Assembly: GCA_000092065.1 (NCBI GenBank)
Contig: CP000593.1
Length of the DNA stretch: 64,000 nucleotides
Strand: one strand, 5' to 3'
From: Ostreococcus lucimarinus
Taxonomy: Eukaryota
Under the pieces are notes generated by a model, which ran no database searches, was not told where the DNA came from, and was given only the letters and a program-made list of their open reading frames with translations. The translations under genes were made by a program, and so were the position numbers. Below, piece after piece: positions 1 through 64,000 of this stretch (positions are counted from its first letter, which is position 1; the number at the start of each line of letters is the position of its first letter).

Positions 1-124
1 CTCCATCCGATTGCGGGCAGCGCTCGAACCAGTCTGGTTCGACGTCTCGCCCAAAGGGTGCGTCGACGCGAAAGCGTTCGCGCCGACTCGTCTTGGTTTG
101 TTGTACAACAGAAAGAATTTGTTT

Positions 125-1150
125 TCACACTCGACCGGCGTTGAGCTTGGCCATGAGCGTCTGAAAACTACCACCACTAGTCTCCGGCGCCGTCGGGTAA
201 GGAGGCGCGACGGGAAACGGCTGAGCGGGTTGGGGTTGCACTCCGAAGAGCGTATTGAGTTTTTGCTGCACGCCTTGCGGCGGCGGCGGCGCCGCGTAAT
301 GAGACGGCGCCATCATCGGCGGTGGCGACGGATGCGCGTCACCGTTGGCGCTGTTCAAAATGTTGTTGAACAACGCGTGTCCCTTGGCTTGCTGCGGCGC
401 GGCCGCAGGCTTCACCCCGAGTAAGTTTTTCAATCCCGCCGCGCTCGCTTGAGGGCGCGGCGTCGCGACGTCCAGTCGCGGCGGAGCGCTCGAAGACGCC
501 ACGCGCGGCGAGTTGGTCGGCGCTATATCTTTCAAAAACGATGGCATCGGTAACTGATCCGCCGCCGGCGCGTTTTGAAAAGACGCCTGCGCCCAACGTT
601 CGTCGTTCGTCGCGGTTTTCACCTTGCCCTTCGACTTCTTCCCGCTTCCATCCGCCGCCAACACCGCGGCTTGCTGCTCCGGCGTCAGCGCCGGCTGTTG
701 AGGTTCACACACTTGATTCGCTCGCACTCTCGGATCGATTAAACCCACCGTTTTCGGCGCCGGCACCGCTTTCGGTTTCGGTCTCCGTTCCTTCGTCTTC
801 GCCTTCGTCGGCTCCTCGTTCCCGCGAACCTTCGGCGTCGGCACCGCCGTCATCTTCCTCTCCCTCGGCTTCGCCTCGACCTCGACGTTCGTCTCGCGCA
901 CCACCGCATCGACCGCGCTCGTCCCGTCCTCGAAATCAAACGGCACCAACTCTCGCTCGAACGATCGCTTCGCCTTGACCACGTCGCCGTCCTTCTCGAA
1001 CCCTCGCGTCGTCCCCTCGCCCCTTCCCGCGCCCCCCCTCGTCGCCGGATTCGCGCTCGCCGCGATCAGCGCCGCGATCATGTCCTCCCCCTCTCCCGCG
1101 AACGTCCCATCGACGTCGATCGTCCGCGCGCGTCCCTCCGCGCCCGTCAT
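125..1150 (-). CDS. hypothetical protein (acidic N-terminal region, Lys/Pro-rich middle, Gln/Pro/Ala-rich C-terminal tail)
   Basis: C-terminal 341 codons of track ORF 125..1957(-), starting at ATG (plus cat 1148-1150). Upstream part of the ORF is Arg-rich low complexity and overlaps the + strand cyclophilin gene, so trimmed. No confidently recognisable domain. Confidence 0.4.
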   Translation of the reverse strand: MTGAEGRARTIDVDGTFAGEGEDMIAALIAASANPATRGGAGRGEGTTRGFEKDGDVVKAKRSFERELVPFDFEDGTSAVDAVVRETNVEVEAKPRERKMTAVPTPKVRGNEEPTKAKTKERRPKPKAVPAPKTVGLIDPRVRANQVCEPQQPALTPEQQAAVLAADGSGKKSKGKVKTATNDERWAQASFQNAPAADQLPMPSFLKDIAPTNSPRVASSSAPPRLDVATPRPQASAAGLKNLLGVKPAAAPQQAKGHALFNNILNSANGDAHPSPPPMMAPSHYAAPPPPQGVQQKLNTLFGVQPQPAQPFPVAPPYPTAPETSGGSFQTLMAKLNAGRV

Positions 1151-1501
1151 CGTCGCCGCGCGAATCGCGATCGATTCGCACGATTCTCGCGTCCTCTCCG
1201 CCTCGGGTCGCGTCGTACGCCTCGCGCGTCGCGTCGACCGCGCGCGGCGTCGCCGTCTCGCCCTCGCGCGTCGCCTCGCGCGCGCGCGTTCGTCGCGTCG
1301 GTCGCGCCGCGCGTCCAGATCTGACGCCGCGGTGCCGTCGCGCCTCGATCGTCCCGCGGGTTCGCGCGCGTCGCGTCGAACCTCGCGTCGAGGTTCGATC
1401 GCGATCGTCGATCGACGCGCCGTCGATGGATTAAAAACTTGATTTCGGCGTTCGCGTCGCGCGCGGACGGCGCACTCGCGCGCGCGGCGCGCCGACGCGC
1501 C

Positions 1502-2257
1502 ATGCGCGCGCGGCGCGCGACGGCGCCGACGACGGCGCTGACGACGGCGCTCGCGCTCGCGTCGCTCGCGTCGCGCGCCGTCGCGTCGAGCGCGCGCTTC
1601 GGGCGCGAACGACTCGTGATGCAGACGACGCTGGGCGACGTGACGCTGGCGCTGTACGATCACGACGACGCCGCGCGCGCGACGGCGGCGCACGTGCTCG
1701 AGGCGTTTGAGCTGGGACTGTACGACACGAATCACTTCTTTCGCGTGGACGCGGGATTCGTGGCGCAGATCGCGGATTGCGCGGGGGGGCGACGCGCGGC
1801 GATGAGCGAGCGGCAGCGCGAGCTCGCGACGAGGACGGTGCGAGGAGAATTCGACGCGTCGGTGAAACACGCGCGAGGGAAGCTGTCGATGGCGAGGTGG
1901 AGCGATCCGGACAGCGCGACGAGCAGCTTTAGCGTGATGTTGGGGACGGCGCCGCACCTGGACGGGGAGTACGCGGTGTTCGGCGAGATGGTGGAGGGCG
2001 AGGAGACTTTGCGGAAGATCGAAGCGGTGGAAACGACGAAGAGTGGGATATTCGTGATGCCGAAGGAGAGGATTGAGATTTTATCGACGTATGTACTGCG
2101 CGAGGGCGCGAATTCGGGGGAAGAGGGCGAACGCGCGTCGACGACGACGACGGGCTCGGCGGGCGACGCGGAAGAGCTGCGCGAGTGTCGCGTTCGGGCG
2201 GATTCTCTGGCGAAGGAATTGCACGAAATTCGCGAGAGACGACTTCCCGGAAATTGA
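1502..2257 (+). CDS. cyclophilin-type peptidyl-prolyl cis-trans isomerase (divergent; Ala/Ser-rich presequence suggests plastid/thylakoid-lumen targeting)
   Basis: Track ORF 1439..2257 begins at TTG; first in-frame ATG at 1502. Cyclophilin fold landmarks: FFRVDAGFVAQ, GKLSMARWSDPDSATSSFSV, LDGEYAVFGEMVEGEETLRKIE. Confidence 0.75.
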   Translation: MRARRATAPTTALTTALALASLASRAVASSARFGRERLVMQTTLGDVTLALYDHDDAARATAAHVLEAFELGLYDTNHFFRVDAGFVAQIADCAGGRRAAMSERQRELATRTVRGEFDASVKHARGKLSMARWSDPDSATSSFSVMLGTAPHLDGEYAVFGEMVEGEETLRKIEAVETTKSGIFVMPKERIEILSTYVLREGANSGEEGERASTTTTGSAGDAEELRECRVRADSLAKELHEIRERRLPGN

Positions 2258-2300
2258 TCTAGATTGTTACACTATTTGTACCCAAAGACTCGACTAAGCG

Positions 2301-3635
2301 CTACTTCCAGACGCCCGTCAGCGCGTGGCGCGCGACGAAGGCGAACGCGCACGAAAGAAACTGAAACGCCAACAGACGCGCGCACAAGACGCGCTCGGTG
2401 CAAGGACCGAAGAGGCGCAAGAATAAAGTCACGAGATTCATGTTGTATCTCGTCTCTGTCGCCATCGATGGATGCAAAAGCCCCGTCTTGGGATCGAAAA
2501 TGGGCAGACGGTGACGCGGACAGTGCACGATCTTGAAGAGCTGCGGCGTGCTGTACACAAAGTTGAGCACTTGTGGAAGAAAGAACAACAGCAACGTTTC
2601 GCTGAAGTGCCCGAGCGTGCCCACGACGCCGAGCGTCATACCCGCGAAGTACGTGTACGTGTCTCCGACGAATATTTTCGACGGATACCAATTGTGCCGC
2701 AACAACGCCAGCGTCGTGGCGAAGAATGGCAGCGTCAAAAAAATGCTAAACAAGTGCGCGCCGGCGGTCACCGGCTCCGTGGACGGATCGTTCGCTAACG
2801 ACAACACGTTGAGTAACAAAATCGCACCGGCGATGATCAACGATTGCCCCGCCTCGAGCCCGTTCAATCCGGCGTGGATGTTGATCGAGTTGGAGCAAAA
2901 CACCACCAAAAGCCACATGTAGCACAGATACAGCGGCCCGACGTCGATCGATCGAACGCCCGCCGGTAACTCTAGCAACGCGCGAACGGGCGATGGTATG
3001 AGCACCGTCGTACCACCGCTGTAGGACAACAAAAGCGGCAGCGCCGCGAATCCCGGCATGACAATCTTCACTCGCCAAGGCAAATCCAGCACGTCGTCCA
3101 CGAAGCCCAAGAAGATCATAAATCCGACGCACGCCAACGCGCTGTTCTGCTCGAGCGCCCACGCGTTCGTCCCGCTCGCGCTCTGCCCGAACCACCATCG
3201 AATACCCCTCTGGCACAACTGCTGCATCGTCAGCGCCACCGCGTACGCGCATCCGGCCGCTAACCCCCCGCTCTCCGGCACGCGTCGCTCGCCGAGCGCC
3301 GTTCCTTTTTTATTCAAGTCGTACCCGCTCATATTCCTCGCCAGCGTCTTCGCCCCGACCGTCGGCAGCAATCGCATCGTCAACGCGTACGCTCCCCACG
3401 ACACGATCGCCGCGCTCGCGACGCACGCGCGCGCGCCCGCGTCGCTCGCTCGCGCCGCGCTCGCCGCCGCCGCCGCCGCCGGCGCCGACGCCAGCGCCCC
3501 CAGCGCGCGCGCGTCCGCGTCCCGCCTCGCGTCCCACGTCCCGCCCGCATCGCTCTCGCGCGCCCGCGACTTCTTCCGCGTCGTCTTCGCGCCTCCGCGT
3601 CCATCGTCGCGCGCGCGTCGCGTCGTCGTCGTCAT
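2301..3635 (-). CDS. ALG7: UDP-N-acetylglucosamine--dolichyl-phosphate N-acetylglucosaminephosphotransferase (GPT)
   Basis: Aligns along its length to DPAGT1/ALG7: GYDLNKKG, FLGFVDDVLDLPWRVK, FCSNSINIHAGLNGLEAGQSL, HNWYPSKIFVGDTYTYFAGMT, FLPQVLNFVYSTPQLFKIVHCPRHRLP. ATG at 3635 (plus cat 3633-3635). Confidence 0.85.
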   Translation of the reverse strand: MTTTTRRARDDGRGGAKTTRKKSRARESDAGGTWDARRDADARALGALASAPAAAAAASAARASDAGARACVASAAIVSWGAYALTMRLLPTVGAKTLARNMSGYDLNKKGTALGERRVPESGGLAAGCAYAVALTMQQLCQRGIRWWFGQSASGTNAWALEQNSALACVGFMIFLGFVDDVLDLPWRVKIVMPGFAALPLLLSYSGGTTVLIPSPVRALLELPAGVRSIDVGPLYLCYMWLLVVFCSNSINIHAGLNGLEAGQSLIIAGAILLLNVLSLANDPSTEPVTAGAHLFSIFLTLPFFATTLALLRHNWYPSKIFVGDTYTYFAGMTLGVVGTLGHFSETLLLFFLPQVLNFVYSTPQLFKIVHCPRHRLPIFDPKTGLLHPSMATETRYNMNLVTLFLRLFGPCTERVLCARLLAFQFLSCAFAFVARHALTGVWK

Positions 3636-3885
3636 CGTCGTCGTCCAATCGCGTCGTCGATTACGATTCCAATCGCGCCTTCTCCCGCGTCGCGCGCGCG
3701 CGCAGGCGCTCGGCGTCCCGCGCGACGCCCTCGCGCAGGCGCCTTCGCTCGTCCACCTGCGATTCGTGCACCGCGCGCACGCCCAGGGCGGTTCCCAGGA
3801 CGACGACGACGACGAACGCGTTCACCGCGCGCGTCATCGAGTGCCGCGCAGCGCGTCGCGCCGCGCGCGTCGGACGCCGATCGCG

Positions 3886-4629
3886 ATGCGCGCGCCGACG
3901 CGCGCGCCGCCGACGACGACGCCGACGACGACGTGCGCGACGCGCGACGCGGCGACGGCGGAACCGCCGCGATTGAAGATTCTCAGCCTGCACGGCTTTC
4001 GAACGTCGCGCGAAATCTTCGACGCGCAGGCGCGCGTCGCGCGCTGGCGCGAAGACTACGAAGACGTCGCGCGATTTCACGCCATCGACGCGCCGCACGA
4101 GGGCGCGGGCGCGGCGACGGCGGAGGTGAGGGCGTTCTTCGGGGAGGACGCGCGCTCGCGAGAGTGGTGGAACGCGACGACGGGACGCGACGGAAAGACG
4201 ACGTATCGAGGGATCGAGGCGTCGCTGCGGGAGATCGAGCGGGCGTGCGAGGAGGATGGACCGTATGATGGCGTGCTGGGGTTCAGTCAGGGGGCGACGC
4301 TGGCGGCGATCGCGCTGGCGACGCCGGAATTGGCGGAGCGGTTCGCGTTCGGGATTTTGGTGTCGGGAATGCGGGCGCGCGCGGAGGAGACGAAGGGGTG
4401 TGATTACGGTGCGATAGCGGTGCCGACGCTGCACGTGGTCGGGTTGAAGGATGATGTGATGCCGAAAGCGATGAGCGCGGGGCTGTACGACGCGATGACG
4501 TCGTCGGAGAGAACGCGAGAGACGCACGACGGCGGGCATCGCCTGCCGAGAGTCAACGTCGACGGGACGCCGATTTTGCGCGATTTCTTAGCCGCGAGAT
4601 TAGCGGCGCGCGAGAACTCGAAACTGTGA
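3886..4629 (+). CDS. FSH1/OVCA2-family serine hydrolase
   Basis: Residues 277-523 of track ORF 3058..4629. The upstream part overlaps ALG7 on the opposite strand and is low complexity. Motifs: LKILSLHGFRTSREIF, GVLGFSQGATLAAI, catalytic-triad-like spacing with HDGGHRLP near the C-terminus. Confidence 0.75.
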   Translation: MRAPTRAPPTTTPTTTCATRDAATAEPPRLKILSLHGFRTSREIFDAQARVARWREDYEDVARFHAIDAPHEGAGAATAEVRAFFGEDARSREWWNATTGRDGKTTYRGIEASLREIERACEEDGPYDGVLGFSQGATLAAIALATPELAERFAFGILVSGMRARAEETKGCDYGAIAVPTLHVVGLKDDVMPKAMSAGLYDAMTSSERTRETHDGGHRLPRVNVDGTPILRDFLAARLAARENSKL

Positions 4630-4664
4630 GTTTCGCTATGTTAAACGCTAGTAGTCTAGATGTG

Positions 4665-5786
4665 CTATGGACGCTTCGCTTTGAGCGCGTCCCACGGAAG
4701 CGCGAACGCGCTCGGCGTTTTCACGGGCGGGAACAGTACTTCTTTGATGTTCCCCCAAATCCCGACGTCGTACTTATTTCTCGTCATCTCGCCCCAATCG
4801 ATTTGTTCATCGCCGCTTCCGCCCGCGCGCTCGCCCTTCATCGTCTCCACGGATTCGCGCACGAGCTCCCACTTGAAGGTTTCGTTCGTCGTCACGTTTT
4901 TCGCGGCGAGCCACACGTTGTAGCCCAAGAAAACCGACAACAGCACGAAGACGAGCGCGCAAAACACGCCGAGCGTCACCGCGGGGGCGTAGTGGTACAC
5001 CACAAATCTATAAAGCAGCGCCTTGTCGTTCCCGAGCGTCGCGCGCGCGCCCGAGGGCGTCTCGTGCTGGAACCTTAACGACCAACAGTCTCGGCGCGTC
5101 ATGGAACGCCGCACCGCGTGCGCGCACGCCAACGTCACGTACCCCACCAACACGAGCTGCGCGAATAAAAACAGCAAAAACCACCTCAAATTATTCGCCC
5201 CGATCGTGTTATTCACCCACACGCAGAAGTGATCGAACCTCGCCACGCGCCGCTCCGTCGTCGTGCACCACTTCGATCGCGCCGGCGCGTCCTTCCCCGT
5301 CGTCCGACATCGTTTCCTGTGATACACGATTTCATCGTACGCGTACGCCTTCAAATACTCTTCGTTGTTCTCTCTCGTGATGGTTCCGGGCTCGCTGCAG
5401 CACACCAACGCCCACGTCGCGCACGCGAACGCGAACGCCGCGCTCGTCGCCGCCGTCCACCCGCGCGCGTCGCCGCCGTCCAACAGCCGCTTCTCCACCC
5501 CCTCGACGAAGCTCGCGTGACCACCGATCGCGAGCGTCAGATACACGATTTGACCGAGCGGATTCGGCCGATCGAGCGCGTCGAAACACGCGCTGGCGAC
5601 CGCGGCGCCGCGTTTTCGGTCGCACACCGCGATGGTCACCAGCGCCGTCGCGACGCGCGGCGCGGCGTCGCCGAGCGCGCGATGCGCGCGTCCCAGCGCC
5701 GAGCGCTCGAACCGCTTCGTCGGACCGAGCACGACGACGGCGACGCACGCGAGCGGCGCGAGCGCGAGCGCGAGCGCGCGCGTCAT
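4665..5786 (-). CDS. DHHC-type protein S-acyltransferase (palmitoyltransferase) with variant DHFC motif
   Basis: Cys-rich domain CRTTGKDAPARSKWCTTTERRVARFDHFCVWVNNTIGANNLRWF. Multiple predicted transmembrane helices before and after. Full track ORF. Confidence 0.8.
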   Translation of the reverse strand: MTRALALALAPLACVAVVVLGPTKRFERSALGRAHRALGDAAPRVATALVTIAVCDRKRGAAVASACFDALDRPNPLGQIVYLTLAIGGHASFVEGVEKRLLDGGDARGWTAATSAAFAFACATWALVCCSEPGTITRENNEEYLKAYAYDEIVYHRKRCRTTGKDAPARSKWCTTTERRVARFDHFCVWVNNTIGANNLRWFLLFLFAQLVLVGYVTLACAHAVRRSMTRRDCWSLRFQHETPSGARATLGNDKALLYRFVVYHYAPAVTLGVFCALVFVLLSVFLGYNVWLAAKNVTTNETFKWELVRESVETMKGERAGGSGDEQIDWGEMTRNKYDVGIWGNIKEVLFPPVKTPSAFALPWDALKAKRP

Positions 5787-5948
5787 TCGTCACCGCGCGC
5801 GCGTGTGCGGCGCATGCGCGCGCGACCGCGCGCGACGCTCGCGGCGGCGCCGGCGACCCGCGCGCGACGGTTCGAGCGCGCGCGTCCCGACGGCGCGCGC
5901 GCGAGGGCGCGTCCCGCGAGGGCGCCGCGCGCGCGGGATTCCGATTCG

Positions 5949-6568
5949 ATGGCGGCACCGCGCCGACCGGTGCTCTTGCTCGACGTCGACGGCGTGCTGA
6001 ATCGCACGGCGACGGCGAAACAGATCGCGCTGGACGAAGACTTGATCGCGCTGCTGCGGGACGTCGCGGAGCGGTCGGCGTGCGAGGTGGTGCTGACGAC
6101 GTACTGGCGGTACTTTGAGGTGCGGCGGCGACGCGAACGAAGGCGGCGACGCGAGACTTTCGAGACGCGGCGAACGGCGGTGAAGGACGACGCGACGAAG
6201 ACGAGAGGACTGACGACGACGACGATGACGATGGATTTCGTGAAATCCAGGAATACTTGGCGTACGCGTTCGAACGGCACGGATTGCCGAAGGGCGCGGT
6301 GGCGGGGCGAACGGCGGGCGAACCGCACCGGAGCGACTCGGTCGCGCACGACTCGAAGGTTCCGGAACTTCGCGTGCTGGAGATCGAGCGGTACATGCGA
6401 GAGACGCACGGTGAGGACGAGACCGCGTGGCCGCCGTTCGCCGTGGTGGACGATAAGGAGGTGGTGAGCGCGGAGCATCGTTGGCGAGGACGGTTCGTGC
6501 GCACGAAGCACGACGTCGGCTTGACGAAAGCGCAGGCGGACGCGTTGATCGACATCTTGTCGCGTTGA
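5949..6568 (+). CDS. HAD-superfamily hydrolase-like protein (2 exons: 5949..6119, 6251..6568)
   Basis: Exon 1 MAAPRRPVLLLDVDGVLN...VLTTYWRYFE (HAD motif I DxDG). Donor gag|GTGCGG at 6120, acceptor atccAG|gaa at 6250. Exon 2 continues in a different frame (track ORF 6257..6568), EYLAYAFERHGLPKG...AVVDDKEVV. An alternative upstream ATG at 5814 would add a presequence. Confidence 0.55.
6120..6250 (+). other. intron (GT..AG, 131 nt) of HAD-like gene
   Basis: Frame switch between two domain-bearing ORFs. Donor GTGCGG. Branch-like ggACTGACga about 40 nt before acceptor AG. Confidence 0.5.
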
Positions 6569-6638
6569 TATCGCACCGACGCGTCGCGCCGATTCGTGAT
6601 TTATTTATTCATTGGTCGTATCGTGTCATCTCTAAAGT

Positions 6639-6643
6639 TGTAA
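6639..6643 (+). terminator. putative TGTAA polyadenylation signal
   Basis: TGTAA about 70 nt downstream of the stop at 6568, inside the 107-bp AT-rich spacer between convergent genes. Confidence 0.3.
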
Positions 6644-6674
6644 TTACTACAGCTGTACAACTTCTATATTACCT

Positions 6675-9410
6675 TCACCGGGAAAGCGCCTCTGAGCGCG
6701 GCGGTGGCGAAAGCGATTGTCGCCGAGGTCTAGACGCTCGAGCTACTACTCTCGCCTCGGCTAAGCCTGTCTCCATGTTAGATACCGTCAGATTCAGGAG
6801 TGTCTCGAGCTGAGCAGTGACTTCGCTGAGTCGCTCGTTCGTTTCCGCCAACGCAGCTGTTTGCTTTGCCTGTGAAGATGTTATTTTACGATCGAGGGGC
6901 ACGAGGCGATTGGTGAGTTCGTCTACGCGGGTTTGCAACCGTTGAAGAGGATTCTCTGTGGATGTAGTATCCCACCCAGCCGCCGCAGCGGTGATCACGG
7001 GCGCTCGTGCGCTTGTCACGGGCGTCTGCGGCGGTGCTCCGTCTGTCGACGCCTTGTTAGCTCCCTTGCGCGGCGCCGTCATCGCCTTGCCCGTCGCCGC
7101 TTGTAGCGCTGTCGCCATCAAACTTGGCGGTCCAGAAGATTCATTTGTGACTACGTCTTCGATGTTCCCGTGATCGAGCAAAGAATTCAATTTCCGATGC
7201 ATCTCGGTCAGGGAGTACGCCAGGCGCCAATGAAACACGTCCACGGCGCGAGCCGTGTAACTCATCGGATCTCTCTCGCGTAATACTTTGTGGAAAATTC
7301 CTTGAACACCACGCTCAACGAGGAGTCGGTGGAGTGACACCCTATGAATCATGCCTCTGAAACGTTTCTGAATGACAACTGCCGCCTTCGTCTTCTGCTC
7401 GAGGATTTTCGGATCGTCCAAACCTTCTCCGTCGTCTCCGTAAATTATTCGCAACTTTTGTAAATAAAACGCAGGACGTGCGCTGACTTCGCGTGATAAA
7501 TCTGCGTCTAAGCCATACTTCTTCAAAGCGGTGTATGCTTTGGTATACGCGATTATTTCGCCTCTAAAAATAATCTTGATACCTTTGAGACGGAAGAACT
7601 TTTTCGTCGCGGGGAATGGCGCGAGCGACTCGTGAAAATCTTCGCGTTCGAGGGTGTAGATGTTCGCGTACGTCAACGCCTGTGCGCCGTAGAGCAGCGT
7701 ATCGGATGAGTACAACGCCTCCTCTGCGATAGTTTTCCCAGACATTTTTATCAATCCATCGACTTGAACGACACCACGGCGAATGAGGAAAATGGTTGAC
7801 ACTGCATCACCGGGTCTGAACAACGTCTCCTCTGGCGGAAACGTGTGCTCGACGACACGAGTCGACAAGTGAATGACCAGTGGCTCAGGGCAGTGTTTGA
7901 AAAAGTCGATATTACGTATCCACGTATTCATGCGCATAGTGCACTCAGATCGCAATGCCGGCGACATTTTGTCGAGCAATCTTCTGTACACGTCGGCGTC
8001 GGCGCCATCGAGTTGATACTTGAAATACTCTCGTAAGCGAACGCGCAAATCCTGGGGAAAACCGTGATCAATTAGGAATCCATTCAAGTCCCGCATCACG
8101 CCTTGGAACTTGTTCACCTTTTCGTTCCTCGTGGCGATGACGTTCGACACAGCCCCCACGATGTAACCGTACTCAAACGCGCCGATGAGCATGGCCATGA
8201 TGACGTACACTCGCTCTCCAGTCGTTACTGGAACGATGTCTCCGTAACCGATGGTGGAGATGGTCATCGTGGACCAGTATAGCGCCGCAAGATACAGCCT
8301 CAACGAGCCGACGATCTCTCGCGGCTCACCCCCGTCGGGACCGATGACCAAATCTCCGAACTCTGTGGATCGCGTCCAAGAGTACTTCGTCCCTTCCAAA
8401 TCTTCAACCAAGCCGAATCCACACGCGAGCCAATGCGCAAACATGATTGCCGTCAAGCCAAACTTCATGAGCTCTAATAATGAGTAATCGATGGTGTAAA
8501 CCAATTCCAGCCGCTTGTAAATTCGGTTCACTCGTAAAATCCGCACGAGTTTGACGAGACGCAGAAGACGCAACGTCCTCAGAATACTGAGCTGCGCCAA
8601 CGCGCTCGAGCCGACGCCCAAATACATGGCGTCGAACGGAATCGCCGACAAAAAGTCTATGACAAACCACTTTTTGAGATACGTTCGGGCGACGTACGCC
8701 TGATTGTAAACCAAGTGCCCAGTGCGGTGATGAGGCGTGGCGATGAAAAAGTTCAACACGAGGTCGGTGACAAAGCAAGCCGTCACGAACTGGTTGATGT
8801 AAAACAACGCGTTGAAACTCGGGGTATAGAAACCGACTTCCATCGGAGTCACGATGGCGGTGTAACACAACAAAGCCATCATCACCGCCTCCCACTTTTG
8901 CAGAACGGGCTTTTGCGGCGACAACACCGCACGACTCTTCTTGTATCGAGCGCTCTGTTTCTTTCGAATCCGCAAAGTCTGCTGGCGATTCTCGCTCTTC
9001 TTTTTGCTCGTAGACTTTGAACCTTTCTCCGAAGACGAGCTAAAAATACTGCTGCTTACGGATCCGGTCTTCGCGTCGAGCGTCAAGCACGCCGCCGCCT
9101 CCGCCCGCATCAAATCCAACGCCGTCAGCGCGTGCGCGTGTCCCGCGCCCCGATCACTATCTCGCAAGCTCTGTCGTCCGTGTCGCCATCGCGAATACGC
9201 CTCATTCGCGTTCTCTGACGCAGATCCTTCATCGGTGTCGCTCGGCGAGCGGCGCCCGTTCCCCTCGCGTCCCCGTCCGTTCGCCGTCCGCCACGCCGCG
9301 TCCGCGTCCGCGTCCGCGTCGCCCATCGATCGTCCGGAGCGCATCACCGCGTCCATCGCTTCGAAGCCGTCGGCGTCGTCGTCGTCGTCGCGCGCGTCGC
9401 GTCGGTCCAT
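6675..9410 (-). CDS. voltage-gated K+ channel with C-terminal cyclic-nucleotide-binding domain (Shaker/KAT-AKT or EAG-like)
   Basis: Pore selectivity filter TISTIGYGDIVPV. S1-S6 hydrophobic segments with an Arg-spaced S4 (LRTLRLLRLVKLVRILR). C-linker plus cNMP-binding domain (FFKHCPEPLVIHLSTRVVEHTFPPEETLFRPGDAVSTIFLIRRG). ATG at 9410. Confidence 0.85.
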   Translation of the reverse strand: MDRRDARDDDDDADGFEAMDAVMRSGRSMGDADADADAAWRTANGRGREGNGRRSPSDTDEGSASENANEAYSRWRHGRQSLRDSDRGAGHAHALTALDLMRAEAAACLTLDAKTGSVSSSIFSSSSEKGSKSTSKKKSENRQQTLRIRKKQSARYKKSRAVLSPQKPVLQKWEAVMMALLCYTAIVTPMEVGFYTPSFNALFYINQFVTACFVTDLVLNFFIATPHHRTGHLVYNQAYVARTYLKKWFVIDFLSAIPFDAMYLGVGSSALAQLSILRTLRLLRLVKLVRILRVNRIYKRLELVYTIDYSLLELMKFGLTAIMFAHWLACGFGLVEDLEGTKYSWTRSTEFGDLVIGPDGGEPREIVGSLRLYLAALYWSTMTISTIGYGDIVPVTTGERVYVIMAMLIGAFEYGYIVGAVSNVIATRNEKVNKFQGVMRDLNGFLIDHGFPQDLRVRLREYFKYQLDGADADVYRRLLDKMSPALRSECTMRMNTWIRNIDFFKHCPEPLVIHLSTRVVEHTFPPEETLFRPGDAVSTIFLIRRGVVQVDGLIKMSGKTIAEEALYSSDTLLYGAQALTYANIYTLEREDFHESLAPFPATKKFFRLKGIKIIFRGEIIAYTKAYTALKKYGLDADLSREVSARPAFYLQKLRIIYGDDGEGLDDPKILEQKTKAAVVIQKRFRGMIHRVSLHRLLVERGVQGIFHKVLRERDPMSYTARAVDVFHWRLAYSLTEMHRKLNSLLDHGNIEDVVTNESSGPPSLMATALQAATGKAMTAPRKGANKASTDGAPPQTPVTSARAPVITAAAAGWDTTSTENPLQRLQTRVDELTNRLVPLDRKITSSQAKQTAALAETNERLSEVTAQLETLLNLTVSNMETGLAEARVVARASRPRRQSLSPPPRSEALSR

Positions 9411-9693
9411 CGCGCGTCACGGTTGGAATCGAACGACTCGATGCGAACGCGCGAATCGTCGACGCGCGTCGCGCGCGCGCGCGCGGGCGACGCCGGCGCG
9501 GTCGCGGGACGCGCGCGCACCACGGGTAGTCGTCGGGACGCGCGCGGTGCGCGCGCGGCGACGCGACGTCGCGGAGTGTCGTCTTTGACCACCGCGGCCT
9601 TTCGAGGCGAATGCACCGGCACGCACCGGCGCGACTGCGGGCGAGAGGAAATGCGAGAGGAAGTGCGAGAGACGCGGCGTTACAAGGGTCGCG

Positions 9694-11725
9694 CTATCCA
9701 CGCTTTGCGCCGCAAAAGGCGCAAAATTTCGCCGCGGGCTTGTCGAAGCCGACGCCGCAGGAGATACAAAACTTTGCGCCGCGAGACGCGCCGGCGGTGG
9801 CGCGTCCGATGCCGGGCGCGAGCGTCTCGCAGTCGGCGCCGAGAGGAGTCTGATCGAGGAATTCGGGCTCTGGGATGCCTCGGGTGTCGCAAACGCGACA
9901 GGCGAATAAGGAACCGGCATCCATGCGACCGGGCTCGGCGCGCGTGGTGACAAAGAGTGTGTCGAGTTCGGGGCCGCCGAGCGTGACGGAGGTGGGCGCC
10001 TTGACGGGGAGCTCGACGACGAGGTCGACGGCGCCTTGCGGGGTGATGCGAATGACTTGACCGGCGCCGGAAATCGCAGCCCACAAGTTACCGTCTTCGT
10101 CGCACTGCGCGCCATCGGGTCCGCCGCTCATCGAGCTCGGGAGCTCGTAGAGAAGGCGACGATTGGACGGTCCGACGCGAGAGTCGTAGTCGAACTGGTA
10201 AATTTTCCGCGTCGGTGTATCGCAGAAAAACATCGTCGTTCCCGATCTCGAGAAGCAAATGCAGTTGCTGCACCTGAATTTGTAGTCCAGAATTTCTTCC
10301 AACTCGCCTCCGTTTCCGGGCAGGCGCCATAATCCGCCGATGGGCGCCGCGTCAACGCGGTGGGCGTTGTTGTACGAACCGATGACAAAGGAGCCGGCTC
10401 GGTCGACTCGCCCGTCGTTCGGGCGCGTGTTCAATCCAGGTTCGAACTCGCTCAAGAGCTTCAACTTCTTCGTCGACGGGTCGAATGCGTGGAGTCCAGA
10501 CTCTAAACCGAGGAGCAAGGTGCCGTTAGACCGAAGCGCGACGCAGCCGAGCGTCTCTCCGAAGTTGTTTCGTGTGGGCGCCGACTTCAAGTCCCACGAA
10601 AACAACGTACCGCTCGGTGCGTCGACCCAGTAAAGGGTCTGACGTTCTTGCGACCATATCGGAGACTCGCCGAGTTGCATGCCGCAAGGAACGACTTCTT
10701 CGGCCCAGAGCTTTTGCGGTCCTACGGGGGATTCGTCAAAGTTGAAGATTCTGCCAAACTGCTCGGCGTTGAGCGAGGCCCCGCCGACGAGGCAACCATC
10801 GACGTCCGGCGCCTGCATGAGCTCATCCACCGTTTCTGGCTTCACGCTACCACCGTACTGAATTTGAATTTTCGCCGCCACGGATTCGCCGTAATTCGTT
10901 CGGAACCATTGGCGAATGCCCGCGTGAACTGACTGGGCGATCGCCGGCGTCGCCGTTAATCCCGTGCCGATGGCCCACACGGGCTCGTACGCGATGATAA
11001 CCTTGGACATTTCATCCGCTTCTACACCGCTGAGCGCCGCGCTGAGTTGCCTGTTGCAGACCTTTTTCGCCTCACCTCGTTCGTACTCTTCCTTCGTTTC
11101 GCCGATGCACAGTACCGCGGTCATGCCGCAGTCGAGCGTCTTTCGAGTCTTGAGTCGCGTCATCTCATCCGTCTCCCCGAAAAGTTCTCGGCGTTCAGAG
11201 TGCCCGATGAGCACGTGCGTGCACCCCACGCTCTTCGCCATTTCCGCGCTCATCTCCCCCGTGAACGCACCCGAGGCTTCGAAGTAAATATTCTGAGCCC
11301 CCACGGCGACGCCGCTTCCCTCCAACTACGTTTAGGATAACGTTAACGTTCGCGTCAGTCCATCGTCCGAGTTCGCGCGCGCGCCCGCGCTTCGACTCAT
11401 CCCGCGCGAGTCCGCGTAACTATGACTATGAATTTCAAAAGCAGCAGCCCCGGTAGAGGACCGGCTTCAATTCTCAACAATGTGTAAAGTCTCTTCATCC
11501 TCGCTCGATTCGGATAGAATCGCGTTCCTTCGTCGCGTCGCGCGTTCGCTTCGTTCGTACCGTTCTCGCCACCTCAGCCGCAAACGGCGCCGGCGGACAC
11601 ACAAAAACCTCTGTTTTACTCTTATTCGTCCCGATTCCACCGTCTCGCGCCGCCGCGCCGACCAACGCCGCCAACGTCCTCGCCTCGTCCAGCGTCTTCG
11701 GGTTGAGCTTCCAATTCCCCGCCAT
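9694..11725 (-). CDS. fusion protein: triosephosphate isomerase + SMP-30/gluconolactonase/LRE-like (SGL) domain + C-terminal Cys4 zinc ribbon (2 exons: 11725..11561, 11325..9694)
   Basis: Exon 1 (tail of track ORF 11495..12193) MAGNWKLNPK...EVFVCPPAPFAAEVART. Donor acg|GTACGA, acceptor tAG|TTGGAG. Exon 2 (track ORF 9694..11325) LEGSGVAVGAQNIYFEASGAFTGE...GHSERR...AYEPVWAIGTG...IQYGGSV...GGASLNAEQFGRIFNF. The same ORF continues without a stop into EVVPCGMQLGESPIWSQERQTLYWVD...DGNLWAAISGAGQVIRITP (regucalcin-like) and ends FCISCGVGFDKPAAKFCAFCGAK. Upstream in-frame ATGs at 11797 or 12010 could add an organelle presequence. Confidence 0.7.
11326..11560 (-). other. intron (235 nt) of TPI-SGL gene
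   Basis: Removes a stop and restores the exact TPI spacing (ARQKLDPK-IAVAAQ in human vs ART-LEGSG-VAVGAQ here). Branch-like GGACTGACGC about 30 nt upstream of the acceptor. Confidence 0.55.
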
Positions 11726-12075
11726 GACCGCGTTTCTCTTCCCTCGCCCGCTCTCATCGCGCGCGCCGACCTCCGCGCGCACGCTCGCCATCGCCATGGA
11801 CCTTTCGAGCGCATCGATCGCCTCCGCGCGCTCCCCCGGCGCTCTCAGCGCGTCATCTTTCGTCGCCGCCGGCGATTCTCGGCGGCGGTTGAATCGATCG
11901 AACACGCCCGCGCGCGTCGTCGCGCGTCGACCCCGTCGCGCCGCGCGCGTCGTCGCCGCGCTCGCGCCCGCGCTTCGCCCGCGCATCGCGCTCTGCCGCG
12001 CGCCGAGCATCGCGACGTCGCGCGCGCGCGTCGTCGTGTGTCGAGCGCGGTCGCCAGTGCGCGACGCGACGCGCG

Positions 12076-14136
12076 ATGCGCGCGGCGCGCGCGCGGACCG
12101 GCGCGATCGGCGCGCGCGCGACGCGGCGCGCGTCGTCGACGCGCGCGCGTCGCGACGCGGCGCGCATCGGCGCGTCCGCGGCGTCGAAATCATCGTCGCC
12201 GTCGTCCGAGAGGGACGACATCGGCGCGGACGGCGCCGGCGTCGCCGTCGTCGGCGTCGGCGCGCGCGGGTGCGCGCTCGTCGACGCGCTCGTCGACGCC
12301 AGAGCGCTGCCGAGGGCGGAGATGTGGGCGATGCACGCGGACGAGGACGCGCTCGAGCGCTCGCGCGCGGCGAACCGGTGGCGGTTGCCGCCGGCGAACG
12401 TCGAGGCGACGACGACGGCGATCGAGGGCAACGCGGCGAGCGCGGCGAGAGCGGTGATGGCGATGGGAGCGCCGAGGGTGATGGTGGTCGTGTGCGCGGG
12501 AGGGGAGGCGGTGGAGAGCGCGACGGCGTTTACGCGATGGGCGACGCGGGAGAAGAACGCGCGAGCGAAGAAGAAACGGTTTTTTGGATTCAAGGGAGCG
12601 AATCGCGCGCCGGAGGGTGAGATCATGATCGCGGGGGTGATCGAACCGTTCACGTTCGAGGGAAGGCGGAAGCAACGCGGGTGCGATGAGTTTTTGAGAG
12701 CGTGCGCGGAGCCGGGGGCGTGCGACGCGGCGCTGACGGTGTCGCAGTCCGAGCTGTTGAAGAACGGAGAGGATGGAATGTCCGTGCAAGACGCGACGTC
12801 GATCGCGGATGCGTCTTTGTTGTACGCCGTGCTGAGCGCGGTGGAATCGCTCCGATCGAGCTGCTGGAGCTCGGGCGGGGAACGCGACGCGAGCGACGTC
12901 GACGCGTGGACGCCTCAAATCGAAAAGGGTGGGCGTCTTCGGGCGAAGGTGAACGATGTCATGTCGTCTCACGGTGGTGGGTGCGGCGTCGCGCACGTAG
13001 GTCGCGGTGTCGCCGATGTGCCGACGTACGGAAGCGCGGACGAGGCGATCGCCGCCGCCGCGCGCGCCGCCATCGCGACGGCGGCGCGGCAGAGTCCTTT
13101 TCTGGCTCCCGGGCGCTTCGACACCGCTCGATTGGTCATCTGCACCGTGAAGCACGGCAACGCGTTTGGACCGCTCGCGCGCGCGACGATTTCTCAAGCG
13201 CTGAGTGAACTCACGAGTGCGGAACAATTCATTTCAATCGCGAATCCAGACAAGAGAGGCTCGACCGAAGTGGAAGTGACCCTGCTCACCGTCACCGACG
13301 CCGAAACGGCGGCGGCACCGGCGCCGGAATCAAAGACCGTTCCCGTCGTGTCCGAGGACCCACTGCATAAGTCGAATCCGATGCTGTTCGTGCCTGGATA
13401 CGTTGCCGGCGAAGAGCAGACAAAGCGTAAGACGACGAAGCTTTCGCGGGACGATTTGAAAAATTTCGGTAACGACGACACGCAAGCGATTGTCGCCACG
13501 GAAGAGCGCGCCGTAATTTTCACCTCCGATCAACTCGCGACGACTGCCGTCATCGCACCGGAAGTAACCGGCGCTGAGCGCTCTTCACGCTCCGCTGCGC
13601 TTCCTCTCCCGCGCGACTTCGCCACCAAGCAAGTCACCGTGCGCGTCAGCGAACCGCGGATGGACGAGTCTGGTAACGTCATCGGCTACAAGACGTTGCA
13701 AGGCGAGGAACCGGACAAAAAGTCTTCACCGGTCAAAACTCTGTTTGGGTGGCGACCCGACAAACCCAAAAAGCAAGAAAAATCTGAACTCTCCAGGCGC
13801 GCGCTCGGCATGCTCGAACAAGACGGGAAAAGAAGAGGAGCCGCCGTTCGAATGGAATTCGCCAACACCTCCGTCTACGAAGGCGAATGGGCGGACGGAA
13901 AACGCGAGGGTGTCGGTCGTCAAGTATTTGCGGACGGTGATTGGTACGAGGGGAATTGGTTTGCAGATCTCCCGGACGGGAAAGGGAAGCTTAGCTTCAA
14001 GACGGGAGAAAACAGCTTCTTTGAAGGCATGTTCAACGCGGGCGTGCCGGATGGCCCGGGTAAGCTCGTGCGCACATCGGGCGACGAGCTCGTCGGCATG
14101 TGGCGCGACGGTGCGTACGTGGACGAGGAGAATTAG
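12076..14136 (+). CDS. ARC3: ARC3-like plastid-division protein (degenerate FtsZ-like GTPase domain + C-terminal MORN repeats)
   Basis: FtsZ-like segments VAVVGVGARGCALVDAL, MVVVCAGGEAVES (degenerate GGGTGTG), IAGVIEPFTFEGRRKQ...DAALTVSQSELL. C-terminus YEGEWADGKREGVGRQVFADGDWYEGNWFADLPDGKGKLSF (MORN). ATG at 12076. Confidence 0.6.
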   Translation: MRAARARTGAIGARATRRASSTRARRDAARIGASAASKSSSPSSERDDIGADGAGVAVVGVGARGCALVDALVDARALPRAEMWAMHADEDALERSRAANRWRLPPANVEATTTAIEGNAASAARAVMAMGAPRVMVVVCAGGEAVESATAFTRWATREKNARAKKKRFFGFKGANRAPEGEIMIAGVIEPFTFEGRRKQRGCDEFLRACAEPGACDAALTVSQSELLKNGEDGMSVQDATSIADASLLYAVLSAVESLRSSCWSSGGERDASDVDAWTPQIEKGGRLRAKVNDVMSSHGGGCGVAHVGRGVADVPTYGSADEAIAAAARAAIATAARQSPFLAPGRFDTARLVICTVKHGNAFGPLARATISQALSELTSAEQFISIANPDKRGSTEVEVTLLTVTDAETAAAPAPESKTVPVVSEDPLHKSNPMLFVPGYVAGEEQTKRKTTKLSRDDLKNFGNDDTQAIVATEERAVIFTSDQLATTAVIAPEVTGAERSSRSAALPLPRDFATKQVTVRVSEPRMDESGNVIGYKTLQGEEPDKKSSPVKTLFGWRPDKPKKQEKSELSRRALGMLEQDGKRRGAAVRMEFANTSVYEGEWADGKREGVGRQVFADGDWYEGNWFADLPDGKGKLSFKTGENSFFEGMFNAGVPDGPGKLVRTSGDELVGMWRDGAYVDEEN

Positions 14137-14181
14137 GCAGCGCGCTCTGTATGTAATTACACGGTATTATTCTGACACGAC

Positions 14182-15393
14182 TCAAAACTTTTCAAGTCGG
14201 CGATCGGCGCACACGTCTGTGAGCGTGCGCAGAACGTTGGGGCGAGCCAAGATGACGCTCCCGACATCGGACTTGGAGAACTCCAAAACCCAAACGTTTC
14301 CATCGCCTTCGTACGGCGCCATGACCGTCGCTCGACGCTCTTCGCCAGTCATGAGCGCGATTTCGCCGAAGAAATCGCCCGCGAGCATGGTGGCCACTTG
14401 CAACGGTTCGCCTCGATTCTTCGCCGCGTCCGTCACGACGACGTGCATTTTCCCTAATACGACGACAAACATCGAGGTACCGCGCTCGCCTTGACGCACC
14501 ACGCGCGCACCACGTCTCACGAAGCAACATTTCGAGCCGTCGAGCATGTCGCCGATGGACAAATCGTCGAGCGTGCCGAACAGCTTCGGCGCCGTCGCGC
14601 GCAAATGCGACAACCACTTCTGCCGCGACCACTTCCGCGGATCCTCCGCCTTACCCATAGACGACGAAGGCGACAGCGTCTTCTTCTTTTCAAACTTCGA
14701 AACCGTATTCGCCGCCGTCGACGCTTCCACCTCCGGCCCGACGCGTCCCAACCGCGGCAGCGACGCCGCGAATTCATTCTCCTCGTTCGCTATTTCACCG
14801 TAATTCACCGTCGCCGCGGGCGCGCGCGCGTGCGTCTGCTGTCGTCGCGCCGTCGGCGATTCCGACCGCGACGGCGGCGCGCTCAAACGTTTCTCTCTCG
14901 CTCGTCGCCCCTCGTCGTCGTCCGCCGCCGCCTCCTCGCGCGTCTCGCGCGTCCCCTTCCCGACCACCGCCGTCGTCCCCGCGCTCGCGCCCCGCGCCAA
15001 TCGCACCGTCAGCGCCTCGATCTTCGCGCTCTGGTCGTCGATCGCCGTCGTCACGTCGTTCACCACCGCGTCGTAAATCTTCGGCACGCTTCGCGAAATC
15101 CAAGCCAACTTCCCATTCATCCTGATCTGCGTCTCCTGCATCGCCGTCAGCGTCTCCAACACCGCGCGCTGCGCGTCCATCGACGTCTCGCGTCGCCTCG
15201 CGTCGTCGTCGTCGTCGCGGCGCGTCGTCGTCGTCGCGCGCGCGCGCGCGTCGCCGTCGAACGCGGCGCCGTGGATCGCCGTCTTCGTCGCCGCCTCGCG
15301 CGCGCGATCGCGCACGGCGCGACGACGATCGAGGGCGAGGGCGTCGTCGCCGTCGAGGGCGTCGTCGAGGGCGATCGCGGCGTCGGCGCGCAT
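14182..15393 (-). CDS. cyclic-nucleotide-binding domain protein with N-terminal coiled-coil region
   Basis: C-terminal cNMP-binding fold: GDMLDGSKCCFVRRGARVVRQGERGTSMFVVVLG...GDFFGEIALMTGEERRATVMA. Start uncertain (5' half is partly low complexity). Confidence 0.55.
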   Translation of the reverse strand: MRADAAIALDDALDGDDALALDRRRAVRDRAREAATKTAIHGAAFDGDARARATTTTRRDDDDDARRRETSMDAQRAVLETLTAMQETQIRMNGKLAWISRSVPKIYDAVVNDVTTAIDDQSAKIEALTVRLARGASAGTTAVVGKGTRETREEAAADDDEGRRAREKRLSAPPSRSESPTARRQQTHARAPAATVNYGEIANEENEFAASLPRLGRVGPEVEASTAANTVSKFEKKKTLSPSSSMGKAEDPRKWSRQKWLSHLRATAPKLFGTLDDLSIGDMLDGSKCCFVRRGARVVRQGERGTSMFVVVLGKMHVVVTDAAKNRGEPLQVATMLAGDFFGEIALMTGEERRATVMAPYEGDGNVWVLEFSKSDVGSVILARPNVLRTLTDVCADRRLEKF

Positions 15394-15550
15394 CGCGCGC
15401 GCGGCGACGCGTCGCGACGTGTCGCGATGCGTCGCGATTCTCTCGTGGTTGTTATAGAGGGTTTAGTCGGTTAAATGCGTAACCGGAACGTTTCGGAATT
15501 TATACCGGCGTCGCGACCGCCGGCGGCGGCGCCACACCGACGCGCGCACG

Positions 15551-16241
15551 ATGGGCAAGGAAAAGACCCCGAAGAAGGACAAGAAGGAGAAGACGCCCAA
15601 AAAGGACAAGTCCGCGTCGCCCGGCGGCGACAGCGAGGACGAGGGCGACGGCGCGCTGCGTCCGACGGCGCCGATCGCGACGCCGCTCGCGGATTTGAAG
15701 ACGACGAAAAAGATACTCAAAGTGGTGAAAAAGGGTGCGCGCGACGCGACGCGCGACGCGAACGCGCGCGACGCGAGTCGTTCGACCGTTGTGCGCGAAC
15801 GGGGGGCGAAAGAGGGCGAACGCGCGCGCGGAGGGGGGGAATGGGAGAATTGTTGAGAATTCGGGACGCAAAGCGACGACTGACGAGACGACGGGCGAAC
15901 GCGAAACAGCGGCCAAGGCGAAGCAGGTGAGACGAGGGGTGAAAGAGGTCGTCAAGGCGTTGAAGAAGGAAACCAAGGGTGTGTGCGTGATCGCTGGGGA
16001 TATCTCGCCCATCGACGTCATCACGCACGTGCCGATTCTGTGCGAGGAGGCGGGCGTGCCGTACGTGTACGTGCACAGTAAGGAAGAGCTCGGTGCGGCT
16101 GGTATGACAAAAAGACCGACGTCGGTGATGCTCGTGATGCCGGAGGGCGTGAAGGGGAGCGTGAAGATGAGTTCGAGCGATAAAAAGGAATTCGACGACA
16201 TGTACGAGAAGATTCTCGCGAAGGTGAAATCGATGAAGTAA
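15551..16241 (+). CDS. NHP2: H/ACA ribonucleoprotein subunit NHP2 (L7Ae family) (2 exons: 15551..15734, 15910..16241)
   Basis: Exon 1 MGKEKTPKKDKK...PIATPLADLKTTKKILKVVKK, ending in codon phase 1 before GTGCGC. Exon 2 (g)cg AAKAKQVRRGVKEVVKALKKETKGVCVIAGDISPIDVITHVPILCEEAGVPYVYVHSKEELG. The splice reproduces the exact spacing of human NHP2 (KCIKKAVKQKQIRRGVKEV). Confidence 0.8.
15735..15909 (+). other. intron (175 nt) of NHP2
   Basis: Donor G|GTGCGC, acceptor aaacAG. Branch-like cgACTGACga about 35 nt upstream of the acceptor. Confidence 0.55.
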
Positions 16242-16310
16242 AATTTAATTGGTTGAACGAGGATGACGACGGACGAACGCGTCGGCATCGTATTTTGATA
16301 GTTCGATAAG

Positions 16311-16315
16311 TGTAA
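16311..16315 (+). terminator. putative TGTAA polyadenylation signal (NHP2)
   Basis: TGTAA about 70 nt after the stop (16239-16241), in the AT-rich spacer between convergent genes. Confidence 0.3.
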
Positions 16316-16409
16316 TGTATACCAAACGTTTACTACGATGACCACCGGGAGCACGAACCGGGAGACGCTACGAGTCTAAAGAAATAATGATGCGCGGCGA
16401 CGCCTCGCG

Positions 16410-17207
16410 CTAAAACATGAACCGCTTCTTCGACGACTTACGCCTGACGACGCCGGCGAAATCATCGTCATCGCCATTGCCGCCGACGACATTTTGCGTC
16501 TTCTTCGCCTCCTCTTCCGCCTCTAAACTTTTCGCCATGGCGGTTAACGCGTCCTCCTCTTCATCGCTCTCCGCGCGTCGCTTCCTCCTATTCGCCTGCG
16601 CGCTCCTCGCCTTGGCCTCTGCAGCGCGTTTCTTCGCCGCGTCTTCCCTCTGTTTACGCATCTCATCCGCATACGTCTCCGCATCCACCTTTTCTTGCGC
16701 TTTCGCCCTCGCTCGCATCGCCTCCGGGTCGCGTTTACACTTTTCCTTAAACGCTCGCTCCGCCGCCGCGCGCAGCACCTCCGCCCGTCGCACCGGATCC
16801 TTAAACATCTTCTGCGTCTCCCCGATCGCATCGAAAGCTTTCCTCGCGTCCGCCGCTCTGTTCTTATCCGGGTGCACCCGCAGCGACGCTTTACGAAACG
16901 CTCGGTTCAGCTCCGCGTCGCCGACGTCCCACACCGCCCGTCCCAAGTCATCGCAATCCGGTCGACGCACGTTCAAGCACGCGAAGTAATCCTTCGCCGC
17001 GTGCTTCTCGAGCACGAACGCCACGACGCTCTCGTCGTCCTCGAGCGTCGACGCGCGCTCGCGCTCCAACGGCGTCGGCGTCGGCGTCGCCGCGTCGTCA
17101 TCGGCGGCGGCGGCATCCTCGATGCGACGCCGCACGCGCTCGCGAAACGCGTCGTCGTCCTCGTCGCGCGCGCATCGCGCCGTCATCATCCTATCGAACG
17201 CGTCCAT
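16410..17207 (-). CDS. DnaJ (J-domain) protein
   Basis: J domain DYFACLNV...AELNRAFRKASLRVHPDKN...AFDAIGETQKMFKDPVRRAE, followed by a charged Lys/Glu/Ala-rich tail. First ATG at 17207 (the track ORF starts further upstream at a non-ATG codon). Confidence 0.75.
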   Translation of the reverse strand: MDAFDRMMTARCARDEDDDAFRERVRRRIEDAAAADDDAATPTPTPLERERASTLEDDESVVAFVLEKHAAKDYFACLNVRRPDCDDLGRAVWDVGDAELNRAFRKASLRVHPDKNRAADARKAFDAIGETQKMFKDPVRRAEVLRAAAERAFKEKCKRDPEAMRARAKAQEKVDAETYADEMRKQREDAAKKRAAEAKARSAQANRRKRRAESDEEEDALTAMAKSLEAEEEAKKTQNVVGGNGDDDDFAGVVRRKSSKKRFMF

Positions 17208-17308
17208 GACGCCCCACACGCCGCCGACGCGCGCGCGGCGGCGTGTGGGGCGCGAGGGGAACCAAAGCGGCGATTGTTCGCGAACGGCACACATCGACGC
17301 GCGCCGGC

Positions 17309-19540
17309 ATGCCCGCGCGTCCGTGGCGCCCGGCCGAGCACACACGGCAGCGAGCGATTTTTCACGACCTCGGGAACGCGCCGTATCGCCGACGGGAGTC
17401 GTTCGACGCGGAGAAGTTGGCGGATGAGTTGGCGAATTTGCGTCGGGCGAATCGACATCGGTCGGATGACGACGGCGGCGACGACGGCGGCGGCGACGAT
17501 GGGCTCAAGCGCGAGCGCGCGTTGATGACGAATGAACGCGTGCGAGCGTTGGAGACGCGCGCGAGGGACGCGAGCGAGGTCGCGCGAAGGGAGACGGAAA
17601 AGCGAGAGATGCAGGAGCGGGCGTTGGAGCGCGCGAACGCGAACGCGCGAAGAGGCGAGGTGAGCGAGCGGTTGAAGCGACACGCGGAGCGCGAGGTATT
17701 GGAGTTGACGCGAGAGTTAGAGACGGTGCGGATGAAGGCGGACGAGGAGCGAGACGCGTTGGAGCGGTGCGTGGAAGAGATGAAGGCGACGCACGAGTCG
17801 AGCCTGGCGAAGGCGCAGACGGCGGAGGCACAGGCGGCGGGAGAGGCGAAGGAGTTGCTCGAGGTCAAGGCACGATTGGAGGAGGAGCGCGATGCGACGA
17901 CGAAAAAGAACGCTGCGCTCGAGGGTGAGTTGGCGAGCGTTGGGACGTGTTTGAAAGAGACTGAGGCGTCGTTGAAAGCGGTGAGCGAGGCCAAGGCGAG
18001 CGCGGACGATGAGCTTAGCGAAGCGCGCGAGGAGATGGCGCGCTTGCGAGACGAATTGGAACGAACGGCGGAGTCAAATAGGTCAAACGAGCGGGAACTA
18101 CGTGAGTCGCGACGAAAGGCTGAGGCTTTCGCCGCAGCCGTGCACAGCGCGAGAGGAAACGATAGCGCTGCGCGAGCGATGATGCGTGATAGCGTCCTCA
18201 CGTTCGCTCGATTGGAAGATGCGGCGAACTCTCGGGAGATACAAATTTTGAAGGAGCATCACGCGGCTATAGTCGAACGCATGCAAGAAGAATTCGCCGT
18301 CGCTTTAGCGGATGTCAAAGCGAACACGGGCGCTGTAGCGCACAGTACGGTGGATGAGTCGCAGCGAGTGAAGCGCACCATGAAGGGCATGGAAGAGGAC
18401 GCGCGTGAGGCGGTGTGCAACGCCAGACGCCGGGAAGAAGAAGCAAACGCCGTCGCCGCCAAGCTTCGCGAAGAATTGGTGATGACCAAAGCTAGGTTGA
18501 ACTCGATGATAGAAGCCGGGGAAGGGAAACTGAATCATGCGAGCATTCGAGACGCGCAGGCCTCGCGCTTGGCGGCTGCGCAAGCACAGGCGATATGTCG
18601 CGACTTGCAAGCCGAGCTCGAGGCAGAACATGAATCAGCCGAAGCAGCACGACACGAGGCTTCGGAAACCGCGCACAAGTACTTCGCACTTCGAGACAAG
18701 TACGAGCAACGCGAAGCGCTGGTTAATCATCAAAAAGAAACCATCTCGGCGCTCAAGCGCGATAACGAACGAAGTGGCGGAGAGATCGACGAACTCAAGG
18801 CGCGATGCAAAGAGCTCAAGCTGTGCTTGCGAGACAACGAGATGACGTATTTGAACAGGCAAGATCTCACCGAGGAAGTCGAGCACTTGAATAGGATTAT
18901 CGCCGACGCAAATGTCCGGGATCGCGAACGAGCCATCGAACTTCAGCGCGAACAAGAGCGTGCGGATAATTACGCCGAGCGACTCGAGCGGTGCGAGGCC
19001 AAATTGAACGAAGAAACGAATCGAAGGATTCAAATCGAGCGCACGGCGTGTGATGCCGATAGCACGAAAGTCCGAGCCGATAGCGATGCGCTGCGTGCCG
19101 AGGCGATGACGGCGAGCGCCGTCCTACTCGAAGCCGAGGTTTTACGGCTCGCTCGAATCAACGAGCAAGCCGAAACGCGCGTCGCCGAGCTTGAAGGGCG
19201 CGTCGAACAGCTCATCGAACAAGCCGACGCTCTAGCTTCGTCGCAGAATCCAAATCAAAGCATACGATATCTGGAAAAGCTTCGGGACGAGCGAGAGATG
19301 GCTGAGAAAGACGCCGAAGAGGCGGGTAAAGCCGTGCAAAACATGAAGGCGGCGCTGCAGTTCGTCGTGTGCGCGCGACGAGAAACTCGAGACAAGGTGG
19401 TGCAGTACGCGCGCGAAGCTCGCAAGACTGGTCGAATCTACACCGAAGCGCCGGGCTTGCCTCAGGGCGTGAGCGCCGATATCTGGGCTCGAGTCGTCGA
19501 AACCGTCGCTCGCCTGAATTTAGACGCCGTCGAGTGCTGA
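17309..19540 (+). CDS. long coiled-coil protein (SMC/myosin-tail-like heptad-rich), function unknown
   Basis: 744-codon ORF from ATG 17309, dominated by E/R/A/L/K heptad-like sequence without low-complexity runs. Divergent from the DnaJ gene with about 100 bp between the starts. Confidence 0.55.
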   Translation: MPARPWRPAEHTRQRAIFHDLGNAPYRRRESFDAEKLADELANLRRANRHRSDDDGGDDGGGDDGLKRERALMTNERVRALETRARDASEVARRETEKREMQERALERANANARRGEVSERLKRHAEREVLELTRELETVRMKADEERDALERCVEEMKATHESSLAKAQTAEAQAAGEAKELLEVKARLEEERDATTKKNAALEGELASVGTCLKETEASLKAVSEAKASADDELSEAREEMARLRDELERTAESNRSNERELRESRRKAEAFAAAVHSARGNDSAARAMMRDSVLTFARLEDAANSREIQILKEHHAAIVERMQEEFAVALADVKANTGAVAHSTVDESQRVKRTMKGMEEDAREAVCNARRREEEANAVAAKLREELVMTKARLNSMIEAGEGKLNHASIRDAQASRLAAAQAQAICRDLQAELEAEHESAEAARHEASETAHKYFALRDKYEQREALVNHQKETISALKRDNERSGGEIDELKARCKELKLCLRDNEMTYLNRQDLTEEVEHLNRIIADANVRDRERAIELQREQERADNYAERLERCEAKLNEETNRRIQIERTACDADSTKVRADSDALRAEAMTASAVLLEAEVLRLARINEQAETRVAELEGRVEQLIEQADALASSQNPNQSIRYLEKLRDEREMAEKDAEEAGKAVQNMKAALQFVVCARRETRDKVVQYAREARKTGRIYTEAPGLPQGVSADIWARVVETVARLNLDAVEC

Positions 19541-19564
19541 ATCGTAGAATGTATCTAACGTATA

Positions 19565-20041
19565 TCACAATTCGTTTTCGTTACCTAATTTTTGCTTACA
19601 CGCCGCGTGCCGTTCCCTGTTCCGAGCGCCCAGGCGCCGTCGCGTCGCCTCTCGCTCTCTTTCCGTCATCTCTCTCCAGTTCTCGATGTACTTCGTCGTA
19701 CAATCGTGATTGATCACGACGGGACCAATCAAATCATCGACGGCGACTTTCTCCCCAAATCTAATACGCGTCACCACGTCGTCGTCGTCGCCGCGCGTCG
19801 GCAGCGCGTCGACGGCGCCGTCCCGCTCGCCGTCGAATGCGTCCAGGGACTCACTCGCTCTCCCGACTCGCGCGCTGCGCGCGACGACGACGGCGCAGAG
19901 TGCGATGCCGAAGCGCCTTCTCGACGCGCGGTGCCGTCGCATCGTCATCGCGCGTCGCGCGCGACGGCGCTGACGCCCGCGACGCCTTCGCGCGCCGCGG
20001 TCTGCGGCAGGCGCGCCGCGGCGCGCCGAGCCCATCGACAC
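19565..20041 (-). CDS. small hypothetical protein (possible mitochondrial presequence)
   Basis: C-terminal 70 residues are compositionally normal (VVTRIRFGEKVAVDDLIGPVVINHDCTTKYIENWREMTERE). N-terminus is Arg-rich. Lies directly 3' of the MYND-CS gene in another frame, so the call is weak. Confidence 0.3.
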   Translation of the reverse strand: MSMGSARRGAPAADRGARRRRGRQRRRARRAMTMRRHRASRRRFGIALCAVVVARSARVGRASESLDAFDGERDGAVDALPTRGDDDDVVTRIRFGEKVAVDDLIGPVVINHDCTTKYIENWREMTEREREATRRRLGARNRERHAACKQKLGNENEL

Positions 20042-20054
20042 ACGAATCGAGACG

Positions 20055-21065
20055 TCAGCGGCGCTGAGAAATCATCGGTGCGCTTGAACTTTTGCGTGCG
20101 TTGTTCCCGAGATCCTTCTCGATTTCGTACTCGGTGCTGAAGTACTCGCTCGGCGCCGGAAGCGGGAGCGACGCTTCCGCGTCGGCGAGGAGCTTCGGCC
20201 AAAACGTATCTGCGTTCGAGCACCCATTGTCGTAATGCCCGCGGCGATTCTTCTTGAGCATTGAAATTTCGAGTACGCCGTCGACGATGACCCACGTGCT
20301 GAGCTCGGCTTTGATGACGGCGGTGAGATTGCCTTGAACGACGACTTCGTCGCGCACGCGCACGTCGAGTCGCGTCGACGAGAGAAACACTTCCAAATCA
20401 TGTTTCTTCGTTCCGCGCGGAAGCTTCACGAAAACCTCGACGAACGACTGATTTTGTCTCCACTTGTACCGCTCGAGCTCCAAGCCAAGGTTGTCCGGAA
20501 CCTTTATGTCGAGCCACGCGACGTCCTCGGTGTCCTCTCGCGCCGCGAGCATTCGCGCCTCCTCCGCCGCTCGCATCTTTCGCATGTCCTCCGCGTCAAA
20601 GTCCGGCGGCGACGGTTTCGGATTCGCACGTCCGTACAAGTCGTCCTGCGTCACCACGTTACGATCGAGCCGATCGACTTCGTCTGCGTCATCGTTCAAA
20701 AGGCGCGTCGCGTCCCGTCGTCCGTCAGTCCGTCGTTCGCGCGCTCGTCTCCTCTCGTCGCATCGGGCTCGCGTTCGCGCTCGAGTTCGCCGCCCACCAT
20801 CCTTCAACACCGCCTGTTTCCCGTGTTTCCGCATCCACCGCGCGAATTTCGGCTCGTGTCGCTCCACCGCGTCCGCGAAATCATTCCTCCGGCACCACTG
20901 CTTGTGAAACGGCCAGTACGCGCGTTGACATTTGACCGAGCAAAACCACGCGCTTCGGCACCGCGCGCACACCGCGAGCGCGCGATCCGCGGCTCCGCAG
21001 TTTTGACACTCTTCCTTCGCGTCGACGCGCTCTTGATAGTGCGCGGGCGCCGTCACGAGACTCAT
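20055..21065 (-). CDS. MYND-type zinc finger + CS (p23/HSP20-like) domain protein
   Basis: zf-MYND CQNCGAADRALAVCARCRSAWFCSVKCQRAYWPFHKQWC. CS domain YKWRQNQSFVEVFVKLP...LEVFLSSTRLDVRVRDEVVVQGNLTAVIKAELSTWVIVDGVLEISMLK. ATG at 21065. Confidence 0.75.
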   Translation of the reverse strand: MSLVTAPAHYQERVDAKEECQNCGAADRALAVCARCRSAWFCSVKCQRAYWPFHKQWCRRNDFADAVERHEPKFARWMRKHGKQAVLKDGGRRTRARTRARCDERRRARERRTDGRRDATRLLNDDADEVDRLDRNVVTQDDLYGRANPKPSPPDFDAEDMRKMRAAEEARMLAAREDTEDVAWLDIKVPDNLGLELERYKWRQNQSFVEVFVKLPRGTKKHDLEVFLSSTRLDVRVRDEVVVQGNLTAVIKAELSTWVIVDGVLEISMLKKNRRGHYDNGCSNADTFWPKLLADAEASLPLPAPSEYFSTEYEIEKDLGNNARKSSSAPMISQRR

Positions 21066-21367
21066 CGCGCGCGTTTCTGCGGTGCGATGCGTTTCGCGCG
21101 CGCGCGGGCGTTTTTCGTCGAAACGCCCGCGCCATCAAATCCCATAGTTAACGACTCGCGTTGAGTCGCAACTCGTCGCGCCTGACCCTCGCGGAATCCG
21201 GCCGCCGGCGGCGCCGCATTCTCCGCGCGCGCGACCGCGCGACGCCCGACGCTCGCGCGCGACGCTCGCGCGTCGTCGACGCACACCGCGCGCGCGCGCC
21301 GCGCGTCTCCGAGCGACGCGGCGACGCCGATAACGCGCGAGACGGACGGACGCGACGCGACGCGAGG

Positions 21368-22228
21368 ATGACGTCCGCGCTCGCGCGCGCGACGCTCGCG
21401 CGCGCCGCGGGCTCGCGCGCGCACGGCGCGGCGAAAAAACGCTCGCCCGGGTCGACGCATAAGCCCTCGCAGCGATACGCGCGCGAGCACCCCGAGACGC
21501 GGGTCGAACGCAGGGCGGCGATCACGGAGGTGGTGCGAAAAGCGCGAGGCGGCGGCGCGGCGACGGCGGCGCGAAGAGACGCGCGCGCGAACGCGGCGAA
21601 GAGCCGCGCGGCGACGGCGAGCGCGGGAATGCGGGATTATGAAAACGCGGAGATTGCGCCGGCGCTGCCGTTGGTGGAGGTGCTGGAGCCGGAGACGAAT
21701 AGAAGGTTGTTGTGCACGCTGCGGCGCCGGTTTACGCTCGCGAGCGGGAGCGAGCGGTGCTTGGTGTTGCCGGTGGATACCCCGATCGATGTTTTGCGAG
21801 GCGAGGGATTGGACGAGAGCGAGGATTTGAGTGATATCGGAGACGATGAGCTGTTGCAAATATTACCCGACATGAATCGCGCGCTGGCGATGCGTGGATT
21901 TTTGCTTCAACGAAGCGCGTTTTGCATGACGGTTCGCGGTCCGGTGCGCATGAACGAGGACGACGCGCTCGAGATGGACACCGGCGGCGACGAACCGAAC
22001 GAGGGCGTGGAGGTGTGTACATTTACCAGCGGCACGTCGAGATACCTCGTCTACGCCCCGCTCAATCCGGTGCTCTTGATCACCAACGAAGACCCGGAGA
22101 CGCGTCTCCACGAGGTGTGCTTCGACGACGCCGACGTCGACGAAGCCACGCTCCAGGCCAATCTCGACGCCGAGTACGAGATGTTGAGCGAGCCCGAGGA
22201 CGAGTTATTCGCCGACGTCGCAGATTAG
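21368..22228 (+). CDS. hypothetical protein with presequence-like N-terminus and acidic C-terminus
   Basis: Track ORF starts at TTG 21161; first ATG at 21368 (MTSALARATLARAAG...). Non-repetitive core LLCTLRRRFTLASGSERCLVLPVDTPIDVL...LLQILPDMNRALAMRGFLLQRSAFCMTVRGP. Confidence 0.5.
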   Translation: MTSALARATLARAAGSRAHGAAKKRSPGSTHKPSQRYAREHPETRVERRAAITEVVRKARGGGAATAARRDARANAAKSRAATASAGMRDYENAEIAPALPLVEVLEPETNRRLLCTLRRRFTLASGSERCLVLPVDTPIDVLRGEGLDESEDLSDIGDDELLQILPDMNRALAMRGFLLQRSAFCMTVRGPVRMNEDDALEMDTGGDEPNEGVEVCTFTSGTSRYLVYAPLNPVLLITNEDPETRLHEVCFDDADVDEATLQANLDAEYEMLSEPEDELFADVAD

Positions 22229-22371
22229 CCCCGACGCGTCCACGCTCGTTCGAGCGTTTGTTATACGATATTCCGACCGATTCCGCGCCGACGACCGTCG
22301 TCTCGCTCGCCTTCGCGCGCGCCCGCCGCCGCGTCGTCTTCACTTTCCCGCGCGCGTCGCCGCGCGGCGGC

Positions 22372-23700
22372 ATGCCCTCACCCGCGCCGCCCGCGCCCAA
22401 ATCACCCAAGCGCACCAACGCCACCATCGCGCTCGCCCGCGCGCCGCGCGCGTGCTCGGGCGCGGCGCTCGGGTACTTTTTCATCGCCCTCGTCTGCGTC
22501 ATCTGGATCGCCGCGTCGTTTCTCGTCGCCCGACTCGAGGCGCACGGCCTGTCCCCGGTGCTCCTGAGCTTCATATGCGGCTCGGGGTTCATCATACTCG
22601 TCCCGCTGCGGCTCGGGACGATCGCGCGGGGATGCGCGGCGATGGTGGAGAGCGCGCGAGGCGCGCGCGCGGGACAGCGGGACGCGAGGCGCGGCGCGGG
22701 ACGCGCGAACGCGGACGACGAGGCGGAGCGAGGACACAGCTCGAGCGCGCGCGCGGGCGCGGCGAAGAAAAGAACGCCGGGAGAAGGACACGCGAACGCG
22801 GTGGAATTAGTGCCGCTGGCGACGGCGGGAGGAGAGGGAGAGACGAGAGACGCGGAACGGGGCAAGGCGAACGAGACGGCGGCGAGTCGCGCGAAGAGAC
22901 GCGGCGAGGCGGGTATGTATAGTTTTGAGTATCATCTCAAGGCGGCGTTCGTCGTGGCGCCGATATGGGTGATGGCGCAGTTGGCGTTTGATTATAGCCT
23001 GCTGATGACGACGGTGACGGCGAATTCGATGCTGAGTTCGTCGAGCGCGGTGTTTACGTTCGTCGTGAGCGTGTACATGGGCCTGGATAAGTTTTCGTGG
23101 ATGAAAGTCGCGGCCATCGTGGCGTACGTCATCGGCACCGTGCTCGTGACGTTGGCGGATAGGGACCCGCGGGGGGTGAATTTCGACGAAGCCTCGGCCG
23201 AGGATATGGCGAACAACGCCCTCGGGCAGAACATTCAGTCGCCCGCGCTCGGCAACGTCTTGGCGCTCGCCGCGGCGGGGCTCTACGCGCTGTACACAGC
23301 CACCATGAAGCTTTACTTGAAGGATGACGACAAAACCGACATGACTTTGTTCTTCGCGCTCATGGGGATCTTTAATTTCGTCGGCTACGGCGCGGTGTTG
23401 ATCGTCACTCGCGCCCTAAACGGTTTGCCGAATTTATTCTTCGCCTTCACCGAGCGCGTCTTCTGGCTCGCGTGCGCCAAGGCATTTTTTGACAACGTCC
23501 TCAGCGATTATCTCTGGGCGCGCGCGGTCCTGCTCACGTCTCCCACGGTGGCGTCGATCGGTTTATCGCTTCAGATCCCCCTCGCGGCGACGGTGGAGGT
23601 ATTCATCGGCCAACCCGCGTGGGCGTCGCACTTTCAAAACGCCGCCCTCATGGCGAGCGGAACGCTCTTCGTCATCGCCGGTTTCTTAGGCGTCGCCTGA
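22372..23700 (+). CDS. EamA/DMT-superfamily transporter, SLC35F5-like
   Basis: ATG at 22372 after the upstream gene ends at 22228. About 10 predicted TM helices in a duplicated EamA-like arrangement (AIVAYVIGTVLVTLAD...LALAAAGLYALYTATMK). Confidence 0.7.
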   Translation: MPSPAPPAPKSPKRTNATIALARAPRACSGAALGYFFIALVCVIWIAASFLVARLEAHGLSPVLLSFICGSGFIILVPLRLGTIARGCAAMVESARGARAGQRDARRGAGRANADDEAERGHSSSARAGAAKKRTPGEGHANAVELVPLATAGGEGETRDAERGKANETAASRAKRRGEAGMYSFEYHLKAAFVVAPIWVMAQLAFDYSLLMTTVTANSMLSSSSAVFTFVVSVYMGLDKFSWMKVAAIVAYVIGTVLVTLADRDPRGVNFDEASAEDMANNALGQNIQSPALGNVLALAAAGLYALYTATMKLYLKDDDKTDMTLFFALMGIFNFVGYGAVLIVTRALNGLPNLFFAFTERVFWLACAKAFFDNVLSDYLWARAVLLTSPTVASIGLSLQIPLAATVEVFIGQPAWASHFQNAALMASGTLFVIAGFLGVA

Positions 23701-23737
23701 TCACATCGAGCGGCTCGGATGATCGACTTGTGATAAT

Positions 23738-23778
23738 CATTAGAAGTGTAGAAGCTTGATTAGAAGTGTAGAGGCTTT
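23738..23778. repeat. tandem duplication of a 20-bp unit ATTAGAAGTGTAGA(A/G)GCTT
   Basis: Two adjacent copies differing at one position, about 135 bp upstream of the Myb gene ATG (23913) in the SLC35F-Myb spacer. Confidence 0.6.
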
Positions 23779-23912
23779 TCGTACGCATTTCGAGCCGGCG
23801 AGTCGGCGAGCCCGTCGACGGCGCCGCCGCGCGCCGCGTTCGCCGTCCCCGCATTCACGCGCGCGGCGTGGCGCACCGCGCGTCCCTCTCCGCGCGCGCG
23901 CGCGCGCCCGCG

Positions 23913-24479
23913 ATGGCAACCGCCAAGTATAAGTGGACGCGCGCCGAAGAGGACGCCCTGCGCGACGGCGTGCGCAAGCACGGCCCCGGAAAGTGGCGCA
24001 CGATCCAAAAAGACCCCGAGCTCGGCGACATCCTGCGCGCGCGCTCCAACGTCGATCTCAAGGATAAATGGCGCAACATGAGAGAGTCCGGCGCGCTGGA
24101 CGCGGCGGACGCGACGGGCGGCGCGGAGGAGGAGCGAGAGGCGTCGGATAGGGAACACGCGGAGGGAGGCGGGAAACGACGACGACGCGACGGAGACGAA
24201 GCGGAGACTTCGAACGCGAAAGGGAAAGAAAACGCCATGGATGCGGTGACGAACGCGTTGTTTAACGAGACGCAGCGAGTGAAGCGAGAGGCGAGCGCGG
24301 CGGAGGCGGAGGCGAGCGCGGCGGAGGCGCACGCGGCGCGGTGCGAACGCGAGGCGTGGGAGGCGGAGAAACTGGCGAGGGAATTGATCGACGAGGCGCA
24401 GCGACAAAAGGTGGGGATTCCCGTGGAAGGGACGGTGGACGTCGCGGACGTCGCGGCGGATTTGCTCGAGGAGGAGTGA
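23913..24479 (+). CDS. single-Myb (telobox/TRF-like) DNA-binding protein
   Basis: Myb/[54 protein letters not shown], followed by an acidic/coiled-coil C-terminus. First ATG at 23913 (track ORF begins at GTG 23868). Confidence 0.7.
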
Positions 24480-24635
24480 GCGCGGCGCGTCGTCGCGAAC
24501 CGAGTCGCGAAGACAGACGCGTTCGCTACGCTTCGCGAAGACTCGACGTTCGACGTTTGACTACGAACGCATGTTAGATTACCGTATTTTTAGCTAGCGC
24601 AACGACCGACGCTCGCGTCGTCGACGTCGATCGAT

Positions 24636-25109
24636 TCAACCCGGCGGTCGAATCGAGCGATCCAACTTGTCCACGTGCGCGCGCCCCGCCTCGGTGACGC
24701 TAAACGTAAAATTCCCTCTCCCTCGTCGCTTCCCGCCGCCCGAGTCGCGCTCGCCCTCTCCGGGCGGGCTCGTCGACACGCGATCGATCGCCTTCATCTT
24801 ATTCAGCAATCCCTTCATGTGACGCATCGATCGCGTTCCGACGCCGAGCGCCGACGCGCGCTCGAACAGCGCCCTCGTCGTCATCGCCCCCTCATCGCGC
24901 AGGACGCGCAGGAGCCCCGCCATGGGCCCTCTCCCCGCCGCGTAACGATCGATCGGCGCGCGGTCGTCCGACGCGCTCGCCGCGCTGAGGCGCGACGAGG
25001 CGACGGCGAAGCCGCGAGAGGTCTGCGGCGCGGCGACGATTTGAAGCGACGAAGACGCGCGCGCGAACGACGCGCGCGCCAGAGCGACGAGCGAAGACGT
25101 CGAGGGCAT
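24636..25109 (-). CDS. small hypothetical protein with mitochondrial-presequence-like N-terminus
   Basis: MPSTSSLVALARASFARASSSLQIV... then GLLRVLRDEGAMTTRALFERASALGV...MKGLLNKMKAI. Real ATG at 25109. No confident family assignment. Confidence 0.4.
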   Translation of the reverse strand: MPSTSSLVALARASFARASSSLQIVAAPQTSRGFAVASSRLSAASASDDRAPIDRYAAGRGPMAGLLRVLRDEGAMTTRALFERASALGVGTRSMRHMKGLLNKMKAIDRVSTSPPGEGERDSGGGKRRGRGNFTFSVTEAGRAHVDKLDRSIRPPG

Positions 25110-25350
25110 CGCGCTCGACCGCTCGGGCGAAGGCGGCGGGAAGCGCGCGCGCGCGAGTGCGGAGGGCCGAGCGCGCGCGCGAGGTTTTGGTCGACGAAGT
25201 CGGGACGCGACGACGACGCGCGACGGTCGTCGCGCGAGGCGAGGCGAGGCGCGGTGCGCGGTGCCGAGACGATGAATTACATAAAAAACACCGAGGTTTC
25301 GTCCGCCCGAAGCGCGCGCGATCGCGACGCGCGCGTGGCGAATGATTCGG

Positions 25351-26262
25351 TCACGCGTTGACGGCGTCGGAGCTCGCGCGAAACTTTTCGGCTCGCCGAC
25401 GCTTCGCGTCTTTGAAACTCTTCGTCGCGCGCGACTGCTCGCCGCGCGCCGCGTACTCTCGACTCCACGCGAACATGTCGTCTCGCACGCCCTCGAACCC
25501 GCCCTCGAGCGCGCTCGCGTTGACGAAGACGATAAAGTCCACGCGCGCCGGCCACGCGTCCTTGTTCGTGCGAAACGCGTGCCGAATCCGTCGCTTTATC
25601 AGATTTCGATCCACCGCGCGCTTCACCTGTTTCTTCGGCACGACGATCCCGATTCGCGTGCACGTCGCCGGTTCGTGATTCGCGTTATCCACCGCGCGAA
25701 TTCGCAGATGCGCACCGTTATACGTCCGCCCCTCTCGCTTGACGCGATCGAAATCCGCGTTCGTCTTCAACCGCTCGCGCGGTCTGAACACCTCCCCCTC
25801 GATCGACTCCGTCCGCGCCGCGCGCGCCGGTTTTCGCCCGCTCATCTCTCCCCAGTTCCCGCCCTTACCGCCCGCGCGCTCCTCCGGTCGTCCGTCCGCG
25901 TCGTTCGCCGTCGACGCCGCCGCCGCGTCGTCGTCGCCCGCCGCGTCGCTCGACGCCGCCCGCGTCGTCGTCGTCGTCGTCCCTCGCCCCGTCCGCGCCG
26001 CGCGCTCGGCGTCGCTCGCCGACGCGCGCGTCGAGAGATCCGCGCGCGTCGTCGCCGGCGCGCGCCACGCGTCGCGCGCGCGCGTCGCGCCGTCGCGCGT
26101 CGTCGCGCGTCGTCCCGCCGCCGCCGCCGTCGTCGTCGCCAGCGCGCGCGCCAGCGCGCGGCGCATCGCGCGCGCCGGGGCGACGCGGTGCGTCGTCGCG
26201 CGCGCGCGCGGCGGTCGCGGCGCTCCGACGGCGCGCGCGAGCGACGCCGCGCGCGTCGGCAT
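25351..26262 (-). CDS. rnpA: bacterial-type ribonuclease P protein component (RnpA), nuclear-encoded with organelle-targeting presequence
   Basis: RnpA core RLKTNADFDRVKREGRTYNGAHLRIRAV...IGIVVPKKQVKRAVDRNLIKRRIRHAFR. Preceded by about 200 residues rich in Ala/Arg/Thr. The track ORF extends to GTG 26502; the ATG used here is residue 81 (26262). Confidence 0.7.
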   Translation of the reverse strand: MPTRAASLARAVGAPRPPRARATTHRVAPARAMRRALARALATTTAAAAGRRATTRDGATRARDAWRAPATTRADLSTRASASDAERAARTGRGTTTTTTRAASSDAAGDDDAAAASTANDADGRPEERAGGKGGNWGEMSGRKPARAARTESIEGEVFRPRERLKTNADFDRVKREGRTYNGAHLRIRAVDNANHEPATCTRIGIVVPKKQVKRAVDRNLIKRRIRHAFRTNKDAWPARVDFIVFVNASALEGGFEGVRDDMFAWSREYAARGEQSRATKSFKDAKRRRAEKFRASSDAVNA

Positions 26263-26365
26263 GCGTCGGCGAATGCGGAATCGCGAATCGAACGTCGCAT
26301 TGCGCGCCTCGCGACGCGACGACGCGCGGCGCGCCGGCGTGCGACGCGCGACGTGAACGCGCGGG

Positions 26366-29300
26366 ATGTCGCGCGCGCGCGAGACCGGCGTCTCGGCGCG
26401 CGCGCGAGACGAGGACGACGAAAACGACGGTCGAGCGGATTCGAATGCGAGCGCGCATTCGGCGAGTCGAAGCGACGCGACGCGCGCGCGCGCGCCGAGC
26501 ACGCCGCGAGGGTACGATCACGATGGGTCGTTTCACGACGTCGGCACGCCGGCGACGGCGGCGACGGCGGGAGGCGAGAGAGGGACGTCGAACTCGGTGG
26601 CGCGGCGAATCGCGGCGCTCGAGCGAAGCGGCGACGACGCGAACGCGAACGCGCGTCGCGCGTCGTCGAGTGATGCCTCACGCGGCGATGGATGGCGATC
26701 GGGATCGTCGTCGGTGAAGTCGGCGGCGGCGCTGGAGCGCGTGGCGGAGGATGTGCGGAGCGTGCGGATGAAATTGTTCGCGGCGTCGACGAGCGCGGCG
26801 AGAGCGACGGACGAATACGGCGACGCGTTGAGGGAAGCGGGAGAGGGGTTGGATTGGCGACCGGTGGTGACGCGGGCGGTGGGAGTGATTGAGGACGCGG
26901 ATGTGGACGCGCGGGCGCGCGCGGCGCGCGTCGCTAAACGGGTGCGGGAGGAGTTGGACGCGCGCGAGAGAGAGCGAGGCGCGAGGTTGGAGGCGTTGGC
27001 GGAGCGGCGGAGCGAAGCAGCGGCGGCGTCGAACAGGGCGTCCAAGGCCTCGGAAAAGAAGAATCTTCCGGTGTTTTTAACGGGTGTCGCGTCGTCTTCG
27101 AGCAAACACGCGAATTTTGTTCGTGGTGGGAAGGCGTTGGACGAGGGCGCGGCCAAGGCGACGAAACGTTTGGCGTTTGAGATTTTGCGAGGCGCCGCGG
27201 GACGTTCGCGAGCGTTGCGAAGGGCGGCGAACGATATGGGAATGATTCGTCGCGCGCCGATTTTAAAGCGTGCGTTCGACGCGCTTCGCGCGCACGCCGT
27301 GATATGCGCGCCTCGAACTCGAGCGATGCGCGAAGCGTGCGAAACGTTCGTCGTCGTGACCGATCGTAGGATGCGACGGTCGGCGTTCAAGTCGTGGCGC
27401 GAGGGTGTGCGAGAACAAACGTTAGGTAAGACGTGTGCGGCGATTCACAACGTTCGGATCGCGCAAGCGGCGTTACATCATTGGGAGCTTTTTGCAGCAC
27501 GGGCGTTTTGGAAACGAAAGGCGAACGAGTTGGCGCACTCGTACGCCACCGGAAGATTACGCACCCTCGCGTTTTGCGGGTGGTTGCTGCACGCGCGTCG
27601 CGTTAAGGAACGCCGTATCGCCGTGCGTGCGCGAATGTTTGGCATGTCCGTACCAGAGGCGCAGCGTGCGATCCATGAAAAGGTTAAATACACTGCGCAC
27701 GACGCTCACTTGATGATGAAAAGTGAGTTGAAGTACCTGTTCGAGAAGCGCTGCTCGGAAAGCGCGCTACGATCGCAAGTCTCGTCATCGCTAAAACTCA
27801 TTCGCACGCTCGAGAACATGCGGAGATTTACTGCGGACGGAGAAGATGTGGCGTGGGCGTCGAGTGATTCAGCCATGTTTCGGGGGATCGGCGCCGCTAA
27901 GCGGCATTTGCATGTGGGATTTTCGACACGAGGACGAACGGACTCGCCGCGGCGGAAAACGTTGTCGCTCAACAGAGATGACGTCGCGGCGTCGCGAACG
28001 GCGGCAGCGATCGAAAAGGTCGCGACGACGATTGATTTCATTCCGGACAACTCGATGAACGTCGATGCGCTGAGTGCAGACGCATACGAGCTCTCGCAAG
28101 AGCATCAACGAGCGCTGACAAGCGCGCGTGACGCGACTCAAAAGTGCGTCGCCGCGCGAAAGGCGGCGCACGACACGAGTCTCAGGGCGAGTCGACTCGT
28201 CGCAAACGCCGATTCGCGGGCGAACGCGGCGGTTCAGGGCGCGCAGGATGCGATGAATGAGTCGATCAAGGCTGAGTTCCTTGCCATCGAAGCGGAAGAG
28301 TCCGCCAATCTCGCCGAGCGCCGCGCAGAAGAGCTCTCGGAATCCGGCGCGGGCGACGAAAAAGTGATCGCGCACGCGCTTCAGCGGGCCGCCGAAGCGG
28401 CGGCTTGCGCGGTCAATCTATCTTCCGCGCACGTAGCCGCCGCTCGAGTTGCAGAACGCGCAATCGATATCGCTGAAGAGCATAAAGAGGCGGCGAGAAT
28501 GTTGAAGGCGCAAGCGGAGGAAGACGTCGAGAAAGCACAGACGCGCGTGCTCGAAGCGGAAGCCGTCGTCATGGCGACGGCGAAACTGGAGCGAGAACTC
28601 AACGCAAAGGCGGTGAACGCGATGAAACGTTTGCAGCGCGCGACGGGTGATTCCGTCGTTTTCCACGACGGAAGTTTATTCGATCGTGATTCCAACGAAA
28701 ACGCGGTGTTTTCTCCCACGAAGGCGCGAAGCGCTGAGGAGAAGAAAATTATGCGACGACGCGTGACCTGGGACTCGTTTGGCGAAGGAATCGACGACGA
28801 CGACGATGATATCGTTGAGAGCATGCAAAACATATCTCTTGCGCCGGGAAAGTGGTATACGCTCGCGGAGTGTGCGACGCAAGCGTACGCCAAGAGGCTC
28901 GCACGCAAAGTACTCGCCGGTTTTGCGAAAAACATCGCGTGGCGTCGGCAACAGCGCGACGCCGCGCAGTTGTCGTTCATCACGAACATCTTCACCTCTT
29001 GGGCGAACGTAGCGCACATCAACCAGACGCGTCGCAGGCTCGTGGAGAGCGTCGTGGATGAGGTCGTCAGCGAAGATCGCGAGCGACGGCTGCGCGCATA
29101 CGTTTCGTGCCTGCAGAAGCACGCCAAGTGGCGCAAAGCGCGCTGCGAGGAGCTGAAAATTAGCCTCCGACGCGTCGTCGCGCCGACGATCACACGGCCC
29201 GCGTTCGATCACTGGCGAAAGAAAGTGGCAAATATTTACCTCGTCCGGCGAGTCGTGAATCGCGCCATCGTCGCATGGAGAGAGCGCATCGCCAAACCGT

Positions 29301-29656
29301 CGCACTCAAACGCGTTTTACGCGATGTACGATGCCTTGCACGCTTGGCGCCGCGTCGCCGAAGAGCGTCGCCTTCGCCGCCACCGCTCACGAACGGCGAT
29401 GGAGTATCATCGTGTCACGCTCACTTTGAAGGCTTTGAACTCTTGGAGAGCTTTCACCGAGGCGCGTGCCGAGCGCGTTCGCGAGCGTCGCATCGCTCTC
29501 GAGCGATCTCGCCGTCGTCGCCGTCTCGCCGTGGAATCCTATTACCGCGCGCTCGCCTCGCGAGCGCTCTTACTCTGGCGCGCCGTCGCCGTCGCCAATC
29601 GACAATCTAGCACCCCACATCGCGCGCGACGCGCGATCGCGCGCGCTTCGCATTAG
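26366..29656 (+). CDS. large repeat protein with Sfi1-like (centrin-binding) W-repeats
   Basis: 1096 codons from ATG 26366. C-terminal half has regularly spaced x-hydrophobic-x-W-R/K motifs (IAWRR, FTSWAN, AKWRK, FDHWRK, IVAWRE, LHAWRR, LNSWRA, LLLWRA) every 23-33 residues, as in Sfi1 repeats. Family assignment tentative. Confidence 0.5.
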   Translation: MSRARETGVSARARDEDDENDGRADSNASAHSASRSDATRARAPSTPRGYDHDGSFHDVGTPATAATAGGERGTSNSVARRIAALERSGDDANANARRASSSDASRGDGWRSGSSSVKSAAALERVAEDVRSVRMKLFAASTSAARATDEYGDALREAGEGLDWRPVVTRAVGVIEDADVDARARAARVAKRVREELDARERERGARLEALAERRSEAAAASNRASKASEKKNLPVFLTGVASSSSKHANFVRGGKALDEGAAKATKRLAFEILRGAAGRSRALRRAANDMGMIRRAPILKRAFDALRAHAVICAPRTRAMREACETFVVVTDRRMRRSAFKSWREGVREQTLGKTCAAIHNVRIAQAALHHWELFAARAFWKRKANELAHSYATGRLRTLAFCGWLLHARRVKERRIAVRARMFGMSVPEAQRAIHEKVKYTAHDAHLMMKSELKYLFEKRCSESALRSQVSSSLKLIRTLENMRRFTADGEDVAWASSDSAMFRGIGAAKRHLHVGFSTRGRTDSPRRKTLSLNRDDVAASRTAAAIEKVATTIDFIPDNSMNVDALSADAYELSQEHQRALTSARDATQKCVAARKAAHDTSLRASRLVANADSRANAAVQGAQDAMNESIKAEFLAIEAEESANLAERRAEELSESGAGDEKVIAHALQRAAEAAACAVNLSSAHVAAARVAERAIDIAEEHKEAARMLKAQAEEDVEKAQTRVLEAEAVVMATAKLERELNAKAVNAMKRLQRATGDSVVFHDGSLFDRDSNENAVFSPTKARSAEEKKIMRRRVTWDSFGEGIDDDDDDIVESMQNISLAPGKWYTLAECATQAYAKRLARKVLAGFAKNIAWRRQQRDAAQLSFITNIFTSWANVAHINQTRRRLVESVVDEVVSEDRERRLRAYVSCLQKHAKWRKARCEELKISLRRVVAPTITRPAFDHWRKKVANIYLVRRVVNRAIVAWRERIAKPSHSNAFYAMYDALHAWRRVAEERRLRRHRSRTAMEYHRVTLTLKALNSWRAFTEARAERVRERRIALERSRRRRRLAVESYYRALASRALLLWRAVAVANRQSSTPHRARRAIARASH

Positions 29657-29920
29657 AACTTGATGTATTCGCTCATCGGTACCTTTAGAACTTTCCGCGC
29701 CGCCTTCGAGTCCAGAACGCGAACGACGAGCGTCGCCCCGCGCGCTCAATTGCCATAACAGACTCGCATCCTCTCCCAAAGTCGACACGTCACACATCCG
29801 CGCGCGTCGTCGCATCGCCCGCGCGCGCCGCGCGCGCGCGGGCGCGCGCACCGCGAACCGCGTTTCGCGCGTCGTTCGCGCGCGACGTCGGCGCGTCGTC
29901 GGCGCGTCGTCGACGATTCC

Positions 29921-32479
29921 ATGGTCGCCGAAATGCGGACGCTTCGGGAAAACGACGCGGATACGCTCGTCACGCCGCCGAAAACCTTCGGCCGCGTCGC
30001 CAGTAAACGCTTCGTGACGTCGATTTTCGGTTCGCCGAGCACGCTGAACGCGGAGTTGGCGCAGGCGCGAGACACGGTGAAACACTCGCGACGGGAAACG
30101 CTGCGAGCGCCGCTGTCGCTGTCCAACGGCGACATATTTGGATTGACGCTGCGGTTTCTGAGCGATATGGAGTTCACGACGCACGCGACGGCGGTGAACT
30201 TTTATTCAAAGTGCTTCACGGGACGATCGTTCGTGGTGTGGGCGATGGAACAGACGTTTCGGGAACAGACGTTTCGGGACGAGGCGGATGCGATGTTTCT
30301 GGCGAACGAGTTGTTGGTTCGAGGAATCATCGCGCCGGTGGCGCGAGGGAAGATCGATAGCGAGAAAAAGGCGGGATTTTTGCCAGGTTTACCGGGGATG
30401 GGCGCGAGCATGGGGATAGTGGGAGTTGGGAAGTCGTGGAAGGTGTTTCAAGGGAATGATTGGACGTATCACGTGAAGACGCACGCGCGGAGCGCGCTCA
30501 TCGCCGCGTGTTTCGGGAATGGCACGGAGAAGGAGAAGAACGATATTCGAGAGTGTGTGGGACGCATGAGGACTTTAAAATCGCTGATAGATGGTGTTGA
30601 TGATGCTAAGAGTGACGACGAAGCTGAAGAACATCAAGAAGATAACGAGAAGGAAAGGAAAGCCACCATCTCGCTGGCGAAGGACGCGCTCAGTGCGACG
30701 GGTGGAATTCTCACTGCACCGTTTCGCAGGGCACACGTCGTACTACAGGGCGTTGGTGTGATGATTGATGATTTCTTTTCGACGTTGGGACCGCATATCG
30801 TCGTCGCGCTCGGTTCGTTACTCTTCATGGTTTGGTTGCAAAACTTTGCGTTCGCGTGCGTACTGACCGCGGCGTTCACGAGACATTTGCTTTGGGTATC
30901 TGAGATCCAGCGTGACGCGTTATTAGTGCGCTGTCGCGCCGATCAACTTAAAAAGTTTCAAATGATTCGTGGCGATCCGAAGTTGAACAGAACCGGCGCG
31001 GAATCTTCGGATTGGTGGAGCGCAATCTTTCAACACATGTGGGATGGTTGGATGGCGATGTGGATGAATCGCCTCTTGCGCGAACAGCTAGAGTGGTGCT
31101 TCGAGAGTTTAGATTTGCCGTTCGTCAGTAAAGTAGAGTTGAGTGAGTTTCGTTTCGGTACGAACGCGCCCGCGATAAAGACTTCGCGAACGTTTGCCGG
31201 GTCGGATGGCGAAATGATCGTTGAATGGGATTTAGACTGGACCATGGAAGACTCAGTAGTGCTGGTCTCCGCCATGTTCGGTCGCGGGACGATGGTACCG
31301 ATTCCGATTCGCATTCGCTTGGCAGATATTCGCATTTCGGGTAATTTACGACTCATGTTCACGTGGATGCGCGCGAAGGGCGGTCCATACGTCCGCTCGC
31401 TTCGCATATCTTTCGTCGGCTTGCCGGCGTATTCGTTTTCGCTCAAGACGTTCGGTGCCGTCAATTTAAACGAGATTGGCGTCATTCATACGGCACTTAA
31501 ACGTGTCGTTGATGACTACTTTAAGAGCTCGCTGTGCGAACCGGAAGGATACTTCTGGGACGTTAAGGAGTGGTGGTTGTCCGCGGACAACGAAGAAATC
31601 ATCGATCAGAAGGAGCTCATCACGCAGCCGTTGATGCGAGATATTGAGCGCATTTGGAAGCGAAGAAAAGATGAAATCACTGTGGAATTGCGTGTGATGC
31701 CGTTGTTTGTTGAATTAGATCCGAACGCGCGTAACTCATCGCTGAAAGCAAAGTATTTAAATGGCAAGCGGTGTCGAATGGCGGTGGCGATCGAGTACGC
31801 TCGCAGGCGCGTCGTGTCGAAAATGCACATCATGAAGAAGCACGTCGAGGCTGAGCACGACATCGAACATCCTACTTGGGATAGCGGCGCTTTCGCCAGG
31901 CTCGATACTACAGATGAAGTCGTCGACGGGCAACTCGCTATGTTCTTGATGAGCGAGAGCATGGACAGCAACGCCGCCAAAGCTACGGCGACAAAGCTGT
32001 TGCGAATCTCGAGGAAAATCTCCGCGGTGGGGAAGATTGACAACATCTTTAAGTTGCGTGCCGGCGACATTCACAGCGTCGAGGTGACACTCTTGGACCC
32101 CAAAACGCTGAAATCGGTGGGAATTTTACACTGTCGCATACGAATCAACATTTTGCAACCGAACATCGTCGTCGACGAGGGAAAGTCGAGCGAGATATCT
32201 TTAGGCAAGCGCGTGGCGGTCTTGTACGAATCAATGAGCTCTGCCGCGTTACATATTCCTCGAGGAGCCGCCGATGCGGCGTCATCTACATCTCGCGCGG
32301 CGTTGAAGCGAACGGCGACGTGTTTTGGTTGCTTCCGAGCGACCGCCGCCGACGTCGACGACGGCGAAGACGATTTCGGCATCGCCAGCCTGACAGCCCT
32401 CACGTCAATAGAGCGCACTCGCGCCATGGGTGCCGAAAACGTGTCCGACTTCGGCACGGACGACGAAGACGCGAGTTAG
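29921..32479 (+). CDS. SMP-domain (synaptotagmin-like mitochondrial lipid-binding) membrane protein, TEX2/Nvj2/tricalbin-like
   Basis: SMP region WMNRLLREQLEWCFESLDLPFVSKVELSEFRFGTNAPAIKTSRTF...MIVEWDLDWTMEDSVVLVSAMFG...IRLADIRISGNLRLMFTW. N-terminal DEP-like region and a TM segment. ATG at 29921. Confidence 0.65.
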   Translation: MVAEMRTLRENDADTLVTPPKTFGRVASKRFVTSIFGSPSTLNAELAQARDTVKHSRRETLRAPLSLSNGDIFGLTLRFLSDMEFTTHATAVNFYSKCFTGRSFVVWAMEQTFREQTFRDEADAMFLANELLVRGIIAPVARGKIDSEKKAGFLPGLPGMGASMGIVGVGKSWKVFQGNDWTYHVKTHARSALIAACFGNGTEKEKNDIRECVGRMRTLKSLIDGVDDAKSDDEAEEHQEDNEKERKATISLAKDALSATGGILTAPFRRAHVVLQGVGVMIDDFFSTLGPHIVVALGSLLFMVWLQNFAFACVLTAAFTRHLLWVSEIQRDALLVRCRADQLKKFQMIRGDPKLNRTGAESSDWWSAIFQHMWDGWMAMWMNRLLREQLEWCFESLDLPFVSKVELSEFRFGTNAPAIKTSRTFAGSDGEMIVEWDLDWTMEDSVVLVSAMFGRGTMVPIPIRIRLADIRISGNLRLMFTWMRAKGGPYVRSLRISFVGLPAYSFSLKTFGAVNLNEIGVIHTALKRVVDDYFKSSLCEPEGYFWDVKEWWLSADNEEIIDQKELITQPLMRDIERIWKRRKDEITVELRVMPLFVELDPNARNSSLKAKYLNGKRCRMAVAIEYARRRVVSKMHIMKKHVEAEHDIEHPTWDSGAFARLDTTDEVVDGQLAMFLMSESMDSNAAKATATKLLRISRKISAVGKIDNIFKLRAGDIHSVEVTLLDPKTLKSVGILHCRIRINILQPNIVVDEGKSSEISLGKRVAVLYESMSSAALHIPRGAADAASSTSRAALKRTATCFGCFRATAADVDDGEDDFGIASLTALTSIERTRAMGAENVSDFGTDDEDAS

Positions 32480-32542
32480 ACGGACGACATTCCTCTCTGA
32501 CACTGTTTTATTTATACTACAACTCTAAACAACTCTCCGCGC

Positions 32543-32761
32543 TCAAGCCCCTTGCCTTCGCACCGCCGGCGCGATGTGTTCCAGCGCCTCCATGCTCACC
32601 ACCGAGTTCCCTCGCACGACAATCATCCCCATCGGCGTCTTCTCGCTCGTCGTATCGTTCGTCGCGTCGTCGAGCACGACGTTTAAGAATTGATCGAACC
32701 CTCGCAGCGTCCCGACGACGTTCCGGTTCCCATTCAGCCGCAAGCGCAGCTTCTTGTCCAT
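32543..32761 (-). CDS. SNRPG: small nuclear ribonucleoprotein Sm G
   Basis: MDKKLRLRLNGNRNVVGTLRGFDQFLNVVLDDATNDTTSEKTPMGMIVVRGNSVVSMEALE is near-collinear with human SmG ([32 protein letters not shown]...IGMVVIRGNSIIMLEALE). Confidence 0.85.
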   Translation of the reverse strand: MDKKLRLRLNGNRNVVGTLRGFDQFLNVVLDDATNDTTSEKTPMGMIVVRGNSVVSMEALEHIAPAVRRQGA

Positions 32762-33123
32762 ATACCTGGTTGGCGTGCGTCACGGGCGCGTCTGCGGTCA
32801 GCGTGGCGCACGCGGCGCGCGTCGGCGCGTCGAGACGGGTAAAAAACGCGTTCGATTGCGAAAAGTCGGCGGCGTTGGATGTCGCGACGATTCGACGTCG
32901 CGCGCGAGAGAGAACGCGCGAACGGGCGAGCGCGCGCGAGGAGAGGACGCACTGTTTGAGTTCGGGGATCGCGACGCCGCCCATGGTGTGCGTTCGCTCG
33001 AGTGCGGAGGAGCGTCGGGGAATGATGTCTGCCGCGGGGCGCCTGAGCGCCGAGCGCGCGCGAAGTCCTCGCGAATGAATGTTCGCGTAAAGATCGCTAA
33101 CTACGCGCGCGCTCATTCGCTAA

Positions 33124-36100
33124 TTACATGTACTTTTTGGTCTTGCTCGTCGCGGCGGCGGACTCGGGATCGTCGGGCCAGAAGTGCTTGGGATATCGAC
33201 CGGCGAGCTCTTTGCGAACGTCCGTGCGATAGGCGTTGCGCCAGAACGACGCCAAGTCGCGCGTGACGGCTTGCGTGCGACCGGCCGGGCTGAGGAGGTG
33301 TAATTCGCAGTTGACGCCGCCCACGCGTGGAGTTTCGGTAGTGCCGAAGAACTCTTGGATGCGCGCGGCGACGACGGGAACGTCGCCGTCGTAGTCGACT
33401 TTGGCGTTGGATCCGCTGGGCAGGCGAACGGCGACGGGACAGGCGTCGTCCACGAGCTTGAGATGGTCGTACGTGCAGAAATGCGCCTTGACTAGGGATG
33501 CGACGTCAACTTTCGCGAGATCCGATTTAGACTGCGCGCCAGCGATCCACGGCGCGAGCCATTCACCGGCGGAGCTCAGCAAATTTTCTTCGGAGAGATT
33601 TGGAAACGTGGCGTCCACGCCTGAGCGATGGACATATTCCGCGCGCTTGAGCCACGATGTCGTCGCTTTGTTCAAACCGAAGGCGCTCGCGAGACCCATC
33701 TCGCGAATACCGTCTAACATCGCGCTCACAGTCGCCTCGGGATTGTCTTTCACCGAAAACGGAATCTCTCGAAGCACCAAAGATCCTACCGTCAAGCGCC
33801 TGCGCGCGAAGACTGATTTCGATGCGCTCGCCCAGAACACGTCGTCACTCTCCTTGGACAACGCTTCGTACAGCGCACCACCGCTTTCTAAGCATGCACG
33901 GTCGATCGGTGCCGCCAACCGCACGCGGTCGTTCCTCGATCCCGCGTTTCCCGCGCCATCGCCAGCTAATTCGACGACGACTAAAGTTTCATTCGCCTTG
34001 TCGCCAGAGCGAAGCAGCGCGTCATCCTTGTGCTCACTTCCCACGCTCGCGGCGCCGCCGCCAGAGAGTTGAAACGCCCCTCCTCGGTTTTTACGCGCGG
34101 CGACGCGATCAGGATAGGCGACAGCGAGCAGTAGGCCGGCTTCGCTTTCGCCCGCGCCGCACAAGAACGACCACACCACCGCCGAGGCGTCGCCCTCGCC
34201 GACACCCGGAGCGCAGAAGTCAGGATGCGAAGACGCTAAGCGGCGCAAGTTCCCGAGTAACTGCTCGGCAACTTGTTTCGCTTCGCGAACCGCCCGCTCG
34301 TCGACATTCCAGCTCGCACCGCTCGCGCCGCCCGTCGCGACGCTCACCGCCGCGTTTACGCTCGCGCGTTTGCCGCGAGGCGCGCCTTTGATTTTCTTCC
34401 CGCTCTTCGGGAGTTTGGTACCGATTGGAACGCGCGTCGGTTTCGTCGGGTCGACTTCTGGTTTCTCTTCATCCAAATCGCCCGCGCTTGCGAGTGGATC
34501 TTGACCCCAAAGCGCGCGAAGTCTACACCGAACGTCGAGAGGGGCGTCGCGTCCAGAGATCAAGTCGCGGTCGCCGATGACAGCTGCGAGTTGACACGCG
34601 AGTCGAGCGCTCTCAGCGCCGCGTGACGCGCCAAAAAGTAACATACGCGCCAGTCTTGGGTGCACTGGAAGCTCGGACATGATCGAACCCACGTCGCTAG
34701 GGACGAGTTTGCCTTCCTCCAACGCGCCGAGCTCGCGTAACAACCGTCTCGCCGCGATGAGCGGGCCTTCAGGCGGTGGGTCGAGCCAAGCCATGTCTGC
34801 CCCATCGCCGACGCCCCACGCTGCTAAATCTAACGCCACCGGAGTCAAGTCGGCTTGCAAAATCTCGGGTGTCGTGTCTGGCTGAAGTTTCGCGTTCGAG
34901 GCCTCGCTCCATAAACGATAGCACGTCCCAGGAGCGATGCGCCCGGCTCGCCCGCGCCTTTGATCCGCCGATGCGCGGGAGACACGAGTCGTCTCCAGTC
35001 GCGTCATACCCTTCCGAGCGTCGAACTTGGGCGTCTTGCACAATCCCGAGTCCACGACCACTTTCACGCCGTTGATGGTCAACGAAGACTCGGCGATTGG
35101 AGTGCTCACGACGACGCGACGCGTGCCCGGTTTCGACGGCGCGAGCGCCGCCGCCTGTTCTTCTTGCGATAGCGCGCCGTACAGTGGCAACGCCACGACA
35201 CCGTTCGGAAGCTCCCTTTGCAGATCTCGCACCACGCGATTGATCTCCGCCGCGCCCGGAAGAAAACACAGCACGTCGCCATCTGGGCACGCGCGCACGG
35301 CGTCCTTCACCGCGTTCGTCGTCGCGCGCTCGAGCTCACCCCATCCCGCGCCCGGCGCGCCCAAATAAATCGTCTCCACCGGATACGACCGCCCCTCCGA
35401 CACGATCACCGGCACCTCGGGCCCGTTCTCATCCCTCAACAACGCCGCCACGCGCGCGCCCATCTCCCCGAGCGTCGCGCTCATCACCAACAGTCTCAAA
35501 TCTGGCCGTATCGTCTGTTGCACCTCTCGACACAGCGCCAGCGCGACGTCCGCGTCTAAATTCCTCTCGTGAAACTCATCGAACACCACCAATCCCACGT
35601 CCCGCAGCTCTGGATCGTTTCTCAACCGCCGCGTCAGCACGCCCTCCGTCACCACCTCCACCCGCGTCGCCGCGCTCGCCCTTCGTTCAAATCGCACCTG
35701 ATACCCCACCGTTTCCCCCGCGCGTTCCCCCAACATCTCAGCCATCCGCATCGCCGCCGCTTTCGCCGCTAACCGTCGCGGTTCGAGCACGATCACTTTC
35801 CCCGCGCGTCCGTCGCCGCCGGCGCTCGCCGCCGCCAGCGCCGCCGCCAGCGGCATCACCGTCGTCTTCCCCGCCCCCGGCGGCGCCTGCATCACCGCGC
35901 GCGTCGCGCGCTGTTCGCATCGAACCCAATCGTTCGCCTCGTCAGTCCCGCGTCGCGCTTTCGCGCGCCGTCGACGCACCTCGAGCGCGTCCAAGCACGC
36001 GTCCACGACCGCGTCGATGGGCAACTTCGCGCGCGCTTTTCGCAGCGCCTCGCGCCGCGCGTCGTCTCCCGTCGCGCGCCGCGCGACGTCGCGACGCGCA

Positions 36101-36159
36101 CCGCGCGCGCGCCGCGCGACCGGCGCGCGCGCGTCCGTCGTCGCGACGCGCGTCGCCAT
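33124..36159 (-). CDS. hrpB: bacterial-type DEAH-box ATP-dependent helicase HrpB with HrpB_C domain
   Basis: Motifs APPGAGKTT, VLEPRRLAA, DEFHER, SATL, LPGAAEI, TGTRRVVVSTPIAESSLTINGVKVVVDSG, QRRGRAGR. C-terminal HrpB-specific domain (VRLPSGSNAKVDYDGDVPVVAARIQEFFG...LLSPAGRTQAVTRDLASFW). ATG at 36159 (the track ORF starts at GTG 36177). Confidence 0.85.
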   Translation of the reverse strand: MATRVATTDARAPVARRARGARRDVARRATGDDARREALRKARAKLPIDAVVDACLDALEVRRRRAKARRGTDEANDWVRCEQRATRAVMQAPPGAGKTTVMPLAAALAAASAGGDGRAGKVIVLEPRRLAAKAAAMRMAEMLGERAGETVGYQVRFERRASAATRVEVVTEGVLTRRLRNDPELRDVGLVVFDEFHERNLDADVALALCREVQQTIRPDLRLLVMSATLGEMGARVAALLRDENGPEVPVIVSEGRSYPVETIYLGAPGAGWGELERATTNAVKDAVRACPDGDVLCFLPGAAEINRVVRDLQRELPNGVVALPLYGALSQEEQAAALAPSKPGTRRVVVSTPIAESSLTINGVKVVVDSGLCKTPKFDARKGMTRLETTRVSRASADQRRGRAGRIAPGTCYRLWSEASNAKLQPDTTPEILQADLTPVALDLAAWGVGDGADMAWLDPPPEGPLIAARRLLRELGALEEGKLVPSDVGSIMSELPVHPRLARMLLFGASRGAESARLACQLAAVIGDRDLISGRDAPLDVRCRLRALWGQDPLASAGDLDEEKPEVDPTKPTRVPIGTKLPKSGKKIKGAPRGKRASVNAAVSVATGGASGASWNVDERAVREAKQVAEQLLGNLRRLASSHPDFCAPGVGEGDASAVVWSFLCGAGESEAGLLLAVAYPDRVAARKNRGGAFQLSGGGAASVGSEHKDDALLRSGDKANETLVVVELAGDGAGNAGSRNDRVRLAAPIDRACLESGGALYEALSKESDDVFWASASKSVFARRRLTVGSLVLREIPFSVKDNPEATVSAMLDGIREMGLASAFGLNKATTSWLKRAEYVHRSGVDATFPNLSEENLLSSAGEWLAPWIAGAQSKSDLAKVDVASLVKAHFCTYDHLKLVDDACPVAVRLPSGSNAKVDYDGDVPVVAARIQEFFGTTETPRVGGVNCELHLLSPAGRTQAVTRDLASFWRNAYRTDVRKELAGRYPKHFWPDDPESAAATSKTKKYM

Positions 36160-36197
36160 GTTGTGTCGTCGTCGCACTGCGCGACGCGACGACCGCC

Positions 36198-36370
36198 ATG
36201 CCGCGCGAGGTCACGCGCGTCGGCGCGTACGCGCTCAAGCACGCGCTCGGGAGAGGGGCGTTCGGGTGGGTGAAGCTCGCGGTGCAGGACGAGACGGGCG
36301 CCAAGGCGGCGATCAAGGTGCGTCGACGCGCGCGGATGGATGGATGGATGCGTCGACGAAACGAAAAGAA

Positions 36371-36407
<37 letters not shown>

Positions 36408-37773
36408 ACGCGCGCGACGCGCCATCGCGACCTCGACCGAATCGCCGAAACCGACGACTGACGGGAATCGACGACGCGCGACGCGAATCGAAACGTAGAT
36501 TTTGGACAGGGAGAATTTGCAACGCCTGGACGAGCAGGACCAGGTGAAGGCGGAGGTGAAGGCGATGGCGGATCTCACGCATCCGTGCATCGTCGACCTG
36601 AAAGAGGTGCTGAGCGATGAACAGAGCGTGTTCATGGTGATGCAGTACTGCCCGGGGGGGGAGGTGTACGATAGGGTGCGAGCGAAGGGGAGTTTCGGCG
36701 AGGCGGAGGCGAGACGACATTTTCAGAGGTTGATACAGGGGGTGGATTTTTGTCATAAGAAACGGATATATCATCGGGATTTGAAACCTGAGAATTTGTT
36801 CTTCGATGAGCGCGGGGAATTGTGCATCGGGGACTTTGGGTTGGCGGCGCTGCGGGCGGACGCGGAGGATACTAATCTTCGCACGATTTGCGGGACGCCG
36901 CACTTCGCGGCGCCGGAGGTGATGGGAGGATCGAGGAGGCTCGTGGGGAATAAGAATTTTAAGACGGTGAACACGAAGACGCGCTCTGATGGATACGATG
37001 GTGGACCCGCGGACGTGTGGAGTTGTGGATGTATCTTGTATTTTATGCTCACGGCGAAGTACCCGTTCGACGGAAAGAATTTCGTGCAACTGCAACTCAT
37101 GGTTCAAAAGACGGAGCCGTATTTCCCGAGCGGTTCGATGTCGCGCTCGTGCGAAAAACTCATCAAAGGCATGCTTGTGAAAGATCCGACGAAGAGAATG
37201 ACGCTCGATCAAGTGATGAAGAACAGTTGGTTCAAGGTTGACTTTGTTCCCGTCAAGGTTGAGCACAACGCCAACACGAATCGGTTCTTCGACGAAGAAG
37301 ACCCGACGCTCGCGCAGTTTATGACGCCGGACGACAAGCTCGTGGTGAAGAAATCATCCATGATGAGCACAAATGAGTCGAAACTTCGCCCGATCAAACA
37401 GCTCAACGCGTTCGAGTTGATCAATATCGCCGCTTTTGATGTGGCAAACATCTTCGACGAGGATGAAAACACGGTGAGCAACGCCACGCGCTTCGTGAGT
37501 AAAGTAGAGATTGATCGCGTGCAAGCCGCCATCATCGAACGGGCCACCGCGCTTGGGAGTGTCGCTCATCGACAGACGCAAGCGCGCGTGGTTTTTGAAT
37601 GTCAAAGCACGGGGCAAGTGGTGACGATGCGAACGTATCAAGTCATCCCAGGCGTGTGCGTGTACGACTTCAGTCGAGACGAAGGCGGTCGCGAACATTT
37701 TCACACTTGGTTCGCAAATCTTCGCGATGAAAATCACGAAGTGGGTAAACTCATACTTAGCGAAGCAGATTAG
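36198..37773 (+). CDS. CBL-interacting protein kinase (CIPK; SnRK3-type Ser/Thr kinase with NAF motif) (2 exons: 36198..36317, about 36498..37773)
   Basis: Exon 1 MPREVTRVGAYALKHALGRGAFGWVKLAVQDETGAKAAIK, with donor aag|GTGCGT. Exon 2 ILDRENLQRLDEQDQVKAEVKAMADLTHPCIV...HRDLKPENLFFDERGELCIGDFGLAA...GTPHFAAPEV... NAF motif PIKQLNAFELINIAAFDV. Confidence 0.8.
36318..36497 (+). other. intron (about 180 nt) of CIPK containing a GAC microsatellite
   Basis: Donor GTGCGT. Branch-like cgACTGACgg about 45 nt upstream of the acceptor tAG. The splice joins AIK|ILDRENL, matching the kinase subdomain II/III spacing. Confidence 0.55.
36372..36401. repeat. (GAC)10 microsatellite inside CIPK intron
   Basis: Perfect trinucleotide run acgacgacgacgacgacgacgacgacgacg. 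Confidence 0.8.
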
Positions 37774-37790
37774 CGTGGCTCGTTTTATTT

Positions 37791-37795
37791 TGTAA
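37791..37795 (+). terminator. putative TGTAA polyadenylation signal (CIPK)
   Basis: TGTAA about 20 nt after the stop (37771-37773), in a 42-bp AT-rich spacer between convergent genes. Confidence 0.3.
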
Positions 37796-37815
37796 TTATC
37801 AACAGTTCAATAGCG

Positions 37816-38730
37816 CTATCCTTCTCTGAGCAACGAGATGAACGTCGAGATGTCGATGACGGTGATTCTATCGTTCGCCGCCGCTCTCGCGCGTTCACTC
37901 TCGGTGTTATACCCCCAATCCACTAGGAACAATTCCCATTCATCTAAGTCATCCGCCTTGCACACTTTTTCCAGCGTGCTGAGCTTGTCTTCGACGAAAA
38001 TTTTGCGAGGATTCCCGTCGACGCCGAGCGTTCGCAAGACATCCGTCTTCGGGATCCCGCTCACCGTCGTGCTATACATATCATCATCAGCGATCGAAAT
38101 CTTACCCATCCGTTCCAAAATAGCCAGAGCAAATCTTCCTTGCTTCGTGGTCACGATCTTCACCGCCGCGTCGCTTCTCTTTTGCGCCGCGAGCACCGCC
38201 TCGGCGACGCCCGGATACAACGCGTTCGGAGCCAACCACCCGTCAAAGTCGTTCAATATCCAATCATCCCGTATCCTCCCGAACGCCTCCACCATCGTCG
38301 CTCGATCGAGCGACCATTTATCCATGAGTGCTCCCGACAGCCCGTCCCAATCGTTCAGAATCTCCTCGATCGAGTACCCCGGCAACCTTTCCAGCAACGC
38401 GCGCGCCAGCGTGGTGTTTTCGTACCCAGTCTCCACCACCGGTCGCACCGCGCGCAAACCATCGAGCACTCGCTCCTTCTCCGCGCGCGTCGCGTCGGCG
38501 TCGAAGACGTCGGGCCATAGTTCCTCTCCGTGTTTCCACGCGCTGAGCGAAGATTCACCGACGGAGTCGCACACGACGCCGTCAAAGTCGAGGGCGAAGA
38601 TGACCCTCGGTGCGGTTTCTGACGAAGCAAACGTCGCCATTCGCGCGCGCGGACGCGCGTCGACGCGCGCGGACGCGCGGAAACGCGCGCGGGTAAACGC
38701 TTTGGACGCGATCGATCCGACGGTGGGCAT
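37816..38730 (-). CDS. HAD-superfamily hydrolase with transit-peptide-like N-terminus
   Basis: HAD motif I VIFALDFDGVVCDS. Motif II/III region KIVTTKQGRFA, KIFVEDK. Track ORF starts at TTG 38772; ATG at 38730. Confidence 0.65.
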   Translation of the reverse strand: MPTVGSIASKAFTRARFRASARVDARPRARMATFASSETAPRVIFALDFDGVVCDSVGESSLSAWKHGEELWPDVFDADATRAEKERVLDGLRAVRPVVETGYENTTLARALLERLPGYSIEEILNDWDGLSGALMDKWSLDRATMVEAFGRIRDDWILNDFDGWLAPNALYPGVAEAVLAAQKRSDAAVKIVTTKQGRFALAILERMGKISIADDDMYSTTVSGIPKTDVLRTLGVDGNPRKIFVEDKLSTLEKVCKADDLDEWELFLVDWGYNTESERARAAANDRITVIDISTFISLLREG

Positions 38731-38820
38731 GGATGCGCGCGAGTCGGCGAGTGCGGTGCGTTGTGTTGACAAGGGAGGCGTCCCGGGGACGCAGTCTAAC
38801 CGCCGGCGCCGCTTCGGCGA

Positions 38821-41124
38821 TCAACAGCATCGCTTGCGGTCGAGCGCAGCCTGGGCCTGAGCTTTCTTCTTCGCATCAGCGTCTTGTCTCGCGCGCTCGC
38901 GGGCGAGCAACTCGTCGAGCGACGTCGTCGGGTCGTGCGCGGGACGCTGGGCGCGGTCGTCGCCCGCGCCGTTTTGTTGCGTCCACATCGCGTGGTACTT
39001 GGCCCCGCGTCGGAGGAGTTGATCGTGCGAACCGTATTCGACAACCTTGCCATCCTCTAAAACGGCGATGTTGTCGCAATTTCGCGCCGTGGAAAGCCTG
39101 TGCGCGACGACGATGGTGGTTTTGCCCTTCATCAACACTTCGAGCATTTTAAGAATATCTTTCTCGGTGTTCGTGTCCAGAGCGCTCGTGGCTTCGTCCA
39201 TCAAAACCAAAGGCGAACCCTTGAGCAACGCGCGCGCGATGGCGACGCGTTGCTTTTCCCCGCCGCTAAGTTTTAATCCGCGCTCACCGACGATGGTGTC
39301 GTACGCCTTGGGCATGCGGAGAATGGGACCGTCGATGGCGGCGAGACGCGCCGCTTCGCGAACCTCGGCATCCGACGCGCTCATTTTACCGTAATGAATA
39401 TTGTAATGGATCGTGTCGTTGAACAACACCGTATCTTGGGGAACCACAGCCACGGATTCGCGCAAAGAGCGCAAAGAGACGCTTTGCGCGTTTTGACCGC
39501 CGAGAAAGATGCCCGAAGTTTCGCCGTCGCCATTCTTTTGGGCGTCGTACAGCCTAAACAACAGGCGCAAGAGCGTGCTCTTTCCGCTCCCACTCGCGCC
39601 GACCAACGCGAGAGAACCACCCGCGGGAACAGTCACGGAGAGTCCATCTATAATTTTTCTCCCGTTGTCGTATCCAAAACTCACGTTTCTAAACTCCACC
39701 GAAAGCCCCTCGTCCGGGACGACGAGCGCGGGCGCGTTTTCCAGCTCTCGCACCGCGCTCTTCTCTTCCAACAAATGAAACATCGACGTCATGTCGATCA
39801 AAGACTGTCGCGCTTCGCGATACACCGACCCCAAAAAGTTCAGCGGCACCGATAGTTGGAATAGCAACCCTTGCACCATGACCAAATCCCCTACGGTGAG
39901 GTTTCCCTGCGCGACGCCTTGCGCGGCGAGGAGCATCGCCGCGGAGAGGGACGCCGAAAAAATGGCGTTTTGTCCAAAGTTCAACATCCCTAGCGAGCTG
40001 GCGATTTTCAAATTCGCCTGTTCGACGCCCTTTAAGCTCTCGTCGTAGCGTTTCACCTCGTGTTCCTCGTTGTTGAAGTACTTGACTGTCTCAAAGTTTA
40101 ACAAGGAATCGATCGCCCTCGTGTTGCCTTCGTTTTCCAGCGCGTTCATCTGACGCCTAAACTTTGTTCTCCACTGCGTGCACGCGATCGTGAACGCGGT
40201 GTACGTCGCGATCGTACCTCCGGTTAACATCGCAAACTCTGGTCCGCACTTTACGGATAAAATACCGCTCACGAGGGCGATTTCAAACGCCGTCGGGAAC
40301 ACGTTGAACACCATGCTATTCAACAGGAAACTAATGCCTCGCGTCCCGCGATCGATCGTGCGATTCAACGCCCCCGTCTGCCGATCGAGATGATACTTCA
40401 AATCAAGTTCGTGCAAATGCGCGAACACCCTCCGCGCGATCGCTCGTATCGCCCCCTGACTCACCTTGGCGAACGTCGCGTTTCTCAGTTCGTTCGCCAG
40501 GCTCGCCGACGCTCGCAGCGCCCCGTACCCGACCAACATCACCGCCGGCGTCGCCGCGATCGCCGTCATCGGCAGGTGCGTCATCGCCTCCACCCCACTC
40601 GTCGCCATCCCGGCCTGCGCGCTCAGCCCATCGATCGCGTACTTGAACGCGAACGGCACGCTCACGTTCGCCGCCTTGCTCGCCGCGAGCAGCGCCATCG
40701 CGCCCGCCACCCGTCGCTTCCCCGCCGGGTTCTCGTCGCTCCACAGGTACCCACCCATCGTTCGCAGTATTCCGAAATCGATGTCATCCGCGCTCGTCGC
40801 CGCCGTCGTCGTCGTCGCCGCCGTCGTCGGCGTCGCCGCCGTCGTCTCGCGCTTCGTCGTCGCCGCCGCGCGTCCGTCCTCCGTCCTCGCGTCGTCTCCC
40901 GCGCGCGCGCTCGTCGACGCGCGCGCGCTCGACCGCGCGCGCGCGCCCGCATCGCTCGCGAACGCCCGCGCGCGCGCGACGCGCGTCTCCCGCGCGCGCG
41001 CGCGCTCGACCGCGCGCGCCGTCGTCGCGACCGGCGCGCGTCCCCATCCCTCGCGCGCGCCGGCGCCTCGCGCGATCGCGCGCGCGACCGCGCGCGCGCG
41101 CGACCGCGCGACCGACGTCGCCAT
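38821..41124 (-). CDS. ATM1: mitochondrial ABC half-transporter ATM1/ABCB7-type
   Basis: ATM1-specific TMD stretch [36 protein letters not shown] with Walker [10 protein letters not shown], signature [13 protein letters not shown], Walker [12 protein letters not shown]. Upstream in-frame 343 codons of the track ORF are Arg/Ser/Pro-rich and overlap the + strand GATA gene, so the gene is trimmed to the ATG at 41124 ([13 protein letters not shown]... presequence). Confidence 0.85.
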
Positions 41125-41201
41125 GCCGCGCGCGTCGGCGCGGGCGAGCGCGCGACGACGCGCGCGCGTCACAATCGCGCGCGGATTCGAAATCGAATCC
41201 A

Positions 41202-42086
41202 ATGTCGGAGCGACGCGCGGCGAAGCGCGCGCGCGACGACGCGTCGACGGCCGACGACGACGACGACGGCGCGTGTGGACTGTGCGCGCGCGCGCTCGCG
41301 ACGGCGCGCGGCGACGGCGCCGACGACGGCGCGCGCGCGACGCTGCCGGGAACGCCGGTGCGCGCGAAAGCGCGACGGCGGTTTCGGTCGACGACGACGC
41401 CGGAGGCGGGACGAATCTGCGGCGCGTGCTACCAGCGAGAGTACCGCGCGAGGTGCCGCGCGCGGGCGAGCGCGGCGCGGACGTGCGCGCGGTGCGGGGA
41501 GGGAAACGCGTCGGGACGGTGGGCGAGGAGTCACGCGCCGCCGACGAAGGGAGAGACGGTGTGCCCGAAATGCTACGAGAGCGAACGCCGGGCGCGAACG
41601 GTGGCGACGGGAGGGCGAGGGGACGGTGAGCGGTGCGCGCGGTGCGAGAAGATCGGGCCGGGGAGCGAGAAGACGTACTGGTACAGGGCGGAGTTCGGCG
41701 AGCGGCGGGGAAAGCGCGTGTGCCAGGCGTGCCACAAGTTGGATTATCGCGAGAGGCTGAACGCGGATCCGAGCGTGTTTTGCCGTGGGTGCGAGAAGAC
41801 GGCGCTGGTGACGAATTATTGGCGGAGAATCGTCGGCGAGAACGGCGCGACGGCGGGGCACTGGTGCGACGCGTGTTACAAGAAGGACCGTCTGCGACGC
41901 ATGAACGCGGATCCGAGCGTGACGTGCGCGACGTGCGAGGCGACGACGAGCGGTGGACCGGAGTGGCGGCGCAAGGGTGACGGGTACGTCTGTCGCACGT
42001 GCGTGAGCAAGGAGCGCACGCGCGCGAACCGCCGCGCTCGCGGAGAAGCGAACCGAGACGGAAATCGAGAAGGAGACGCCGCGTAG
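41202..42086 (+). CDS. multi-finger GATA-type zinc finger protein
   Basis: Four tandem C-x2-C...W-R/Y-R...C-x2-C modules. The last is canonical ([26 protein letters not shown], 18-residue loop). Two have extended 24-25 residue loops ([33 protein letters not shown]; [32 protein letters not shown]). ATG at 41202. Confidence 0.6.
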
Positions 42087-42117
42087 AGACGACGCGCACG
42101 AATGGACGAATGGAAAG

Positions 42118-44868
42118 ATGCACGAGCGATACGAATCGCGCGTCGTAGAACACACCGCCGCTCTTCGCGAGCAGAAAGCCCTCGCGAAGTTCCTAGCGCT
42201 TTTTAGTCACGTAGCCGTCAACTTTCGAGCGACGACGACTCAACCTCACAGCGCGACGCCGGTCGCGTCATGCCACCGCGCGCGCGCGCGATCCCTCACC
42301 CTAAAACCGAATCCGATCCGTTTGATCTCGCCGACGTCGCGAGCGCGCTCCAGGTGCGCGCGCGAGCGCTCGTTTTCTCAAGCTCAACTGTCCGCGCAAC
42401 GACCCGACTCGACGACTGACGACGAAACGACGGCGACTCGCGCGCAGGATGACGCGCGCGCGCACGTCGGTGAGTTCGTGGTGAACGAGTTCAAGCGGCA
42501 CGAAGCGTACGTGCGCGTGGAAGGGCTGCCGCTGGACGTCAAGTGCGAGGGCTGGGAGCGTCAGGGCAGAAGCGTGCACGGCGACCGCGTGCGAGTGGTA
42601 ATCGACGCGTGCGATCGCTGGGAGCGCGTCGTGGGGACTAAAGGCGAGATTTCAGACGAAGAGAGAGCGTTCGTAAGCGTAGAGGCGCTCGCATCGGTGT
42701 GTCGACGAGGGTGGCGACCGACGGGACGCGTCGTCCCGGATGCGCCGGTGACGCCGGCGACGCGGCGCTCGAGGATGGTCGGGAGGGTAGAAGTCCAAGA
42801 CGGCGGCGCGTCGCTCACATTCGTGCCCTTGGATCCAAAGTTGCCGAAGGGCCGCGTTTCTGAGTTTAGCGTGCCGAAGTCGTTACAGAAGACGCTGGCG
42901 TCGGGGGCGGAGGATGTCGAGGACGTCTTCGTGGCGGTGCGACTTAGAAAGTGGAGCAAAGGGATGTCGATGCCGATGATGGACATCATCGAGGTCGTGG
43001 GAAAAGGAAGTATGGGTGATGATTTAGATTTCATGACGAAAGTCATCGTCGCCGAGCACGGCATAGAGAGCGGAGATTTTAGCGCGGATGCGACGGCGTG
43101 TTTACCAAAGGTCAAAGTCGGCGATCACTGGAAAATTCCACCCGAGGAGATGAAACGGCGGGTGAATTTTAGGGAAAAGCTCGTTTTTAGCATAGACCCA
43201 CCGACGGCGCGAGATTTGGACGATGCGCTGAGCGTCCAAGTTTTGCCCGATGGTTGTCTAAACGTCGGCGTGCACATCGCCGACGTGTCACACTTCGTCA
43301 AGCCTGACACGCCGCTCGACGCCGAGGCGAGAGAACGAGGCACCACGACGTATCTCGTGCACACCATTTTTCCAATGTTGCCTAGACTTTTGTGCGAAAA
43401 TCTGTGCTCACTCAATCCTGGCGTTGAAAGATTAACGTTTTCGGTGGAATGGAAGATGACGCGTGGTGGCGTTGTGAAGAATGTCTCGTTCAAGCGTGGC
43501 GTGATAAAGAGCGCTGCGAAGCTGTCATACATTCACGTTCAAAATGTGATCGATGCTGGGTCGGACGTGAACAAAGCGAAAGAGGCACTAGATGATGTGA
43601 AGTTTTCAGGCGCGTACACCGCTGAAGACGTCATCGAGAGCATTTCAATCTTGAACGCAGCTGCGAAAGCGATGCGCAAGAAGAGATTTGAAGCCGGCGC
43701 TGTTCGATTGGATCAACCAAAGGTTGGTTTTGAGCTTAACGATGACTACGAGCCCGTGGGAGCTGCACCTTACGTCATTCGCGACAGCAATCGTCTTGTC
43801 GAGGAGTACATGCTACTCGCCAATATGTACGTCGCCGAGTTCATAGCCGAGATTTTCCCATCGCACGCCATGCTTCGATGCCATCCGCCGCCGAACGAAC
43901 GGAAGCTCATGGAGCTATCCACGTTCGCCAGCGAGCACGATATCGATATCGACATATCATCTTCGAAACGTCTTCACGACAGTTTGCGAGCAATAGCGCG
44001 CGACTCGCAAGATTTGTTTGACATCGTGCAGCTGCTCGCTACAAAGCCCATGCAACTGGCGAAATACTTTTGTACGGGGAGCGTGGACGAAGAGCAATGG
44101 CGGCATTACGCTCTCGCCGTTCCTTATTACACGCACTTTACGTCGCCTATTCGTCGATATCCGGATATCATTGTGCATCGTCTACTCGCAGCGGCGCTCG
44201 AGCACGCTGAGAGACAAGGGAAATCCAGTGAGCGAGACGTCGTAGAGAAACACAGTCTCATGACGCCGGAAATCTGTAGCGACGTCGCTGATCACTGCAA
44301 CGAGCGGAAACTCGCGGCGAAGTACGCCCAAGAGCGGAGTCAGCACTTGTTTCTCTGCAAATATCTGCAGAAAAATCCGGTCATCGCGCGTGCGATTGTA
44401 AGGCAACTCGGGCAGCAATACGTCGTCGCCTATCTCCCGGCGTTTGGATTCGAAATCAAAATTTACCTCGAAAAGCAGCGTCACGTGAAAGTCACACAAA
44501 AGGGATTTTCAAAGGGTCAATCATTGACGAAAGAATTAGACGTGACGTTAGACGTCCGTAAAGAGTGCGAAGAGGCCGCGAAAATCGCCGCTGCGGGTGC
44601 CGCCGCACTCGAGATTTTAGATCGATCGACGTACAAGAGCACGCTCAAGCACGCCAGAGGTTTGCGCGGGCGATGCCTCAATACTACGGAAGAGCAAGAG
44701 ACGTTCATAGATGATGCGGTCATGGACGACGCGCTGGTTTTACCTACTTCGATCAAGGCGCTGGATAAGATGCCTGTGATTTTATGCGTGCACAAAGAGT
44801 CGACAATTAAGTTTGAGATTTACGGCCACGTCCTCTTCTCAAATCCATTTTACACAGCTTTCGCTTAG
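42118..44868 (+). CDS. RNase II/R-family 3'-5' exoribonuclease, DIS3L2/SOV-like (cold-shock domains + RNB, no PIN domain)
   Basis: RNB core [83 protein letters not shown] at 42118 lies only 32 bp after the GATA gene stop, so the true 5' end may differ. Confidence 0.75.
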
Positions 44869-44923
44869 CCTCGAGTTGCAATTCATGATTAGTTTGTTTC
44901 GTTGCCTCGAGTTGCAATTCATG
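44868..44923. repeat. direct tandem repeat of GCCTCGAGTTGCAATTCATG(+TTTCGTTG) in the 3' flank
   Basis: Two copies (44868-44887, 44904-44923) immediately after the exoribonuclease stop codon. Confidence 0.6.
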
Positions 44924-45273
44924 TTTCGTTGCATGTGATGCTGATGTTATTACATAATAGCTCGCGAGTAAAAGACATGGAATCGCGAGAAGACATGTAT
45001 TTGAACACAGATACCTCTCCACTCGAGGCACCGTCGCTCTAAACCTCCCAGTCGTGACCACGTGACGGCGAAGCGGTAACGCGTAGTTAAACGCAGTATG
45101 CACGCTTTCAAGGCGCCATGTCGTGACAATGGTGCACGAGTACAGAGAGCAAAAGTGCGCAGGACAACACAGCGATTGCTTGTACTCGTGACTGGGTAGC
45201 GGCGGCTCCAAAAGGAATCCATCAAAATCTTCGTCTTATTGAACTTTGCCGTTGCGGCAAAGCTTTTCCAAAC

Positions 45274-46533
45274 TCACATCTCCTCGTCCGTGGCTTCTTC
45301 AGAGTTCGACCCGGCGTCCGAGTTATCGGACAAGGGGAACTCCATGACACAAGATGGAGTCTGAGGGCGCATAGTGGCCTCCTTGGCGTCTGTAAACGAG
45401 AAGGCGTGCGCGGTCGACATAGACGCACCGCACAAGTTCGGAACGCTGATGGTGGATCGCAGACGATCGTTGCGTTCATACGTGTAATACGCAACGACAC
45501 CTTCCACGTCAAACTCTTGGCGAGTAGCTTGCGCGCGAGAGTATCCCGGCACAAATGCACCGTTGGCGAGCACTTCAGTGGCGACCTCAGCGGCGTTCAA
45601 ACCGTCGATGGAGATGGCGAACACCATCTTCCCGGGCTTGAACACGGAGGCGACCTTACGAACGTACGCGAAGGCATCGAGGTCTTGCACTTCCACGTTG
45701 GACAGCTCGCACGAGGCGTACGAGAATCCATCTTCGGGAGTGATGTGAATAGTGCTGAACTGGCCATCTAAAGAGCCTTTCTCGTGCAAGCCATTCATCG
45801 AATACCCGCACGGTTCGAAGACGTAGTCGTCGATGTCAAATTCCTCAAAAATCGATCGAATACCGCTGTCTGTGGTGGTTTGGGCCGAGCTCACAAAGGT
45901 TTCTTCTTTGCGATAGAAGTGTTCTTCGCAATGCGCGCGATTGAGATGCGTCATGCACACTTCGAGAGAAGCCTTCGGTCTGGCGTCTTGCAACGGGCAC
46001 GCGTCGCCAGAGACATACACGTGCCATTGCACACCCTTGAGTTTACTCCCCAAGATGTAAGACGACCCACCAGCCGCCGACAAGTTACCGAAGTGTTTCT
46101 CCAAAAACGCAGTCTCGTCATCGAACGAGGCGTGCAATTCGGGTTGCAAGTCAGGCTTGTCAAACGACGAGCGCGTAAACTTGACGCGTCGCGGTTCCAT
46201 GCCAACCTCGGCGGCGTACTTCAAGATGTTCGGCACACCCGCGAGAAGATGCGTGGTGCCACACGTCTTCAACACCAACTTGGTGGGAAAGACGAAGAGC
46301 GATGACTCCGACAAGACGTAGGCGTCAAATTTGTCATTCGAGCGAACGCTGACGATTTCACACCGCGCCGCCGTCATGCACTCATCGAGCTGCGCCCGCG
46401 CAATCTCCCTCAAGCCGCGCGGGTTCCTCTCGTTGAAGTGAAAGTCAATTTCAATGCGCTTCTCCGCGCCCTCAAAGTGCGGCGACGGGTAAATCCCGTC
46501 CACCGTCGTCACGGAAGCCGTCGCAGCAACCAT
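45274..46533 (-). CDS. SAMDC: S-adenosylmethionine decarboxylase proenzyme
   Basis: Landmarks FEGAEKRIEIDF, VLSESSLFVFPTKLVLKTCGTT, processing-site region, FSTIHITPEDGFSYASCE. ATG at 46533. Confidence 0.9.
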   Translation of the reverse strand: MVAATASVTTVDGIYPSPHFEGAEKRIEIDFHFNERNPRGLREIARAQLDECMTAARCEIVSVRSNDKFDAYVLSESSLFVFPTKLVLKTCGTTHLLAGVPNILKYAAEVGMEPRRVKFTRSSFDKPDLQPELHASFDDETAFLEKHFGNLSAAGGSSYILGSKLKGVQWHVYVSGDACPLQDARPKASLEVCMTHLNRAHCEEHFYRKEETFVSSAQTTTDSGIRSIFEEFDIDDYVFEPCGYSMNGLHEKGSLDGQFSTIHITPEDGFSYASCELSNVEVQDLDAFAYVRKVASVFKPGKMVFAISIDGLNAAEVATEVLANGAFVPGYSRAQATRQEFDVEGVVAYYTYERNDRLRSTISVPNLCGASMSTAHAFSFTDAKEATMRPQTPSCVMEFPLSDNSDAGSNSEEATDEEM

Positions 46534-46647
46534 GATACTATACCTCGTCGATACGAAATCTACGTATCCACGTTTCCCAACGTCAAATCAATTCTTCTAG
46601 TTGCGTTTTCCTCACGAGCACGCTACTCTTTAATCGATTTCACCGTG

Positions 46648-46803
46648 TCAGGAAGGTGATCTCGTCAAGTCCTGATACGCGCTGCTCGCGTACTTTTCGC
46701 ACCCCCACGGTCGCAAATCGGCGATGAAGCTCGATTCCGTTACCTTGTTCTGTTCCTCTTCGTCCCGTATATTATCGCTACTACCGTCCTCGGAGTCCAT
46801 CAT
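46648..46803 (-). promoter_or_regulatory. conserved peptide uORF in SAMDC 5' leader (51 codons, MMDSEDGSSDNIRDEEEQNKVTESSFIADLRPWGCEKYASSAYQDLTRSPS*)
   Basis: Starts with a tandem ATG ATG and stops 114 nt upstream of the SAMDC ATG. Its C-terminal half matches the plant SAMDC small-uORF peptide pattern (S-I-x-D-x-R-P-x-G ... S-A-x-Y ... R/S-P-S-stop). Confidence 0.7.
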
Positions 46804-47472
46804 CTTCGTCGTCGATTCGCGGCCTTCGCCTTTTTTCGTGTTTTCGAGCTTCTCGCCCTTTTATTCCCTCACCCGAGAGAGCGTACGAGTTTGACTCCTT
46901 CGCCGCGCCTAAACTTTACTGTTGACCGTCCCTCGTTCACGCCGATCGACCTCTCGCCGTTCGACGCGCGCGCGTTATCCGTCGCGACGCTCGCGGCCGA
47001 CAATAATCAAACTTTATCACCGAACGCGCGCGTGCTCGCCCGTCCTTCGTCCCGCGCGCTGACCGCAACGCGTTTTACGATCGATTAATCTTTCGATCGG
47101 CGCCGCGATGAAAACGCGTGCGCGAGCTTTTATTCGCCTCGTGCGTCGCGCGCGAGGTGCGTCGCGCTGGAACGAGCGTGCGTTCGGGCGCGAGGATTTT
47201 GTTTCGCGACGTGCGTCGGCCGTGCGGGTGCGCGGGCGCGTGTGCGTCGAGTGGTGGCGCGCGATGCGACGCGGCGGCGACGCGACGTCGACGCGGTTCG
47301 GCGATCGGGTATCCGATTAGGGCTTTCGAGACCACAGGCGAGGCAGAGGCGACGGCGAAGGAGAGATCGAGGGCGCGACGCGCGCGCGATGACGGGTGAA
47401 AAGAGAACGTAAGTGATGTCGTGGTATTAAGAATGAGATCTAAGCGTGGATGAGGCGTGAAAACGAATCGTG

Positions 47473-47497
47473 CGAACGAACGAACGAACGAACGAAG
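47473..47497. repeat. (CGAAC)5 pentanucleotide repeat in EFL 3' UTR
   Basis: cgaacgaacgaacgaacgaacgaag, 55-80 nt downstream of the EFL stop (47552-47554). Confidence 0.8.
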
Positions 47498-47551
47498 GCG
47501 CGCGACGTCGCGCCGAGTGGACGACGAGCCGGCGACGAGCGATTTCGTCGC

Positions 47552-48955
47552 TTAGATGGCCTTGTACTCAACCTTGGTGATCTTACCCAACATGACGGCG
47601 GTGTTACCGTCCAAGAAAGCGATGCGGGAAAGACCTTCGCACTTCTTGAAGGAGTCGACGACGAGCGGGTGGACCGGCTCGAAGACGCACTCGGCGACTT
47701 CGTTGGACTTCAACGACATCGGGGACTCGAGCTTCTTACCGCCGGTTTCCTTGCCAACCTTGAAGTTGAGCGCGGTCAACTTGCACGCGGAGCGGCCGCA
47801 TCGGACGAAACCGATGGGGCTGTAGCCCGCCTTGAGTTCACCCGGAATGTCCAAGGTTTGGATTTGCGCGGTGAACTCCTTGCACGGGGCGAGGGAGGTG
47901 TCCTTCTTGTAGATCATCACGTCACCGGTGCGCGGCATGTTGAGCTTGTCGAGACCCTTGATGTTCATACCGACGTTGTCACCCGGCGCGGCGGCTTCGA
48001 CGCGCTTGTGGTGCATTTCGACGGTGAACACCTTACCACCGCACGGGTTGGAGGAGGTGTGGGTCGGGAGGAAGACGACGTCTTCACCCGGCTTGACGAG
48101 ACCTTGCTCGACGCGACCGGCGAGGACATCACCGACACCCTTGATCTTGTAGACACCGGAAATCGGAAGGCGCATGGCGGCTTCCGTGTTGCGGTCCGGC
48201 TTGTCGACCATGTCGTTGAGGACGTTGAGGAGGCAGTCGATGTGGAACTTCTTGCCGCCGCCCATGTAGTCTTCGACGTCGACGCCGTTCCACCACGGCA
48301 TCTTCGCGGACTTGGACAACAAGTTGTCGCCGTTCCAGCCAGAGATCGGGAGGACCGGGACGCTCTTCTCGACGTAATCCTTCTTCCAGCCGACCTTGAT
48401 CAACATGTTCTTCATTTCGTTGCGAATTTCTTCGTAACGCTCTTGCTTGTAGCCAGCCATGTCGCAATCCATCTTGTTGATGCCGCAAATGAGCTGCTTG
48501 ACGCCGAGCAAGTTGAGAAGACGCGCGTGCTGGCGCGTTTGGCCTTGGACTTCACCAGCCTTGTGGTTACCCTTTTGGATGGCGACCGTGAAGTTACCGT
48601 CCGCCGGCACCATGAGAAGCGCCACATCGGCTTGCGCCGCGCCGGAAATCATGTTCTTGATGAAATCGCGGTGACCCGGGGCGTCGATGATGGTGTAGTG
48701 CCACTTGTCCGTGAAGAATTCCTTGGTCGTGCAAGAAATCGTCACACCACGCTCACGCTCTTCCTTTTGGCGATCCATGTAGAACGCGAACGCGAAAGAA
48801 GACTTACCGAGCGCATCGGCTTCGGCGCGAAGCTTTTCGAGTTCGCGCTCCGGGATACCCCCGAGCTCGAATAACAAGCGACCGGTCGTCGTCGACTTAC
48901 CGGAATCGACGTGACCGCAGATCACGATGGAAAGATGTTCCTTGCCTTCAGACAT
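47552..48955 (-). CDS. EFL: EF-1alpha-like translation elongation GTPase (EFL)
   Basis: MSEGKEHLSIVICGHVDSGKSTTTG... G1-G4 GTPase motifs (GHVDSGKST, DAPGH, NKMD). Shows EFL-type rather than EF-1alpha-type sequence along its length. ATG at 48955. Confidence 0.9.
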   Translation of the reverse strand: MSEGKEHLSIVICGHVDSGKSTTTGRLLFELGGIPERELEKLRAEADALGKSSFAFAFYMDRQKEERERGVTISCTTKEFFTDKWHYTIIDAPGHRDFIKNMISGAAQADVALLMVPADGNFTVAIQKGNHKAGEVQGQTRQHARLLNLLGVKQLICGINKMDCDMAGYKQERYEEIRNEMKNMLIKVGWKKDYVEKSVPVLPISGWNGDNLLSKSAKMPWWNGVDVEDYMGGGKKFHIDCLLNVLNDMVDKPDRNTEAAMRLPISGVYKIKGVGDVLAGRVEQGLVKPGEDVVFLPTHTSSNPCGGKVFTVEMHHKRVEAAAPGDNVGMNIKGLDKLNMPRTGDVMIYKKDTSLAPCKEFTAQIQTLDIPGELKAGYSPIGFVRCGRSACKLTALNFKVGKETGGKKLESPMSLKSNEVAECVFEPVHPLVVDSFKKCEGLSRIAFLDGNTAVMLGKITKVEYKAI

Positions 48956-48960
48956 TTCTA

Positions 48961-48974
48961 TCGTTCGTTCGTTC
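48961..48974. repeat. (CGTTC)n repeat, reverse complement of the 3' UTR repeat, 6-20 nt upstream of the EFL ATG
   Basis: Plus strand cgttcgttcgttcg; on the EFL mRNA strand this reads CGAACGAACGAACG immediately before AUG. Confidence 0.7.
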
Positions 48975-49542
48975 GCGCGCGCGTTTCAACGTCAGTCTCC
49001 GCGTCTCGGTCGTCGTCGCGTCCCGGCGGTGTTATCCACAAACCCGAAAGATGGTCTCCGGGACGGCGCGGTCAAACGACCGTCCCGTTGACGCGTCGCG
49101 CGCGTCTCCGTCCCTCCCGCGCGCGACGGCGCCGCGATGTATTCTTCGCCGTCGTTTGCGCGTCACCGCGTCGTCGTCGCGCGCGCGCGCGCGACGACGA
49201 CGCGCGAATGCGTCGAGGCGGCGCGAACCCGCGCGGCGCGGCGGCGCGCATCGCGCGGGCTCGACGCGCGCGCGCGCGACGCGACCACGGCGGGGGGGCG
49301 CGGATGGGCGGGAGATATTTTAAGCGATCGTTTCGACGCGCGAGGCGTACCGATGGAGTCGTGTGTGTGCGCGAGAGTGACGATAACGTCGACGACCAGA
49401 GGCGGATTACTCGCGCCGTGGCGAAAATGGCTTTACACTGAAATAGCATACAACAGCTGCGCGGAGAGGGCGCGACGGACCGCGGACCAGGGAGGGCGCG
49501 ACGCGAGTCGGAATCGGTCGATCGGGATCACCGCGATCGCCA

Positions 49543-50142
49543 TCACTTTTCGACGTATCCAAAGTACGCGTACGCCGCGGTGAAGACGGCCCAGACCGGG
49601 GCGTCCCAGGCGCCGACGCCGAATGCAGTCGCGACCAAGTACAGCATCGGGAAGACGTTCAACGCGCAAAATTTCTTCACCTGCGAGGCGCCGCCGCGAA
49701 CGGCGGTGATCTTACCGGCGAACCAACCGAGCTGAGCGGTGATGATCCAAGCCTTGAAGATGGGCCAATTCGATGCGGTCATGCCGGCGTTGACGAGCGT
49801 CGGCATGATTTTCGCGAAGAGCTCGTAATTCGTCGCCGCGACGATGGTGTACGCGAGCACGGTGAACGCGCTCAGCGCCAAGAACTGCACGCTCAGCGCG
49901 GCATCTTTGAGTTTCGTGATGTACATCACCGTCGGTCGGCGCGAGACGGCGTGGGCGATGACGGACCGTCGCGGCGCCGGCGCTGACGAGGACGCCGCGA
50001 GCGCGATCGTGGCGCGCGCGCCCTTGACGGCGCGCGGTTCGCGCGTGACGCGCACCAGACGCGCTCGAGACTTTGACTCGATGCTCGCGAGCGAGCGCGA
50101 TAAGGCAGGGCGCGCGTGCGTGTTGATCGTACCGGCGAGCAT
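49543..50142 (-). CDS. hypothetical multi-pass membrane protein with transit-peptide-like N-terminus
   Basis: ATG at 50142. About 70-residue Ala/Arg/Ser-rich leader, then 3-4 hydrophobic helices (LSVQFLALSAFTVLAYTIVAA; VFPMLYLVATAFGVGAW). Confidence 0.5.
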   Translation of the reverse strand: MLAGTINTHARPALSRSLASIESKSRARLVRVTREPRAVKGARATIALAASSSAPAPRRSVIAHAVSRRPTVMYITKLKDAALSVQFLALSAFTVLAYTIVAATNYELFAKIMPTLVNAGMTASNWPIFKAWIITAQLGWFAGKITAVRGGASQVKKFCALNVFPMLYLVATAFGVGAWDAPVWAVFTAAYAYFGYVEK

Positions 50143-50405
50143 GACGAATTAGAGGATTGCGGCGGGGAGCCACAAAGTGAGGCGAAAGCGTAGAAGTGCG
50201 AGCGCACGTACCGCGATTATGAAACTAAATTTTATAATGAAACATTGACAATTGTTGATTGTTTGTACAAATGAATGTCGTCTTCGCGAGGACGAGGACG
50301 AATGCGGACAAAAGAATAGAATAGAAGACCGTCGCGAGGCCGCACCGAGCGTTGACGCGAAAAATACAAAAAGACGCACGCCTCGCGCCGATGAGTGACT
50401 GCGTC

Positions 50406-50960
50406 TCAGGCGCTCTGTGGGACGGCAGATTTGAGCCACTCGCGCATCGCGCGCTCGTTCCCCGCCGCGATGGATTCGGACGTCAACTTGGCGACGTTGT
50501 GCCACTCGAAATCCTCCTCCGCGTACGCGCGACGAACCGCCATGATCCGCTCCGCCAGCGTCGGATTCACTCGCGTCAGCGCGATCAACCACTGTTCGCC
50601 GTCGCGCACGGGATTCGCCTCGAGATAGTCGAGCAAAAACTCGTGCGACGTCGTCACTCGTCTCGCTTCTCCTTCGCCGTCCTCGCCGGCGTCCTCGCCC
50701 GCGACCGACCGACGCGGCGCCACGTTTTCGAGCTGCGAGATCACGATCCACGCCGACACGTACGTCAACATCGCGTTCATGAGCTCGCTCGCTCTGCGCT
50801 CGGGCGACACGCCTCCGAACGCGCCCGCGGGGACGAACATCTTTTCGTCATCCCCGAGCGAACGGCGGCGCGCGAACCGACGCGAGCGACGCGAGGGACG
50901 CGAGATGCCGACGCGCGCGGGCGCGGGCGAAGCGACCGTCACCGCGGTGAACGTCGTCAT
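50406..50960 (-). CDS. RbcX-like RuBisCO assembly chaperone (tentative) with transit peptide
   Basis: ELMNAMLTYVSAWIVISQLENVAP and LIALTRVNPTLAERIMAVRRAYAEEDFEWHNV resemble the RbcX helix 1-2 and helix 4 regions. ATG at 50960. Confidence 0.5.
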   Translation of the reverse strand: MTTFTAVTVASPAPARVGISRPSRRSRRFARRRSLGDDEKMFVPAGAFGGVSPERRASELMNAMLTYVSAWIVISQLENVAPRRSVAGEDAGEDGEGEARRVTTSHEFLLDYLEANPVRDGEQWLIALTRVNPTLAERIMAVRRAYAEEDFEWHNVAKLTSESIAAGNERAMREWLKSAVPQSA

Positions 50961-51127
50961 CGGCGGCGCGCGCGGTCGAGGGCGGCGCGCGGTCGAGGGC
51001 GGCGGGCTGTGGGACGCGCCGCACTCCCGGGTTGTACCGTTGTACCCTAACTAACTTTTCCAGACGCAGGCGAGGCGCGCGCGAACGGGACGAAGGCTCG
51101 TCGACTGATATGATACGACATGAATCT

Positions 51128-53569
51128 CTAGGACGGTGGCGCGCGACGGCGCCAGCGAATTAAGACGGAGTCGAACATGGGCCAGTTGGCGCACGGAAGC
51201 GTCTCGTCGCGGTCGAAGGCGGCTTCGAGCTCGCGTTGGAATTCTCGGGAAAAACTCATGCCCGTGGCGGTGGTTCCGGGGGCGTAATCGCCAAATGTGT
51301 GATCTCGCCATTCGCCAATCGTGATGATGGTGTCGCCGGTGTAGTTGTCGAGCGTGGCGGTGGCGTAGTCGCCTTCGCCCGCGATGTCGATCCAGGAGAG
51401 CAGGAGCGCTCTGTCGGCGTGCTTGGCCGCACTTTCGGGACCGCCTTTACGTATTCCGTCGAACCAATTCACTTCGGTGAGCTTCGAGGCGCCAATTTTC
51501 GCAGCGCCGCCGTCTTGGTACTCTTCGTCGAACGTCGGCGTGTCGTACGCGATGATATCGACGCCTCGCTCGGCAAGCCGACGAGCCCACAATCCGCCGC
51601 CGGCGCCAACTTCGACGAGCGGCGCGCACTCGGCCAAGAAATCGAGCGCGATCGACGTGGGGACGCTGCAAGCGTGGCGACGCTTGAGCGCCGCGGCCTC
51701 GGCGCCAATGGAGTTAAGATCGGTGATATCTAAGATACCGCACGTCGCCCACTGCGAGAGCAACCACGCGCCCCACTGCTTAACCTTGCACGTGTACACA
51801 CCCGGAAGGAGCATCTCGCCCTCTTTACCGTTGTGCGGGTGCTCCTCTCCGGCGCTGCCATCTATCTCCAAGTCTGCCATGCGTTCAAGGTCGGCATACG
51901 CGGATGCATCGCACGTGGGTATGGTGTCAAACGGCCACGTCTGCGCGTTCGTCGCCGCGCGATTCGCGACGTCATCTTCGGTGTGACCCATCAACCACAG
52001 GTACGCCAAGTTGATCGTCTGTATGTGCGCCGCGACAGGCAGCGCGTCCTCGATCTGTCGAGCATAACGAGCAACTGTTGGGAGCATGGCTTCCACTTTA
52101 GGCCGGCGCTTTCGGAGCTCATGTAACCAACGACAGCCATGACTTTTGCACGTGACGCACTTTGGATCTTCGCACAAGCCCTCTTTCCGCGTCACCGCGG
52201 TGCGCGTCACATCGCGAACAACGGCGTCTAATCTCACCGATGACTCCGCAAATGCTTTTGTCGCGATTCTCCGTTCACCAGAACGCACGAGAAGAGCTAA
52301 ACGTCGCTTGTAAGGCACGTCCGCGAACGGTTTTGCCAATTCGGTGGCGTCGCTCTCGGCGTCGCCGACGGTGAAGCCTTCGCACACGTCTTGGAAGATC
52401 AGCTTGAGCGACGCCAACGCGGCCATTTCGTTCGCCTTGGATATGTACGTGTTGCCGGTTTTGTCGTTTGCACTAGCCATGATCGCCTTGCGCACCTCTG
52501 GATCCGCTAACTCCTCGTCGCCGAGCTGCTGCACGCGCGCCATCATGCGCAGCGGCGGCGGCAACGGCTCGCGCTCGGGCACGGTGTGCTTGACGATGAA
52601 CTCCGCGGTCGATTCTTCTACTTCTAATTCTTCCGCACTGGGCGTATACAGTTGCTGGTACAGCATGGGCAAATACGGTTCGGCGTAATCGCCGCTCTCG
52701 CGCCACCGAGCGTCGATGTCTTGCAGATACGCCACCGCGCTCGCTCGAAGCGCGGTCTCCAACACCGTCTTTCTGAGCTTATCGACCGTAATCGTGAGGG
52801 TCACGTCTAACTCCTCGTAAGGGTTGTCATCGATGCAAAACCCATACCACGTCAAAAGCTTTGAATTCGCCGCCTCACCACTGCCGTAGGAAATAAACGC
52901 TTGCTCGCCCGCCTTGTAGTCGTCCGCGGCGTACACCGTGACGCAGTTCTTCTCCGCGTTAAGCTTGTGCGTCTTCCCCAACGGCGCCTTCGCGCTGTGA
53001 TTAAAAATATCAAACGTCGGCACCATCGCCCGAGTCCGCTTCCCGTCCGGCATCAACAAATCGCACTGCCTCGACCATAAATTCGACCTCGCCCACGCGT
53101 ATCGCTCGTAATCGACCTCGTGTTCGCGCATCCACCCCCCCTCCCCGATCGCCTCCATTTTTTTCGTCAGCGTCTCGTAATCATTTTTCGTCTCCTCCCT
53201 CAGATTCATCGTCTCCCTCAGGCACGTCGTTCCCGTCAGCTCTCGCAGCTCTTCCTCGCTCCAGAAGAACGCCGTGTCGAAGCTTCGCGGCAGCGTCGCC
53301 ACGTGCGCCGCGCGCGTCGCCTTTTCACCCCTGAACCGCTCCGCGCACACGTGCAGCGCGACGACATCGTCGTGTCGCGCGCAGCACGACGCGACGCGCT
53401 TCACCGCGTCGTCCTCCAGCGCCGCCGCGAGCGTGAACCCGCGCTCGAGCGGAATCTCCAGCAGCACCTCCCCTCGCGCGCAATCGCGCAGCGCGCGCTG
53501 CCCGCGCCCGGTGTCCGCGAAATCGTGCGCCTCGACGCGTCGCGCGAGCGTCGCGTCGTCGCGCGCCAT
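51128..53569 (-). CDS. SET-domain protein-lysine methyltransferase (RuBisCO-LSMT/SETD-like) fused to a C-terminal Rossmann-fold (class I) methyltransferase-like domain
   Basis: SET: GEVLLEIPLERGF...VPTFDIFNHS...GEQAFISYGSGEAANSKLLTWYGFC, then an LSMT-like substrate-binding region. C-terminal class I motif LVEVGAGGGLWARRLAERGVDIIAYD. The upstream 285 codons of the track ORF are Arg-rich and trimmed to the ATG at 53569. Confidence 0.7.
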   Translation of the reverse strand: MARDDATLARRVEAHDFADTGRGQRALRDCARGEVLLEIPLERGFTLAAALEDDAVKRVASCCARHDDVVALHVCAERFRGEKATRAAHVATLPRSFDTAFFWSEEELRELTGTTCLRETMNLREETKNDYETLTKKMEAIGEGGWMREHEVDYERYAWARSNLWSRQCDLLMPDGKRTRAMVPTFDIFNHSAKAPLGKTHKLNAEKNCVTVYAADDYKAGEQAFISYGSGEAANSKLLTWYGFCIDDNPYEELDVTLTITVDKLRKTVLETALRASAVAYLQDIDARWRESGDYAEPYLPMLYQQLYTPSAEELEVEESTAEFIVKHTVPEREPLPPPLRMMARVQQLGDEELADPEVRKAIMASANDKTGNTYISKANEMAALASLKLIFQDVCEGFTVGDAESDATELAKPFADVPYKRRLALLVRSGERRIATKAFAESSVRLDAVVRDVTRTAVTRKEGLCEDPKCVTCKSHGCRWLHELRKRRPKVEAMLPTVARYARQIEDALPVAAHIQTINLAYLWLMGHTEDDVANRAATNAQTWPFDTIPTCDASAYADLERMADLEIDGSAGEEHPHNGKEGEMLLPGVYTCKVKQWGAWLLSQWATCGILDITDLNSIGAEAAALKRRHACSVPTSIALDFLAECAPLVEVGAGGGLWARRLAERGVDIIAYDTPTFDEEYQDGGAAKIGASKLTEVNWFDGIRKGGPESAAKHADRALLLSWIDIAGEGDYATATLDNYTGDTIITIGEWRDHTFGDYAPGTTATGMSFSREFQRELEAAFDRDETLPCANWPMFDSVLIRWRRRAPPS

Positions 53570-53635
53570 GTCGCGCGTCGCGAATCCGCGTCGACGCGCC
53601 GTCGCGGAGTGACGCGCGAGAGACGACGGCACTGC

Positions 53636-54529
53636 ATGGCGCCGCCGCGCGTCGCGCGCGTCGACGTCGCGCGAACGAGCGTCGCGCCGCGACGCGCGCG
53701 ACCGTCGCGCGCGTCGACGATGCGCGCGACCGCGCGCGCGACGGCGACGGCGCTGGCGCACGCGGACGCGGACGCGGGCGGGACGTACGCGTTCGAGCGC
53801 GAGACGACGGTGACGCGCGTCGCGACGCGCGACGACGGCGGACACGAGATGACGCTGGCGTCCACGATCGCGCACCCGGCCGGAGGCGGGCAACCGAGCG
53901 ACTCGGGACGGGTCGTCGGCGCGAACGGGCGAGCGTGGGCGTTCGACGCGGCGACGCGGCGGCGCGAGACGGGCGAGGTGGCGCACGCGGGAAGGACGAA
54001 GCCGCCGTTCGAGGTCGGCGATGCGTGCCGAGTGACGATCGACGGCGCGAAGCGCGTGCTGCACGCGAGGATACACTCCGCGGGACACGCGCTGGACGTG
54101 GCGATGATTCGCGCGGGGTTGCCGCCGACGACGCTGACGCCGACGAAGGGGGTCCACGAACCGGCGCTGGCGTACGTGGAGTATAAAGGGAAAGTCGACC
54201 CGGAGCACGAGTTGGCGGACGCGAACGCGCTGATGGCGCGATTGAACGCGGAGATGGCGAAGTTGATCGCGGAAGACGGGGCGTCGGCGGCGGCGGAGAT
54301 GACGTACGACGAGGCGAAGGCGGCGTGCGGGGGAGAGCTGCCGGCGTTCATCGCGCCGGATATGACGCCGAGGATCGTGACGATCGTGCCGGATACTCCA
54401 GGGTGTCCTTGTGGGGGGACGCACGTCGCGAGGATGTCGGAGATTCAGGATTTTAAGATGACGGGCGTGCGCGTGAAGAAAGGAGTCACGAGGCTTTCGT
54501 ACGCTATTCCTGGAATGGCGACGTGGTGA
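53636..54529 (+). CDS. AlaX-like aminoacyl-tRNA trans-editing protein (alanyl-tRNA synthetase editing-domain homolog) with presequence
   Basis: TIAHPAGGGQPSDSG, HSAGHALD, PCGGTHVARMSEIQDFKMTGVRVKKGVTRLSY. In-frame ATGs at 53636 and 53720; the upstream ORF part overlaps the SET gene. Confidence 0.7.
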   Translation: MAPPRVARVDVARTSVAPRRARPSRASTMRATARATATALAHADADAGGTYAFERETTVTRVATRDDGGHEMTLASTIAHPAGGGQPSDSGRVVGANGRAWAFDAATRRRETGEVAHAGRTKPPFEVGDACRVTIDGAKRVLHARIHSAGHALDVAMIRAGLPPTTLTPTKGVHEPALAYVEYKGKVDPEHELADANALMARLNAEMAKLIAEDGASAAAEMTYDEAKAACGGELPAFIAPDMTPRIVTIVPDTPGCPCGGTHVARMSEIQDFKMTGVRVKKGVTRLSYAIPGMATW

Positions 54530-54583
54530 CGTCGCGCGAGGGAAGAAGGAATTGTAATTTCAAAAGAAAGAATTGTCGTTTAC

Positions 54584-55858
54584 TCACTCTGTGGATTCGA
54601 ACATCGCGCGCAGGGTGTTCTTGGCCGCCAGGCGCTTCTCTTCTTCGGATACGAGTTCGCCGAAGTAATCCAAGCGCTCCGCGTGCGAGTCCATCTGGAC
54701 CAGATATTGGAACGGGTAGATGGCTGAGTTCAACAGCTCGACGCGTTCTTCGCCGTATTGTTCGTTCATGCGCTGAATCTCAGCTCTGATATCGTCCGGA
54801 ATGCTCTCGAAAGATAATTGCAGTTGGCGGCCGTCGGATAAGTCGACGCCCGAGTCTTCGAGAAACTTGCGCAACATTTTCTGAATCCCCGCTTGCAATT
54901 CGTTCTCGCGATGCGTCACGCGGCTTTGCAGCAAGCTTTGCCACAGGTTGACCAAGCGCCAGAATCCCATCTTTCCGCGCTTGGCGCTGATGGGCGCCGC
55001 GAGCTCGACGTCTTTGGTGAATCGAATAGGCTCGTCCACTTTTTCTTGCATGTCGATGAGCGCGCGGAATCGCTCCTCGAGCGCCGTCTCCTTGTTCGTG
55101 AAATCGTCGTCCAAGTCGCAATCTTCGAACTTTTCCGTGACAACCTTCAAGAACGAGCTGCGATCGCCCCACACGCGATCGTTCAGCGACCGCACCACTC
55201 GCACGCGCTCGATGACGGTGTGCGAGCACACGAATTTCACCTGGTCGTTGGTCTGCTCGCTCACCTCCTTCAAATCGTCCAGGTAAAACACCGCCGCGAC
55301 GGACGCGAACTTCCCCGGCTCGTTCGGCGCGCACATCGGCACCACGAATCTCCGCGAGCCGTTGAACAGAATCTCGTTGTACATGCTTCGATACCTCGGT
55401 TCAAAGATATTCAGCACGTGTTCCGTGTCCGGCAGATACACGTGACTCCCGAGCGGAAACATCGGCATCACCAGCTCTCCCTCCGCGAGCGTCGGCGATT
55501 CCTCCGTCTCCCTTCGCACGTCCATCACCGGCATCCACCGCACCTTTCCCGCCCAATCCCTCGGCGCGCTCTCGTCGAACGACCCCGACGCGTCGTCCGC
55601 CTCCTCGTCGTCCTCGTCCTCGTCGTCGCCCCTCGCGCCGCGCGCGAACCCTCGCGCGTCGTTCCATCGCCGCGCGTCCCGCCCGCGACGCTCGCGACGT
55701 CGACCCGGTCCCGCGCGTCGCGCGTCTCGTCCGCGCGGCGCGCAGAGCGTCGTCGCGCGCGCGCCGTTCGCGCGCGCGCTCGACGCGAATCGCGATGACG
55801 TCGTCGGCGCGTGCGTCGCGCACCATCGCGCCGTGTGCAGCGCGCGCGCGGCGAGCAT
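54584..55858 (-). CDS. LON N-terminal (substrate-binding) domain protein with transit-peptide-like leader
   Basis: LVMPMFPLGSHVYLPDTEHVLNIFEPRYRSMYNEIL matches the Lon N-domain signature. No AAA+ or protease domain follows. Confidence 0.65.
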   Translation of the reverse strand: MLAARALHTARWCATHAPTTSSRFASSARANGARATTLCAPRGRDARRAGPGRRRERRGRDARRWNDARGFARGARGDDEDEDDEEADDASGSFDESAPRDWAGKVRWMPVMDVRRETEESPTLAEGELVMPMFPLGSHVYLPDTEHVLNIFEPRYRSMYNEILFNGSRRFVVPMCAPNEPGKFASVAAVFYLDDLKEVSEQTNDQVKFVCSHTVIERVRVVRSLNDRVWGDRSSFLKVVTEKFEDCDLDDDFTNKETALEERFRALIDMQEKVDEPIRFTKDVELAAPISAKRGKMGFWRLVNLWQSLLQSRVTHRENELQAGIQKMLRKFLEDSGVDLSDGRQLQLSFESIPDDIRAEIQRMNEQYGEERVELLNSAIYPFQYLVQMDSHAERLDYFGELVSEEEKRLAAKNTLRAMFESTE

Positions 55859-56001
55859 GTCGCGGGCGCGGCGTCCGGAGCGCTCGCGCGCTCGCTCGCG
55901 TCCGGAGCGCTCGCTCGCGTCGCGCGCGTCGCGTCGCGCTCTGCCGGCGCCGGTCAGTCGTCGTCGTCGTCGTCGATCGGCATCGCGCGACGCCGCGCGC
56001 G

Positions 56002-56163
56002 ATGGATCTCCGACGCGACGCCCGCGCGGACGGCGCGTTCGCGCGCGAGTTCGCGCGTCGCGCCGTCGGCGCGACGGACGACGCGCGCGCGATGGCGTCG
56101 AGCGCGGCCGCGCACGCGTTCGTTCGCGATCGAATCGCCGCGCGATTGCGCGCGCGCGACGAC

Positions 56164-56211
<48 letters not shown>

Positions 56212-59007
56212 TACGAGCGCGACCCGGTGCGGGCGATCATGCGCGACGCGGGCGCGGAGGATTCGGATTCGGATTCGGATTCGGCGCGCTCGAGCGACGA
56301 CGGCGGACGCGAACGACGCGAGGCGACGGCGACGACGCGCGGCGAGCGGGGCGTCGTCGAGCGGTGGATGGCGAAGAAACGGGACGTGCACGAGAGACAC
56401 AGCGGACGAGGGACGATACAGGTGTCGATGGCGTTTGAGATCATATCGACGAAGGCGAAGGGGAGCGCGGGCGTGGAGGCGCGATTGGCGGAGTTGGAGA
56501 ACACGGCGACGGGCGCGAACGCGCAGACGCACAGGATATCGCAGCAAGAGTACGTGACGCGGTTGCACAGGCTGAACGAGGACATCGCGAACGCGTGGTT
56601 GGCGGAGGATCGGGTGAACGCGCTGAAATTGTGCGTCAAGGTGGCGAAACTGTTGGGCGACACAAAGGTCGGGAAGTTTTATCCAGTGCTGTTCGTGCTG
56701 GTGACGGAGGTGATCGAGACCGTGGGTCGGTTGGTGTACGATCGGATATTGCGGAAATCCGAGGAGTCGACGTCGGAGGGGGGGACGAAGGCGTTGCCGG
56801 AGGACTTTAAGGCGTCGCGCGTGAGAACGGTGGCGAAGAATACGTGCAGAAATTGGTTTTACAAAATCGCCACCATCCGGGACATCGTGCCGCGGATTTA
56901 CATGGAGCTCGCGCTATTTAAGTGCTATAGATTCATTCAAGACGAGCCGCCGACGGTGCAAATACGACGACTGATGAAGATGTCTCGCGGAGTGGCGGAT
57001 CCGCTCGCGGCGGCGTACGTTCGCATGTACATCGCAAAGTGCGCCCTGGCGTACGGCTGCGAGACCGAAGACAGCGCGATGACGTTGGAAATATTGAAAG
57101 AGTTCATGCCGTCCTACGTGAACGTGCTCGACGAGACCGCTGACGAGGACCCAGCGACAGCTTACATTTTCCGGCTCGGCTTGCGCCGAACCGAGTACTC
57201 GGAACTCATGGATCCCGCCATGGAGTGGCTAATCGAGTGTTGCGCGACGAACCCCAACCCGTCGCTGCTGCATAAAGTGCTGTATATGGGCGGTGAAACT
57301 CCGCCAGTGCCGTTCCTTCGCGCCGTGTTTCGCTCCTTGTCGCCGACGGTCGTTCGCGAAAACGCCCTCAAGCTCATCGCGCTCGTGGGCGCGACGTCCA
57401 CGGATGAAGATTCACTCGAGCATAGGGACGCCATGGCTGATTGCTATCGAACCCTCGTCGATAAGTTTGATGTCATCGCGCCAAACGAAGGCGATCGGTT
57501 GGCGATATTAGGCGACGTTTGGCGCGTCGTGCAGAAATGGACTCACGTGGAACCGTATTTGCGCGTCGCCGAGCGGTTTTTGCTCTACGTCATCAAGTAT
57601 CTCGCGCAAGGTGAACTTGAGACGTTGATGAAGGACGTTGCGAGACACGTGCACGCACACTTAGCCCAAGCTAAAGAGCGCGAGCCGACGAAATCGGCCG
57701 AATTACCCGCCGAGGCGATGCGCTGCGTTGAGCGGGCGTTACGCGTCGTCACCGATCAATTTCGCGACGTCGATTACCTCGTCTCCTTGAAGTGGTACGT
57801 GTACCTCGGCGAAATATTAGGCGGTGAAGCCAAGGTGAAATTTAGCGCCGCTCTTCTGAAGTGTGGGTCGAGCGCTGGATCCATCTCGGATCCCATGTGT
57901 TTGCACACCCTGCTAGAAGCCGCGAGAACGGTACACGACGATATCGACGGCATGAGCTCGGAAGAATCGCGCGCCGAAGCTGAAAGCTTGGTCGTGGACT
58001 TCATCAACAACGTCAGCTTTGCCGGTGACTTCGAGGCGCACTTGAACTTCCTTGTCACCGCTCGAAGCGCGTTCGCAAACTTGGACATGGCGCAAGAAAT
58101 TTTAGTATACCACGCGATTTCTCTGATGACGAGTGTGTACGAGCGCGTGGGCGTCGAACACACGAACAAGACGAAAGCCTTCGTCAACGCCTGCACGGCG
58201 TACTGTCAAATCACGATACCCAGTGTGCGTGGAGTCAATGTTCGCCTACAACTGTTCATGCTCACCGCGCAAGCGGCGATCGTGCACGGATTGATTCAGC
58301 AAGTGGATGGTCTGATTCGCAGCGCGGTGACGGATGCGCAAGAGAGCGGCGGCGAAACCGCCGTGGGCGGATGGATCGATCTTCCCACCGATCGCGCCGG
58401 CGCTGAGATGCTAGATTTCGTTCGGCGATGCAGTGCTCTTCTCGTGGTACAGCCAGGGAATTTAGAAAAAGGAGCATTCTTGGTCTTCCGCGGGTTGATG
58501 AAAGTCGTGGAGGATTTCGATTGGGAGCCGTCGAGCGCCGACGAAGTTCGCGCGTACGTCTCGTTGATCCCCATGATCACTGCCATGGCGCAAGAGACGA
58601 TACCCTTTAAAATCGACGGCTTACAGTCCAACGACGTGCTATTCGCCGGAGAGGAGGCGTACGTGGAAGAAGCCACCGAGCTCGCGCACGAACTCATCCA
58701 GCGAGCGACGGATTTAGCCGGCAACGAATCATCGCTCGCAGACGACGACGGCGAGGATGACCAAGCCGAGACCACGCACAAGTCTCGCGCGCGTGAATTC
58801 GCGCGCGTCAACGTCGAGCTCGCGGAGGTGATCGCGATGACGTGCAAACCTTCGCCGGAGATGCTCGCGCTCGCCGCCGGCGTCGTCGATCGAGCGCGAC
58901 GCCTCTTGCCCCCAGACGTCGTCGACCCGGTCGCGGCGTACGTCCACCGACTCCTCGACGACGCGCCGATGGACGTCGACGTCGACGCGCCTCGCGCGCG
59001 CGAGTAG
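56002..59007 (+). CDS. large conserved alpha-helical protein, possibly VPS35L/retriever-subunit-like
   Basis: Non-repetitive 800-residue C-terminal body (YVTRLHRLNEDIANAWLAEDRVNALKLCVKVAKLLGDTKVGKFYPVLFVLVTEVIETVGRLVYDRI...). Start chosen at ATG 56002 to avoid overlap with the divergent LON-domain gene; it could be further downstream. The family name is a weak guess. Confidence 0.5.
56166..56210. repeat. (GAC)15 microsatellite encoding a poly-Thr15 tract
   Basis: gacgacgac...gac, in the N-terminal region of the 56002..59007 ORF. Confidence 0.8.
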
Positions 59008-59057
59008 CCCATCGCGTGTATTTATAGTCGTATTCGCCACACGCCGCCTCGCGCGCG

Positions 59058-60140
59058 ATGCGCGTCCTCGTCCTCGTCCTCGCCCTCGTCCTCCCGCGCG
59101 CCGCGCTCGGCCTCGAGTTCGACCCGTCGTCGTGGATGAACGCCACGCGCGATCGCGCGCTCGGCGCGCTCACGCTTCCCGGCTCGCACGACAGCGCGAC
59201 GCAGTACCTGAGTCCAAAGCTCCAACCGGGACGCGCGGGACAGCTTCCGCGCTGGGTCGACGACGCCGTCCGGCTCGCCGAATCGATCGGGGTGCCCGCG
59301 GATCAACTCGTGCGTCGGTGGGCGCGCGCGCAGTCCGCGCGCGTGGGCGCGCAGTTGCGACTGGGGGCGCGGTACGTCGACTTGCGAAGCGGTTGGGACG
59401 GCGACGAGGGCGTCTGGCGTGCGCACCACGCGCTCGAGGGACAGGCGGTGGATGAAATCTTGGAGGAAGTGAAAGTGTTTCTGGTGGAACAACCTTCGGA
59501 GGTGGTGATCGTGGAGTTGAGTCACTTTTACGGCGATCCGAGCGAGAGCGCGGTGGAGCGCTTGGCGACGGCGGCGACGGAAATCTTCGGAGACATGCTC
59601 GCGCCGTATCCAGGAGACGCGCGCGCGGCGCTGTACGACGCGCAGCTCGGGAAAGATTACGTCGACGTCAATCATCGCGCGATCGTCGTGTTCGAGGACG
59701 CGAACGTCGGCAAGAGATTCAAACTGTGGCCCCGCGAGACGCTGACGAATACGTACGCCGATTCCGACGACGCCCGCGCGATGGCCGCCTTCAACCGCGA
59801 CGTCGTCGCGGCCTTCAACGAGAAATCATTCCGCGATGACGCACTCTTAAAGCTCAGCTGGACGCTCACCCCACAAGCGTCGACGGTCGTTCGATCGTTG
59901 AACATCTTTGAGAAGAATCCAAAGTCGCTTCTCGAGCTCGCGTCTTCGCGCGCGAACCCGCCGTTGCGCGATTTCGCCGCCGACGCCGCGCTCCACGCGT
60001 GTTCGCTCGCCCACATCGTCGTCGTCGATGATTTCGACCATTCATCCGTCGTGGATATCGTCTTAGCCTCCAACGTCCACGGCATGTTCCCGAAAGGCGC
60101 GTGCGCGTGGTCCGCCGCCGCGCTCGCCTCCGAGCGCTGA
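59058..60140 (+). CDS. PI-PLC X-domain-containing protein (PLCXD-like) with signal peptide
   Basis: MRVLVLVLALVLPRAALG signal. X-box LTLPGSHDSATQ...LRLGARYVDLR. ATG at 59058. Confidence 0.75.
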   Translation: MRVLVLVLALVLPRAALGLEFDPSSWMNATRDRALGALTLPGSHDSATQYLSPKLQPGRAGQLPRWVDDAVRLAESIGVPADQLVRRWARAQSARVGAQLRLGARYVDLRSGWDGDEGVWRAHHALEGQAVDEILEEVKVFLVEQPSEVVIVELSHFYGDPSESAVERLATAATEIFGDMLAPYPGDARAALYDAQLGKDYVDVNHRAIVVFEDANVGKRFKLWPRETLTNTYADSDDARAMAAFNRDVVAAFNEKSFRDDALLKLSWTLTPQASTVVRSLNIFEKNPKSLLELASSRANPPLRDFAADAALHACSLAHIVVVDDFDHSSVVDIVLASNVHGMFPKGACAWSAAALASER

Positions 60141-60407
60141 ACGCGCCGAACTTTAGATTGTCGCACCTTCCCCTAGTCACCCAAGCACGAACGATTGACG
60201 AGTTTCAACGCTCATCGATGGACGCATCGAGCGTAGCCCATCGCGATCGACATCACGCATCGACGCGCTAGGCCCGATCGAGCGCGGTTTACTTTGCGCG
60301 GCTCGCGGCTCCGCAATGATTGGTGTTGGGACGTCCCGCGTGACTTCGTGCCTCGGCGCCGCGCCGCGCCTCGCCCGGCGCCGCGCGCGCGGTGAACGAC
60401 GACGACG

Positions 60408-61448
60408 ATGACGACGATGAACGAGTCCACGCCGCTCGTCCGCGCGCGCGCGCTCGACGGCGACGCCGAAGACGCGCAGACGGCTGACCAACACGCCGTC
60501 GATCGCACCGCGCGACGCACGCGCGCGAGCGTGCGCGCGCCCATCACGCTCGCGCTGTCGTGGGTGCTCTTACTCGTCGTCGCGGCGACGTATTATCACA
60601 GCGATGGATTCGACAGCGTGAAGCGAGCGACGCGCACGGTGAAGGGGGTGCGGGTGTTCGACGACGACGGCGATCGCCTGCAGTCGGCGCGAGTGTGCGA
60701 GAGCGCGTTCGCGAACGTCGAGCGCGTCGATGACGCGCACATATCGGTGAACGTGGCGCTGGCGAGCGGATTGGAGCGAATCTACGAACGGACGCGCGAG
60801 GAGGCGACGACGTGCGAGTCGGCGGAGGCGACGCGAGACAAGGTGTTGTGCGTCAACGCGACGGAGGTTTGGCGATGCGCGGAGCGCGCGGGAGTGCTGT
60901 TGCCGAATAAATCGATAAAGGATCGGTATTTAATCGCGACGGTGATCAAACACGCGCAGGAGAGCGATGTGTCGAAGTTTGCGTTCGTGGACGGACGCGC
61001 CGAGGTGGAGGGCGCGCTCGCGCCGACGGATCAACGCGCGTTGGGAGTGTTGATCGATAGCGACAAGTGGAACGCCGTGCGATTGACGTACGACGCGACG
61101 ATCGCGGTGAGCGGTGCGGACGCGGCGGAGGACGCGTGCCCGCACCAGTGTCGGTGCAAATTTTCCGAGGGCAAGCTCTGCGAGCTGCGCTCATCCGAGT
61201 GCCAACTGAACGAAGACTCTTTCTTCGTCCTTCGTCACGACGCCTACGGCGACGTTCTCAAATCCTTACCCCACGCCGTCGACGGTTCGAGCGCGCTCAA
61301 GAACGTCTTCCCTCAGTGGCTCGTCGTGCCGCCGTTCAAGTCAAAGACGACCGCCACGGGCGTCGAAGCCACCAGACCGCCGGCGCTCGGTCTCCCGCTC
61401 TCGTGCGTCGAGAAGGACGACGCCCCGACCAACGCCACGTCCCCGTGA
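60408..61448 (+). CDS. hypothetical type II membrane protein
   Basis: Cytosolic N-terminus, single TM (ITLALSWVLLLVVAATYY), Cys-containing luminal domain. No family assigned. Confidence 0.45.
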   Translation: MTTMNESTPLVRARALDGDAEDAQTADQHAVDRTARRTRASVRAPITLALSWVLLLVVAATYYHSDGFDSVKRATRTVKGVRVFDDDGDRLQSARVCESAFANVERVDDAHISVNVALASGLERIYERTREEATTCESAEATRDKVLCVNATEVWRCAERAGVLLPNKSIKDRYLIATVIKHAQESDVSKFAFVDGRAEVEGALAPTDQRALGVLIDSDKWNAVRLTYDATIAVSGADAAEDACPHQCRCKFSEGKLCELRSSECQLNEDSFFVLRHDAYGDVLKSLPHAVDGSSALKNVFPQWLVVPPFKSKTTATGVEATRPPALGLPLSCVEKDDAPTNATSP

Positions 61449-61607
61449 TCCACCCATCGCGTGTTGACATCGTTTTGTTTAGCTCACACCGTGTATCATA
61501 CCTTCGACCGCACTTCTCCGCCCGCCGTCTCTCCGCGAGTCCCGAGCGCCGTCCCGGTCGACGCGCCGTCCCAACACTAAAAATCTGTGCCCGCACACGC
61601 CGGCGTC

Positions 61608-63938
61608 ATGGCGCACGCCGAGCGCGCACCCCTGCTCGGCGTGCGCGCTCGACGCGCGCGCGATGACGACGACGATCGTCCGAGCGCGTCGCATCGCGCT
61701 GAGTCGCCCGAGCGCGGCGACAGCGGCGCGATCGGCGTCGACGACGACCGCCGTCGGTCGAGGCGCGGGACGAAAACTCGAAAGTACAGGCTCGCGCTGA
61801 CGCTGATCGCGATGAGCGTCATGCTGAGCGCGATGATGATGTCCGCGGCGGTGACGTTCGTGCGCAAGGCGGCGTCGATGGCGACGACGACGGTGCGGAC
61901 GCGACGCGTGGGCGTGGCGCCGCGCGCGAGAGAGGTGTTGAGCGACGAAGCGCTGCGCGCGTTTCCGTGGCTCGTCGAAGAGACGACGGCGACGATTTGG
62001 GGGGGTGGAGTAGATGTAGATGACGTCGGTGCGCTCGGGAGACGGGCGCACGCGAGGGCGCGGGTGGAGTTGGAGGACCCGCTGGAGGCGGAGTTGGAGC
62101 GAAACGCGCACGCGTTGGATCGAGCGCGCACGGTGGAGGATTTCGTGGCGATGAGCGTGCAAGTGGACGACGCGCACGCGGTAGGGAGAAAGCCGTTGCG
62201 CGAGTGGGCGCATAGGCCGGGATGGTACGAGGATTTACAGGCAAGAGGGAGCGCGATGGGTACGAATTTGGAATTCGGTGACGAGGCGTTTACGGTTTGC
62301 CTGTACAACTTACATAGATGGTCGCGACCGATCGGGACGTCGACTTGGGCGGAAGATTTGAGCGCGGTGTTGGATGCCAAGCGAGGCGTGCGCGCGGCGG
62401 CGAGAGAAAACTTGAAGGGACGTTGCGTGAAGGAGGTGTTGCACACCAATAGTCGGAGCGAGGAGCGGTGCATGGAAGCCGACGTCGTCATCTTTCGCGG
62501 GGACACGATGTTGAAACCATCGAGCTCGTTAGGAGTGAAAAGACGACTGGCGAAGAGCAGCGCGAGGTCTGCCGGTAGTAGCGACAAAGCCGACGGCAAC
62601 GCGACGGCGAGCGCGAGGAGCCTTCTTCGCGAAAGGTTGCGCAAGGCGCCCGAGGCGGCCAGGCGCGCGTCAAACGGTGCGGTCGCGTCGACGCACGCGC
62701 ATGCTAAATTAGGAGACCCCGGTGAAGACATTTTCGTCACGCATCTGCCGCAAAAGTCTCGACGAGATCAGGTGTACATGTACGTATCCACCGCCGCTCC
62801 CGCGGCGGAACAAACCGGACAAGATTTGAGAGATCAAATGTTACTTTCGCAAGTAGACTACTTGGCGACGTCGAATTCTGCACTCGAAAGCGTGTGGCGC
62901 TCGCCGCTGCCGACTGCAAAGTTCATGATTTCGTCCTTTGACGCGTTTCTGCGTCCGTTCCGCATGCGCGTACCTTTGATTGGATTCGGCGACAGCGCCG
63001 CGGCGTGCAAGCACGGTCGCTCGGTCGGGGCGCACATATTGAGACGAATTTCGCAAAAGTACCCGGTAGAATCGTTCGGAACGTGCATGAAGAACTACGA
63101 CGCCTCGTGGTTTGTGCCGAATCTCGGCGTATCGGCGTCTTCGGCGGAGACCATTCGAACGCAGCTCCAGCTGAGCAAATACTTGTTCTATTACGTCGCC
63201 GAAGAAGTGGATTGCCCCGGTCACGTCACCGAAAAGCTTTGGCTCCCACTGCTTCGCGGATCCATCCCAGTGTACTTTGGTACGAAAACCGTGGACGATT
63301 ACTTGCCCTGTCCGAAGAAAGACTGCGTGTTGCGCGTCAAAGATTTCGACAGCGTCGACGCTTTGGTGCGGCGCATGCGAGAAATCGCCGACGATCAAAA
63401 ACTATACGAGTCGCTCACCGCGTGGCGACACGAGGTGCCTTCAAACTGGCCGGAACGTTTCCGCACGGGCGTTGCGCGGGCGTCGCTTGATATTCAAGCC
63501 GTCGTGTGCGACGTCATGCGCGACGGCGACGACGCGCGACGACGCGGCTCGCAGTCCAATTTCGCCGCCGCCGCGCCGCAGAGCGCGCCTTGGTTGATCC
63601 AATCATACCCGAACAAACACATGGACATGGACGCCGTCATCGAGCTTGAAAAGTCTGGCGCGCGCGACGATTCGTACTGCGTGCGTCAAGAGCGCGTCTC
63701 CGCCTTGGGCGAAGTCTTCGCCGACCGCGTCGTCGTCGAGCGCCCCGTCTCGAACGTCGCCGTCGACGCTCTCGTCGCGGCGAACGCCTCGACGAACGCC
63801 TCGACGAACGCCGCCGAAGTCGAAGACGAAGACGAAGACGAGCTCCGTCTCGCCGACCCGAGTCGCCTGTACACCAAAGTGTGCGATTACGAAGCCGCCG
63901 CGTGCGGTCGACTCCTCCCCGATCCCACGATTAGCTAG
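61608..63938 (+). CDS. GT10-family alpha-1,3-fucosyltransferase-like type II membrane protein
   Basis: Track ORF begins at GTG 61587; ATG about 61608. TM LALTLIAMSVMLSAMMMSAAV. C-terminal GT10 motif region KYLFYYVAEEVDCPGHVTEKLWLPLLRGSIPVYFG. A 12-bp tandem (ANASTNASTNA) near the C-terminus. Confidence 0.65.
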   Translation: MAHAERAPLLGVRARRARDDDDDRPSASHRAESPERGDSGAIGVDDDRRRSRRGTKTRKYRLALTLIAMSVMLSAMMMSAAVTFVRKAASMATTTVRTRRVGVAPRAREVLSDEALRAFPWLVEETTATIWGGGVDVDDVGALGRRAHARARVELEDPLEAELERNAHALDRARTVEDFVAMSVQVDDAHAVGRKPLREWAHRPGWYEDLQARGSAMGTNLEFGDEAFTVCLYNLHRWSRPIGTSTWAEDLSAVLDAKRGVRAAARENLKGRCVKEVLHTNSRSEERCMEADVVIFRGDTMLKPSSSLGVKRRLAKSSARSAGSSDKADGNATASARSLLRERLRKAPEAARRASNGAVASTHAHAKLGDPGEDIFVTHLPQKSRRDQVYMYVSTAAPAAEQTGQDLRDQMLLSQVDYLATSNSALESVWRSPLPTAKFMISSFDAFLRPFRMRVPLIGFGDSAAACKHGRSVGAHILRRISQKYPVESFGTCMKNYDASWFVPNLGVSASSAETIRTQLQLSKYLFYYVAEEVDCPGHVTEKLWLPLLRGSIPVYFGTKTVDDYLPCPKKDCVLRVKDFDSVDALVRRMREIADDQKLYESLTAWRHEVPSNWPERFRTGVARASLDIQAVVCDVMRDGDDARRRGSQSNFAAAAPQSAPWLIQSYPNKHMDMDAVIELEKSGARDDSYCVRQERVSALGEVFADRVVVERPVSNVAVDALVAANASTNASTNAAEVEDEDEDELRLADPSRLYTKVCDYEAAACGRLLPDPTIS

Positions 63939-64000
63939 CTCGACGTATTGATATTCACCGTAGCGCTCGCAGCGACGCCTTCGCGCGCGCGACGCGCGCG

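Follow-up and report, generated by a model that had tools for sequence, protein, structure and literature searches.

Triosephosphate isomerase (TPI) is central to both carbon fixation and glycolysis, and the fusion of two enzymes is often read as two activities of one process. TPI-GAPDH fusions have been described in diatoms, oomycetes and other eukaryotes (Liaud et al. 2000; Nakayama et al. 2012, PMC3527533), and a model of carbohydrate metabolism in Phaeodactylum lists three enzyme fusions, among which a fusion of TPI to an SMP-30/gluconolactonase/LRE-like (SGL) propeller does not figure (PMC2173943). On the lactonase side, the UxuL aldaro-1,5-lactone lactonases of Proteobacteria are placed in a gene setting with Udh and a TRAP transporter (Bouvier et al., as summarised in PMC6353982). 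Here we analyzed a stretch of 64,000 nt from Ostreococcus lucimarinus (CP000593.1; hereafter the window), which carries on its minus strand a TPI-SGL gene of two exons with a product of 693 aa. Its parts, from the start of the protein to the stop codon, are as follows (L009 and L011 are sister-species contigs):

11729-12010, minus strand: N-terminal leader, aa 1-94, in frame with the TPI exon; homologous leaders in L009 and L011
11561-11728, minus strand: exon-1 part of TPI, aa 95-150, with the catalytic Lys motif AGNWK (11722-11708); Pfam TIM envelope 95-345, alignment
11326-11560, minus strand: intron of 235 nt, GT...AG, phase 0; same position in L009 and L011, indel-free junction against intron-less and cDNA homologues
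11405-11505, minus strand: intronic candidate for a box C/D snoRNA-like element; near-invariant among the window, L009 and L011
10741-11325, minus strand: exon-2 part of TPI, aa 151-345, with GHSERR (11205-11188), AYEPVWAIGTG (10992-10960), IQYGGSV (10863-10843) and GGASL (10785-10771); profiles, alignment
10675-10740, minus strand: inter-domain linker, aa 346-367, F-DESPVGPQKLWAE-EVVPCGMQ; no stop or start codon, constant length in relatives, pLDDT 82-93
9859-10674, minus strand: SMP-30/gluconolactonase/LRE-like six-bladed propeller, aa 368-639 (Pfam envelope 368-611); Pfam, invariant columns, fold match to 3g4e and 7plc
Propeller motifs, minus strand, from the sequence: LGESPIW (10674-10654), TRPNDGRVD (10428-10402), CSNCICF (10272-10252), GGPDGAQCD (10125-10099), with metal and substrate residues; conserved GIPEPEF (9879-9859), where the fold closes
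9772-9858, minus strand: low-complexity spacer between propeller and ribbon, aa 640-668; length and sequence vary among relatives, pLDDT 53-56
9709-9771, minus strand: putative C-terminal Cys4 zinc ribbon FCISCGVGFDKPAAKFCAFCG, aa 669-689; Cys conservation, pLDDT 77-86
9694-9696, minus strand: stop codon TAG; sequence

The locus is a genuine gene of two exons that encodes a single protein. Its coding path runs on the minus strand from an ATG at 12010 to 11561 and, after an intron at 11560-11326, from 11325 to 9694, the latter being an open frame of 543 aa in the ORF check. An earlier note on this DNA had proposed this single intron, and we confirmed it: excision of its 235 nt (GTACG...CGTAG) fuses the 543-aa frame in frame with the upstream exon, the junction between ..AAEVART and LEGSGVAVGAQ.. 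aligns without an indel to uninterrupted homologues and transcript-derived proteins, and the intron interrupts the identical codon in L009 and L011. The note had bounded the gene at 9694-11725 and had added that an upstream in-frame ATG might supply an organelle-targeting leader. The leader opened by ATG 12010 is homologous to those of L009 and L011; for this reason ATG 12010 is most likely the true start, and the gene therefore reaches past 11725, which corrects the proposed boundary and keeps the leader.

Within the intron, a block at 11405-11505 (minus strand) is near-invariant when the window is compared with L009 and L011; outside this block the intron sequences do not align. This block appears to be a conserved box C/D snoRNA-like element resembling SNORD46/snR63: it has a C-like box (AUGAAGA) and a D box (CGGA in the window, CUGA in L009), its terminal stem shows compensatory changes in the three sequences, and its rRNA antisense stretch GUCAUAGUUAC agrees letter for letter with the SNORD46 consensus. 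The SNORD46 model (RF00218) matches it end to end but weakly (16.4 bits against a gathering score of 40, E 0.59); across the whole window there were no Rfam matches at the gathering threshold and no hits in the tRNA scan. BLAST found no repeated copies of the intron in the window, and it is therefore not an introner-type repeat there.

The TPI half matches the Pfam TIM profile (PF00121) over positions 2-243 of 245 with 288 bits (cut-off 20.1, E 7.9e-86) and TIGR00419 with 189.5 bits (cut-off 130.6). The catalytic Lys (NWK), His (GHSERR) and Glu (AYEPVWAIGTG) and the phosphate-gripping loops (IQYGGSV, GGASL), whose roles are established TPI enzymology, are all in the window protein, as the earlier note had read for a complete TPI with GHSERR, AYEPVWAIGTG and IQYGGSV, and these catalytic and phosphate-loop residues are invariant or nearly so in 48-56 fused homologues. 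In addition, the model of a full-length homologue (P0009) superimposes its (beta/alpha)8 barrel on a Gemmata TPI (4y96) with a TM of 0.96 and an rmsd of 1.3 A. The TPI half is most likely catalytically complete, interconverting DHAP and glyceraldehyde-3-phosphate. We set aside a cyanobacterial origin for this half, as its best matches among solved structures are a mixture of bacterial and eukaryotic TPIs whose scores differ little, and claim no origin for it.

The propeller half is covered by the SGL profile (PF08450) over positions 1-244 of 246 with 220.8 bits (cut-off 26.3, E 2.7e-65), in agreement with the complete regucalcin/SGL domain of the earlier note, whose LGESPIW and linker stretches we also located. 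The TIM and SGL matches, both in the one protein, go far past what chance would give; the other Pfam matches in the window protein are weak (Vgb_lyase and HHH), and no NCBIfam family model matches the propeller half. In the model of the exon-2 product this half has all-beta secondary structure with pLDDT 91-98, and its fold matches 3g4e, 4gnc and 7plc with a TM of 0.86-0.88; the best solved relatives are the Caulobacter crescentus xylonolactonase (7plb/7plc) and the SMP30 gluconolactonase (3g4e/4gn7). In phmmer alignments to 7plb and 4gn7, the metal and substrate residues of SMP30 and XylC align to GESPIW, TRPND, SN and PDG of the window propeller, the SMP30 equivalents being Glu18, Arg101/Asn103, Asn154 and Asp204. 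The corresponding E, R-x-N-D, N and D columns are invariant or nearly so in 48-56 fused homologues, and the residues are kept across lineages only ~45% identical overall. The propeller appears catalytically complete, and it most likely hydrolyses a sugar-acid or sugar-phosphate lactone via a bound divalent metal, although its identity to any characterised lactonase (~26-40%) is too low for substrate assignment. A role as 6-phosphogluconolactonase was set aside, since a complete oxidative pentose-phosphate pathway is reported missing from diatom plastids (PMC2173943).

To place the propeller, bacterial genomes were scanned for relatives with a 4-sequence alignment and the best 80 were taken. 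The nearest are stand-alone proteins of ~290 aa with 33-40% identity, and among the best 80 a Udh-like dehydrogenase gene adjoins 51 and a TRAP transporter 43; we regard the neighbour as a probable Udh, and the relatives as probable UxuL proteins, from Pfam family, size and gene order. These nearest relatives point to aldono- or aldaro-1,5-lactones as the likely type of substrate. No TPI gene was found by tblastn within 6 kb of the 80 relatives, so that bacterial operons offer no precedent for such a pair. The same data bear on an alternative that we consider unlikely, in which the propeller is a non-enzymatic metal- or Ca2+-binding module ('regucalcin'-like), regulatory or scaffolding, that tunes TPI or tethers it, for example to a Calvin-cycle complex, with the ribbon as a second docking site or redox sensor. 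Such a module would be in line with the frequent occurrence of beta-propellers and zinc ribbons in interactions, with the flexible spacer that carries the ribbon, and with the lack of a known lactone-using pathway beside TPI. However, SMP30/XylC metal and substrate residues that persist at so low an overall identity form a conserved catalytic site pattern, and the nearest stand-alone relatives lie in bacterial sugar-acid catabolic clusters.

The earlier note described a linker of about 13 residues with no stop or ATG; there is indeed no stop or start codon, but the gap between the Pfam envelopes is 22 residues (aa 346-367), and the 13 quoted lie inside it. The junction is conserved in other Mamiellophyceae and in other algae: the distance from GGASL to LGESxW is 32 residues in all Mamiellophyceae-type matches and 31-50 in nearly all others, and the linker sequence is partly conserved (..P.KLWA.EV..). 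AlphaFold models were made of the window exon-2 product (pTM 0.83, mean pLDDT 90.6, TPI part mostly >90, linker 82-93) and of full-length P0009 (pTM 0.80, leader of low pLDDT). No solved structure spans both halves; the models predict TPI and propeller to be held in a fixed arrangement as a rigid two-domain body. It is unlikely, slightly more so than a non-enzymatic propeller, that the fusion exists only in the precursor, with the linker cut after import and TPI and lactonase then independent, so that the fusion serves co-expression and co-targeting. Kroth et al. noted that some diatom enzyme fusions are possibly cleaved post-translationally (PMC2173943). In cryptophytes, moreover, the propeller has a gene of its own, the nearest unfused relatives being those of Guillardia theta (GUITHDRAFT_147780), Hemiselmis and Hanusia at 40-45% identity, which suggests that the halves can function apart. 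Yet a linker that is short, constant in length, partly conserved and predicted to be ordered, within chains whose overall pTM is 0.80-0.83, is better accounted for by the fixed two-domain body.

The ribbon at the C-terminus is present and conserved, with its four Cys kept in 28 of the 33 best relatives and absent from the more distant ones (P0034-P0120); its spacing is C-x2-C-x11-C-x2-C (CISC-GVGFDKPAAKF-CAFC) rather than the x10 of the earlier note. The two CxxC knuckles (CISC-x11-CAFC) are arranged as in Zn_Ribbon_1, where they lie about 10-13 apart. The window tail scores 21.1 bits against this profile (PF13240), below the cut-off of 25, and tails of orthologues score 24.9, 25.4 (Chlamydomonas sp. 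UWO 241) and 22.5 bits, so that the putative assignment follows from Cys conservation and not from a Pfam call. By sequence, the ribbon is restricted to green-algal members, where it most likely serves as a zinc-stabilised knob for interaction or regulation.

The first 40 aa of the leader hold 10 R/K, 1 D/E and 22 A/S/T/G with no hydrophobic core, and the leader also contains a short conserved pre-TPI segment (..RAGVFDRF....AIDALERSMA..); aa 1-94 are presumed to comprise a transit peptide and this segment. Basic, Ala/Arg-rich prasinophyte leaders are indistinguishable by eye from mitochondrial presequences. Red-lineage members have plastid-type presequences, which in diatoms and haptophytes show a signal peptide plus Phe plastid-import motifs. 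A signal-peptide core is present in 48 of 73 full-length members without a ribbon, with a small-residue-Phe motif after the core in 40 of these 48; all 8 ribbon-bearing members lack such a core, in keeping with primary plastids. We therefore place the Ostreococcus lucimarinus protein, probably, in the chloroplast. It seems improbable, a shade more so than cleavage of the precursor, that the green-algal protein is instead mitochondrial, cytosolic or dual-targeted through the internal in-frame ATGs at 11797, 11791 and 11725. The likeness of the leader to mitochondrial presequences would allow for this, as would the mitochondrial location of the TPI-GAPDH fusions (PMC3527533), but the diatom and haptophyte orthologues bear the classical plastid motif and the 94-aa leader from ATG 12010 is conserved in sister species.

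The single-polypeptide fusion put forward in the earlier note holds well beyond this locus. Of the 120 best database relatives, 119 have both Pfam domains; this set includes proteins of Chlamydomonas sp. UWO 241, C. eustigma, Pedinophyceae, Prasinococcus, Prymnesium, Nitzschia, Chaetoceros, Cylindrotheca, Pseudo-nitzschia and Amorphochlora, and thus green algae, diatoms, haptophytes and chlorarachniophytes. MMETSP transcriptome peptides of Mamiellaceae sp. RCC2288 carry the fusion, which shows one mRNA in a related Mamiellophyceae. The representative (P0001) of the 90%-identity cluster of the window protein is 98% identical to the window product, a 536-aa member of the same cluster (P0131) occurs in 467 contig blocks from unrelated samples, and hundreds of metagenome contigs, assembled independently of one another, carry the gene with its neighbours conserved. 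The fusion is probably old and is retained across the four algal groups. An assembly or sequencing frameshift that merged two adjacent genes, an explanation for which we found nothing in favor and to which we give practically no credence, is refuted by the fused relatives and their transcriptomes, the independent contigs with the near-identical P0131, and a junction that aligns to relatives with neither stop nor indel. The earlier note had also taken the architecture to be undescribed. Full-text literature searches gave no description of it, and a text search of Kroth 2008, Nakayama 2012, Schober 2019 and Santana-Molina 2025 returned no mention of the fusion; it is, however, not peculiar to this locus but widespread in algae and present in public protein databases.

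Taken together, we consider it reasonably probable that the gene encodes a plastid bifunctional TPI and metal-dependent lactonase, made as one 693-aa nuclear-encoded precursor of five parts. The Arg/Ala/Ser/Thr-rich leader would direct the precursor into the chloroplast, the TPI half would interconvert DHAP and glyceraldehyde-3-phosphate, and the short structured linker would fix it relative to the propeller in one polypeptide; the propeller would hydrolyse its sugar-acid or sugar-phosphate lactone with a bound divalent metal, and in green-algal members the Cys4 ribbon on its floppy spacer would act as the interaction or regulatory knob. We know of no pathway that connects a lactone with triose phosphates, and with no TPI near the bacterial relatives either, a metabolic reason for the fusion is missing. 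As a tentative proposal, TPI-SGL may be an unrecognised plastid enzyme of many algal groups whose lactonase half processes a lactone arising beside triose-phosphate or Calvin-cycle chemistry, as a new sugar-acid route or as metabolite repair, coupled to TPI and, in green algae, under zinc or redox control via the ribbon. Green algae, diatoms, haptophytes and chlorarachniophytes account for much of marine primary production, and the retained fusion implies that a putative lactone-hydrolysing activity is tied to plastid triose-phosphate metabolism, a link absent from current metabolic models; once the substrate is identified, the known metabolism of algal plastids could gain a further reaction or repair step. 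This is tempered by the proposed nature of the function and by the fact that the sequences are already public, automatically named 'triosephosphate isomerase'.

Set against known systems, the propeller resembles the animal SMP30/regucalcin enzymes (3g4e, 4gn7, 4gnc) in its six blades (TM 0.86) and in the shared Glu, Asn, Asn and Asp metal and substrate residues, whereas these are stand-alone cytosolic enzymes of ~300 aa with neither TPI nor ribbon and 26-27% identity in structural alignment. XylC of C. crescentus (7plb/7plc/7pld) is the best solved sequence match (E 3e-27; TM 0.88, 30% identity) and has the same metal-site motifs, but it is an unfused enzyme from the oxidative xylose pathway of a bacterium, and its substrate is not transferable at such a distance. 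Most of the closest bacterial propeller relatives sit in a gene setting like that described for UxuL, although those loci lack TPI, and the algal proteins are fused and organelle-targeted and their gene has no operon context. The cryptophyte SGL proteins share motifs, including the C-terminal G-x-PEP, and have N-terminal signal peptides, but lack a TPI domain and a ribbon; these predicted stand-alone proteins show that the propeller can work alone in another algal lineage. The PGK-TPI of Thermotoga-type bacteria (NF010569) likewise fuses TPI to another enzyme, and the window TPI matches profile positions 401-642, but there TPI is C-terminal and its partner is phosphoglycerate kinase; at 272.7 bits against a cut-off of 883, from the TPI part of the profile only, the window protein is not a member. 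TPI-GAPDH also has TPI N-terminal in a two-enzyme polypeptide, an N-terminal organelle-targeting extension and, in part, the same algal lineages. Its partner, however, is GAPDH, the next enzyme of the pathway, and its target is the mitochondrion, whereas the window protein has no GAPDH domain in Pfam and has instead a lactonase-type propeller as partner, plastid-type presequences in its family and a ribbon in its green-algal members.

We found that triosephosphate isomerase (TPI) and an SMP-30/gluconolactonase (SGL) propeller are encoded in the window as a real fusion. Both domains are complete in Pfam on the same polypeptide: the TIM domain at 288 bits (E 7.9e-86, profile 2-243 of 245) and the SMP-30/gluconolactonase/LRE-like domain at 220.8 bits (E 2.7e-65, profile 1-244 of 246). 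The TPI half also exceeds the cut-off of the NCBIfam equivalog TIGR00419 (189.5 vs 130.6 bits). Relatives were ranked among 5.8 billion clustered proteins and the best 120 were inspected; 119 of these carry both domains, the sole exception being a 372-aa fragment, which bears out the earlier note's view of a genuine fusion rather than two adjacent genes. Among the fused proteins are those of Chlamydomonas sp. UWO 241, C. eustigma, a pedinophyte, Prasinococcus, Prymnesium parvum, Nitzschia, Chaetoceros, Cylindrotheca, Pseudo-nitzschia and the chlorarachniophyte Amorphochlora. Several were derived from MMETSP or EukProt transcriptomes; one of these, from Mamiellaceae sp. RCC2288, is 60% identical and shows that a single mRNA encodes the fusion in this relative. 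The junction, whose conservation the earlier note had proposed checking, spans 32 residues from GGASL (TPI end) to LGESxW (first blade) in all Mamiellophyceae-type matches and 31-50 in nearly all others. A near-identical protein (P0131) appears in 467 indexed blocks of contigs that were assembled independently; the representative of its cluster shares 98% identity with the window product. The nearest contigs are marine metagenomes, TARA among them, and the nearest named protein relative is from a Mamiellophyceae transcriptome. The fused relatives, the transcriptome peptides, the near-constant junction length and the independent contig blocks together exclude an assembly artefact.

The gene and the features around it are as follows:

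9694-12010, minus strand: TPI-SGL gene, two exons
about 11505..11405, minus strand: snoRNA-like block of ~100 nt in the intron 11326-11560, conserved in the sister-species metagenome contigs L009 and L011
6675-9410, minus strand: ion channel, 911 aa, with Ion_trans, Ion_trans_2 and a weak cNMP-binding match
start codon 12076, plus strand: MORN-repeat gene, 686 aa, divergent from TPI-SGL

We recovered the 543-aa open frame at 11325..9694 just as it was first described, and excision of the intron proposed with it (11560..11326; 235 nt, GTACG...CGTAG) fuses the exons in frame, the upstream exon supplying the missing N-terminal quarter of TPI. The spliced junction aligns without gaps to homologues with uninterrupted frames and to transcriptome-derived peptides, and in L009 and L011 the intron follows the same codon (..ADVAR[T/I]). 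Three in-frame ATGs lie ahead of the TPI core. The ATG at 12010 is the likely start codon, because its 94-residue leader is homologous to those of L009 and L011 (window MLGARQ..RAGVFDRF..ALERSMA; L009 MFASP..RAGLLDAFR..LERAIA; L011 MLAST..RAGLLDHWR..LERSMA). A short conserved segment (window 11729-11900, leader residues ~35-94) separates the presumed transit peptide from the TPI core and has an equivalent at the N-termini of homologues P0010, P0013, P0017 and P0034-P0120. It reads RAAIFQ..K..AV..LE..L in Micromonas-like proteins, RAG(V/L)(F/L)D...LERSMA in the window group and (V/I)WY(D/E)DS(F/L)T in diatoms and haptophytes, and is predicted to be helical, at low confidence, in the model of the homologue P0009.

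The intronic block hardly differs between the window, L009 and L011, whereas the remaining intron does not align. It matches Rfam SNORD46, a box C/D snoRNA, weakly but end to end (16.4 bits vs a gathering threshold of 40, E 0.59). Its outer stem (GCGAG/CUCGC) shows compensatory changes, and its 11-nt antisense element GUCAUAGUUAC matches the SNORD46 consensus exactly and is complementary to a universally conserved segment of large-subunit rRNA. The block is probably a snoRNA encoded within the intron, and this would account for the intron's retention.

All related contigs share the same flanking genes: upstream lies one for a MORN-repeat protein, downstream one for a cyclic-nucleotide-binding ion channel. 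In the window, 283 bp separate the channel gene start from the TPI-SGL stop. The start codons of TPI-SGL (12010, minus) and the MORN gene (12076, plus) are 65 bp apart, implying a very compact bidirectional promoter or one start annotated too far upstream. A GC island (~11650-12400, 77-81% GC vs 62% for the whole window) holds the N-terminal coding regions of both genes.

Overall identity in our alignments of 48-56 fused proteins is only about 45-60%, and within them the catalytic residues are intact. Little or no variation is seen at the catalytic Lys, His and Glu of TPI and at its phosphate loops, nor at the E of LGESPIW, R-x-N-D of TRPND, N of CSN and D of GGPDG in the propeller, columns that align to the metal and substrate residues of the SMP30 and xylonolactonase enzymes. 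On this conservation both halves look active; a non-catalytic, regulatory propeller has a low to moderate probability. In AlphaFold2, the product of exon 2 alone (56-sequence alignment) gave a mean pLDDT of 90.6 and a pTM of 0.83, with regional pLDDT of 82-93 for the linker, 53-56 for a floppy spacer and 77-86 for the ribbon. The full-length homologue P0009 (62% identical) gave 86.8 and 0.80 with a disordered leader. Foldseek against the PDB matched the TPI half to Gemmata TPI 4y96 (TM 0.96) and the propeller to human SMP30 and Caulobacter xylonolactonase (TM 0.86-0.88), and found no chain spanning both halves (top query-normalised TM 0.40). In the predicted models, a high pTM for a two-domain chain combined with a confident linker favours a fixed mutual arrangement over beads on a string. 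Cleavage into separate halves after import is of low to moderate likelihood.

The C-terminal tail FCISCGVGFDKPAAKFCAFCG exists as first reported, but its cysteines are spaced C-x2-C-x11-C-x2-C, one residue more than had been counted. The window tail scores below the Pfam cut-off for Zn_Ribbon_1 (21.1 vs 25 bits; orthologue tails reach 25.4), so the ribbon assignment is based on cysteine conservation, not Pfam. The ribbon occurs in 28 of the 33 best matches, a green-algal group from Mamiellophyceae to Chlamydomonadales, and in none of P0034-P0120 (a group of diatoms, haptophytes, chlorarachniophytes and pedinophytes). Complex plastids of the red lineage classically import proteins that carry a signal peptide followed by Phe (the ASAFAP motif). 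Among full-length ribbon-less members, 48 of 73 have a hydrophobic signal-peptide-like core, directly followed in 40 by a small-residue-Phe motif (e.g. SSLATA/FVFG, SVDA/FGIAP); red-lineage members thus carry plastid-type presequences. No such core was found in the eight full-length ribbon-bearing members, and the first 40 residues of the window leader contain 10 R/K and 1 D/E. The leaders of the ribbon-bearing members and the window look like primary-plastid transit peptides, and we infer a plastid location in O. lucimarinus; to a non-plastid location in green algae we assign low to moderate weight.

An exhaustive propeller-only HMMER scan of 1.84 billion representatives ranked fused proteins at the top, followed by stand-alone SGL proteins of 290-400 aa at 37-45% identity. 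Closest among the stand-alone proteins is a cryptophyte group (Guillardia theta, Hemiselmis, Hanusia) whose members have signal peptides; in another algal lineage the propeller can therefore exist without TPI. Five cryptophyte proteins (P0355, P0359, P0366, P0354, P0358) belong to the same propeller subfamily, lack TPI and have a signal peptide with no obvious Phe right after the predicted cleavage region. In cryptophytes such a peptide is said to mark periplastidial, not stromal, proteins, which would hint at another compartment. One relative (P0218, 970 aa, 30% identity to the query) has three tandem propellers. The cryptophyte group is followed by proteins of Burkholderiaceae and Pseudomonas that carry the annotation SMP-30/gluconolactonase/LRE family. 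Within 6 kb, none of the 80 best bacterial loci has a TPI; a ~275-aa NAD-dependent epimerase-family dehydrogenase (Udh-like, YxxxK motif) adjoins the propeller relative in 51, and a TRAP transporter (DctP) is present in 43. We read this conserved cluster of OprD porin, dehydrogenase, SGL lactonase and TRAP DctPQM (L013-L092; e.g. L018 5120-9800) as the oxidative hexuronate pathway's uronate dehydrogenase/UxuL arrangement. UxuL is described as opening glucaro- and galactaro-1,5-lactones (PMC6353982). With identity to the bacterial relatives at just 33-40%, the relationship indicates a class of substrates, aldono- or aldaro-1,5-lactones, rather than one substrate.

The evidence best supports a bifunctional enzyme targeted to the plastid, whose N-terminal half would be an ordinary TPI and whose C-terminal half would be a divalent-metal lactonase for a sugar-acid or sugar-phosphate lactone; the two may be coupled. 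We found no pathway rationale for this pairing. As a substrate, 6-phosphogluconolactone is unattractive because diatom plastids reportedly lack a complete oxidative pentose-phosphate pathway (PMC2173943).

The earlier note regarded the architecture as undescribed. Our full-text searches turned up no paper on a TPI-SMP30/gluconolactonase fusion, and the three Phaeodactylum enzyme fusions of Kroth et al. do not include it (PMC2173943); however, the sequences are already public, under the pipeline-assigned name 'triosephosphate isomerase', and the fusion is no peculiarity of this locus. TPI fusions as such are already known, and TPI-SGL, real and widely conserved, differs from those we compared: a mitochondrial TPI-GAPDH fusion occurs in stramenopiles and others (PMC3527533), to which the window protein, having no GAPDH domain, does not belong, and at 272.7 bits against a cut-off of 883 it also falls outside the bacterial PGK-TPI family (NF010569).

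Follow-up and report, generated by a model that had tools for sequence, protein, structure and literature searches.

Upstream open reading frames (uORFs) that mediate feedback by polyamines have been described as the rule for the mRNAs of S-adenosylmethionine decarboxylase (AdoMetDC or SAMDC) across eukaryotes (PMC2811004). The closest described system is the small uORF in the SAMDC 5' leader of plants (Pfam family AdoMetDC_leader, PF08132; conserved-peptide uORF (CPuORF) homology group 3; CPuORF9-11 of Arabidopsis), which has 48 to 55 codons and represses in a sequence-dependent manner (PMC2811004). For Arabidopsis AdoMetDC1, the uORF has been found to cause polyamine-responsive ribosome arrest at its stop codon and to trigger nonsense-mediated decay (NMD) (Uchiyama-Kadokura et al. 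2014, pmid 24929422, cited in PMC5587730 and PMC7106846); going by PMC5587730, this is the only gene of the family for which arrest at the uORF stop codon has been demonstrated. In land plants, the small uORF is part of a dual-uORF circuit, in which a tiny uORF of 2-3 codons overlaps it. Conserved uORFs are likewise found upstream of SAMDC in green algae, i.e., in Chlamydomonas (DCA1), Volvox, Ulva, and prasinophytes. Peptides of homology group 3 were reported from Ulva and Chlamydomonas (Hayden and Jorgensen 2007, PMC2075485), the DCA1 uORF has been termed 'the evolutionarily conserved uORF' after Hanfrey et al. 2005 (cited in PMC12319295), and Ivanov, Atkins and Michael 2010 (PMC2811004) commented specifically on prasinophytes. 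According to the latter paper, the overlapping tiny uORF is longer in Chlamydomonas and Volvox and is reported absent from prasinophytes.

Two more distant systems follow a similar logic. The mammalian AMD1 uORF (MAGDIS) encodes a nascent peptide that stalls the terminating ribosome as a response to polyamines, as we predict for the uORF studied here; unlike the latter, it has six codons, is cap-adjacent, and has neither sequence similarity nor a penultimate proline, and it is considered to be of independent origin (PMC2811004). The fungal arginine attenuator peptide (the arg-2 / CPA1 uORF) is another metabolite-responsive nascent peptide, and by arresting the ribosome it exerts feedback on an enzyme of biosynthesis (PMC2075485, PMC5587730), although pathway, effector, and peptide differ and its sequence is unrelated to that of our uORF.

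The locus compared with these systems lies in a 64,000-nucleotide stretch of Ostreococcus lucimarinus DNA (contig CP000593.1; 62% G+C), which is referred to as the window. The original prediction had placed a uORF of 51 codons with an ATG ATG start in the leader of a SAMDC gene. When the sequence was read again, its coordinates, strand, codon count, start, and peptide (MMDSEDGSSDNIRDEEEQNKVTESSFIADLRPWGCEKYASSAYQDLTRSPS) all matched exactly (Table 1), and the spacer of 114 nt that had been claimed between uORF and main ORF was measured at the same length, with the main ATG at 46533. The gene-free leader, described beforehand as about 1 kb, was measured at 1018 nt, as the next gene upstream, encoding an EF-1alpha-like GTPase, ends at 47552. 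The two start codons lie in the contexts ACGAAGATGA and AAGATGATGG, both with A at -3 and the second also with G at +4. Orthologous uORFs begin MD.EDG with one Met only, and counted from the second AUG the uORF would have 50 codons. With 51 codons, the uORF falls within the plant range. A search with the SAMDC protein gave 3026 homologues, among which the nearest named sequence was that of Mantoniella beaufortii; by BLASTP, the two are 50% identical along 85% of the query, and the multiple alignment gives a value of 55%. This similarity places the locus in Mamiellophyceae, and G+C content together with clade structure suggests an Ostreococcus-like alga, probably within the Bathycoccaceae.

Table 1. 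Features of the SAMDC locus and its neighbors in the window.
Feature	Position	Strand	Remarks
Conserved-peptide uORF	46648..46803	-	51 codons plus TGA stop; ATGATG start; homologue of the SAMDC leader peptide
Tandem uORF start ATG ATG	46798..46803	-	second ATG is the counterpart of the single start codon of orthologues
C-terminal module, aa 26-51, FIADLRPWGCEKYASSAYQDLTRSPS	46651..46728	-	portion alignable with the plant peptide; presumed arrest module
uORF stop TGA	46648..46650	-	directly after Pro-Ser; presumed ribosome arrest site
Spacer between uORF and main ORF, 114 nt	46534..46647	-	no AUG; five further stops in the uORF frame
Main ORF, S-adenosylmethionine decarboxylase proenzyme, 419 aa	45274..46533	-	intronless; Pfam SAM_decarbox, E 2.5e-96
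5' leader above the uORF	46804..47255	-	AUG-free; covered colinearly by same-species transcriptome contigs L027 and L028
EF-1alpha-like GTPase gene	47552..48955	-	next gene upstream on the same strand
RNB (Dis3-like exoribonuclease) gene	42118-44868	+	convergent neighbor of SAMDC

Two transcriptome contigs of the same species (L027 and L028, MMETSP-derived, JGI assembly; 99.6% identity to the window) start at window position 47255 and continue without gaps through the uORF and the SAMDC coding sequence (CDS) into the convergent RNB-domain gene. The transcribed leader therefore reaches at least 452 nt above the uORF AUG, and the contigs begin upstream of the uORF and not below 46648. As both are colinear with the genome, nothing is spliced out between the uORF and the main ORF. 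The assembly corresponds to an MMETSP transcript in the SAMDC protein cluster of this species. The original prediction had called for evidence that the uORF is part of the SAMDC transcript, and these contigs span leader, uORF, and CDS colinearly. They are, however, unstranded assemblies that merge the convergent RNB gene, so that a single sense RNA is well supported and not absolutely proven. With this proviso, the evidence is strong for contiguous transcription of the uORF region and the SAMDC CDS. Relatives gave cleaner support: uORF and CDS were found together on one 2.5-kb transcript contig of Mantoniella beaufortii (L012) and on one contig of a Bathycoccus-like transcript (L110), and three spliced contigs (L106, L058, and L057), from which GT-AG introns have been removed in the SAMDC sense, also carry both on the same RNA.

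Apart from the two ATGs of the uORF, the coding strand has no ATG in the 722-nt transcribed leader or in the whole 1018-nt intergenic interval, whereas shuffles of the interval contain 5.7 ATGs on average (P~0.04). An AUG-initiated tiny uORF of 2-3 codons overlapping the uORF start is absent, as the coding strand above the uORF has no ATG in either stretch. The gate of the land-plant dual-uORF circuit is therefore missing from this locus, which also sets it apart from Chlamydomonas and Volvox and agrees with what has been reported for prasinophytes. In the transcripts of relatives (L110, positions 1-757; L106, 1-571; L057, 1-596), the uORF AUG was again the sole AUG before the main AUG. That the uORF start is the lone leader AUG both in the window and in three related lineages points to selection against other upstream AUGs and to a single-uORF architecture.

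With regard to the downstream neighbor, the convergent arrangement of SAMDC and the RNB gene is kept in relatives with 74-82% and with about 50% SAMDC identity, i.e., as conserved microsynteny across Mamiellophyceae. Contig L028 lacks about 50-70 nt at window positions of about 42367-42439, near the 5' part of the RNB gene, which are present in both the window and L027; this gap could represent a small intron, an alternative isoform, or an assembly variant.

We then compared the uORF peptide with the plant leader peptides. In a scan against 24,736 Pfam families, AdoMetDC_leader (PF08132) was the sole match (14.3 bits, E 0.038), with uORF residues 27-51 aligned to profile positions 26-51 of 51, so that both end at the stop. 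As the score lies below the gathering cut-off of 25 bits, the single sequence would not be called a member by Pfam's rule. The model was probably built mainly from plant sequences, since the members retrieved were all from land plants, and 5 of 15 picoalgal uORF peptides matched it, the best with E 4.6e-5. An HMM built from plants only, using 23 angiosperm leader peptides, ranked the uORF first (15.6 bits, E 8e-4; runner-up 7.2 bits) among the 1364 ORF segments in the six frames of the window. With the same HMM, the uORF peptide scored 16.7 bits, whereas the maximum among 20,000 composition-matched shuffles was 12.8 bits and none of them reached the real score. Finally, an hhalign comparison of the alignment of picoalgal uORFs with that of the 23 angiosperm peptides (49-53 aa) gave a probability of 96.4% and an E value of 1e-9; the 34 aligned columns extend to the C-terminus on either side. 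The picoalgal uORFs in this comparison were picked by position, and three of the sequences were hand-spliced or taken from spliced contigs. As for the plant peptides, PF08132 is assigned to every match listed in their retrieval, and 'S-adenosyl-l-methionine decarboxylase leader peptide' or 'CPuORF' appears as the name of many.

In a joint alignment, 12 residues of the uORF peptide were identical to those of all 14 plant peptides (M2, G7, I27, D29, R31, P32, G34, K37, S40, Y43, P50, and S51). The window and plant peptides are colinear, with a common M-[DE]-S..G N-terminus and, in the C-terminal half, I-x-D-[VL]-R-P-x-G, K-[FY], S-x-x-Y, and R-x-P-S-stop. Taken singly, the plant peptides share only 28-35% identity with the window peptide. 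The C-terminal pattern that had been proposed from the sequence alone was thereby borne out in most of its parts: the basic K, the S..Y pair, and the terminal R-S-P-S-stop align with invariant plant columns, but the S said to open S-I-x-D-x-R-P-x-G is in fact F. The penultimate proline is present (R-S-P-S-TGA), and both P50 and S51 fall in invariant plant columns. Some related uORFs end closer to the plant …Y-S-N-C-A-R-K-P-S than the window peptide does, i.e., …VYQDCARSPS (L050) and …SYGDCAKEPS (L105). A HMMER search with a profile combining the window and plant peptides returned 302 representatives at E<=1e-3, with 88-115 bits among the 150 matches listed; those of the listed matches that were also found in the plant-peptide retrieval are from land plants, and this profile is dominated by plants and uninformative on algae. 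Upstream of the C. incerta SAMDC gene, no uORF homologue was recognized within 2.5 kb by the plant HMM, the picoalgal HMM, or a motif regular expression. Together, the in-register similarity up to the stop, the hhalign result, and the ranking against window ORFs and shuffles bore out the proposed homology to the plant small uORF peptide, and we consider that the uORF very probably belongs to the AdoMetDC leader peptide family (CPuORF homology group 3), as judged from sequence.

Homologous uORFs were also found at related algal loci. SAMDC homologues with 74-82% identity came from marine and estuarine metagenomes only, and the window's clade comprises at least six lineages at this level of identity, from coastal metagenomes. 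Four such proteins led to eight loci, six of which have a called homologous uORF of 50-51 aa located 91-166 nt upstream (e.g., MDVEDGSSDNIFRDQLELNEAFESALVADLRPWGWEKYQDASYYDLTRPPS and MDLEDGSSDYIRDEEEHNRVTESSLVAELRPWGTVKFANAEYQDLTRSPS); the other two (L006 and L007) have no upstream ORF among the gene calls. Scanning of metagenome contigs with a SAMDC alignment extended this to 80 loci, and nearly all of those with enough upstream DNA bear a single uORF that contains the DLRPWG core and is related at its C-terminus. The related Mamiellophyceae uORFs have 45-62 aa and share an acidic N-terminus (M-[DE]-x-E-D-G-S-S-D-N-I or a variant), the core [AE]-D-[LI]-R-[PLF]-W-G, and the related C-terminus. 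For six lineages of the window's clade, pN was 0.15-0.32 and pS 0.55-0.73, the latter near saturation, with dN/dS of 0.07-0.41. Far from being missing at orthologous loci, the uORF is thus present in dozens of them and is under purifying selection.

The uORF stop codon was TGA at all those Mamiellophyceae-like loci where it could be read directly or predicted after splicing (L042, L046-48, and L049). At two further loci, it was TAA (L105, chlorophyte-like and more distant) and TAG (L108, probably truncated by an intron). Among the relatives, one AT-richer group looks Bathycoccus-like and the intron-bearing groups look Micromonas/Mantoniella-like. The acidic N-terminal motif (M-[DE]-x-E-D-G-S-S-D-N-I(Y/F), window positions 46771-46803 on the minus strand) is kept in Ostreococcus-, Bathycoccus-, and Micromonas-like uORFs (L002-L110), and angiosperm peptides have MESKGGKKKSSSS at this position.

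Several of these relatives carry variant uORFs. In Micromonas/Mantoniella-like loci, the last 5-8 codons of the SAMDC uORF are separated from the rest by a GT-AG intron of about 100 nt, as seen when genomic and spliced sequences are compared (L100, about 937-1041, with position 437 of L106/L058; L087 with L057). When unspliced, the tail of these uORFs is unrelated, and the conserved end (…GYTN|IPGRPPS-stop and …AIAD|LRARPT-stop) is encoded only after splicing. An intron was also predicted at the same uORF position, after Y/F-x-D, in some Ostreococcus-like loci (L042, 1238-1346; L046/L047; and L049; GTGCGT…TGCAG or GTACGT…TGCAG), where the predicted spliced ends are …DYQD|CARHPR-stop and …VFHD|CARHLR-stop, the second with Leu for the penultimate Pro. 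The uORF of the window species has no intron. With an intron just before the uORF stop, splicing could decide whether the arrest-type C-terminus is made, and, if so, the intron would add a splicing-dependent layer of SAMDC control in these relatives. A different variant was found in the Bathycoccus-like lineage (L110, 444-620, an MMETSP transcript equivalent to L070/L013; P0014 cluster), with a DIR[LF]WG core and the end …FFDVLTVRRKCA-stop. This end (…VLTVRRKCA-stop) lies on an unspliced transcript colinear with the genome and lacks the penultimate proline. Non-vertebrate AdoMetDC uORFs are said always to have this proline (PMC2811004), to which the Bathycoccus-like lineage is an exception.

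Taking the homology and the leader architecture together, we regard it as probable that the window uORF is a polyamine-responsive element of the SAMDC leader, which represses SAMDC translation through peptide-dependent ribosome arrest at its stop codon. A scanning ribosome would meet the uORF AUG as the first and only AUG, and for this reason most ribosomes would, in our proposal, translate the 51-residue peptide. The C-terminal half of this peptide (I-x-D-L-R-P-x-G ... K-Y/F ... S-x-x-Y ... R-x-P-S-stop) is a homologue of the small-uORF peptide of plant AdoMetDC and, by analogy with the latter, the terminating ribosome would be stalled on Pro-Ser-TGA by the nascent peptide when polyamines are high. 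Such a stall would keep ribosomes from scanning to the SAMDC AUG, which lies 114 nt downstream, or from reinitiating there, and it might trigger NMD. When polyamines are low, termination would be efficient and SAMDC would be made, either by reinitiation over the AUG-free 114-nt spacer or by leaky scanning. The locus would then represent the single-uORF form of the circuit, operating without an AUG-initiated tiny uORF. Besides the Pfam score below the cut-off and the unstranded nature of the contigs, two observations count against this explanation. The Bathycoccus-like end …RRKCA-stop, without Pro-Ser, means that the C-terminal arrest motif is not universally kept, and the N-terminal half is acidic in the window uORF and basic or Ser-rich (Lys/Ser) in plants. 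More tentatively, Mamiellophyceae as a group may carry an ancestral single-uORF circuit with no tiny-uORF gate, with an acidic lineage motif (M-D-x-E-D-G-S-S-D-N-I) that is absent in plants, and with splicing-dependent control in the intron-bearing relatives; we consider this a possibility with the odds against it.

The same observations could be read differently, namely, as a regulatory uORF of this family that is polyamine-unresponsive in this lineage and represses constitutively or answers to another signal. The missing tiny-uORF gate, an N-terminal half (MD.EDGSSDNI) that is unlike plants and yet conserved in Mamiellophyceae, and the loss of the R-x-P-S end in one sister lineage would fit with such a change. 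However, the main ORF encodes an enzyme of the polyamine pathway, conservation with plants coincides precisely with the C-terminal module, which reaches the stop in register, and feedback by polyamines through uORFs is reported as the rule for eukaryotic AdoMetDC mRNAs (PMC2811004). We therefore consider this reading unlikely, though it survives better than the other alternatives.

A word-indexed protein search with the uORF peptide found same-species sequences only. These public calls (L001, 4001-4165; P0121-P0123) consist of one in which the TGA is read as Trp (…SPSWHG), a chimeric call of 86 aa, and a frameshifted copy in a long-read-like assembly, and all three are artefacts that come from annotating eukaryotic contigs with gene calling of the prokaryotic type.

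Purifying selection on the peptide would also be expected if the uORF encoded an independent small protein acting in trans, and metagenome gene callers do give the uORF as a separate gene. Against this reading, the uORF is always directly upstream of SAMDC on the same strand in many lineages and shares transcript contigs with it, and the homologous plant family has been shown to be cis-acting (PMC2811004). An independent protein is thus improbable, and a cis-acting leader peptide is the reading we retain.

Two further possibilities, that the region extends SAMDC at its N-terminus or provides it with a 5' coding exon, or that an RNA structure is conserved instead of a peptide, were largely refuted. 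The uORF is in the frame of the main ORF, with the ATGs 270 nt apart, and fusion-type sequences of uORF and main ORF are found for this family in some angiosperms (PMC7106846). On the other hand, six in-frame stops lie between the uORF and the main ATG, the transcript contigs are colinear with the genome with nothing spliced out, and the spacers of closer Ostreococcus-like loci (91, 104, 130, 141, 142, and 166 nt) do not keep the frame; in L105, which is more distant, the spacer measures 61 nt, and the spacer sequence shows little conservation among orthologues. As for an RNA element, positions 46534-46830 folded somewhat better than shuffles, with a marginal z of -1.98, and an Rfam scan of 46300-47600 gave only a spurious match to a bacterial sRNA (E 0.87). 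Nucleotide conservation was higher in the uORF (0.67-0.76) than in the 200 nt upstream and in the spacer, and the near-saturated synonymous sites argue against constraint at the RNA level. The missing Rfam match and the marginal folding score are consistent with conservation at the level of the peptide, and it is the peptide, going by these sequence comparisons, and not an RNA element, that is conserved. Both an exon and an RNA structure consequently appear very improbable.

When the leader was shuffled with its dinucleotides preserved, roughly one shuffle in two gave an ATG-initiated ORF of at least 51 codons (P~0.5), and the length of the uORF was therefore rejected as evidence. A chance ORF in a GC-rich leader with a coincidental resemblance to plants, to which this frequency and the modest Pfam E value of 0.038 would lend some color, is refuted by the orthologous uORFs at dozens of loci, the peptide kept at near-saturated synonymous divergence (dN/dS), the hhalign result, and the rank and shuffle tests with the plant HMM, and we give it next to no credence.

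The original prediction held that a conserved uORF peptide in a picoalga would imply a feedback mechanism older than land plants. The uORF family does extend to this picoalga, but the implication is not new. The reports of Hanfrey et al. 2005, Hayden and Jorgensen 2007, and Ivanov et al. 2010 had already established a pre-land-plant origin of the peptide and of its presumed mechanism. The SAMDC leader uORF in green algae is thus already known, and the present result is confirmatory and no discovery. For Ostreococcus itself, a literature search for a SAMDC uORF found nothing, although the prasinophyte uORFs are probably shown in the supplementary figures of Ivanov et al. 2010. Since the depth of conservation has been published, the value of the present analysis lies in better annotation of picoalgae and in a clean comparative data set. 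It confirms the SAMDC leader peptide as one of the most deeply conserved regulatory uORFs of the green lineage, which the smallest free-living eukaryotes have retained while synonymous change came near saturation, and the locus provides a simple version of the circuit, with one uORF, in a group with compact genomes and available reporters.

Follow-up and report, generated by a model that had tools for sequence, protein, structure and literature searches.

Direct base pairing between the two ends of one RNA is known from the 5'CS/3'CS elements of flaviviruses, from the duplex between the 5' and 3' UTRs of p53 mRNA, and from the kissing of plant-virus 3' CITEs with 5' UTRs. These elements show conservation or covariation, and mutation followed by compensation has established that they are required. 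One of the two genes for the elongation factor-like GTPase EFL in Ostreococcus lucimarinus (copy A) resembles such cyclization elements in that a complement of at least 10 nt lies near each end, overlapping the start-codon region, and the ends are joined in prediction, but its pairing is lineage-specific, polymorphic, built of low-complexity repeats, and lacking in the paralogue and orthologues. Like the terminal inverted repeats of DNA transposons and MITEs, the short inverted repeats of EFL-A bracket a discrete segment; unlike them, the arms are microsatellites, no target-site duplication accompanies them, the corresponding site in a sister species has no 5' arm, and EFL copy B is armless. 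Duplicated elongation-factor genes are known to evolve in concert, as bacterial tufA/tufB and yeast TEF1/TEF2 do, and the EFL copies likewise combine identical coding sequences with unrelated flanks; this parallel explains why the copies differ in their UTRs only, not why the repeats are there. Microsatellites that arise by slippage in UTRs, set in the CpG-rich repeat landscape of O. lucimarinus (PMC3152781), share with the EFL-A tracts their perfect 4-nt units, copy-number differences, non-coding flanks and CpG motif class, whereas the EFL-A tracts are peculiar in that both UTRs of one gene carry the same class, oppositely oriented. We propose, as the probable explanation, that the UTRs of EFL copy A carry two independent AACG-class slippage microsatellites whose pairing is unselected.

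The gene lies in a 64-kb stretch of O. lucimarinus DNA (hereafter, the window), in which genes were called with a self-trained codon model. Pfam finds GTP_EFTU together with the D2 and D3 domains on the called EFL gene, and the encoded protein matches exactly ABO99278.1, ABO99358.1, ABP01268.1 and XP_001420985.1 of O. lucimarinus CCE9901. A spurious antisense ORF of 474 aa at this position is longer than the EFL ORF itself. The EFL literature in PMC1891102 and PMC3938643 contains nothing on copy number or UTRs of EFL in Ostreococcus. The features discussed below are collected in Table 1.

Table 1. Features at EFL copy A, in window coordinates.
Feature	Position	Strand	Description
EFL (elongation factor-like / eEF1A-type GTPase) CDS, copy A	47552..48955	-	467-aa ORF
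3' tract	47473..47496	-	plus (CGAA)6, mRNA (UUCG)6; 56-79 nt past stop
5' tract	48961..48975	-	plus TCGT x3.75, mRNA CGAACGAACGAACGA; ends 6 nt before ATG
3' arm, perfect 16-nt inverted repeat	47472..47487	.	plus GCGAACGAACGAACGA
5' arm, perfect 16-nt inverted repeat	48961..48976	.	plus TCGTTCGTTCGTTCGC
Polymorphic site in 5' tract	48963..48963	-	mRNA C to U, giving CGAACGAACGAAUGAUAGAAAUG
Putative 3' UTR, 148 nt	47404..47551	-	probable poly(A) site near 47404
Putative 5' leader, 36 nt	48956..48991	-	possible transcription start 48991
Conserved upstream element	48982..48997	-	GACTGACGTTGAAACG (mRNA sense); candidate core promoter/start region

An earlier note on this DNA had described complementary pentanucleotide repeats at the two ends of the EFL mRNA. 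Tandem repeats that are mutually reverse complementary do stand on either side of the gene, but the unit is not a pentanucleotide: the period is 4 in both tracts, and position 47497, a g, lies outside any fifth 'cgaac'. The 14-mer cgttcgttcgttcg is present, at 48962-48975, one base away from where it had been placed, and the complementarity of '14 or more nt' is a real perfect match with an exact length of 16 nt. The inverted repeat continues imperfectly beyond this core, with 81% identity over 32 nt (47465-47496 and 48956-48987). Both tracts are microsatellites, comprising at least three perfect head-to-tail copies of a unit within the 1-6-nt range, and the copy number of the 3' tract varies between strains and species. 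The 3' tract is also the longest perfect tetranucleotide repeat of the window. The Micromonas origin that the earlier note implied is rejected as well, given the exact match of the EFL protein to O. lucimarinus CCE9901.

Both tracts probably lie within the EFL-A mRNA. A metagenome scan yielded six contigs, one with a poly(A)-like junction and one with a suggestive 5' end. The former, a chimeric environmental contig (L035, Ga0228686_1001332), follows the window sequence between 48943 and 47404 and then, past 47404, runs on with an untemplated 'AAAAAAAAAAATAAAAAAAA' and with unrelated AT-rich sequence. With a poly(A) site near 47404, as read from this single contig, the 3' tract would fall within the 3' UTR; the local GC minimum of 0.46 is at 47400-47499. 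The contig with the suggestive 5' end (L031, Ga0228671_1003330) begins exactly at 48991, the final base of a conserved GACTGAC, which is possibly the EFL-A transcription start but may also be an assembly break. From this contig start and the conserved upstream element we infer that the 5' tract, which is placed between that element and the ATG, is transcribed. Variant proteins P0123, P0126, P0130 and P0133, when looked up, belonged to metagenome contigs or chimeras, with no transcripts among them. The core ACTGAC of the upstream element is found 41-54 nt before the ATG in both O. lucimarinus copies, the sister species and two further EFL loci (L029 and L036), and 77 nt before it in Bathycoccus; the fuller form ACTGAC(G/T)TTGAAA is shared by copy A and Bathycoccus. 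As a general promoter word, GACTGAC was rejected, as its nine matches in the window against eight expected show no enrichment.

The earlier note had suggested that the transcript ends could base-pair, and folding predictions agree that this is physically possible. In a 1588-nt model mRNA folded with ViennaRNA, the whole leader pairs with 3' UTR positions 1500-1536 at a probability of about 0.998, so that long-range pairing is favoured in silico over local alternatives. The 16-bp RNA duplex has a free energy of -27.3 kcal/mol, and relative to separate folds of the two UTRs their co-fold gains -23.9 kcal/mol. Shuffled 3' UTRs pair less well than the EFL-A 3' UTR (z = -2.8), none of 200 shuffles being as strong. 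In the model fold, leader GUUGAAACG can also pair with CGUUUUCAC directly 3' of the 3' tract. A search of Rfam over 46500-49600 on both strands gave no match at E <= 1.

Whether the complementarity exceeds chance depends on the measure. By length of perfect match, EFL stands out: its 16 nt are the longest among the window's 33 cognate 5'/3' flank pairs and exceed all 1056 non-cognate pairs when flanks of 40/150 nt are compared, and with 100/200-nt flanks 0.4% of the non-cognate pairs attain 16 nt. By duplex free energy with bulges allowed, its flanks (-43.0 kcal/mol) rank tenth of the 33 cognate pairs, and 30% of the non-cognate pairs in the window are as strong. The repeats themselves are similarly two-sided. 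Eight perfect tetranucleotide repeats of at least 12 nt occur in the window, and the two that belong to the AACG class both flank EFL, against an expectation of 0.18 AACG runs of this length in third-order Markov simulations. At a threshold of at least 10 nt, the AACG class accounts for 5 of 24 tetranucleotide runs in the window and is among the three commonest classes. Other AACG-class runs of at least 12 nt in Ostreococcus loci are TTCGTTCGTTCG (L006, 6430-6441) and (ACGA)4 (L011, 2644-2659), and the flanks of EFL copy A hold four of the five such runs in ~85 kb of Ostreococcus sequence; recurrence of the class was judged from the window and these ~85 kb. O. lucimarinus is an outlier in that CG, ACG and CCG repeats dominate, and 285 tetranucleotide loci, given without a motif breakdown, have been counted in its 13.2-Mb genome (PMC3152781); the supplements of that study contain no AACG motif counts. 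From repeat densities we roughly estimate that two repeats of one class in the two UTRs of one gene would arise at ~5e-4 per window, or in ~0.1 genes per genome. Strand composition differs between the two sides of EFL, the purine fraction outside the tracts being 0.60 on the 5' side and 0.37 on the 3' side, and the 3' flanks of the window's genes are generally pyrimidine-rich on the sense strand (mean purine fraction 0.455, p = 0.001).

Natural haplotypes show that the pairing is polymorphic. Among the environmental contigs, 20 carry six copies of the 3' tract unit and two carry 3.5, and the length of the 5' tract is fixed. Within the 5' tract, the C-to-U change at 48963 leaves a perfect complement of 13 nt instead of 16 and introduces an upstream AUG in frame with EFL (MIEM-EFL); the U allele is carried by ten contigs (L009, L021-L028 and L033) and proteins P0001 and P0123. 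The 5' C and T alleles each occur with both the 6-copy and the 3.5-copy 3' allele. Haplotypes with the short 3' tract reach a duplex z of only -0.5 to -0.8, and no compensatory changes were seen among the haplotypes.

The paralogue, copy B, lies 222 kb away from copy A. The coding sequences of the copies are identical (1404/1404 nt), their UTRs are unrelated, and identity does not continue past the start and stop codons, which lie between the arms of the inverted repeat. The UTRs of copy B contain no tracts, and the duplex between them does not surpass that of shuffled sequence (z = +0.9). Copy B is set between Mito_carr and peptidase M24 genes, an arrangement that Bathycoccus shares and that is apparently ancestral. 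In a sister Ostreococcus species, the syntenic EFL has the gene order RbcX ... EFL ... SAM decarboxylase ... RNB. The 5' tract was not found in its leader, which aligns across the gap (CGTTGAAcCG-TAGAAAATG in the sister species, CGTTGAAACG[CGCGCGCGAACGAACGAA]CGATAGAAATG in O. lucimarinus). The 3' tract has a counterpart there of 3.5-4.5 copies, 83-100 nt past the stop, and a further ~15 nt of 3' UTR sequence (ACGATTCGTTTTC) occur only in O. lucimarinus when the two species are compared by eye. The sister species has an inverted pair of its own, with (ACGA)4 ~350 nt upstream and (TCGT)3.5 downstream. An alignment aimed at matching this (ACGA)4 to the O. lucimarinus 5' tract failed, regions beyond the proximal leader being essentially unalignable; the (ACGA)4 may instead correspond to a degenerate CGAACGACGGCGAAG ~190 nt upstream in O. 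lucimarinus.

Further afield, the 5' tract was not found at the L029, L036, Bathycoccus or Micromonas-like EFL loci. The longest complement is just 6-8 nt at L036, in Bathycoccus and at two Micromonas-like loci, and comparable complementarity occurs in none of the third Ostreococcus species, Bathycoccus and the Micromonas-like genome. The earlier note had proposed comparing EFL flanks among relatives; across the Ostreococcus, Bathycoccus and Micromonas-like loci checked, the pairing is present in none besides copy A, and it is neither conserved nor covarying across the orthologues and the paralogue. Since the pairing is absent from paralogue and orthologues and weakened in haplotypes without compensation, the idea that the ends could pair stands as a physical possibility with no sign of selection.

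A function for the pair of tracts, in which the EFL-A mRNA would close on itself through a leader/3' UTR helix (16 bp perfect, ~36 nt in total, about -24 kcal/mol), appears unlikely. Translation or stability of copy A would then differ from that of copy B, for example with the mRNA repressed or stored until helicases, temperature or growth state released it, and repeat number would tune copy A. Such a role would fit the model fold, the co-folding gain and the excess over shuffles, as well as a perfect match longer than in every non-cognate pair and a 3' arm within the UTR defined by the putative poly(A) site; moreover, copies A and B differ in their UTRs only, so any regulatory difference must lie there. 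It is opposed by the lack of conservation or covariation, given that the sister leader, copy B, L036, Bathycoccus and the Micromonas-like loci are all without the feature, by the erosion of the pairing in natural haplotypes, and by the frequency of similar duplex energies in this GC-rich genome. A strong cap-proximal helix abutting the AUG is expected to inhibit cap-dependent initiation, and such a helix over the leader should hinder the translation of a very highly expressed mRNA. Also quite unlikely is the more particular proposal that a recent, microsatellite-built UTR duplex gates copy A alone, with repeat length and the common C-to-U allele tuning expression; that allele would both weaken the helix and add the in-frame upstream AUG. 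An origin of both tracts in one DNA-level event, a short inverted duplication, arising through template switching or fold-back repair, in which part of the repeat region was copied from the 3' UTR to the leader or in the opposite direction, would have taken place in the O. lucimarinus lineage and would need no RNA function. The imperfect extension of the inverted repeat past the microsatellite, the pairable leader GUUGAAACG and CGUUUUCAC beside the 3' tract, and the restriction of both the 5' insertion and the ~15-nt segment to O. lucimarinus speak for such an event. We nonetheless consider it very unlikely: identity beyond the repeat amounts to a few bases around a 6-7-nt mismatch, which chance could produce where sequence is CG-rich; GTTGAAACG, an ancient element of the leader that Bathycoccus shares, did not originate as a copy of the 3' UTR; the additional 3' segment resembles a local tandem duplication; and upstream regions align too poorly for the events to be reconstructed.

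The two remaining readings concern the gene's arrival and its 3' end. The suggestion in the earlier note that the inverted repeats are terminal repeats or another trace of the event that inserted EFL is to be rejected and has next to no chance of being right. Its appeal is geometric, as the inverted repeat tightly brackets the CDS, but EFL occupies the same syntenic site in the sister species, where the 5' arm is lacking and the leader can be aligned across the gap; the arm thus formed in situ, at a locus where the gene was already present. Copy B, in its seemingly ancestral context, has no such repeats, no target-site duplication is visible by eye outside the arms, and identity between the copies extends only from start to stop codon and does not reach the arms. 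The 3' tract might alternatively be kept as part of a U-rich, pyrimidine-rich 3'-end processing element before the poly(A) site, the 5' tract being incidental, which on sequence grounds we find most improbable. A T/C-rich stretch ending in (TCGT)n does lie 3' of EFL-A in both Ostreococcus species, the tract is 70-93 nt upstream of the putative cleavage site in O. lucimarinus, and the EFL-A 3' UTR contains no UGUAA, a signal found in only about 30% of O. lucimarinus genes (PMC6413133). Yet copy number varies from 3.5 to 6, copy B has no tract, and in the sister species a TGTAA 40 nt past the stop is upstream of the tract, which may therefore lie past the end of that mRNA.

We therefore return to two independent slippage microsatellites, for which we infer both the slippage origin and the lack of function. 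The anatomy of the tracts, their confinement to one lineage, their polymorphism, their absence from copy B and the pairing in silico are shown directly. Replication slippage would have produced both tracts in a genome where short repeats containing CpG are unusually frequent. The 3' tract would be the older, given its shorter counterpart in the sister species, and its growth to six copies would have taken place in the main O. lucimarinus lineage; the 5' tract would be new in O. lucimarinus only, as a (CG)n(CGAA)3 expansion within the conserved leader, between GTTGAAACG and TAGAAATG. Orientation would follow local strand composition, with CGAA in the purine-rich leader and UUCG in the pyrimidine-rich 3' UTR, and tracts oriented by local skew would come out as reverse complements without selection for pairing. 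The end-to-end 16-bp helix is possible on paper, and scanning ribosomes and helicases would open it. Several observations count against the slippage account: 20 of 22 contigs, drawn from many samples, share the same six-copy allele; two repeats of one class in one gene's UTRs are hard to obtain by random placement; the 16-nt match is longer than in all 1056 non-cognate pairs, complementarity continues weakly outside the repeats, and the full-length fold joins the ends with high probability; and the AACG runs cluster around EFL copy A, with the sister species also carrying an inverted pair.

The present evidence is mainly a caution. GC-rich, repeat-rich genomes such as those of Ostreococcus readily give strong predicted pairing between transcript ends, and predicted end-to-end pairing should not be taken for function without conservation. 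If the pairing were functional, EFL-A would offer one of the rare cases in which direct pairing of the 5' and 3' ends closes a cellular mRNA, a very young case built from microsatellites, and the paralogue, with an identical coding sequence and without the pairing, would make it a natural experiment. Two by-products of the analysis are more solid: the concerted evolution of the EFL duplicates, which is strictly limited to the coding sequence, and the conserved upstream element ACTGAC, followed in its fuller form by TTGAAA.

The EFL gene of the window (copy A) is flanked by two short, mutually complementary repeats that we consider probably to be two independent slippage microsatellites, their complementarity being a by-product. 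The encoded protein is identical to O. lucimarinus CCE9901 ABO99278.1, ABO99358.1, ABP01268.1 and XP_001420985.1, which places the window in Ostreococcus and not in Micromonas. The feature as a whole is real and correctly placed, but the earlier note mis-described it: repeats are present on both sides of EFL, with a unit of four bases, (CGAA)6 and TCGT x3.75, rather than five, and the coordinates of the upstream tract were off by one base. Perfect complementarity between the tracts spans 16 nt (47472-47487 versus 48961-48976), and the imperfect inverted repeat around EFL reaches up to 32 nt (81%). Rfam returned no match for the tract region. An antisense ORF that exceeds EFL in length is spurious, arising from the high GC content, and misled a longest-ORF call.

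Features of the EFL copy A locus and its neighbourhood (positions in the window)
Feature	Position	Strand	Description
SAM decarboxylase	45274-46533	-	
uORF, 51 aa	46648-46803	-	upstream of SAM decarboxylase; MMDSEDGSS...IADLRPWGCEKYASSAYQDLTRSPS
Spurious ORF, 474 aa	47450-48874	+	antisense to EFL
3' tract	47473-47496		plus strand (CGAA)6, mRNA (UUCG)6; 56-79 nt past stop
EFL, eEF1A-like elongation factor, 467 aa	47552-48955	-	ORF
5' tract	48961-48975		plus strand TCGT x3.75, mRNA CGAACGAACGAACGA; 3' end 6 nt before ATG
5' tract polymorphic site	48963		plus-strand g to a; variants L009, L021-L028, L033
Candidate start-site/core-promoter element ACTGAC	48982-48997	-	also in L006, L011, L029, L036, L037
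Perfect palindrome, 38 nt	49167-49204		arms CGCGTCGTCGTCGCGCGCG and CGCGCGCGACGACGACGCG, 19 nt each, no spacer

The proposal that the transcript ends are able to pair holds in silico. In a folded model mRNA (48991 to 47404, 1588 nt), essentially the entire leader was paired with 3' UTR positions 1500-1536, each 5' tract base pairing with the 3' tract at P ~0.998. The 16-bp helix by itself was computed at -27.3 kcal/mol, co-folding the two UTRs gained -23.9 kcal/mol over folding them apart, and the duplex scored z = -2.8 against dinucleotide-shuffled 3' UTRs. Transcript ends were sought in a metagenome scan that yielded six contigs. One of these, L035 (Ga0228686_1001332), tracks EFL through its coding sequence and 3' flank to 47404, then reads AAAAAAAAAAATAAAAAAAA, where the genome reads CTTTTCACCC, and passes into unrelated AT-rich sequence. 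On the simplest reading, L035 is a polyadenylated copy A transcript joined by the assembler through its tail, which would imply a 148-nt 3' UTR with the entire (UUCG)6 tract; the regional GC minimum at 47400-47499 fits a 3' end there. UGUAA, which occurs in only ~30% of O. lucimarinus genes (PMC6413133), is absent from the inferred 3' UTR, and we think it improbable that the 3' tract acts in 3'-end processing. Contig L031 has its first base exactly at 48991, where a conserved GACTGAC ends; this suggests a 36-nt leader including the 5' tract, or possibly an assembly break instead. Presence of the 3' arm in the transcript is thus supported by one contig (L035), and that of the 5' arm we infer.

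Whether the complementarity exceeds chance depends on the measure. By length of perfect match, the 16 nt of EFL was the longest among 33 cognate 5'/3' flank pairs from 35 genes defined with a self-trained codon model; none of 1056 non-cognate pairs matched it with 40/150-nt flanks, and 0.4% reached 16 nt with 100/200-nt flanks. On the RNAduplex energy scale, EFL, at -43.0 kcal/mol, ranked only 10th of the 33 cognate pairs and was equalled by 30% of non-cognate pairs. Only eight perfect tetranucleotide runs of at least 12 nt occur in the 64 kb, (CGAA)6 being the longest; two belong to the AACG class, for which third-order Markov simulations predicted 0.18, and both flank EFL. With 5 of the window's 24 tetranucleotide runs of at least 10 nt, AACG is one of its three most frequent classes, AACG runs were found again at other Ostreococcus loci, and CG-, ACG- and CCG-type low-complexity sequence is abundant in flanks of the O. 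lucimarinus genome. This species is an extreme outlier in which CpG-containing repeats dominate, with 285 tetranucleotide loci genome-wide (PMC3152781). The EFL tracts are another instance of UTR microsatellites, a kind already known. Assuming uniform placement, we estimate from small samples that a same-class repeat pair around one gene has a chance of ~5e-4 for the window, or ~0.1 genes per genome. The examined Ostreococcus sequence (~85 kb) contains five AACG runs of at least 12 nt, of which four flank EFL copy A, and the locus seems to have a propensity of its own, through sequence context, transcription-associated slippage or small inverted duplication.

A sister Ostreococcus species carries EFL at the syntenic position (RbcX ... 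EFL ... SAM decarboxylase ... RNB). Its leader (...GCGTTGAACCGTAGAAAATG) aligns to that of O. lucimarinus on either side of the (CG)4(CGAA)3 block, indicating that the 5' tract expanded in place and only in O. lucimarinus. The sister 3' flank contains (TCGT)3.5-4.5, 83-100 nt past the stop, which makes the 3' tract the older one and shows that its length varies. Because TGTAA lies 40 nt past the stop in the sister species, the 3' tract may sit beyond the mRNA end there. A sense-oriented (ACGA)3-4 repeat ~350 nt before its EFL-A (L011 2644-2659, L014 2648-2659) forms with the downstream repeat an inverted AACG-class pair around EFL in that species too, its upstream member probably being outside the mRNA and far from the leader. 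No tracts were found in a third Ostreococcus species (L029, L036), Bathycoccus (L037) or a Micromonas-like genome (L038, L039), and where both flanks were present (L036-L039) the longest 5'/3' complements were only 6-8 nt. Within O. lucimarinus, two alleles of the 5' tract are common, C (8 contigs) and T (10 contigs). The latter shortens the perfect match to 13 nt and introduces an in-frame upstream AUG (MIEM...), which adds three residues (MIE-) to the N-terminus of EFL and shows up as the 470-aa gene calls P0001 and P0123. The 3' tract comprises 6 units in 20 contigs and 3.5 units in two. All four combinations of these alleles occur, short-tract haplotypes give a duplex z of only -0.5 to -0.8, and no compensating change between the tracts was found among the variants.

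It is on this comparative evidence that the reading of the modelled pairing as a functional 5'-3' helix of copy A alone fails: copy B (the second EFL gene), the sister leader and the more distant genomes share no such pairing, variation within the species is uncompensated, and we consider the helix unlikely to be functional. That both arms share an inverted-duplication origin appears quite improbable. The other suggestion of the earlier note, that the inverted microsatellite is a footprint of EFL insertion, we reject as scarcely credible, since the syntenic sister species indicates that EFL occupied the site before the 5' arm arose, copy B has no arms, no target-site duplication is visible, and homology between copies A and B does not reach past the start and stop codons and ends inside the arms. 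Local strand composition would account for the orientation of the tracts. With the tracts removed, the sense-strand purine fraction of copy A is 0.60 in the leader and 0.37 in the 3' UTR, and the sense strand of 3' flanks across the window genes is significantly rich in pyrimidines (mean purine 0.455, p = 0.001). If an AACG-class repeat expands in a leader rich in purines, it would read CGAA, and in a 3' UTR rich in pyrimidines UUCG, so that inverted orientation would be expected without selection for pairing.

Upstream of EFL, ACTGAC lies 41-54 nt before the start codon in both O. lucimarinus copies, the sister species, L029 and L036, and 77 nt before it in Bathycoccus. The fuller ACTGAC(G/T)TTGAAA is found in copy A and Bathycoccus, and L031 begins at the final C of its ACTGAC; GACTGAC showed no enrichment across the window. 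A 10-mer upstream of copy A stands in opposite orientation in O. lucimarinus (TGGATAACAC, ~49035-49044) and L011 (GTGTTATCCA, ~2865-2875) and may be an orientation-independent promoter motif. The palindrome lies ~210-250 nt before the ATG, within sequence reaching 85% GC that separates EFL from an upstream 199-aa gene, and its central CG run differs in length among environmental contigs. Beyond EFL, the uORF resembles a plant-type regulatory uORF of SAM decarboxylase in a prasinophyte; its match to Pfam PF08132 (AdoMetDC leader peptide) is weak (E = 0.038, 14.3 bits, cutoff 25) and spans the conserved C-terminal half.

Copy B is on the same contig as copy A, at a distance of ~222 kb and in another gene context (asparaginase, mitochondrial carrier, EFL, peptidase M24, Mlh1). 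In two independent assemblies the two coding sequences agree at every one of their 1404 nt (window 47552-48955 versus L006/L007 3001-4404), and the UTRs are unrelated starting with the base that adjoins the ATG and the one that follows the TAA. The copy B UTRs contain no tracts, and their 5'/3' duplex is no better than shuffled (z = +0.9). Many public metagenome contigs (L002, L020, L022, L023, L025, L026, L035, L042, L045 and L047) are chimeric and link one copy's 5' flank with the other copy's 3' flank, or EFL with foreign sequence, with junctions through identical coding sequence or an A-run; EFL gene neighbourhoods in such assemblies are thus unreliable. Both genomic contexts are also present in the sister species, whose EFL is 97% identical to that of O. 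lucimarinus (85 nt differences, 63 at third codon positions), and in a Micromonas-like genome two EFL copies that differ at 20 nt likewise share a contig. The EFL copies appear to undergo concerted evolution (gene conversion) limited to the coding sequence. Bathycoccus EFL (L037, Bathycoccus prasinos OZ117069.1) has the same neighbours as copy B (mitochondrial carrier ... EFL ... peptidase M24), pointing to copy B as the ancestral Mamiellales locus and to copy A as a derived duplicate.

Follow-up and report, generated by a model that had tools for sequence, protein, structure and literature searches.

Within a stretch of 64,000 nucleotides of Ostreococcus lucimarinus DNA (contig CP000593.1; referred to as the window) a single gene encodes one polypeptide in which a SET domain and a helical substrate-binding domain of the Rubisco LSMT type are followed by a domain with the class I (Rossmann) methyltransferase fold. 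Protein methyltransferases fall into two structural classes, the SET-domain and the seven-beta-strand enzymes, which are normally found as separate proteins. The gene itself, the folds of its domains, the conservation of their motifs and the recurrence of the fusion in other organisms are observed here. On balance we lean towards the reading that this one gene encodes a methyltransferase with two catalytic domains which share a substrate, the second domain acting on protein. Databases already list the gene as a "predicted protein"; what is new here is the interpretation and not the sequence. The features of the region are the following:

51128..53569, minus strand: complete single-exon coding sequence, 813 aa plus stop, equal to XP_001421068.1 / UniProt A4S6B9
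52820..53536, minus strand: SET domain of the LSMT/SETD3 type, residues ~12-250 (Pfam SET, SETD3/LSMT matches, residue table)
52205..52819, minus strand: Rubisco-LSMT-type helical substrate-binding domain, residues ~251-455 (Pfam Rubis-subs-bind and Foldseek)
51809..52204, minus strand: structured helical linker, residues ~456-587 (model pLDDT and identity among orthologues)
52133..52174, minus strand: Cys cluster CEDPKCVTCKSHGC, residues 466-479 (sequence)
51674..51808, minus strand: two-helix N-terminal extension of the Rossmann domain, residues ~588-632 (models and alignments)
51137..51673, minus strand: class I (Rossmann, seven-beta-strand) SAM-methyltransferase-fold core, residues ~633-811
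51593..51619, minus strand: motif I LVEVGAGGG, predicted SAM-binding glycine loop, residues 651-659 (E653, G655, G657, G659)
53636..54529, plus strand: divergent neighbour, AlaX-like protein with a tRNA_SAD domain (context, outside the feature)

On translation the reading frame at 51128..53569 (minus strand) is uninterrupted over 813 codons plus stop, that is, 2,439 nt of coding sequence contain neither a stop codon nor a frame change, and the product is 100% identical to the predicted protein XP_001421068.1 / A4S6B9 of O. lucimarinus CCE9901. The mechanical ORF extends upstream to 54424; its first in-frame ATG is M1 at 53569, where the gene models of NCBI and JGI both start. Full-length orthologues are 69-78% identical to the product, more distant ones share 23-51% identity with it per domain, and the architecture is the same in all of them. 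The product's identity to an annotated protein, together with the orthologues of the same architecture, shows that the ORF is not a chance one, and it is a real single gene. The first-pass annotation had described one continuous ORF, which is what we find, with an 814-aa product; the latter figure counts the stop codon in, the protein itself having 813 residues.

The AlaX-like gene, which had been noticed lying head-to-head at 66 bp, is real: its ATG is at 53636, the spacer to the ATG of the SET gene measures 66 bp and the product contains a tRNA_SAD (AlaX-type) domain. We attach no functional weight to it. An RbcX neighbour was considered as a pointer to a Rubisco-related role and was rejected, as the adjacency is kept in a 69%-identical relative and is not found where a 42%-identical orthologue is encoded; the missing transit peptide of the SET–Rossmann protein (see below) also opposes such a role. 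An Rfam scan of the window gave no match.

The N-terminal half, residues ~12-455, is a module of the SETD3/LSMT/SETD6 family. Both of its Pfam models score above their gathering thresholds, SET (PF00856) over residues 21-229 with 24.4 bits against 22.4 and Rubis-subs-bind (PF09273) over residues 324-435 with 25.6 bits against 21.6. Compared with solved structures, the SET half matches SETD3 with E=1.5e-21 and LSMT with E=1.6e-15, and in a Foldseek search with the predicted model ~460 residues align to SETD3, LSMT and SETD6, the target-normalised TM being 0.66-0.75 for SETD3 and LSMT. The residues N190-H191-S192 and the catalytic Y228 are intact and align to the NH(T) motif of SETD3 and to the catalytic Tyr of its I-F-Y-G motif; NHS motif and catalytic Tyr are kept in 21-23 of 24 fusion proteins. 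Thus both the LSMT/SETD-type SET domain and the LSMT-like helical substrate-binding region proposed in the first-pass annotation hold up. The closest solved relative of the SET half, SETD3, is itself a histidine methyltransferase, with His73 of actin as its target. By analogy the target residue would be a Lys, or possibly a His, of a non-histone protein, the lysine specificity being putative. In the model the SET domain's first beta-strand begins at residue 12, M1 is the first in-frame ATG and by inspection there is no N-terminal transit peptide, and because of this absence the protein is most likely cytosolic.

The two halves are joined by a linker which is modelled with a pLDDT of 85-96 up to about residue 560 (helices H472-567) and of 62-79 over residues ~561-590, and which is 65-81% identical among close orthologues. 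The Cys cluster noticed earlier is present at residues 466-479 and is not conserved beyond the closest (69-78% identical) orthologues; in the other fusions it reads CxxCxxC or is absent. We therefore rejected a conserved zinc site, since the four Cys are confined to these closest orthologues, and one of these has Ser as the last residue.

The C-terminal domain is of alternating beta/alpha build, its sheet having seven strands. The AF2 model of this domain has a pLDDT of 86 and that of the full-length protein a pLDDT of 87.6 and a pTM of 0.87, which suggests a defined arrangement of the domains in the model. Along the core, motif I is followed by D676, where beta2 ends, by W726-I727-D728 in the loop after beta4 and by G752-E753-W754 in the loop after beta5; in class I enzymes these two loops are the usual substrate-binding site. 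The Glu, G657 and G659 of motif I are invariant both in an alignment of 42 sequences and in the 24 fusion proteins, and in the latter W661, W726, D728, G752, E753 and W754 are invariant together with E653. The O. lucimarinus protein has the acidic residue D676 (the ribose-binding position), as do at least 90% of the 42 aligned sequences; of the 24 fusion proteins 8 carry S, T or N there, which amounts to 7 of 19 distinct lineages when near-duplicates are collapsed. At position 727 the O. lucimarinus protein has Ile versus Pro in nearly all relatives. Among distant fusions the Rossmann core is, judged from the aligned sequences, the best-conserved segment with 34-46% identity, followed by the SET domain (23-38%) and the substrate-binding domain (16-30%).

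The assignment to a methyltransferase family is less straightforward. Neither Pfam nor NCBIfam gave an above-threshold match of the C-terminal domain to a characterised methyltransferase sequence family: Methyltransf_23 reaches 14.6-15.9 bits against a threshold of 27 and covers motif I alone, and the NCBIfam search of the protein returned matches at noise level only. In 30 of 47 multi-domain relatives the same Pfam model is found with E<=0.001, and one relative exceeds the threshold at 28.3 bits. When profiles built from 7 and from 42 sequences were compared with all PDB chains, only class I methyltransferases were hit (best E=0.0063); these matches are confined to motif I and beta2 and therefore cannot assign a subfamily. 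The class I methyltransferase-like domain with its glycine-rich motif I, as first described, is accordingly supported in fold and motif, its Pfam methyltransferase match staying under threshold, and the region does score as a methyltransferase by fold and, at the family level, through the 30 relatives.

A closer affiliation was found with phrog_19090, to which residues 48-180 of the 232-aa domain match with E=9.4e-12 and 46.2 bits. Members of this type occur in phage-like contigs, haloarchaeal viruses, giant viruses, bacteria, archaea and protists, and a profile search with the C-terminal domain collected 3,684 clusters (50% identity) at E<=1e-3. The family is large and uncharacterised, with no member of established function. 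Within it the SET-associated subfamily is marked by W-P-D-[YF]-x-G-x-G, by G-E-W and by an extra helical hairpin; viral and prokaryote-like standalone members have W-P-P-Y after beta4 instead of W-P-D. The two-helix extension is present in the SET-associated subfamily including the diplonemid proteins and is mostly missing from the non-SET members examined.

That one polypeptide contains, in the order proposed at the outset, a SET domain, a helical region and a class I methyltransferase-like domain is borne out by the domain searches, by structure prediction and comparison of folds for both halves and also by the recurrence of this arrangement. A search for orthologous fusions found the same architecture in Tetraselmis and many dinoflagellates, the SET, substrate-binding and Rossmann order being seen in Tetraselmis, Symbiodinium, Prorocentrum, Polarella, Yihiella, Gymnodinium, Biecheleria and Amoebophrya; the proteins spanning both domains include transcript-derived sequences (Trinity and MMETSP). 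In diplonemids the Rossmann subfamily is located N-terminal to a SMYD/AKMT-like SET domain, i.e., in reverse order, and none of the nine reverse-order proteins is matched by the LSMT-type SET or substrate-binding profiles. Reversed order and SMYD-like SET domain point to a second, independent fusion in this group. Since the same pairing is met in several distant protists, the two domains probably work together. In the literature, in which subscription papers were thinly covered so that absence is not proof, we found no description of a fusion of SET and class I methyltransferase domains or of this family.

We propose the following mechanism. The SET domain would bind SAM and, by means of the NHS motif and Tyr228, methylate a side-chain nitrogen (of Lys, possibly of His) of a non-histone protein, which would be held by the helical Rubisco-LSMT-type substrate-binding domain. 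Through the largely well-modelled helical linker the SET half would be joined to the Rossmann domain, which would also bind SAM and methylate a second position on the protein or complex recruited by the SET and substrate-binding half, a two-site scheme that would parallel METTL13 and other dual-site enzymes. Catalysis by both domains, a protein as the target of the second and a substrate common to both are what we infer here, and so are the two methylation steps on one substrate which the first-pass annotation had considered.

Some of our observations count against this mechanism and bear at the same time on what else the gene could be. The family methyltransferase models remain under threshold, leaving the domain with no above-threshold match to a characterised methyltransferase family, the acidic residue at D676 is variable among the fusions and Ile takes the place of the near-invariant Pro727. 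These points, together with a full-length pTM of 0.87 that fits a rigid scaffold, would also suit a SAM/SAH-binding or structural pseudo-methyltransferase that regulates the SET half or aids substrate recruitment. Such a role seems unlikely to us, as the Rossmann core is the best-conserved part and its invariant residues lie exactly at the SAM loop and the beta4 and beta5 loops. Moreover, standalone members are widely distributed among viruses and prokaryotes with no SET partner to regulate, and the fusion protein P0047, whose SET domain has lost its NHS motif along with the catalytic Tyr, retains all Rossmann motifs, the opposite of what a regulatory role predicts.

Also counting against the mechanism are the standalone relatives in phage-like contigs, haloarchaeal viruses and giant viruses and the genomic context in PhiCh1, where ORF83 directly follows putative N4-cytosine and C5-cytosine DNA methyltransferase genes, which would fit a nucleic-acid substrate for at least part of the family. 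Along with the GIY-YIG nuclease domains fused to some family members, they would agree with an active C-terminal methyltransferase for RNA, DNA or a small molecule, the fusion then coupling two different processes. We doubt this explanation, because eukaryotic members are time and again joined to modules that bind or modify proteins (ankyrin, TPR, zf-MYND and JmjC_2 besides the two SET families) and because W-P-D-[YF]-x-G-x-G, G-E-W and the hairpin set the SET-associated proteins apart from the standalone W-P-P-Y form. Finally, two adjacent genes might have been read as one ORF in GC-rich DNA, a composition that does give rise to many long spurious ORFs in the window. This very improbable reading is close to refuted by the 2,439 nt without interruption, by a linker that is conserved and mostly modelled with confidence, by the identical architecture in many lineages with transcript-derived proteins spanning both domains, and by the lack, in the C-terminal domain of the orthologues, of a conserved start-codon position that would indicate a gene of its own. 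Of two genes, the outcome named beforehand as contradicting the fusion, we see no sign.

If the two-domain enzyme is accepted, the conserved fusion predicts a single enzyme that methylates its substrate at two sites or in two chemically different ways. Members of the Rossmann subfamily are joined to an LSMT-type SET domain in green algae and dinoflagellates and to a SMYD-type SET domain in diplonemids. Tentatively, the SET-associated proteins (with hairpin, W-P-D and G-E-W), or even the whole phrog_19090-like family, might constitute an unrecognised class of protein methyltransferase which shares its substrate with SET enzymes and has been joined to them at least twice. If true, the fusions would serve as the key to what thousands of orphan proteins from viruses, prokaryotes and protists do; in any case they open a functional approach to a very large family of orphans. 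As Ostreococcus is amenable to genetic modification, the SET–Rossmann protein is experimentally tractable.

Among the known systems, SETD3, Rubisco LSMT and SETD6 share with the N-terminal ~455 residues the two-domain build, the NHS motif and Tyr, and a superposing model, whereas the identity is just ~21% and none of the three has a C-terminal Rossmann methyltransferase domain. The histidine-specificity residues N255 and W273 of SETD3 correspond to Cys168 and Phe186 in the O. lucimarinus protein, and orthology to SETD3 was rejected because these histidine-pocket residues differ. Plant LSMT carries a chloroplast transit peptide, which is absent from the O. lucimarinus protein. For the C-terminal domain the named relatives, which have the family motifs in common with it, are HGTV-1 gp67 ("AdoMet-MTase"), PhiCh1 ORF83, a phiH ORF and the "Methyltransferase" proteins of Klosneuvirinae and Bodo saltans virus. 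Models of giant-virus proteins are its best structural matches in BFVD (E=8e-11, TM 0.61-0.69, model against model). Those viral and prokaryote-like proteins that were examined stand alone, with a length of ~170-260 aa, and the standalone members aligned have no N-terminal helical hairpin. The diplonemid proteins (e.g., Diplonema papillatum KAJ9454780.1) contain the same Rossmann subfamily with hairpin, W-P-D and G-E-W, likewise joined to a SET domain; they differ in the reversed order, and the SET domain of P0040, the member compared with solved structures, is SMYD/AKMT-like with a Cys-rich post-SET region. METTL13 / Efm7-type enzymes have two methyltransferase domains in one polypeptide for two sites of eEF1A. 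With its two methyltransferase domains per polypeptide METTL13 is our working analogy for the mechanism, although its domains are both class I, whereas the O. lucimarinus protein unites the unrelated SET and Rossmann folds.

Translation of the fusion gene gave one unbroken reading frame, as the first-pass annotation had claimed, with 813 codons and a stop. The open reading frame continues upstream, and position 53569 is the first in-frame ATG, which independent gene callers also chose as the start. All 813 residues of the product are shared with XP_001421068.1 (UniProt A4S6B9; 100% identity), a protein of Ostreococcus lucimarinus CCE9901 that is annotated as "predicted protein" or "SET domain-containing protein". 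The predicted glycine-rich motif I (LVEVGAGGG, residues 651–659) and Cys cluster (residues 466–479) were both found, and the AlaX-like gene proposed to lie head-to-head does carry a tRNA_SAD domain, its divergent ATG being 66 bp away. The relevant features of the region are:

51128..53569, minus strand: fusion gene (SET, substrate-binding region, linker, C-terminal Rossmann domain)
50406..50960, minus strand: gene of the RbcX family of Rubisco assembly chaperones (Pfam RbcX, 55.9 bits)
55795..59007, plus strand: VPS35L-like gene with 14 consecutive Thr codons near the N-terminus
49000..56700, both strands: many long overlapping ORFs of 100–400 aa in several frames, rich in Arg, Ala and Ser

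The GC content of the window is about 63%; such overlapping ORFs are typical of GC-rich DNA and are not evidence for genes. The genes near the fusion gene are eukaryotic (VPS35L, eEF1A, RbcX and a LON-substrate-binding-domain protein), which, like the GC content, agrees with what the protein identity shows: the window comes from the nuclear genome of O. lucimarinus, a picoplanktonic green alga. The RbcX gene directly downstream on the same strand is an eye-catching clue for an LSMT-like gene. A 69%-identical relative (L008) keeps the order AlaX-like, SET methyltransferase, RbcX, but a 42%-identical orthologue (L009) does not have it at its locus; we therefore rejected the clue and read the adjacency as local synteny.

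An LSMT/SETD-type SET domain followed by a helical substrate-binding region had been proposed for the N-terminal half, and both Pfam domains score above threshold (SET 24.4 bits, threshold 22.4; Rubis-subs-bind 25.6 bits, threshold 21.6) with a predicted fold that agrees. In a search of all PDB sequences the closest were SETD3 (E=1.5e-21) and then pea Rubisco LSMT (E=1.6e-15), and N190-H191-S192 (the NHS motif that binds SAM) and Y228 (the catalytic Tyr) are aligned with them; these residues are kept in nearly every orthologue. The full-length AlphaFold model (pLDDT 87.6, pTM 0.87) superposes over about 460 residues on SETD3 (target-normalised TM 0.66–0.70), LSMT (0.73–0.75) and SETD6. Since Pfam, PDB sequence matches, motifs and superposition agree, membership of this half in the LSMT/SETD3/SETD6 family is well supported.

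For the C-terminal half Methyltransf_23 stayed below its threshold (14.6–15.9 bits versus 27) and covered motif I alone, and profiles run against PDB sequences gave matches confined to motif I and β2 of assorted class I methyltransferases. Because the sequence case for a class I methyltransferase is weak when taken alone, we undertook a family-wide profile search and a structure prediction. The profile of residues 585–813, run against 1.84 billion representative proteins, recovered 3,684 clusters at E≤1e-3, of which 1,668 reached E≤1e-10. The domain model (pLDDT 86.1, pTM 0.81) has seven strands in canonical alternation with helices. An alignment of 42 diverse members showed conservation of E-x-G-x-G-x-G after β1, an Asp (D676) at the end of β2, W-P-D (or W-P-P) after β4 and G-E-(W) after β5, which is where a working class I enzyme requires it. 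Judged by fold and by family, the first-pass claim of a class I methyltransferase-like domain thus holds, even though for this region of the Ostreococcus protein itself no curated sequence model clears its threshold; a failure of this region to score as a methyltransferase, which would have spoken against the claim, was not seen at these two levels. The near-invariant Pro of the motif after β4 is replaced by Ile727 (51389..51391, minus strand) in the O. lucimarinus protein and two close orthologues and is retained in other Ostreococcus-like orthologues.

Comparison with PHROG placed the C-terminal domain in family 19090 ("unknown function", E=9.4e-12). None of the family members examined carries a functional name, the labels being hypothetical or uncharacterised; named sources include Phytophthora, Peronospora, Bdellovibrionales, Acidimicrobiia and Promethearchaeota. 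Standalone members of about 170–260 aa occur in phage-like contigs and in the haloarchaeal viruses HGTV-1 (gp67, "AdoMet-MTase"), PhiCh1 (ORF83) and phiH:

L004, 6001..6675: phage-like contig with many small ORFs; matches phrog_19090
L005, 6001..6672: phage-like contig with many small ORFs; matches phrog_19090
L006, 6001..6654: phage-like contig with many small ORFs; matches phrog_19090
L007, 2438..3013 (record 51063..51638): PhiCh1 ORF83, homologue of the C-terminal domain

Neighbours on the three phage-like contigs include DNA ligase, ribonucleotide reductase, endonuclease VII, dCMP deaminase and a CHAP domain. Among viral models, the best structural matches come from Klosneuvirinae and Bodo saltans virus, where the proteins are labelled "Methyltransferase". 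In other eukaryotic members the fusion partners are ankyrin and TPR repeats, zf-MYND fingers and JmjC_2 (P0077, P0127 and others in the family alignment A5), and GIY-YIG and SEC-C motifs are joined to other members.

A search for the same fusion in other organisms, as suggested by the first-pass annotation, recovered the order SET, substrate-binding, Rossmann in many proteins of about 730–930 aa among the top-scoring relatives of the C-terminal domain: in a second chlorophyte (Tetraselmis striata), in many dinoflagellates and relatives (Symbiodinium, where it is annotated "RBCMT", Prorocentrum, Polarella, Yihiella, Gymnodinium, Biecheleria and Amoebophrya) and in MMETSP transcripts. Several of these are transcript assemblies, which places the two domains on a single mRNA in the organisms concerned; a gene-model artefact behind the fusion is effectively excluded. 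Diplonemid proteins of about 770–880 aa (P0036, P0040, P0049, P0050, P0053, P0054, P0059 and P0064; Diplonema papillatum, D. japonicum, Artemidia, Sulcionema, Namystynia, Flectonema and Hemistasia) have the reverse order, Rossmann and then SET. LSMT-type SET and substrate-binding profiles matched none of them, and the SET domain of P0040, the one compared with solved structures, is SMYD/AKMT-like (E about 1e-10) with a Cys-rich post-SET motif. Their Rossmann domains and the algal one nevertheless form a single subfamily and share an additional N-terminal two-helix hairpin, W-P-D-[YF]-x-G-x-G and G-E-W. The diplonemid fusion is probably convergent with the algal one, and when two SET families are joined in opposite order to one Rossmann subfamily, this classically points to functional coupling.

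Among distant fusions the Rossmann core is the best-conserved segment:

Identity to the Ostreococcus protein in distant fusions
Rossmann core: 34–46%
SET: 23–38%
Substrate-binding domain: 16–30%
Linker: 11–28%

All four residues of the Cys cluster are limited to the closest (69–78% identical) orthologues, with fewer or none elsewhere, and we therefore do not regard it as a defining feature.

With an intact gene, two folds, conserved motifs and recurrent fusions, the product is most likely a methyltransferase in which both halves are catalytic, the Rossmann half also binding SAM, as we infer. The SET and substrate-binding half would recruit a non-histone protein and methylate it, and the Rossmann half would most probably methylate another site of that protein or complex, so that the two halves would share a protein substrate. 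Against catalysis by the Rossmann half count three points: some fusions have S, T or N in place of the β2 Asp, the Ostreococcus protein has Ile727 instead of the near-invariant Pro, and the C-terminal domain matches no characterised methyltransferase family. A non-catalytic SAM-binding or scaffold domain is nevertheless unlikely: P0047, an MMETSP transcript fusion, has lost the SET NHS and catalytic Tyr but keeps every Rossmann motif, which argues against a decaying or merely structural appendage. We likewise consider it rather improbable that the domain acts on a non-protein substrate. In PhiCh1, ORF83 comes immediately behind two putative DNA methyltransferase genes, overlapping by 4 nt the end of ORF82 (N4-cytosine) and lying two genes after ORF80 (C5-cytosine); this adjacency hints that the viral members could be part of a DNA-modification module, and it is a point against the protein-methylation role that we favour for the Rossmann half.

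The sequence is already public, annotated just as a predicted SET-domain protein. The full-text literature searched, including a survey of Archaeplastida SET architectures covering Ostreococcus, yielded no description of the SET and class I fusion or of the Rossmann family. We class the protein as a SETD-family enzyme to which an uncharacterised domain of class I methyltransferase fold has been added; the added value lies in the probably convergent diplonemid fusion, and the finding is a good experimental lead that overturns nothing.

Compared with its best-known relatives, the protein is neither a SETD3 nor an LSMT orthologue. The two residues that shape the histidine pocket of SETD3 are Cys168 and Phe186 in the Ostreococcus protein. 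Plant LSMT needs a chloroplast transit peptide, whereas the predicted SET fold of the Ostreococcus protein begins at residue 12 and would leave no room for one. Most likely we are dealing with a cytosolic enzyme that acts on Lys or His of a non-histone protein.
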